DNA from: an uncultured virus (IMG/VR IMGVR_UViG_3300037418_000344)
Taxonomy: Duplodnaviria; Heunggongvirae; Uroviricota; Caudoviricetes
Virus record (IMG/VR): IMGVR_UViG_3300037418_000344
Length of the DNA stretch: 20,000 bases
Direction: 5' to 3' (one strand)
Shown here: in pieces, positions 1 through 20,000 of the stretch
Numbering within the stretch: the first letter of the stretch is position 1
Layout: each line of letters starts with the position of its first letter
Notes under the pieces: model-generated
Databases searched by the model: none
What the model was told of the DNA's origin: nothing
Seen by the model: the letters and a program-made list of their open reading frames with translations, nothing else
Position numbers and translations under genes: made by a program

Positions 1-603
1 AATATCTTCGATTGGACCATTATGCACTTGATACTTAAGCTGAGTGGCGTCTAACAGTTCTGGTGTAACGTTGTGAACCTCACCAAAAGCCAACTTAAAC
101 AGGTTATCTTTATTTGTTGGATTGGTTGTATTGACATCTCCAATCTTTTGCTCTGTAGCTGGAGTGTTCAACCGTTGAAGCTTGTCGAGAATCGTAAGTG
201 TAAGGGTCTTCTCGTCCTTGCTGTCGATAGTGGCAACAATGCCATTGAAGATCATCTGAAAGTCCGAACGCTGCCAACTAGGATCGCCAATCCAAGCAAC
301 AATAGAACGATTATCCCACACATCATTAAGCCAACTATCTCGCTCGCCGTTATTGTTAGCAATCTCAAGATCACCACCAGACAATCCGCCTGTCCCTTCA
401 ACATCCAGTTTTTCTGTGTATTGCAAACCGGATGTCAGTACAGGAAGATATTGCTGGTTAGCAGGGGTGTCTGTGGGGGCCGTAACATAAGCCCCCGTTG
501 AAAGGTAGCGAGTTGTTTCCACCCCGCCACTCTTAACATTCACCTCAACCAACACAATACGAGGAGCGGCAGGATTTTTAAGCCATGCCGCAAAATCAAT
601 CAT
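1..603 (-). CDS. Tail (tail-tip/baseplate hub region) protein, 3'-truncated by the window edge
   Basis: Not in the ORF track. Translated by hand from ATG at 603: MIDFAAWLKNPAAPRIVLVEVNVKSGGVETTRYLSTG...LAFGEVHNVTPELLDATQLKYQVHNGPIEDI, 201 codons with no stop to base 1. It starts 1 nt after the tape measure stop, with GAGG upstream. Position directly after the TMP implies a tail-tip gene. Confidence 0.8.
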   Translation of the reverse strand, partial: MIDFAAWLKNPAAPRIVLVEVNVKSGGVETTRYLSTGAYVTAPTDTPANQQYLPVLTSGLQYTEKLDVEGTGGLSGGDLEIANNNGERDSWLNDVWDNRSIVAWIGDPSWQRSDFQMIFNGIVATIDSKDEKTLTLTILDKLQRLNTPATEQKIGDVNTTNPTNKDNLFKLAFGEVHNVTPELLDATQLKYQVHNGPIEDI

Positions 604-604
604 A

Positions 605-3600
605 TTACCTCTCTACAATTTTATAAGATGTTCCAACTTTAGTTGATGTAATTGCAGTTGTAGTTCCACTCACAATCTTGTTAGCAGCATTGTCTTGAGA
701 ATCATACACAGCCCCCACAAGCGTGTTGGTTGTAGCTTGATTAGACTCTGCGACAGTGGCTTTCAAGTCGTTAATAGCTGCAACAACATCTGCATGCACA
801 ACGGATTGCGTACCTGTTGAAACGGTTGCTGTCACAGGAGTTATTGCCTGAGTGCTACCAGTGCTTCCAATCGGCTTAATTTCACCCTTAGCTTCAGGGC
901 TATTAGCAATGGCATTTGCAATATCTGTCAGCGAAACGCCTTGGCTAATTTTATCCAGCCAGAATTGCATACCTGCTGCGTCAGAAGCACGATGAAGGAT
1001 GTCGTTGTACAACTTCTCAATTGCAGACTGTGCATTGCTTGCCGCTTGATTCGCCACTTGATCACCTTTCGGAGTACCCTTGAGTGCAGTGATGAGATTG
1101 GCGATAGCTTGAGAAACAGTGAGCAGGCTATCATTAACATCAATCAAACCTTCTACTTGCTTGTTCAAAGCATCTAACGTTGCTTGAGCGACATTCACTT
1201 GCTTCTGAGCCCATTCAGTTGCTTGCTGTGTCACCTTCTGTGCGTACACAAAGTCTTTTTGATATTGTGCACCAGAGGCATTAGCCACTTTAGAAGCTTC
1301 AAGGAATGCTGTGTAGGACGCTTCAAACTGGTCTTGCGCATCTTTATCACCGTTCTGAGCTTTTTCAGCAACAGTCTCAAATTGAGATTTAGCTTCAAGG
1401 TACTTCTGCTGAGGAGTGAGAGGAGAAAGATCGCCAAGCATGCTAGAAGAGGACAATTGCTTCAACGTGGTGACAAGACTCTTCATCTTGTCTTGCGTCT
1501 CTTTAATCGCATCAGACTCGCGTTTGTAAGCGTCAGTCAGAGCACTGCGAGCATCATTTGCAAGCTTCTCAGTGTCATCGATTGTCTGCGCGAATGCAGG
1601 GGCAATGTTCATCAACGTGGCAAACATTTTCGCACCGGCTTCTGTCGTCAAATCAAGGCTATCCACAACTTGCTTGAATTGCTCTTTAGTTTTGACGTAA
1701 GACAACCCAAGGCCATCCATAGCAGTAGACACAGACTTGATGATCGGCATAAGCTTTTCTTGATCTGTGTAGATTGCGTTAATGTAGGACTTAACACCTT
1801 TTGTCAGATTGTCAACAGAACCAAATTGTTCGATCAAAGCTTCAGATGTGGAGATTGCATCTACTGCTTTTGGAATTGTTTTGCTGAGCGAATCAAACAC
1901 ATCTTTAACCTGTTGCAAGTCATTCGCAACACGCACCACAGTTTCCATCAACCCTTCACCAATCTTTTGATACTTCTGAAGGTCGGAGAACGCGAATTGC
2001 GCCATTTGATCGCCAAGCTTGGAGAATACATTCTGAAGAGTCTTTTGAATCTCGTCGCCGGTCATCCCTTTCAAGCTGATATTACCAATGTCAACAACAA
2101 AACTTTGCAGCTTCTTGTCAAACTCGTCGCCACCAATACCAAGACCAACAGCAGCAGTTTTGAGCGTGTCTTCCATGCTCAACACAACCTGAGTGATTTG
2201 GTTATTGAACTCAGTGCCCAAAGTTTGTGTTGATGTGTCGTGACTATCGCTGCGGAACCATCCACCGCTTGTGGTCGTGTTAGTGTACTGTTGACCCGTC
2301 AAGCCAGATGTTTCTACTTGACCAAGTGACGTTTTGCCGATGGTAAGTCCCGTGTCATCAACTGATTTAGAACCACCAAAGACACTACTCAGTGCTTTAC
2401 CAACAATACCATGTCCAACCATCGCCCCAATAAGTGCACCTGCGATTGTACCCAACACAGGAAATGCAAACGACATACCAATTGCTGCGTATGCTGCAAG
2501 GGAAGCTCCCCCAAGTGCTCCACCCACTGCACCCAATCCATTTACTGTTTTGTTGTCAAACGACTTACTATTATTTGCCGTGTAACCAGTGAGACCACTG
2601 TTTTGAACAGCCAGAATGGCAAAGCTGTTGATGCTGTTGTCCAGTTTCCTCAAAGCATCTAGCATATCGTTTTGCACAACAAGGCCAAGGCCGGAATTCT
2701 TCTCAGTGATTTTCAGCGAGTTGGCAATAGAATCAGACTTTTGACCAACCAGCTTGACATCTACACCATCAAGGATTGTTGGGGCGCCTAGCACTGTTCC
2801 AGTACCCTGCCGCCTCTGTTGTTCTTCCGAAGATATCGGACCACCGCCACCACCTGTAACAGCCACACCAAACGCAGCAACTGCTGCTGTCATTGCAGCT
2901 ACACCGGCAAATCCACCCCAACCAGATTGAGCGAACATTGTTGCCGCACCTGCTGCCAATTTAGCAGGGATAGATGCAAGAGCCATAGCCGTCTCTGCCA
3001 AGTGGAAGGCTTTGGAAATGCTTGTGGCAATTTTGTAACCCTGGCTTTGTTTATCGAAGAATCCGGAGGCGGCATCTGCAATGCTTCCATACATTGCAAT
3101 AGTAGATTGCGCGCTGCTATCTTGAAGTGCTGTAATTTGTCTTGTGCGCTCCTCGTCTGTAAGACCGTCCTTTTCCTTGACGATACGAATCTGATTTGCC
3201 AAATCGATCTGTTGAGACTGGCTTTCTGCGAACACTTTGAACATCTCGCCAGCGGCTTTTCCAGAGTTTCCAAACGCAGCCTTCAGCGATTTTTCAATCT
3301 CATTGCCCGCATCTTTCCACATCTTAACTTGCTCTGTGGCAATCTTAGTAAGGGCAGAAGAACGGTTGAGTGCGTCGTTGTTTTGTTTGTCATTGGCCTC
3401 TTTGGCGACATCGACAGCCTTAAGCTTCTGACGTGCTGCTATTTCTTTATCGATTTGAGCAACACGCCGCCCATTCATAGCTTGCTCAATCAAGTCATTG
3501 CTTTGCAGAGAATCACGCTCAGCTTGGAGTGTGTCGATCTTCGCCTGTTCAACTTCACTTGCCATCTCTTTTTGGCGTACACCAACAGCCTTAACTGCAT

Positions 3601-5851
3601 CCGGCAGATTGGTGTACGCATCAACTTGGGCTTGCACAGATTTGGTCTGCCTCTCAATCTGCTTGAGAATATTGTCTTGCTCTTTTTGTTGTTTTGCTTG
3701 TTCTGCTGCGTAATTAACATCAGGGACAAGATCATTCATCTTGCTCTTGACATCAATGTCGCTCATAACTTTATTCAGTTGTTTTTGAATGTTAGCACGT
3801 TTACTAGCAGCATCGTTCGCCAACCGGATGTCGTTGGTGTGGAAAGCATCAATTGCATCAAGTGCTTTTTGAAGATGGTCTTTCTCAAGTTGAAGTTCAT
3901 CGTCAAGGAGCTTTTCTTTTTGGGCTTGAGCATCCTCATCCTCCATCAGGCCGTACTTGTTTTTAAAATCGATGAGCTTAATTTCGTTGTCCATTGCCCG
4001 CTTTTGGACTTCATACCTCTCATTGATTTCATTTACGGTTTTGTCAAGACCTGACATCCCCTCTGTATGGGGTTTCGGTGCAGCTTTAATGCTATCACGT
4101 TCAACCTGCTTACGCATCATTTCGACACTTGCATCCGACAATACACCTTGCATCATCGCAGCATAGGCAGGATCGTTCCTAGCTTTCTCACGTTGTTGTG
4201 CAATCACATTATCGAAACGTGCAAGACGTTGCTGAAGATTCTCTTCGCCTTTGGAACGTTCCATCAAGTTGCGTAGATAGACTTGCTGTTCATTAGCAAG
4301 GCGATCCATCGTCTTATTATGGGCCTTATCCGCAGCGTCGTATTCGCCCTGAAGAATCGCGTTTTGAAGCTCTTTAATTTTCGCCTTGTCCTCGCGCACA
4401 CCGAAGTCATTGTCACCTTTACCAAAGCTCTCAAGACGAGCAAGGTGATCTTGTGTCTCTTTGAGTTGATCTGTTAAACTTCCTTTGTGCAACAGGTTGT
4501 TCCAGAAGTTAGACGCTTTCTGTCCCATTGTGTCTAGAAGCGAACCTAATGATGTAAGCTGAGACTTCAATTCCTCAGCACGCTTCTTCTCTTCTCCAGC
4601 AAGAGCCGCAATAGCTACGCGAGATGCCGCCGCATGCTCACCTTGACGTTCAAGCTGCATGATGTGGGCAAGCACTGTAGGCTCAAGGAAGTGCATTTGC
4701 TCATCAAGTTGCATGGCGGCGTTCGACACATCTTTGAAGCCTTTGTCAGTAATCTTCAGAGGATTTCCAGCCAGCTTCTCAAAAGCAGCTGCTGTCTTTT
4801 CAATAGACACACCTGCGTACTTCTCCATACCAACAGCAGCTTCGGCAATGAGGTTAATTTGATCCGCAGTAAACTTGCCTGTGGAAGCAACAGCGATAAC
4901 AGCCTCACGAGCCTTGCCGAATTCACCGTAAGCAGAGCCGATACGATTTGCCATCGTGTACAGTGCATCTCCTGTTGCCCCAGCAGAGTTCCCTGTCAGA
5001 ATAACTTCTTTGTTCAAATCTTTTAGAGCAGAAGCACTGTGCATGTACGTCATAATACCGGCAGCAAGTGCGACACCGACAGCCACGATGGCACCGAGCA
5101 ACACACCGAACGATACACCAAGCGCACTTGCTGCACTTCCCAGCGCCTTCCAAATTGCAGGCATTACATTGACACGCTCGCCCAACACAAGCAAGGAGCC
5201 GTAAAAACGATTAAGCTGCCCTGTAGCAAGTTCGTGAGTCAGGACCAGCAACTCACGAGACGTACCCGCTGTAGCAAGGCTCAATCCTTCATGAGCACCT
5301 TTAGCACTTTTAAGCTTGTTGATATATCCGTCAACTTGATCTGACACTCCAAGTTGGGCAGCACGCGAGCGTAATTGCTCTGCGTTATAATCTCGGATTT
5401 CTTTTGTGGTCATCCCTATAGTGTCAGCTTGACGCTTCAATGTCGCCACAAACGCATCTACATCTCTGTTAATACTATTGGCAGCGGTTTGAGCTTGGCG
5501 CAGGGCTGCAGCTTCTTCTCGTGCCGCTGCGGCAGCATCTTTCCACCTCTGCACTTGCGACATCATGTCAATTTTTTCCATCTGCTCACGGATTTTAGCA
5601 GCCATTTTAGCTGCTTCGTCTTGTGCAGATGTAGCATTCCTGACACTACTTGTGAGTGCATTGAATCCTTGTACAGCTTGTTGGGCAGCATCAACTTGCA
5701 CCTTAGCTGACGCTTGTGCACCGCTGCCAATATTGGATGTATTCTTCTCAGCTTTCTCGCCAGCAGTTGCAAGATCATTGAGTGCTTTTGTAGCATCAGC
5801 GATGCCTGTCGAATTAACGACAATTGTTAGGCTTGAAGCTTCTAGGCTCAT
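605..5851 (-). CDS. Tail tape measure protein (lambda H-like N-terminal region, DUF4214-like domain near the C-terminus)
   Basis: 1748 aa, Ala/Gln/Lys-rich coiled-coil with Gly/Ala hydrophobic stretches. Contains the lambda-family segment LNKEVILTGNSAGATGDALYTMA...STGKFTADQI. Lies directly after the chaperone pair; RBS GGGAG upstream. Confidence 0.95.
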   Translation of the reverse strand: MSLEASSLTIVVNSTGIADATKALNDLATAGEKAEKNTSNIGSGAQASAKVQVDAAQQAVQGFNALTSSVRNATSAQDEAAKMAAKIREQMEKIDMMSQVQRWKDAAAAAREEAAALRQAQTAANSINRDVDAFVATLKRQADTIGMTTKEIRDYNAEQLRSRAAQLGVSDQVDGYINKLKSAKGAHEGLSLATAGTSRELLVLTHELATGQLNRFYGSLLVLGERVNVMPAIWKALGSAASALGVSFGVLLGAIVAVGVALAAGIMTYMHSASALKDLNKEVILTGNSAGATGDALYTMANRIGSAYGEFGKAREAVIAVASTGKFTADQINLIAEAAVGMEKYAGVSIEKTAAAFEKLAGNPLKITDKGFKDVSNAAMQLDEQMHFLEPTVLAHIMQLERQGEHAAASRVAIAALAGEEKKRAEELKSQLTSLGSLLDTMGQKASNFWNNLLHKGSLTDQLKETQDHLARLESFGKGDNDFGVREDKAKIKELQNAILQGEYDAADKAHNKTMDRLANEQQVYLRNLMERSKGEENLQQRLARFDNVIAQQREKARNDPAYAAMMQGVLSDASVEMMRKQVERDSIKAAPKPHTEGMSGLDKTVNEINERYEVQKRAMDNEIKLIDFKNKYGLMEDEDAQAQKEKLLDDELQLEKDHLQKALDAIDAFHTNDIRLANDAASKRANIQKQLNKVMSDIDVKSKMNDLVPDVNYAAEQAKQQKEQDNILKQIERQTKSVQAQVDAYTNLPDAVKAVGVRQKEMASEVEQAKIDTLQAERDSLQSNDLIEQAMNGRRVAQIDKEIAARQKLKAVDVAKEANDKQNNDALNRSSALTKIATEQVKMWKDAGNEIEKSLKAAFGNSGKAAGEMFKVFAESQSQQIDLANQIRIVKEKDGLTDEERTRQITALQDSSAQSTIAMYGSIADAASGFFDKQSQGYKIATSISKAFHLAETAMALASIPAKLAAGAATMFAQSGWGGFAGVAAMTAAVAAFGVAVTGGGGGPISSEEQQRRQGTGTVLGAPTILDGVDVKLVGQKSDSIANSLKITEKNSGLGLVVQNDMLDALRKLDNSINSFAILAVQNSGLTGYTANNSKSFDNKTVNGLGAVGGALGGASLAAYAAIGMSFAFPVLGTIAGALIGAMVGHGIVGKALSSVFGGSKSVDDTGLTIGKTSLGQVETSGLTGQQYTNTTTSGGWFRSDSHDTSTQTLGTEFNNQITQVVLSMEDTLKTAAVGLGIGGDEFDKKLQSFVVDIGNISLKGMTGDEIQKTLQNVFSKLGDQMAQFAFSDLQKYQKIGEGLMETVVRVANDLQQVKDVFDSLSKTIPKAVDAISTSEALIEQFGSVDNLTKGVKSYINAIYTDQEKLMPIIKSVSTAMDGLGLSYVKTKEQFKQVVDSLDLTTEAGAKMFATLMNIAPAFAQTIDDTEKLANDARSALTDAYKRESDAIKETQDKMKSLVTTLKQLSSSSMLGDLSPLTPQQKYLEAKSQFETVAEKAQNGDKDAQDQFEASYTAFLEASKVANASGAQYQKDFVYAQKVTQQATEWAQKQVNVAQATLDALNKQVEGLIDVNDSLLTVSQAIANLITALKGTPKGDQVANQAASNAQSAIEKLYNDILHRASDAAGMQFWLDKISQGVSLTDIANAIANSPEAKGEIKPIGSTGSTQAITPVTATVSTGTQSVVHADVVAAINDLKATVAESNQATTNTLVGAVYDSQDNAANKIVSGTTTAITSTKVGTSYKIVER

Positions 5852-5852
5852 A

Positions 5853-6350
5853 TCACTCCCTTTGTTGTTGTCTCAAAAGTCTCATTTGTTCCATGAAGCC
5901 AATCGCCTTACCAATCTTGTCAACTTCATTTTCTTCCACCTCGGGGGTGTATGGTGCAGGACGCTTAGGGTCGCTTGCACGGCTGTATTCTGCGCAATAC
6001 GCTTCGGACATTCGCTTTAAGAGTTCCCTTTCCCACAGCGTAATGTCTAACTCGTTCACATCAATAAATGCCTTAATTTCTAGCCAAGATAAAGGCATCA
6101 AGCCCATTCCTGATTGCAACGCTTGCCCGGAAAGTGAAAAGATCGCGAGCAGATGACTCCACGGGCCGGGAATCTCCGGTAGTTGAATCTCTGTCGCGAT
6201 CTCTATCAGGTTGCCATCTTCTTCACGTTGCCCAAGATGCTTACCTTGGGCCATTTCAAAACGGCTGTATTTTGATTTTTCAGGCGTGGCGCCTAAGAAC
6301 GCAAGCTGTCTTGCGTACAATATAAATTGGGAACTTAGACTTTCAAAAAA
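5853..6350 (-). CDS. Tail assembly chaperone, frameshifted C-terminal part (gpGT/gpT-like)
   Basis: The 5853..6320 ORF has only a TTG start and no evident RBS. Its frame stays open upstream to the T-TTT-TTG slippery site at 6350-6344. Contains the PLSWLEIKAF...ITLWERELLKRMSEAY motif typical of gpT-like chaperones. Confidence 0.85.
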   Translation of the reverse strand, partial: FFESLSSQFILYARQLAFLGATPEKSKYSRFEMAQGKHLGQREEDGNLIEIATEIQLPEIPGPWSHLLAIFSLSGQALQSGMGLMPLSWLEIKAFIDVNELDITLWERELLKRMSEAYCAEYSRASDPKRPAPYTPEVEENEVDKIGKAIGFMEQMRLLRQQQRE

Positions 6351-6751
6351 CTTGCAGTGTCTCCGATTGCCTCATTAACTTGTTTCTTCACCCAATCGTA
6401 CTTGGCGTCCGAGTACAGCTTACGGAATGCGTCAGGGTTGTCAACAGGCTCTCCATCCAGAGTGAGGTTATCAATCTTAACCGACAACGCAGTCAGAAAT
6501 TCAACACTTTGTTCACGCATTTCATCCGGCGTTGCTTCACGCTTTCCACGTTTAGCTGCCTTCTTCATCATTGCATCTACCGCCTTGCGGTAGGCGGCGC
6601 TAGCTTCACCTTTCACTGTCACTTGCACAGGCTTCGACTCCGGGTCTTCACCTTTTTTAACAGGGGCGAACAGCGGCATTTCAGTAACAGGGTGATTCAA
6701 TTGGAAAGTGGTTTCATCCGACAGGGCCAGCGAATTAAGTTCAAAAGTCAT
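6335..6751 (-). CDS. Tail assembly chaperone (gpG-like)
   Basis: 138 aa, located between the tail tube and TMP. RBS AAAGGA. Ends ...TASFLKV* across a slippery sequence. Confidence 0.88.
   Translation of the reverse strand: MTFELNSLALSDETTFQLNHPVTEMPLFAPVKKGEDPESKPVQVTVKGEASAAYRKAVDAMMKKAAKRGKREATPDEMREQSVEFLTALSVKIDNLTLDGEPVDNPDAFRKLYSDAKYDWVKKQVNEAIGDTASFLKV
6344..6350 (-). other. -1 programmed ribosomal frameshift slippery heptamer T TTT TTG
   Basis: Minus strand reads GCA AGT TTT TTG AAA GTC TAA. A -1 slip gives ...TTT GAA AGT CTA AGT TCC CAA TTT ATA TTG TAC GCA, in frame with ORF 5853..6320. Confidence 0.85.
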
Positions 6752-6772
6752 GGTAGAGTTCCTTTAGTTATG

Positions 6773-7744
6773 TTATGCTGCTTGTGCAGCTTGGTTGTTA
6801 GAGCTATATTGCTCTTTGGATTGTTGTGAAATTAGTTGTTCGATACGGTTTAGGAGGGATGCTAGGTTTACGTCGTAGAAGCATTCTCGCCATCCGTCAA
6901 ACGGCATTAAAGGTTGAATGTATTGAGATTTTAACTCTTGTAATATTAGAGTTTCGGTTTTACGCGCTCGCCAACCTTCGACAAAACTGTATGTCTTTAA
7001 TACTTTCAAATCTTTACCTGAATATCTTGCGACTGTTTTGCAGCGCTTCTCCGGGTTGTTATTTGTAATTCCAATTTTCGTCATATCCCCGTCTGTAAGA
7101 ACATATAGAAAACCTTTTTGTGAGCCTTTGAATCCAGATACCGAACAATACGGACAACCTCGTCCTGAAAGATGAGAACCGGGCGCCTGCCAAAAACTTT
7201 CGTGCTCTGGACAAATTATCTCAACCTTTACTTCAGAATTTTTGTACACGACCTTGTGGTATTGATACCTATTACCATGCACATCATTGGCATCTTGGAT
7301 AAAATTCTCCAAGGTTTTTCTACATCTATCACCTTGTTCCTTGAGGTTACACTTCGGGCAACCTGCACGATTGGCGGTATGGTTGTGGAATGACTGAGAA
7401 AACCACCCATGCTCATAGCAAAAGATATCAATTTTAGAATTCTTGTTCGTGTAACCAAGAGGTTCTTTGTACACGTACCTGTCACCATGCGCTTGCCTGA
7501 TTTCTTCCCGTGCAACGTACTCAGGTTTTCTCCGGGAGTTGGCTACAGACTCTTTGCCGCACTCTGGGCACCCGCTGCCGTTAAGAAAGTCATTAGGGAG
7601 TGCCATCCAATCTTGGTGTTTGAAACATGTTATCGACACTTTAACTCGTGCGCCGTCATACCTTACATTTTCATATCCGTACTTGGTTCCATGCTTGCTG
7701 ATAGCATCTTGTATAAATTCTTCGGTTGTTTTCTTCTTAGTCAT
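6773..7744 (-). CDS. Free-standing putative homing endonuclease: three zinc-ribbon (DUF723-like) repeats plus a C-terminal GIY-YIG/T5orf172-like nuclease domain
   Basis: Three ~65-aa repeats of the form F...HG..Y.Y....Y......V.I.C..H.......H..G.GCP.C. The C-terminus has GFLYVL...KIGITNNNPEKR...E...FDGWRECF. AT-rich, inserted between tail tube and chaperone. Confidence 0.85.
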   Translation of the reverse strand: MTKKKTTEEFIQDAISKHGTKYGYENVRYDGARVKVSITCFKHQDWMALPNDFLNGSGCPECGKESVANSRRKPEYVAREEIRQAHGDRYVYKEPLGYTNKNSKIDIFCYEHGWFSQSFHNHTANRAGCPKCNLKEQGDRCRKTLENFIQDANDVHGNRYQYHKVVYKNSEVKVEIICPEHESFWQAPGSHLSGRGCPYCSVSGFKGSQKGFLYVLTDGDMTKIGITNNNPEKRCKTVARYSGKDLKVLKTYSFVEGWRARKTETLILQELKSQYIQPLMPFDGWRECFYDVNLASLLNRIEQLISQQSKEQYSSNNQAAQAA

Positions 7745-7798
7745 AAATCTCTGTCTTTAACATTCTGTTTATAAGAACGCTGAAGAGAGGGATTTACA
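7742..7798 (-). promoter_or_regulatory. Hairpin sequestering the RBS and start codon of the endonuclease gene
   Basis: Arms TGTAAATCCCTCTCTTCAGCGTTCT (7798-7774) and AGAATGTTAAAGACAGAGATTTATG (7766-7742) pair in register: 25 positions, 18 Watson-Crick, 4 G-U, 3 mismatches, loop TATAAAC. Confidence 0.75.
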
Positions 7799-7820
7799 GT
7801 CCCGTACCTCTTACAACAAG

Positions 7821-7836
7821 GAGGGCTTTCGCCCTC
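7821..7836 (-). terminator. Terminator-like or stabilising hairpin after the tail tube gene
   Basis: GAGGGC-GAAA-GCCCTC (GNRA loop), 8 nt after the stop codon. The following tract CTTGTTGT is a weak U-run, so it is probably leaky. Confidence 0.6.
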
Positions 7837-7844
7837 TATACTAC

Positions 7845-8294
7845 TTACGTACCGCTGATAATCGAATTATCCAGTTCGATGTCGATTGTTTGCTCCAGAA
7901 TTTTGTCTGCTGTGCCGACATTAACTTGAAGCGAAGTTACAACGCCCGAAAAGTAGTCCTTCCCCATAGAGCCGGGGTAAGTCACCTTAAAAGCTACCGA
8001 CGAACGCGAATTAAATGCTGTTTGAAGTGCTGTGTAATCAGCACCCGCATGCTTAGCAAGAGTCATCGAGATAGTGCCATAGTCCACACTACCAGCCCGC
8101 TTCACTACGGTCGCCGTGTCGATTGGAATGTGCTTAATAATTTGGCTTTTACCGCCAAAGACACCGAGGTTCGACACTTCGGCAATAGGAATCCACGTCA
8201 GAGATGCGAAGTCTGTGGCAGTATAGGTTGCGGGCAGCGTAGCCGAAACGCTGATCGAAGTAGTTGCGCTAGTAATAGCGAGAGAACCGCTCAT
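7845..8294 (-). CDS. Major tail tube protein
   Basis: 149 aa, beta-rich (W..IAEV.NLG.FGG...K.AGSVDYG...FKVTYP...YFSG.V). Strong RBS AAAGGA. Sits between the terminator and chaperone genes. Confidence 0.85.
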   Translation of the reverse strand: MSGSLAITSATTSISVSATLPATYTATDFASLTWIPIAEVSNLGVFGGKSQIIKHIPIDTATVVKRAGSVDYGTISMTLAKHAGADYTALQTAFNSRSSVAFKVTYPGSMGKDYFSGVVTSLQVNVGTADKILEQTIDIELDNSIISGT

Positions 8295-8319
8295 ATTTAT
8301 TTCCTTTAAAAATTAAGTT

Positions 8320-8335
8320 ATCTTTTGCAAAAGAT
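8320..8335. repeat. Perfect 16-bp palindrome ATCTTTTGCAAAAGAT upstream of the tail tube gene
   Basis: Read directly from the sequence; it is its own reverse complement. Confidence 0.8.
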
Positions 8336-8342
8336 GCTTGTT

Positions 8343-8360
8343 ATACGGCTCTCACCGTAT
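8343..8360 (-). other. GNRA-tetraloop hairpin in the terminator-tube intergenic region
   Basis: ATACGGT-GAGA-GCCGTAT, a 7-bp stem including one U-G pair. No U-tract follows. Confidence 0.55.
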
Positions 8361-8362
8361 CC

Positions 8363-8770
8363 TTATGAGCCTTCAAGCTCTTGTCTATACTGCACCCTCA
8401 CCACAGCAACCCTAAAAGCCGCATCCGTCATAGGAGGGCTAACATTTGCGGGTTGCTCTACACTGAATGTGCTATACTTTGTCTTGTCATACACAGGGAA
8501 CAATGCAGCAATTGCGCCAGTAAGGCCGTCAAGCTGCTTCATCCCTTTGCCATCGGGTACATACACCATGATCTGGAAAGAGCCATAAACACGTTGTCGT
8601 TGAGCGTCTACAGTGGCATTTGTAATAGCATTACTAAGAAACACCACTTGCAAATACGGTGAATTTGTAGGCTTGTTGAACGCCACACCTTCATACGCGA
8701 CAGGGATTGCAGGACTTTGTGCAGCAGCGAAGGAGGCGATAGCCGACTCTACTTCTTGTCTAATGTTCAT
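8363..8770 (-). CDS. Tail terminator protein (DUF4128-like)
   Basis: 135 aa, with IPVAYEGVAF...YLQV...GSFQIMVYVPDGKG...AIAALFP. Lies immediately upstream of the tube gene. Confidence 0.8.
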   Translation of the reverse strand: MNIRQEVESAIASFAAAQSPAIPVAYEGVAFNKPTNSPYLQVVFLSNAITNATVDAQRQRVYGSFQIMVYVPDGKGMKQLDGLTGAIAALFPVYDKTKYSTFSVEQPANVSPPMTDAAFRVAVVRVQYRQELEGS

Positions 8771-9210
8771 AGCTCTCCTTTAATCGCTGTGAATGTGCTC
8801 TGCACGGGCGCATACACTCTACGCATGCCGGTCCACGTCCAACCGCTGATGGGGTCTTTGCCAGCAGGCCAACCAAGCGCCTCTACGCGCAGCGAGTAAT
8901 TTAGATTGTTACTCAGCGTAACGAAGCCATCCTTCTGAAAGAATGCTGTACTAGGCTTGATAATACTTTCAATTCTTGCTAAGCTGTCACCACCATCACT
9001 TGTAGCGCCTGTGATAGATGTGTCTAAGCTATTAACAGCAGGGAACCAGTTGGCAACGAAGTGGCCTGCTACATATGGGCCATCACCGACATGAGGGGAA
9101 TTGTTTACAATGCGAGTGAACAGGTTGTATGCAACAGCGTTAATCTTGAAGTTAACTTCTGTCTGCACCCGTTGGATGTTCGATCTGAGGGAATCTGCAA
9201 AACTTCCCAT
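8767..9210 (-). CDS. Tail completion/neck protein (HK97 gp10-like)
   Basis: 147 aa, with SP...G.F.ANW and LSNNLNYS...E..GW motifs. RBS GGGAGG. 4-nt ATGA overlap with the terminator gene. Confidence 0.75.
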   Translation of the reverse strand: MGSFADSLRSNIQRVQTEVNFKINAVAYNLFTRIVNNSPHVGDGPYVAGHFVANWFPAVNSLDTSITGATSDGGDSLARIESIIKPSTAFFQKDGFVTLSNNLNYSLRVEALGWPAGKDPISGWTWTGMRRVYAPVQSTFTAIKGEL

Positions 9211-9231
9211 ATACCTCCCTTACAGAAAAGA

Positions 9232-9260
9232 ATTATAGCATTGGTGCACTATCTTGTCAA
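9232..9260 (-). promoter_or_regulatory. Consensus sigma70 promoter with extended -10
   Basis: TTGACA (9260-9255), 17-nt spacer ending TGC, TATAAT (9237-9232). Intergenic, upstream of the tail completion gene. Confidence 0.85.
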
Positions 9261-9262
9261 TT

Positions 9263-9661
9263 TTACGAGGTCTTAATAACGTAAGAGCCAGAGAGCAAGC
9301 TTTGCGAATAGTTGTTTGCCCTTACAGTGACTTCATACGAGTAGAAGCCAGCAGGTAACTCGTCAAGTTTGAACGACACCATCCCCTTGATGTCAGAGTT
9401 AACTTTACCTTTCACCACAGCAAAGACATCACTGCCTTTAAAGATTGTGAGGAACAAAGCCATCCCTGTAATATCCGCAAGAATGCTTGTACCTGCATCA
9501 AAGATGGAAAATATGTCTTGCTCTATATTGTTGATACGAACAATCTGCTTTGTAGCAGCGCCGTATGGCACAGCACGAAGCTGTGCTTTAGGTTTGGCTG
9601 CAAATGTAACGTCATCTCGGCTAAGCGCTTCATTGACTACAAACACTTTGCAAGAATTCAT
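9263..9661 (-). CDS. Small beta-sandwich virion/adaptor protein of the fibre module (BppU-N-like C-terminal half)
   Basis: Likely start is ATG 9661 (MNSCKVFVV), with RBS GGAGG and a TAATG overlap with the upstream stop, rather than 9736. The C-terminus DITGMALFLTIFK...GMVSFKL..LPAGFYSYEVTV...LLSGSYVI resembles Ig-like adaptor folds. Confidence 0.55.
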   Translation of the reverse strand: MNSCKVFVVNEALSRDDVTFAAKPKAQLRAVPYGAATKQIVRINNIEQDIFSIFDAGTSILADITGMALFLTIFKGSDVFAVVKGKVNSDIKGMVSFKLDELPAGFYSYEVTVRANNYSQSLLSGSYVIKTS

Positions 9662-10311
9662 TATTCCTCCGCAATGTCGATATACACTGTACGTTCGTCC
9701 GTGCGCTGTGGTGTGGTAAGCGTTGTAATCAAGCACGCCACTGTAGCAGCGCTACCCGGAGTTCCGCCCGAGATAAATACTGTCACCTTAGTACCATCAG
9801 AAAAACTACCAACGCTACTCACACCATTTACAGTGAACGTCACATCGGAAATCGTGACAAGGCTATTGGGGTCTGCACTAATGTCCTCCAGCCATACAGA
9901 CCAATCAAACGTGATGTCAATAACAGCATCAGGGTCTTTAAGGCCACGAGGTTTTTTAGGGTCTGTGAGAGTCCACCACTTACCCCCTGTAAAAACTGGA
10001 GATGTGGCTTGAACGTTAATTGTTCTGGCTTGGCTTGGTGTAAACATGGGAATTACCTGTACTGATGTTATTTCTGCGGAAACAGAGCACTGCCCACTCA
10101 GGGTTGCTCTGAACAATACTGCACTCGACAACACCCCCGCTATAACGGAAGCTGTCGCACCCACATTGGCAGACAACTTAATTGAAGTGGTGAGAGTTGC
10201 AGATGTTGTACTGCTTGCTGACACCACACAAGAAAACGCCGCACCAGATGTCTGCGCACCGAATATCGCCCCACTGCCGCTACGCTGTGGGCTGAAAATG
10301 ACCGAAGTCAT
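9661..10311 (-). CDS. Putative fibre-adaptor protein
   Basis: 216 aa. Ser/Ala/Thr-rich N-terminal half. The C-terminal ~90 aa (KDPDAVIDITFDWSVWL...VTVFISGGTPG...V.C.ITT...RTDERTVYI) resembles the family I recall as 'phage fibre-tail adaptor'. Confidence 0.65.
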   Translation of the reverse strand: MTSVIFSPQRSGSGAIFGAQTSGAAFSCVVSASSTTSATLTTSIKLSANVGATASVIAGVLSSAVLFRATLSGQCSVSAEITSVQVIPMFTPSQARTINVQATSPVFTGGKWWTLTDPKKPRGLKDPDAVIDITFDWSVWLEDISADPNSLVTISDVTFTVNGVSSVGSFSDGTKVTVFISGGTPGSAATVACLITTLTTPQRTDERTVYIDIAEE

Positions 10312-12833
10312 GACAACACCACAGGACCGCTGAAGGCTTTCGCTGCTGGCGATTGAGTGGTCGTCCCGTCACTGTCCGTAATGTCAAGCCACCCGATGGA
10401 GCCGGAAGACAAGCTGGTGTTCACGCTGATAACCAATTGGCCGCTGCCGTCTGTGGTTGCCACAGCCCCTTGAGATGTTGGGGCGGCGAAGATGTCAGGA
10501 CGTCCTTGGTCGAAGAACGCCCATTTCAGACCTGACAGGTTAGCGCGAGGGCTTCCGGTTGAATCGGTCAGTGTGAGGGTCACGTTGCGAGCGGTCGTAG
10601 CTGCCGGGGCCGTCAGTGCGCTGCGAATTGCGCTGGCTGCCATCGGGCCGAGCCGATTCATGCTTACATTTCCATATGGGTGCAGTCCGTCGTTGCTGTT
10701 GGACGTAGTGAACCAGCCGTTAGTATCAACGTAGTAGACCCTCCCCGGTGCTGTGGTTGCGGCAATGGCCGATTGCAACTGTGTAGCGTGCGTGGCATCC
10801 TTGAATGGGCGGAATACGATGATCTTTGTAGAGGTCGGTGTTGCGGCAAGCAGCGCATTGAGCACAGTCGTGGCCGTACTGGTAATGTCGACTGAATCGT
10901 TTGTTCCGTGATTGATTGCAATGAAATCTGGAGCTGTGGCGAAAGATCGCGAAACACCCGAGTAAAGCAAATTGTACGCATCCGAGAACGCGGGCACACC
11001 AGCACTACCTGCGTTTGTCCAGCCTTGCGAGCCGAAACCGACAATACCCGTCTCGGCACCCAGCAACAGCCCAGCTTGATATGCCCACGCAATGCGGGAG
11101 TTGGCGCGATCCATGTCGTTCGTGTACGAACCGTCCATCGTGCGGACGCCCTCGGTGATGCTGTCGCCGAAGAACAGGCCGCGTGTCGGTTTGGCTGTCA
11201 TCGCAGTGATGGTCGACCCTGCATCGAGAACGATACCAGTAAGGACGATTGCAGCCGCCTGTGGAGACCAACGGTTACCATTCAGGTAGGAGCTTTTGAA
11301 AACAACTTCAAGAACGTGACCGCCTTTGGTATTCCAAGCTGAGGTTGTGCTGGGTACGGGGATGGTGACGCTTGCGGCGATATTGACCGTCGTCCAGCCG
11401 CCCACGCCATCCACGAGATAGGAGATTTGCGGAACCGGCGACGTAATATTCGTCATGTCAAAGTTCAGTACGCACGTCGATCCCGTGAAAAGCGTTTTGA
11501 AGTAGGCTCCGGGGTTGATGGTTGTTGCGCTGCTTGCACCGACATTCCAGTTGTAGGGCGAGAACAGCACGTTGCCCGTACCATTTGTCAGAACGTTGGT
11601 AGTGGTTGCTGCCACGTTGTTTGTCACGGTGGACGGGCCAAAGCTGACGGTTGGGTTTCCTGCTGCGTCCTGCAATCGTGGGTTTGTTCCCGGTTGCGTG
11701 TAGGTGACAGTGATGGCATCACCGTATGCATATGGCGAACTCACTGTCAGGGCGATGGTTTGACCAGAAGGTGTGCCAACCGCAGTAACGGTACGCCCTC
11801 CTGACACGGCGAAGGCCGAAGCGGGCGGCGTGCTTGCTGCTAGTACTTCACCGAACGTCAGTGTGATGGTCGAAGGGGTTGCATTCGCAACGACTGCACT
11901 TACGAAAGCTGGGGGCGTTGTATCAGATGCGGACGCAACATAAGAGATGCTGCTAGGGTTCGACAGACTTCCGTTGTTCGTGACGCTGATGGTGTACGTT
12001 CCTGCCGATGCTGGCGACGTATAAGTGAATGTCGCTGTAGCCGATGCACTACTAATTTGGACACTCGTTGGGGAGAACGTACCCCCTGCCCCACCGTCGC
12101 TAGGTGTGACTGTGACGGTTCCTGTGATGGCGCCATCTGCGCCGACAGTGAATGGACTAGACTGCGCCCCAGCCGTTCCCGATGTTGGGCCACTCAGCGT
12201 TACTGCGGTTGCTGCCGATTGCACAGCGCCGTCATCCAAGCTGAAATCGTCAACAGCCGTGCCTACCGAGCCTGCACCCGTGCGGAACAAACCGACGTAA
12301 CCGCTAGTGTATGCTGTATCGGTGAAAGATGCCGTGGCGGCGGTAGGCTTCGTATCTACAGAACGCCAGATGCGGATTTCATGCGTGCTGCCGCTGGAAA
12401 TGCATTCGACGTTTAGGATGTCTCCAGCGACGAATGTCGTGGACATCGTGGCGCCAACCTGAGGTGCTGGAAAAGTCCCGCTGGTACGCTTGTAGAATCG
12501 TGGTGTCAGTTTTCCTGCGGTGTAGTTGAAGTCCAGCAACCAGACATAACCATTCTGGTACGCGGAATCCATTCGCAGAATAGGAGAATAGTGGCCTTGG
12601 TTGCTAGATCCCGAAGGTAGCTTTTGGCTGAACTGCACTTTCGTGTACGTCAGAGACGCCGAATTGGTGTACAGGGCTGTGTTCTGGTCAACTGCTGTGG
12701 TCGATCCGAATGACTGTGCGCCAGAAATCGGGTTGCTCGTCCCTACAGCCCATGTACCAACCTTAGCTGTCCACCCGGTTGCAATGTTACCAGATGACTC
12801 AGAATCAAAATTGCTTGAATAAATTACTGTCAT
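10308..12833 (-). CDS. Multidomain fibre/appendage protein with an SGNH (GDSL) hydrolase domain
   Basis: 841 aa, RBS GGAG. N-terminal lectin-like beta-sandwich, an Ig-like domain, and a SwmB-like repeat (DTTPPAFVSA...ITLTFGE.L...ITVTYTQP...LQDAAGN). SGNH blocks FGDSITEG, GFGSQG, NHGTND and DGLHP are all present. A separate ~95-aa beta domain ends the protein. Confidence 0.85.
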   Translation of the reverse strand: MTVIYSSNFDSESSGNIATGWTAKVGTWAVGTSNPISGAQSFGSTTAVDQNTALYTNSASLTYTKVQFSQKLPSGSSNQGHYSPILRMDSAYQNGYVWLLDFNYTAGKLTPRFYKRTSGTFPAPQVGATMSTTFVAGDILNVECISSGSTHEIRIWRSVDTKPTAATASFTDTAYTSGYVGLFRTGAGSVGTAVDDFSLDDGAVQSAATAVTLSGPTSGTAGAQSSPFTVGADGAITGTVTVTPSDGGAGGTFSPTSVQISSASATATFTYTSPASAGTYTISVTNNGSLSNPSSISYVASASDTTPPAFVSAVVANATPSTITLTFGEVLAASTPPASAFAVSGGRTVTAVGTPSGQTIALTVSSPYAYGDAITVTYTQPGTNPRLQDAAGNPTVSFGPSTVTNNVAATTTNVLTNGTGNVLFSPYNWNVGASSATTINPGAYFKTLFTGSTCVLNFDMTNITSPVPQISYLVDGVGGWTTVNIAASVTIPVPSTTSAWNTKGGHVLEVVFKSSYLNGNRWSPQAAAIVLTGIVLDAGSTITAMTAKPTRGLFFGDSITEGVRTMDGSYTNDMDRANSRIAWAYQAGLLLGAETGIVGFGSQGWTNAGSAGVPAFSDAYNLLYSGVSRSFATAPDFIAINHGTNDSVDITSTATTVLNALLAATPTSTKIIVFRPFKDATHATQLQSAIAATTAPGRVYYVDTNGWFTTSNSNDGLHPYGNVSMNRLGPMAASAIRSALTAPAATTARNVTLTLTDSTGSPRANLSGLKWAFFDQGRPDIFAAPTSQGAVATTDGSGQLVISVNTSLSSGSIGWLDITDSDGTTTQSPAAKAFSGPVVLS

Positions 12834-12857
12834 TGTAGCTCCAGAGAATGAACTAAA

Positions 12858-13301
12858 TTAGTTATCAACCTGAATCGACAACGCAGCAGCAGCAAAACTT
12901 GGAGCCGGATCACCACTATTAACAGTCTTAGGTGTCGACAGAGTGCCATACACCCACTCATTGCCACCTGTAGCAGCATCAAAAAGACCCATACCAACAA
13001 TCGATCCCCAGCTAGCAGTAGGTGCTGCGAAAGTGATTGCATTATTATTCGATGTTGTGCCGCTTGTGCCGTTAGATGCAACTGTGGTGCCAGCACCTTG
13101 AGTTCCAGCCCAATTAGCAAGCGAAGATGTCACTGCAACACGAGCGTACGAACCACCACTTACTTCTACACGAGCAGACCCTGCGTCATTATCCGCAGTA
13201 GTAAATAACCCTACGTAAAACGTAGCAGGAGCGTTGAGAGGTTGACCACGGAACACCGCGTCAACAATTTTATTTTCAGCGTAATCTGTCCAAGCAGCCA
13301 T
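12858..13301 (-). CDS. Small phage fibre-associated structural protein
   Basis: 147 aa. YAENKIVD...YVGLFT...EVSGGSYARVAV...ITFAAPTASWGSIVGMGLFDAATGGN...L.TPKTV.SGD is a widespread phage structural motif. RBS AAAGGA. Confidence 0.75.
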   Translation of the reverse strand: MAAWTDYAENKIVDAVFRGQPLNAPATFYVGLFTTADNDAGSARVEVSGGSYARVAVTSSLANWAGTQGAGTTVASNGTSGTTSNNNAITFAAPTASWGSIVGMGLFDAATGGNEWVYGTLSTPKTVNSGDPAPSFAAAALSIQVDN

Positions 13302-13323
13302 TTTAGTCCTTTAAATTGTTGTA

Positions 13324-13719
13324 TTATTCACGAACATACAGTTCGTACAGAATGCATGAGTCTTGTAAGAGCGACGGATTAAGCTGTTTTACAGTAACAA
13401 TCTTGTATTGCTTATCACCAATCTTTAGCAAGTCCCTGTTTGCATTGAGGTGAGGTAGAGCTAATCCAACTTCTGTTTTTTGCGGAGGTTGCACATAGAC
13501 CTGCTTGTCGCCAGTTTTAACTAGCGTGTCTTTTTCAGTGCCTTCGCCCTCATTCTTGCGGACGTAATCAAACGCCATAATGTTGACTAAGTAGTCTTGG
13601 TAAGACGCGGTGTTCTCGGATGTAGAGGGATCGTACTCTTCGGAGACGGCCACGCTGATGTAAGCTGTGGTGCCGAACTTAGCCATCATTGACGCTACTG
13701 TGCGGTCGAAGGAATTCAT
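13324..13719 (-). CDS. Head closure / head-tail joining protein
   Basis: 131 aa, with FG......EYDPSTS...LVKTGDKQVY...KIVTVKQLNP...LYELYVR. Follows the adaptor with a TAATG overlap. Confidence 0.75.
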   Translation of the reverse strand: MNSFDRTVASMMAKFGTTAYISVAVSEEYDPSTSENTASYQDYLVNIMAFDYVRKNEGEGTEKDTLVKTGDKQVYVQPPQKTEVGLALPHLNANRDLLKIGDKQYKIVTVKQLNPSLLQDSCILYELYVRE

Positions 13720-14177
13720 TATTGGGGCTCCACGCCACCGTTAGCAACAGGACCACTGTAAGGGTCAAAAGGGCCGGCAGCAATTTGATGCAAACGTTCG
13801 TCAGATGTCGGGCGATTCTGTGCGTTAGTGAAGTCTTCTTTGAATTGCAAGATAGGATGAAGTTCATCTGCACCTGCAACATATGGCAGAGGGCAAACGC
13901 CGTTGAAAGCGGGGTCTCTTAGGACTAAAAGCAGATAGTCTTTGTACTGGTTGTAGACCTGACTCCCATAAGATGTAATAATACCCATCTTAGCGTCAGA
14001 GTCGAAACTGAGTGTAGCAAGGATATATTGCCCACACAGAGCACGTGCAGCTTTAAAATTGTTGTTGTACTTGTCAAGGGCACTTTGGTAGATGTCATCG
14101 TTCAATACGGGCAAATCCCTCCAATCGCCGAGTGCCAACCTAAGTTGCCCTATTAGTGTGGACGGATCAATTAACAT
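13719..14177 (-). CDS. Head-tail adaptor (connector) protein
   Basis: 152 aa, helical, N-terminal IGQLRLALGD motif. First structural gene after the capsid gene. RBS GAGGA. Confidence 0.7.
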   Translation of the reverse strand: MLIDPSTLIGQLRLALGDWRDLPVLNDDIYQSALDKYNNNFKAARALCGQYILATLSFDSDAKMGIITSYGSQVYNQYKDYLLLVLRDPAFNGVCPLPYVAGADELHPILQFKEDFTNAQNRPTSDERLHQIAAGPFDPYSGPVANGGVEPQ

Positions 14178-15100
14178 AGTTCTTCCTCAATAAGTTCTCT
14201 AACACGATTAATTATTCCTTCTCTATCCACACCGTAGAAGCATTTCGTGCTTCCGTCAAACTTCACAGTTAAAGAGTTGTAATGTTCACACATCTCCTCT
14301 AAAATAACTCTTTCAAGAGTCTGCGCCATACAACCTTGTTCAAACCGCCAATACAATACCAGTTCAAAATGCAAACCTGCTGATTTAGATATTTCAGAAA
14401 TCCTAGTAATAACATCCCTATTTGTGATTCCAATTTTAGTGATGTCGTCACAACAAGAAATATAAAGATACCCTGCCTTATTCGGGTTGTATCCACAAGA
14501 TATACAGGATGGACAACCAGAACCACTATAGTGATTGTATGGCACTTGCCAAAATAGGCCGTGTTCTTTGCACTCAATCTTTATAGGCACTTCGCAGCCT
14601 TTATAGATAGCGTGGTCGTAGTTATACTTTTCCCCGTGAACCTGTGCTGCACGCATTTTAAAATGCTCTAAATCTGCTGTCCGCATCTTTGACATCAAAT
14701 CATCCGCACACTTCCTACAGCCTTTACCAGATAAGTGGCAATTTGGTGTCATACTGATCTTACCATGTTGCTTACAAATTATGTCTACTTTGACAGAAGA
14801 TTTCTCATATTCCACCACAGAGTAGTCAAACCTATCTCCGTGCAAAGAAACTGCCTTGCGGATAAAAGCTTCGGTGTTACTTCTGCTGCCCTTACCGATG
14901 GATTCGTCTGCGCATTTCCTGCAACCACAACCTTTTAAAAGATTGCCCGGAAGTACCCACGACACACCATGCTTCTTACAGGAGACTTCTACCTTGACGG
15001 AAGAACCCTTGTAGTCTATCCTTGACAAATCCCATACAGGATTTACCTTTTGACGGAGTTTGATTAAAAACTCTTCCGGTGTACTGTAACGCCTTCCCAT
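14171..15100 (-). CDS. Free-standing putative homing endonuclease: three zinc-ribbon (DUF723-like) repeats plus a GIY-YIG/T5orf172-like domain
   Basis: Same architecture as 6773..7744 (C..HG...GC..C x3; GYLYI...KIGITNRD...R...E...FDGSTKCF). Likely start is ATG 15100 with RBS AAGGAG; the ORF track uses 15115. Confidence 0.85.
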   Translation of the reverse strand: MGRRYSTPEEFLIKLRQKVNPVWDLSRIDYKGSSVKVEVSCKKHGVSWVLPGNLLKGCGCRKCADESIGKGSRSNTEAFIRKAVSLHGDRFDYSVVEYEKSSVKVDIICKQHGKISMTPNCHLSGKGCRKCADDLMSKMRTADLEHFKMRAAQVHGEKYNYDHAIYKGCEVPIKIECKEHGLFWQVPYNHYSGSGCPSCISCGYNPNKAGYLYISCCDDITKIGITNRDVITRISEISKSAGLHFELVLYWRFEQGCMAQTLERVILEEMCEHYNSLTVKFDGSTKCFYGVDREGIINRVRELIEEELC

Positions 15101-15103
15101 AAA

Positions 15104-15165
15104 TCTCCTTAACATAAGAACCTCAACGTTTTATTATCTCACGAGAAGTTCTTATAGTCAAGAGA
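15104..15165 (-). promoter_or_regulatory. RBS-sequestering hairpin containing a sigma70 promoter
   Basis: TTGACT (15161-15156), 17 nt, then TG-A-GATAAT (-10 at 15138-15133). Arms TCTCTTGACTATAAGAACTTC and GAGGTTCTTATGTTAAGGAGA form ~20 bp with two single-nt bulges, covering AAGGAG. Confidence 0.8.
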
Positions 15166-15169
15166 CTAA

Positions 15170-15187
15170 AGCCCTCCGAAGAGGGCT
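15170..15187 (-). terminator. Intrinsic terminator-like hairpin after the major capsid gene
   Basis: AGCCCTC-TTCG-GAGGGCT (cUUCGg loop), followed by TTAGTCTCTT, 7 nt after the stop codon. Confidence 0.7.
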
Positions 15188-15194
15188 AAGAATC

Positions 15195-16247
15195 TTAGTT
15201 GCTCGACGAGACAGCCCACAGGGACGCAGGCCGAGTACAAAACATAAGAGGTGCAGCTTCAAGTTCAAACTCGACAAACTCGTCGCGCGGATCGACGTAC
15301 GAACGCACGAACAGTTCTTGACCCGGCTGATTAGCTTCCGACAGTTTTGCAGACGGGCCGTTATAGCCACGGAACAGGTCTTTCACGCCGTCAGCGTAGG
15401 CGATGCCGGTCGAATCAGCGAAAGCCACTTCCGTCGTGCCGTTCGGCAGATTGAAGGTTGCGTCGTACGACACGAACGTGATGCCACGGTGGGTGAAGTG
15501 ATCCATGATGCCCCACTTCATGTATTCCGTCGTATCATCACGCAGCGCTTGGTTGCCAGCACCGTTAGCCATGTAAAACTGATAAGCAGCTTTCATGTTC
15601 GGATGCGAAATCAGTTTGTCGAAAAACACCGGATCGACCAGCACTTTAACACCACCAATTGCGCCACCATTCATAACACTCTTAGCAATACCAGATTTCA
15701 GCAGACGAATCTTCTGGTCAACGTTCGTGGTCGAAGTTCCGAGAACAAAGTCAACCGAGCTTTGGGCGATGCTGAATTGCGAGAACATGTCTGCCATCAC
15801 AGTGCCGTCCGGCGACTTGGTAACACCTTTCAGAGCTTGCAGGCGCATGTATTCCATCGTCTGGTCCCAAGCAAGGCGCAGGTCAGCCATCTTTTCAGCC
15901 GTGACACGACCGTACGTTTCGTTGTCGGTCGAACCCGGTTGACGCCAGCCTTGGATGTCCTCGTTGGTGATTCGATCAGCAGCTTTGAAATAAGCCAGCG
16001 GCAGCGAGAAGGTATCAACCTTACGCTCATGGCCTTGAACAGCAGCGTGAGCGCCGCGATTCACTTGAGGCATCAGCGTGACAGTTTGATAGTCCTTGTC
16101 AAAGATGATCGCCGTTTGATTGGTCGATTTCGTATTGAACAGGTTTTGGCTGTTGATGTAGCCGTATTGCAGCGGGGTTTGGGTAATGCCGTCAACGAAA
16201 TCGGCATTTTTGAAACTATTGAAATAGTCGCGAATAGTCATGCTCAT
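15195..16247 (-). CDS. Major capsid protein (lambda gpE-like family)
   Basis: 350 aa, with T.EYMRLQALKG...DMFSQF...FFDKLISHP...PLMFCTRPA. Follows the protease, scaffold and decoration genes and shows strong C/G-ending codon bias. Confidence 0.92.
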   Translation of the reverse strand: MSMTIRDYFNSFKNADFVDGITQTPLQYGYINSQNLFNTKSTNQTAIIFDKDYQTVTLMPQVNRGAHAAVQGHERKVDTFSLPLAYFKAADRITNEDIQGWRQPGSTDNETYGRVTAEKMADLRLAWDQTMEYMRLQALKGVTKSPDGTVMADMFSQFSIAQSSVDFVLGTSTTNVDQKIRLLKSGIAKSVMNGGAIGGVKVLVDPVFFDKLISHPNMKAAYQFYMANGAGNQALRDDTTEYMKWGIMDHFTHRGITFVSYDATFNLPNGTTEVAFADSTGIAYADGVKDLFRGYNGPSAKLSEANQPGQELFVRSYVDPRDEFVEFELEAAPLMFCTRPASLWAVSSSN

Positions 16248-16266
16248 TGCAAGGTTCCTTTAATTA

Positions 16267-16662
16267 TTAAACTTGGGTACGGACGTGGATGTTCTTAGCG
16301 CGCAGAGCATTTTGAACGATGGTTTGATTGCCCGATGTGACGGTATCTTTGTACAGCAGACCTTTGTCGGTAACACCTGCATGGCCTTTGTACAGAACCA
16401 CCAGTTGATAGTCGCCAGCAGCCAGCGACGGAACGTCCAGAGTCGATTCGATCAGAACAGCAACATCAGCATTCAGAGTTGCAACGTCAGCATTAGCAAC
16501 CCATTTATATTTGCTCGTACCGTCAAATTGCAGGACAGCGCCGATATCCATGCCAGCAGCCACAGTGACCGTGACAACTTTGCGGCAGACGCCATATTCC
16601 GGCATTTCTTCAAATGCCAGTACGCCCGACAGCTTATTACTACGCGAAGCAAGCTTTGCCAT
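16267..16662 (-). CDS. Head decoration protein
   Basis: 131 aa, beta-rich, between scaffold and MCP (lambda gpD position). RBS AAAGGA. Confidence 0.75.
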   Translation of the reverse strand: MAKLASRSNKLSGVLAFEEMPEYGVCRKVVTVTVAAGMDIGAVLQFDGTSKYKWVANADVATLNADVAVLIESTLDVPSLAAGDYQLVVLYKGHAGVTDKGLLYKDTVTSGNQTIVQNALRAKNIHVRTQV

Positions 16663-16664
16663 AA

Positions 16665-17210
16665 TTATTTATTTCCTTTGATAAATTGTTTGAAATGAGT
16701 AACTTTAGGCTCCTCTTTAGCGTCTGCCTTAGTCTCAACGCCGACTTCATTGAACATCTCGCTTTTTGCCTCGGCAGCAGCATTAGTAGCGAAAATTTGC
16801 AGGAACGATTCGACTTTAGCGTCGTCCATACCTTCAGTTGCAGCCATAAAAGCAGCAGCCTTTTCAGTGCCCATTTGAGCTTCAACTTCTTTACGGCGGG
16901 CTTCCAGTTTTGCAGCCAGCGCATCAGCTTTAGCTTGTTCTTCGGCAGCGGCATAAGCCGACAGCTTTTCTTCGTACTCAGCTTTCATAGCTTCAGCAGC
17001 AGCCTTAACCGATTCCATTTCGGCAGTCAGGGCAGACAGTTGAGCCAGAACGGCTTCGTGCGCAGCAAGCTCGATAGTTTGAGCTTTATCTTCTACACTC
17101 ATCGTTTCTTCCTTTTCTTGTTCAGGCAAATCGCCTGTAGTTACGACTTCTTCCGAAGCCTCCGGGGTTACAGGCGTTGCGCCCAACTTCTTTTTGAGAA
17201 AATCCAGCAT
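16665..17210 (-). CDS. Capsid scaffolding protein
   Basis: 181 aa Ala/Glu/Lys-rich coiled coil immediately after the protease. Possible second start at ATG 17102. Confidence 0.75.
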   Translation of the reverse strand: MLDFLKKKLGATPVTPEASEEVVTTGDLPEQEKEETMSVEDKAQTIELAAHEAVLAQLSALTAEMESVKAAAEAMKAEYEEKLSAYAAAEEQAKADALAAKLEARRKEVEAQMGTEKAAAFMAATEGMDDAKVESFLQIFATNAAAEAKSEMFNEVGVETKADAKEEPKVTHFKQFIKGNK

Positions 17211-17219
17211 AGTTATCCT

Positions 17220-18044
17220 TTAACTGAGCACGTAATCTACGAACTCGGAACGAGTCATAATTTTGTTGACCAAACCAATTGACAGAGCGTCTTGAGCGGA
17301 GTACACTCGTGCTTGTGTGTCCTTGAGGTCTTTTGTGGACAAGCCCGTGTAATTAGAGACGTGAGCACGGAATGCATCACCAAGCTCGGCAACACGCTTC
17401 TGCATGTCTTCAAGGAAGCCATCTCGCCACGAACCATCGTCTGCGAAAGGAACTTTGTCGCTGCCATCTGTAACGAATGTACGTTGAATGCCAGCTTGTT
17501 CAAGCTTCTTACTATCGTTGTAAAGGCAAATCAAGACTCCGATAGAGCCCACGTCAGCGTAAGGGTTGGCAATCACTTCGTCGCAAGAACACGCAATAGC
17601 ATAAGCAGCAGAACATGCTGAACCGTCAACGTAGCTAACGAGGCGAACACCAGCGGCATCACACATTTTGCGAAGTTCGTCAACTGATTCAAAACAGCCG
17701 TAAGCCTCGCCACCACCTGAATCAATGTCAAGAACAAGAGTTTTCGCTTTAGCTGCAATAAGTTCCTCAGCTTGATCCAGAAGCATTTCGTAGGAAAAAC
17801 CTCCGCACATACCCTCCCAACCTGTGGAACGGTATGTAAGAGGTCCACGAATAGTAATCACTCCAATATCGCCAGCAACAGGCACATCTTTTTTATTTTC
17901 TGTGCTCTTACTGCCTTCGATATCGATCATACCGGCGTTGCGAGCGTCAAAATAAGCCTCAACTTCTTGAAAGGCTGTTTTAGAAATTAGATGGGGGCGG
18001 TTTCGCAGGGAAGCGGTAAGCCGCAAAAGTTTGTGTTTATTCAT
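17220..18044 (-). CDS. Prohead protease, peptidase S49 family
   Basis: LDIDSGGGEA, GSACSAAYAIA, ADVGSIGV and A.SIGLVNKI motifs of S49/SppA-like proteases. Confidence 0.93.
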   Translation of the reverse strand: MNKHKLLRLTASLRNRPHLISKTAFQEVEAYFDARNAGMIDIEGSKSTENKKDVPVAGDIGVITIRGPLTYRSTGWEGMCGGFSYEMLLDQAEELIAAKAKTLVLDIDSGGGEAYGCFESVDELRKMCDAAGVRLVSYVDGSACSAAYAIACSCDEVIANPYADVGSIGVLICLYNDSKKLEQAGIQRTFVTDGSDKVPFADDGSWRDGFLEDMQKRVAELGDAFRAHVSNYTGLSTKDLKDTQARVYSAQDALSIGLVNKIMTRSEFVDYVLS

Positions 18045-18783
18045 GCATTTGCTCCGTCAAGTATTGCTCCTTAAACTGGAGCCACGCAGGGTCTTCTTTT
18101 GGAATCCAACCAGATTTGAACTTATCTTTCATTTTCCAAGGGTTGCAGTTTAAGAAACCAAGCATTTCCGCAAGACTCCTTGCCGCTGCTTTAGGATGCT
18201 CCAAATGTTTCTCATAAAAAAGGTCTGCAACTGCCCACAAATCTTTTCTAGCGGCGCTGTTTTCCCAAAGATTTCTCCCTGTCATGGCGAGTGCAAACTT
18301 CCTCTTAGATTCTTCACTCTTTACTCGCCCCGTGGCCTTTTGTCGAATCTTGTTTCGTGACTCTTCAGATAAGGGTCGCCCCTTCGACGCAGCGGACATC
18401 CTCTTACGGGTTTCTTCAGATATTTGTTTACCCTTGTGGGCCTTAGACATTTTTAGCTTAGAAGCTTCAGAATGACCCCTCCCGGAGAGGGGAGGTATCA
18501 ACCCTCCGGGAGCCAAGTTCCATGCGACCTCAGCGACGGGTCGCAATTCAGACTCTACGAAATAGCAAAACTCCTCATCACCTTTCGCTATGACTGTTCT
18601 GAGGATATCGTCACCGTATTTCCGCATAGCCCGGTGCACCAAATACTCAGAACCACTCCTTACACTGTAGTCGTGCACAGTCATTCTTCGGTCAAAGTTG
18701 TTTGTAACACCAACGTAACCTTCAGACTTAATATCGGTATGATTTTTATGTCTAATCCAATATACTACGTGGTCTTCAATCAA
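18037..18783 (-). CDS. Free-standing GIY-YIG homing endonuclease with NUMOD3 repeats (Seg-like)
   Basis: VVYWI...GYVGVT..F.RR..H...AMRKYG...E...WNLAPGG, followed by four SEE(S/T)(K/R).K-type repeats. The TTG start overlaps the portal stop (TTGA) with GGAG upstream; the 3' end overlaps the protease start. Confidence 0.88.
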   Translation of the reverse strand: MIEDHVVYWIRHKNHTDIKSEGYVGVTNNFDRRMTVHDYSVRSGSEYLVHRAMRKYGDDILRTVIAKGDEEFCYFVESELRPVAEVAWNLAPGGLIPPLSGRGHSEASKLKMSKAHKGKQISEETRKRMSAASKGRPLSEESRNKIRQKATGRVKSEESKRKFALAMTGRNLWENSAARKDLWAVADLFYEKHLEHPKAAARSLAEMLGFLNCNPWKMKDKFKSGWIPKEDPAWLQFKEQYLTEQMHE

Positions 18784-20000
18784 GCTGAATTCTCCGAATT
18801 TTGCGAACTTGAATCTTTTTTAGTGGGTTTTGTTGCTGTTCCGTCGTAAGGAGTTTGCATCCCCTCTCCAGAATTACTGGATTCCATTGTAAACTCCACA
18901 GACTCTAAATCAGTGTCAGGTGGAAGTGTACTAACGCCGATTGCGCGGAGAAGCCTGTTAACAACGTCTACATTCTTAGGAATAAGACCGATCGATCCAG
19001 TTCTCTGCATAAGTTTTCCTAATTCATCAGCGCTCATCTCGGAAATATCTCCGGGGATGAATTTAGGCAACCGTTCTATTTTCCACGAATTGAGTTTGTA
19101 GAGTTGCGGAACTAGATCATTGTTCAAGACATCAGCAATCTCATTGAGCCGGTGCCCCATCGCAAGAGACACAACATTTGTATCCGAATCAGCAAGGCTA
19201 AAAGAGCCAACTTCGCTACCACCCTTAAGAATATCAATTCCAAGTGCAGAATAAACTTCATCTGCGTAGCGACGAATAGCTTGATCGATGTTAGCACCGG
19301 GTATACCCTTCTTCTCCAGTAACTCAATCGAGAATCTATCCTGTTTGGTTTGTTCATCTACAAGCTTAGGGAAGATGATTCCGCGATTTGTACCTGCCTG
19401 CATGGTGTCAAGCAGTTTTTGGCAAGCTTGATATACTGCCTTCATATCATCGGGCGCATCAGCAGCCATGTACTCAGGAGGGAGTTTAATCAGAGGGAGT
19501 CCAGCAGATTCTTTAGCAATACCAAGAAGCTCTTGTGAACGAAGCATGTCAAGCTGCTTGTACGCTTTATACACACCCTTGAGAATGGAATTACCTGTTG
19601 GGTCGCCCTTAGTAGGGTCTGCACGGAAAAGCAAGAATTTTTCTCGCTTAATAGGAATAAGTCCGTGTTCGTTGGCTTGATCCATGAACATTGCAGCATG
19701 CTCAAGCTTGTAAATAGATTGCTCGCACCCTAAGAGGTCACGCCCGTCTTCAGAGAATGTCCAACGTGCAATAGTATCTTGGGAGCGCGGAGTGAGCTTG
19801 CGGATTCCAACCTTACCATCGTTAAATTTGCTGCCATTCTTGTAGAGCCTACGACGGTAGACCTTCTCTTGCACAGAGAACCCGTATGGAAGATAAGTAA
19901 CCACATCGGACATGAACTCTGCCCACGATCCTTCCATGTCATCCATGCACGACTGAACAAATTTAGCACGCTCTTTTTCTTCTTCTGTGGCGTCTACAGG
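18780..20000 (-). CDS. Portal protein (DUF935/Mu gp29-like), 5'-truncated
   Basis: The frame is open from 20000 (PVDATEEEKERAKFVQSC-MDD...). Motifs YGFSVQEKVY, IPIKREKFLLFR...GDPTGNSIL and GSFSLAD...IADVLNNDLVPQL. Lies upstream of the protease. Confidence 0.9.
   Translation of the reverse strand, partial: PVDATEEEKERAKFVQSCMDDMEGSWAEFMSDVVTYLPYGFSVQEKVYRRRLYKNGSKFNDGKVGIRKLTPRSQDTIARWTFSEDGRDLLGCEQSIYKLEHAAMFMDQANEHGLIPIKREKFLLFRADPTKGDPTGNSILKGVYKAYKQLDMLRSQELLGIAKESAGLPLIKLPPEYMAADAPDDMKAVYQACQKLLDTMQAGTNRGIIFPKLVDEQTKQDRFSIELLEKKGIPGANIDQAIRRYADEVYSALGIDILKGGSEVGSFSLADSDTNVVSLAMGHRLNEIADVLNNDLVPQLYKLNSWKIERLPKFIPGDISEMSADELGKLMQRTGSIGLIPKNVDVVNRLLRAIGVSTLPPDTDLESVEFTMESSNSGEGMQTPYDGTATKPTKKDSSSQNSENSA

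Follow-up and report, generated by a model that had tools for sequence, protein, structure and literature searches.

How is a homing endonuclease, needed in small amounts, kept scarce when its gene lies inside an essential, highly transcribed phage operon? The question is raised here by a segment of the window, the stretch of 20,000 nucleotides that was analysed, which comes from an uncultured soil phage of about 89 kb. All genes in the window lie on the minus strand, so that the RNA is the reverse complement of the window letters. We lean towards reading the segment as the translation start region of the endonuclease gene, in which one hairpin (fold A) hides the start and a second one (fold B) acts as a built-in competitor. 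The locus can be read with unusual ease, since its relatives include both endonuclease-free and endonuclease-bearing alleles, the latter with ten versions of the leader. The genes and hairpins that frame the segment are the following.

6773..7744, minus strand: free-standing homing endonuclease gene (323 aa) with zinc-finger repeats and a T5orf172/MUG113 nuclease domain
7845..8294, minus strand: major tail (tube) protein gene (149 aa), stop codon at 7847-7845
6335..6751, minus strand: putative tail assembly chaperone gene (138 aa), assigned by position, with its own AAAGGAA ribosome site
7813..7836, minus strand: H1, a terminator-like hairpin GAGGGC-GAAA-GCCCUC (7836-7821) followed by CUUGUUGU, from a terminator pattern scan
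6777..6815, minus strand: two small backbone hairpins, AGAGC/GCUCU (6815-6800) and GCUGC/GCAGC (6790-6777), now within the last endonuclease codons

The original prediction, made from the sequence alone, had called the gene a zinc-ribbon endonuclease, and the Pfam and PHROG searches agree. Zinc-finger domains (DUF4379/CapR/DUF723) are combined with a T5orf172/MUG113 nuclease; DUF4379, MUG113, CapR and T5orf172 score above the Pfam cutoffs, and PHROG 681 (endonuclease) matches with an E-value of 1.3e-70. The N-terminus MTKKKTTEEF also agrees with that of relatives. The upstream neighbour matches PHROG 158 (major tail protein, E 1.5e-17), with Pfam Phage_TTP_12 below cutoff. For the downstream neighbour, which has relatives, Pfam and PHROG searches matched no family, and the ORF that follows it (5853-6320) matches Pfam Phage_TAC_18 below cutoff. 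The nearest cultured phage by major capsid protein is Pseudomonas phage vB_PsaM_M1 (65% identity), which has a contractile-tail module and lacks an equivalent junction; megablast of the DNA returned no match among phage records. T5orf172 homing endonucleases with repeated CapR/DUF723/DUF4379 zinc fingers have been described near phage structural genes (PMC10448857), and the window endonuclease shares both their domain make-up and their siting. The words 'hairpin', 'ribosome' and 'promoter' do not occur in the main text of that paper, so leader RNA control is not treated there.

The endonuclease gene sits between the major-tail and tail-chaperone genes, and its insertion site is empty in two relatives, the only two endonuclease-free sites in the comparison. 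In both of these a hairpin homologous to fold A, which we call P, is followed directly by the two small hairpins and the chaperone ribosome site, and the hairpins of 6777..6815 in the window align with this intergenic DNA. The endonuclease ORF sits directly behind the fold A hairpin, and in the window the two small ones form its last codons. H1 has the GC-rich stem and U-rich run of an intrinsic terminator (6 pairs, 5 of them G-C), as a pattern match only, and a GC-rich hairpin stands at this position in 11 of 12 distinct junction sequences, V6 being the one without. Small AUG-started frames in the leader, compared by eye, are not kept between variants, and no upstream ORF is conserved. The parts of fold A are listed below.

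7742..7798, minus strand: fold A (H4), backbone hairpin P plus an outer extension, 22 pairs, hiding the purine tract and AUG
7759..7781, minus strand: apical part of fold A, 8 pairs with loop 7773-7767, which can persist alongside fold B
7742..7758, minus strand: purine-rich tract (AAAGACAGAGAUUU) and AUG (7744-7742) of the endonuclease gene, from reading the sequence

A 25-position stem hiding the ribosome site and AUG had been proposed, and this stem is present as proposed. Pairing 7798..7774 with 7742..7766 gives 18 Watson-Crick pairs, 4 G-U pairs and 3 mismatches (7790/7750, 7787/7753 and 7782/7758) around the loop UAUAAAC (7773-7767); the purine tract is covered and the AUG lies within the basal pairs. 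A T4-late-promoter-like reading of this loop was rejected, as the loop is not kept in relatives and is not accompanied by a -35/-10 pair. Fold A is the minimum-energy fold in all contexts tried. For its 57-nt segment the folding energy is -17.1 kcal/mol; 200 dinucleotide shuffles average -5.3 kcal/mol (z -6.3), and none of them folds as well. We further find the endonuclease start region paired in the minimum-energy fold in all ten distinct endonuclease-bearing leaders at this junction. With a stable hairpin over the start and a homing endonuclease downstream, fold A belongs with the hairpins that are known to cover the start sites of T4 endonuclease genes. Because it pairs the purine tract and AUG, we propose that it would keep endonuclease translation low. 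Opening the start site in full context (-90 to +30) is computed to cost 7.5 kcal/mol, which is exceeded at 10 of 18 other gene starts in the window; such a cost is not unusual, so repression may be mild.

Upstream of fold A lies the arm of a second hairpin that draws on the same strand.

7783..7812, minus strand: fold B (H3), a two-tier hairpin with loop CUGUAAA (7799-7793), by pairing check
7800..7812, minus strand: 5' arm of fold B (AAGAG, GUAC, GGGA), a candidate anti-sequester strand, by pairing check
7783..7798, minus strand: shared pyrimidine-rich strand, whose partner is either 7812-7800 (fold B) or the purine tract and AUG (fold A)

The complementarity claimed for fold B is there, with AAGAG/CUCUU (7812-7808 with 7787-7783) and GGGA/UCCC (7803-7800 with 7792-7789). 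The two folds are mutually exclusive, again as claimed, since 7798-7783 is common to both and the 3' arm of fold B is entirely the outer 5' arm of fold A. It counts against fold B that a purine arm placed opposite a pyrimidine strand pairs easily. The leader comparison that had been suggested as a check on both stems recovers, for fold B, an equivalent hairpin of 9-12 pairs on the same pyrimidine strand in all seven related leaders of the window's type, with a few compensating changes; neither of the two endonuclease-free sites carries the module. The MAFFT alignment of the seven leaders is out of register for fold B, and its pairs were therefore counted per sequence. The shared strand occurs in three versions (UCUCUU, CUUUCU(U) and CUUCUU), and the upstream arms are their exact complements (AAGAG[G/A], AGAAAG and AAGAAG). 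C-G is also exchanged for U-A between V2 and V3. In all, about three compensating events are seen among the five distinct stems, which makes thin evidence.

Fold A is favoured by the energies. In the window it reaches -17.1 kcal/mol against -10.0 kcal/mol for the best fold that keeps fold B, and the corresponding pairs of values in relatives are -18.1/-15.8, -20.8/-15.2, -20.0/-19.6, -24.3/-16.1, -19.2/-14.8 and -17.7/-15.2 kcal/mol; in variant V3 (L027) the two states come out almost level. With fold A ahead by about 7 kcal/mol in the window, fold B has pair probabilities of 3-10% and is the minor state at equilibrium. Estimated barriers from fold B back to fold A are low (3.3-9.4 kcal/mol), which makes a long-lived kinetic trap unlikely. 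Removal of the upstream arm 7800..7812 raises the computed start-site opening cost from 5.7 to 13.0 kcal/mol in the window, and from 5.7-10.0 to 11.2-18.6 kcal/mol in all seven variants; fold B lowers the computed cost by 4-12 kcal/mol.

These numbers bear directly on the possibility that fold A alone matters and that in fold B a purine-rich spacer, or else an unrelated neighbouring hairpin, pairs with the pyrimidine arm by accident and without effect on expression. Apart from its minor share at equilibrium and the low barriers back to fold A, this explanation is helped by single-sequence tests, in which fold B (-6.8 to -7.9 kcal/mol) is within chance: its z-score is -1.17, 19 of 200 shuffles are as good, and when the 5' arm alone is shuffled 231 of 1000 sequences fold as well in the window and 5 to 251 of 1000 in relatives. 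It does not account so well for the recurrence of the fold B geometry in 7/7 leaders of the type and 0/2 endonuclease-free sites, for an upstream arm that tracks three versions of the shared strand, or for V1, V4 and V8, in which the shared bases are paired better in fold B than in fold A. We regard it as possible but somewhat unlikely.

The reading we prefer, with fold B as a built-in competitor, would run as follows. A T5orf172/zinc-finger endonuclease gene was inserted directly behind the conserved intergenic hairpin P, 3' of the major-tail gene. In the mRNA, P and its outer extension form fold A, with the purine tract and AUG paired, by the same logic as the hairpins of T4 I-TevI and segB and of Aeh1 mobE. 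In place of a promoter inside the hairpin, the purine arm 7812-7800 would take up the pyrimidine strand to form fold B, in which the start site is unpaired and the tip of P remains folded. Fold B would then be a competitor that arrived with the endonuclease and that permits low-level translation, by forming first as the RNA is transcribed or by being present as the minor equilibrium state, presumably with no external trigger.

The original prediction had gone further and proposed a sequester/anti-sequester switch. The geometry of such a switch stands, since a fold-B-type hairpin in 7/7 leaders makes it a conserved arrangement rather than a one-off; as for the switching itself, fold B is a minor state at equilibrium in the window, and no trigger was found. 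A stronger version, in which an endonuclease-borne RNA module (the upstream arm and the start-codon-pairing loop) turns the backbone hairpin into a true bistable translational switch, is a tentative and rather improbable one. During infection its state would be set, for example, by RNA processing that removes the upstream arm, by binding of a phage or host protein to the loop, or by ribosome traffic. If this held, a mobile element would carry a kind of regulatory device that has not been described for homing endonucleases. Middle-strand competition is known from the sequester/anti-sequester platforms of riboswitches and from the delayed folding of the MS2 maturation gene. As in those systems, the leader has three strands, the middle one pairing either the ribosome site or an upstream strand, and the upstream hairpin is transcribed first. 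Unlike them, the window leader has no evident aptamer, ligand or protein partner, and the low computed barriers would make any kinetic window short.

The origin of fold A raises another alternative, namely that the hairpin works for the phage backbone, whether in RNase III-type processing, in stabilising the mRNA 3' end or in attenuation behind the major-tail gene, so that start hiding is a side effect, or cleavage of the stem frees the start site. Conservation of the hairpin was assessed in 11 sequences, comprising seven leaders of the window's type, the separate P hairpin of two other endonuclease-bearing variants and the two endonuclease-free sites. Paired bases fill 90.7% of the cells, against 78.1% in shuffles (0/500 as high) and 38-60% in controls in which the 3' partner was slid by 1-3 columns, and changes on both sides are seen in 9 of 15 pairs, a count that 9 of 500 shuffles reach. 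Judged from this alignment, covariation in fold A is strong. The covarying hairpin is kept in endonuclease-free genomes with no start codon behind it; it spans about two helical turns with small internal loops and directly follows the terminator-like H1, all of which is in keeping with a backbone role. Fold A had been predicted as a sequester of the endonuclease leader, and of this claim the hiding of the start survives, whereas the notion that the hairpin was built for the endonuclease does not. As it exists without the endonuclease, start hiding may be a by-product of the landing place. However, the outer extension of the stem was gained in endonuclease-bearing variants, and since it pairs each variant's own start-codon region it looks selected for the endonuclease gene. 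A backbone role as the explanation of the segment is quite unlikely in our view. Such a role is compatible with fold A as a start-hiding hairpin with a competitor.

The same alignment bears on whether the segment functions at the DNA level, with the inverted repeat as an operator or an endonuclease recognition or cleavage region near the insertion point. I-TevI binds an operator at its own promoter, and here the endonuclease ORF immediately adjoins the repeat; moreover, sense and antisense strands fold about equally stably, with no strand asymmetry of folding energy. However, the repeat contains four G-U pairs, one of them invariant in 11/11 sequences, nine pairs change on both sides amid sequence drift, as would be expected of an RNA helix more than of a protein site, and the leader lacks a promoter-like site. 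We consider a DNA role very improbable.

Hardly credible is the idea that fold B mimics the anticodon arm of tRNA-Tyr or is the ligand- or protein-sensing aptamer of a true riboswitch: the loop CUGUAAA does equal the tRNA-Tyr(GUA) anticodon loop and folds A and B do exclude each other, but about 30 nt leave no room for an aptamer, and the likeness to tRNA-Tyr is explained as chance, because in fold A the bases of this loop are the partners of the start-codon region (GUAAAUC, 7797-7791, with GAUUUAU, so that GUAAA is accounted for by UUUAU). The loops of fold B in relatives (AAUGUAAA, CUUCAUA and UCGGUAAAG) differ in sequence and in length (7, 8 and 9 nt), and the 3' part of each pairs with its own start region. 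As the original prediction had noted, no cloverleaf is present, ARAGORN finding no tRNA gene in the window. Against Rfam 15, no hit in the window reaches a gathering score, and at 7650-7950 there is only noise (E of at least 2).

The element had been suggested as a possible cis-RNA motif associated with the endonuclease, but as a motif of the endonuclease family it is contradicted by distant homologues: at the 10 of 11 loci with a usable start, the start is no more closed than in controls (median opening cost 6.7 kcal/mol versus 8.0 kcal/mol at 45 control ORF starts). When five related records and the window were searched with a covariance model for the core of fold A, it matched its training sequences and their reverse strands alone, with one copy per related genome. 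A DNA pattern scan of viral contigs returned 13 stretches, of which six were the known loci and seven were unrelated with no start site behind them; a second such scan returned two known loci and nothing else. Three loci were found in a metagenome scan, none with a new complete leader, and a scan of prokaryote genomes for the element found no locus.

Hairpins that hide the ribosome site are described for I-TevI, I-TevII, I-TevIII and segB of T-even phages and mobE of Aeromonas phage Aeh1 (reviewed in PMC2988022); their purpose is to keep the endonuclease scarce, and short transcripts unable to form them arise from a late promoter within the 5' arm or behind it. The window leader resembles these systems in that the Shine-Dalgarno region of an endonuclease gene carried on long polycistronic transcripts is paired in a stable hairpin. 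It differs from them in having an upstream competing arm and no promoter-like site, in a hairpin that pre-exists in endonuclease-free relatives, and in both endonuclease family (T5orf172) and phage group. No sigma-70-like site (at least 9 of 12 matches) was found in 7745-7844 or in leaders V1-V4 by a scan that covers this type of site, as distinct from phage-specific promoter types. The known solution in T4-like phages combines a hairpin over the ribosome site with a promoter inside it; the window locus may represent a second solution, in another endonuclease family and another phage group, whereby a gene landed behind an existing structural hairpin of its host phage and carries an upstream strand able to compete for it. 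Should the competitor prove functional, this would be a selfish gene adapting host RNA structure for its own control, and a compact natural three-strand switch.

The T4-type feature missing from this leader, a promoter giving short transcripts without the 5' arm, is present in the window's other endonuclease leader (15100-15194). Together with L046 and V6 (L033), this leader belongs to the same phage group and endonuclease family, and like the leader studied here all three have a start-hiding hairpin after a terminator-like hairpin. Unlike it, they lack a competing upstream arm and carry a sigma-70-like promoter (10-11 of 12 matches) with the -35 box in the 5' arm, as in the T4-type design. 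In transcripts from the predicted starts of these promoters, the computed opening cost of the start site falls to 1.3-4.8 kcal/mol, versus 9.7-12.9 kcal/mol.

The start codon of the second T5orf172/zinc-finger homing endonuclease gene is enclosed by a long hairpin (fold A), with which a competing upstream hairpin (fold B) overlaps. Both lie in the 100-nt gap separating the major tail protein gene from the endonuclease gene, in a window whose long ORFs are all on the minus strand and together make up a phage head-and-tail module:

Minus strand: portal gene, first in the module order
18037-18783, minus strand: GIY-YIG/NUMOD3 endonuclease gene, between the portal and protease genes
Minus strand, next in order: protease, then decoration protein, then major capsid protein
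14171-15115 (per the ORF tool), minus strand: first T5orf172/zinc-finger endonuclease, after the major capsid protein
Minus strand: head-tail connectors, then tail terminator, after the first T5orf172 endonuclease
7845-8294, minus strand: major tail protein gene, after the tail terminator
7836-7821, minus strand: terminator-like hairpin with a U-rich tail (terminator scan), directly upstream of fold B
6773-7744, minus strand: second T5orf172/zinc-finger endonuclease, 323 aa, after the major tail protein gene
6815-6800 and 6790-6777, minus strand: two small backbone hairpins, inside the last codons of this endonuclease ORF
Minus strand, end of the order: two tail chaperone genes, then a 1748-aa tape measure protein

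Fold A joins 7798-7774 to 7742-7766 through 18 Watson-Crick and 4 G-U pairs; 3 positions are mismatched and the loop is UAUAAAC. In every context tried it comes out as the minimum-energy fold, at -17.1 kcal/mol against -5.3 for shuffles (z -6.3; 0/200 as good), and the AUG (7744-7742) falls within its basal pairs; the original prediction that this hairpin sequesters the start is sound. Fold B (7812-7783) is complementary as had been described, positions 7798-7783 are common to both structures, and the two are mutually exclusive.

With the major tail protein as query, 15 related viral loci were retrieved, 14 of them with DNA past the stop codon. All 14 carry a junction ORF of 299-449 aa with a similar N-terminus, confirmed as a relative of the endonuclease in the five records put through a protein search, and their leaders form seven distinct versions (V1-V7, V1 being the window). 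The chaperone protein as query added five contigs whose tail protein is more divergent. Three of them contain endonuclease ORFs, of 273, 267 and 315 aa, behind leaders V8-V10; in the other two, L099 and L100, the endonuclease is absent and about 125-140 nt separate the tail gene from the chaperone gene that follows it. We further note that the endonuclease ORFs behind the ten leader versions range from 267 to 449 aa, and that every related genome of about 89 kb (G001-G006) has this endonuclease family at several sites, with 3-6 matches each. To judge from sequence, the tail/chaperone junction looks like one site of repeated endonuclease replacement.

An upstream hairpin of 9-12 pairs is conserved in all seven leaders in which the backbone hairpin homologous to fold A (P) abuts the start codon (V1-V4 and V8-V10), and in each the outer 5' arm of fold A supplies the whole of its 3' arm. 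It takes three forms: AAGAG[G/A] and GGGA/UCCC separated by an internal loop (V1, V8, V4); AGAAAG[C/U]GUG with its complement (V2, V3); and AAGAAGUGU with its complement (V9, V10). UCUCUU, CUUUCU(U) and CUUCUU are the versions of the shared strand, the upstream arm matches each of them, and one C-G pair is exchanged for U-A between V2 and V3. L042, an eighth locus that is truncated, has the beginning of this arrangement; both endonuclease-free sites lack it (0/2). In V5 and V7, which have their own start-hiding hairpin, an upstream hairpin has four bases in common with it. That fold B is merely incidental is unlikely, though worth weighing: it contributes just -6.8 to -7.9 kcal/mol, 19 of 200 shuffles fold equally well in the window, and arm-only shuffles do as well in 231 (V1), 36 (V4), 5 (V3), 28 (V2), 251 (V8), 118 (V9) and 41 (V10) per 1000. 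The roughly three compensating events are suggestive but thin, because a purine arm facing a pyrimidine strand pairs easily. Against this stands the recurrence in 7/7 leaders of an arm matching each shared-strand version. The proposed anti-sequester role of fold B has moderate comparative support, with single-sequence stability remaining near chance.

Between the terminator-like hairpin and fold B, seven loci (L025, L027, L030, L087, L089, L097, L042) carry a further two-tier hairpin, capped by a GNRA tetraloop (GCGA or GUGA) and with compensating changes between variants in both stems; the window's leader is without it. In L025 (V2), an AUG-UGA start-stop pair directly precedes the endonuclease AUG (about 3085-3098).

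Fold A itself is, by this comparison, an older backbone hairpin. In L099 and L100 the terminator-like hairpin is followed directly by P (-22.8 and -13.3 kcal/mol), whose counterpart in the alignment is fold A in V1-V4 and V8-V10, and a separate hairpin in V5 and V7. Over the 11 aligned sequences, 9 of the 15 pairs in the consensus helix change on both sides; 90.7% of cells are paired versus 78.1% in shuffles and the covariation score is 0.43 versus 0.21 (0/500 as high for each), and sliding the partner by 1-3 columns leaves 38-60% paired. All 11 sequences keep one G-U pair unchanged (alignment A6 columns 17/46, window about 7780/7760), a pair that whatever uses P in endonuclease-free phages could recognise. 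Downstream of P in the endonuclease-free sites come two small hairpins, followed by the ribosome site of the chaperone gene (L099 2876-3000; L100 2862-3000); the window, L087, L089 and L097 carry this same pair of hairpins where their endonuclease ORF reaches its 3' end. Since P and the small hairpins are adjacent without the endonuclease and split by the ORF where it is present, the ORF has been inserted exactly between them, and P's purine-rich 3' arm turned into its ribosome-binding tract. The last ~15 codons of the window's ORF are backbone sequence, intergenic hairpin DNA in L099/L100. The presence of a covarying P in endonuclease-free sites would also suit a hairpin that chiefly serves RNA processing or stability in the phage backbone, a reading we hold to be improbable.

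The fold B loop, CUGUAAA, had been likened to a tRNA-Tyr anticodon loop, a likeness explained by its complementarity to UUUAUG. GUAAAUC (7797-7791) is paired in fold A with GAUUUAU, which takes in the A and U of AUG. The V4 loop is CUUCAUA, whose CAUA pairs with UAUG, and in the V8 loop, AAUGUAAA, GUAA pairs with UUAU. V2, V3, V9 and V10 have UCGGUAAAG, the 3' part of which pairs with the U-run preceding AUG in V3, V9 and V10; in V2 the hairpin's 3' arm does this instead, pairing with AUGUG just upstream of AUG. Because the loop pairs with its own start region across variants, we identify it as the strand predicted to cover the start codon. ARAGORN found no tRNA and Rfam no known RNA family in the window; the varying loop and its pairing speak against a tRNA mimic, an idea we reject, and we allow this or a DNA-level role only small odds.

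Energies of fold A and of the best structure retaining fold B in seven variants (kcal/mol)
Variant: fold A; best with fold B
V1: -17.1; -10.0
V4: -18.1; -15.8
V2: -20.8; -15.2
V3: -20.0; -19.6
V8: -24.3; -16.1
V9: -19.2; -14.8
V10: -17.7; -15.2

By these energies the window is strongly biased to fold A, and V3, V4 and V10 are near balance. Without the upstream arm, opening -16 to +3 has a computed cost of 11.2-18.6 instead of 5.7-10.0 kcal/mol in 7/7 variants. Estimated B-to-A barriers of 3.3-9.4 kcal/mol indicate that fold B would not be a long-lived trap. In full context the second endonuclease's start costs 7.5 kcal/mol to open and is no outlier (10 of 18 other window genes are higher). We infer that the leader would be carried on late transcripts reading through the terminator-like hairpin, that fold A would hold endonuclease translation low, and that the upstream arm, transcribed first, would compete for the shared strand and leave a small, variant-specific fraction of start sites open, an external signal being unnecessary. 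This reading as a whole is moderately probable. It places the element in a known kind of control, the start-site-hiding hairpin, of which the upstream competing arm is a variation.

PMC2988022 describes a ribosome-site-hiding hairpin with an internal promoter for T4 I-TevI, segB and Aeh1 mobE. That description matches the window's first endonuclease leader (15100-15194), its L046 variant and V6 (L033), where the ribosome site is likewise hidden in a long hairpin and a sigma-70-like promoter (10, 10 and 11 of 12 matches) has its -35 box in the 5' arm; start-site opening on transcripts from the predicted starts would cost 4.8, 3.5 and 1.3 rather than 10.2, 9.7 and 12.9 kcal/mol. The second endonuclease's leader differs from the I-TevI type so described in that it has the start-hiding hairpin but, by promoter scan, no sigma-70-like site. 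In the first leader (15100-15197, minus strand), a terminator-like hairpin precedes the long hairpin (z -5.3) over AAGGAG, which contains the promoter TTGACT-17-GATAAT (15161-15133); this endonuclease likely starts at the second ATG (15100), not at the ORF tool's 15115. Among distant homologues, ten of the 11 loci examined offered a usable start, and these start sites are no more closed than the starts of 45 control ORFs. Neither a covariance model nor two pattern scans turned up another copy of the element, and hairpins, ribosomes and promoters go unmentioned in the main text of a T5orf172 endonuclease survey (PMC10448857).

A DNA search found no near relative of the window in phage records, and its DNA occurs in soil and rhizosphere metagenome runs, with no RNA run among those listed. 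The nearest cultured phage by capsid protein is Pseudomonas phage vB_PsaM_M1 (65%), an Ounavirinae myovirus whose head module the window's resembles but whose tail module is a different, contractile one. Given this head module, siphovirus-like tail genes and no tail sheath gene seen in the window, the phage appears to be a mosaic. vB_PsaM_M1 also has an endonuclease gene (OP714164.2 46560-47258) in the same position as the GIY-YIG/NUMOD3 gene at 18037-18783. The tail completion gene has upstream of it a sigma-70 promoter of perfect consensus, preceded by TG (TTGACA-17-TATAAT; 9232-9260, minus strand), which suggests that the tail genes are read by host RNA polymerase.
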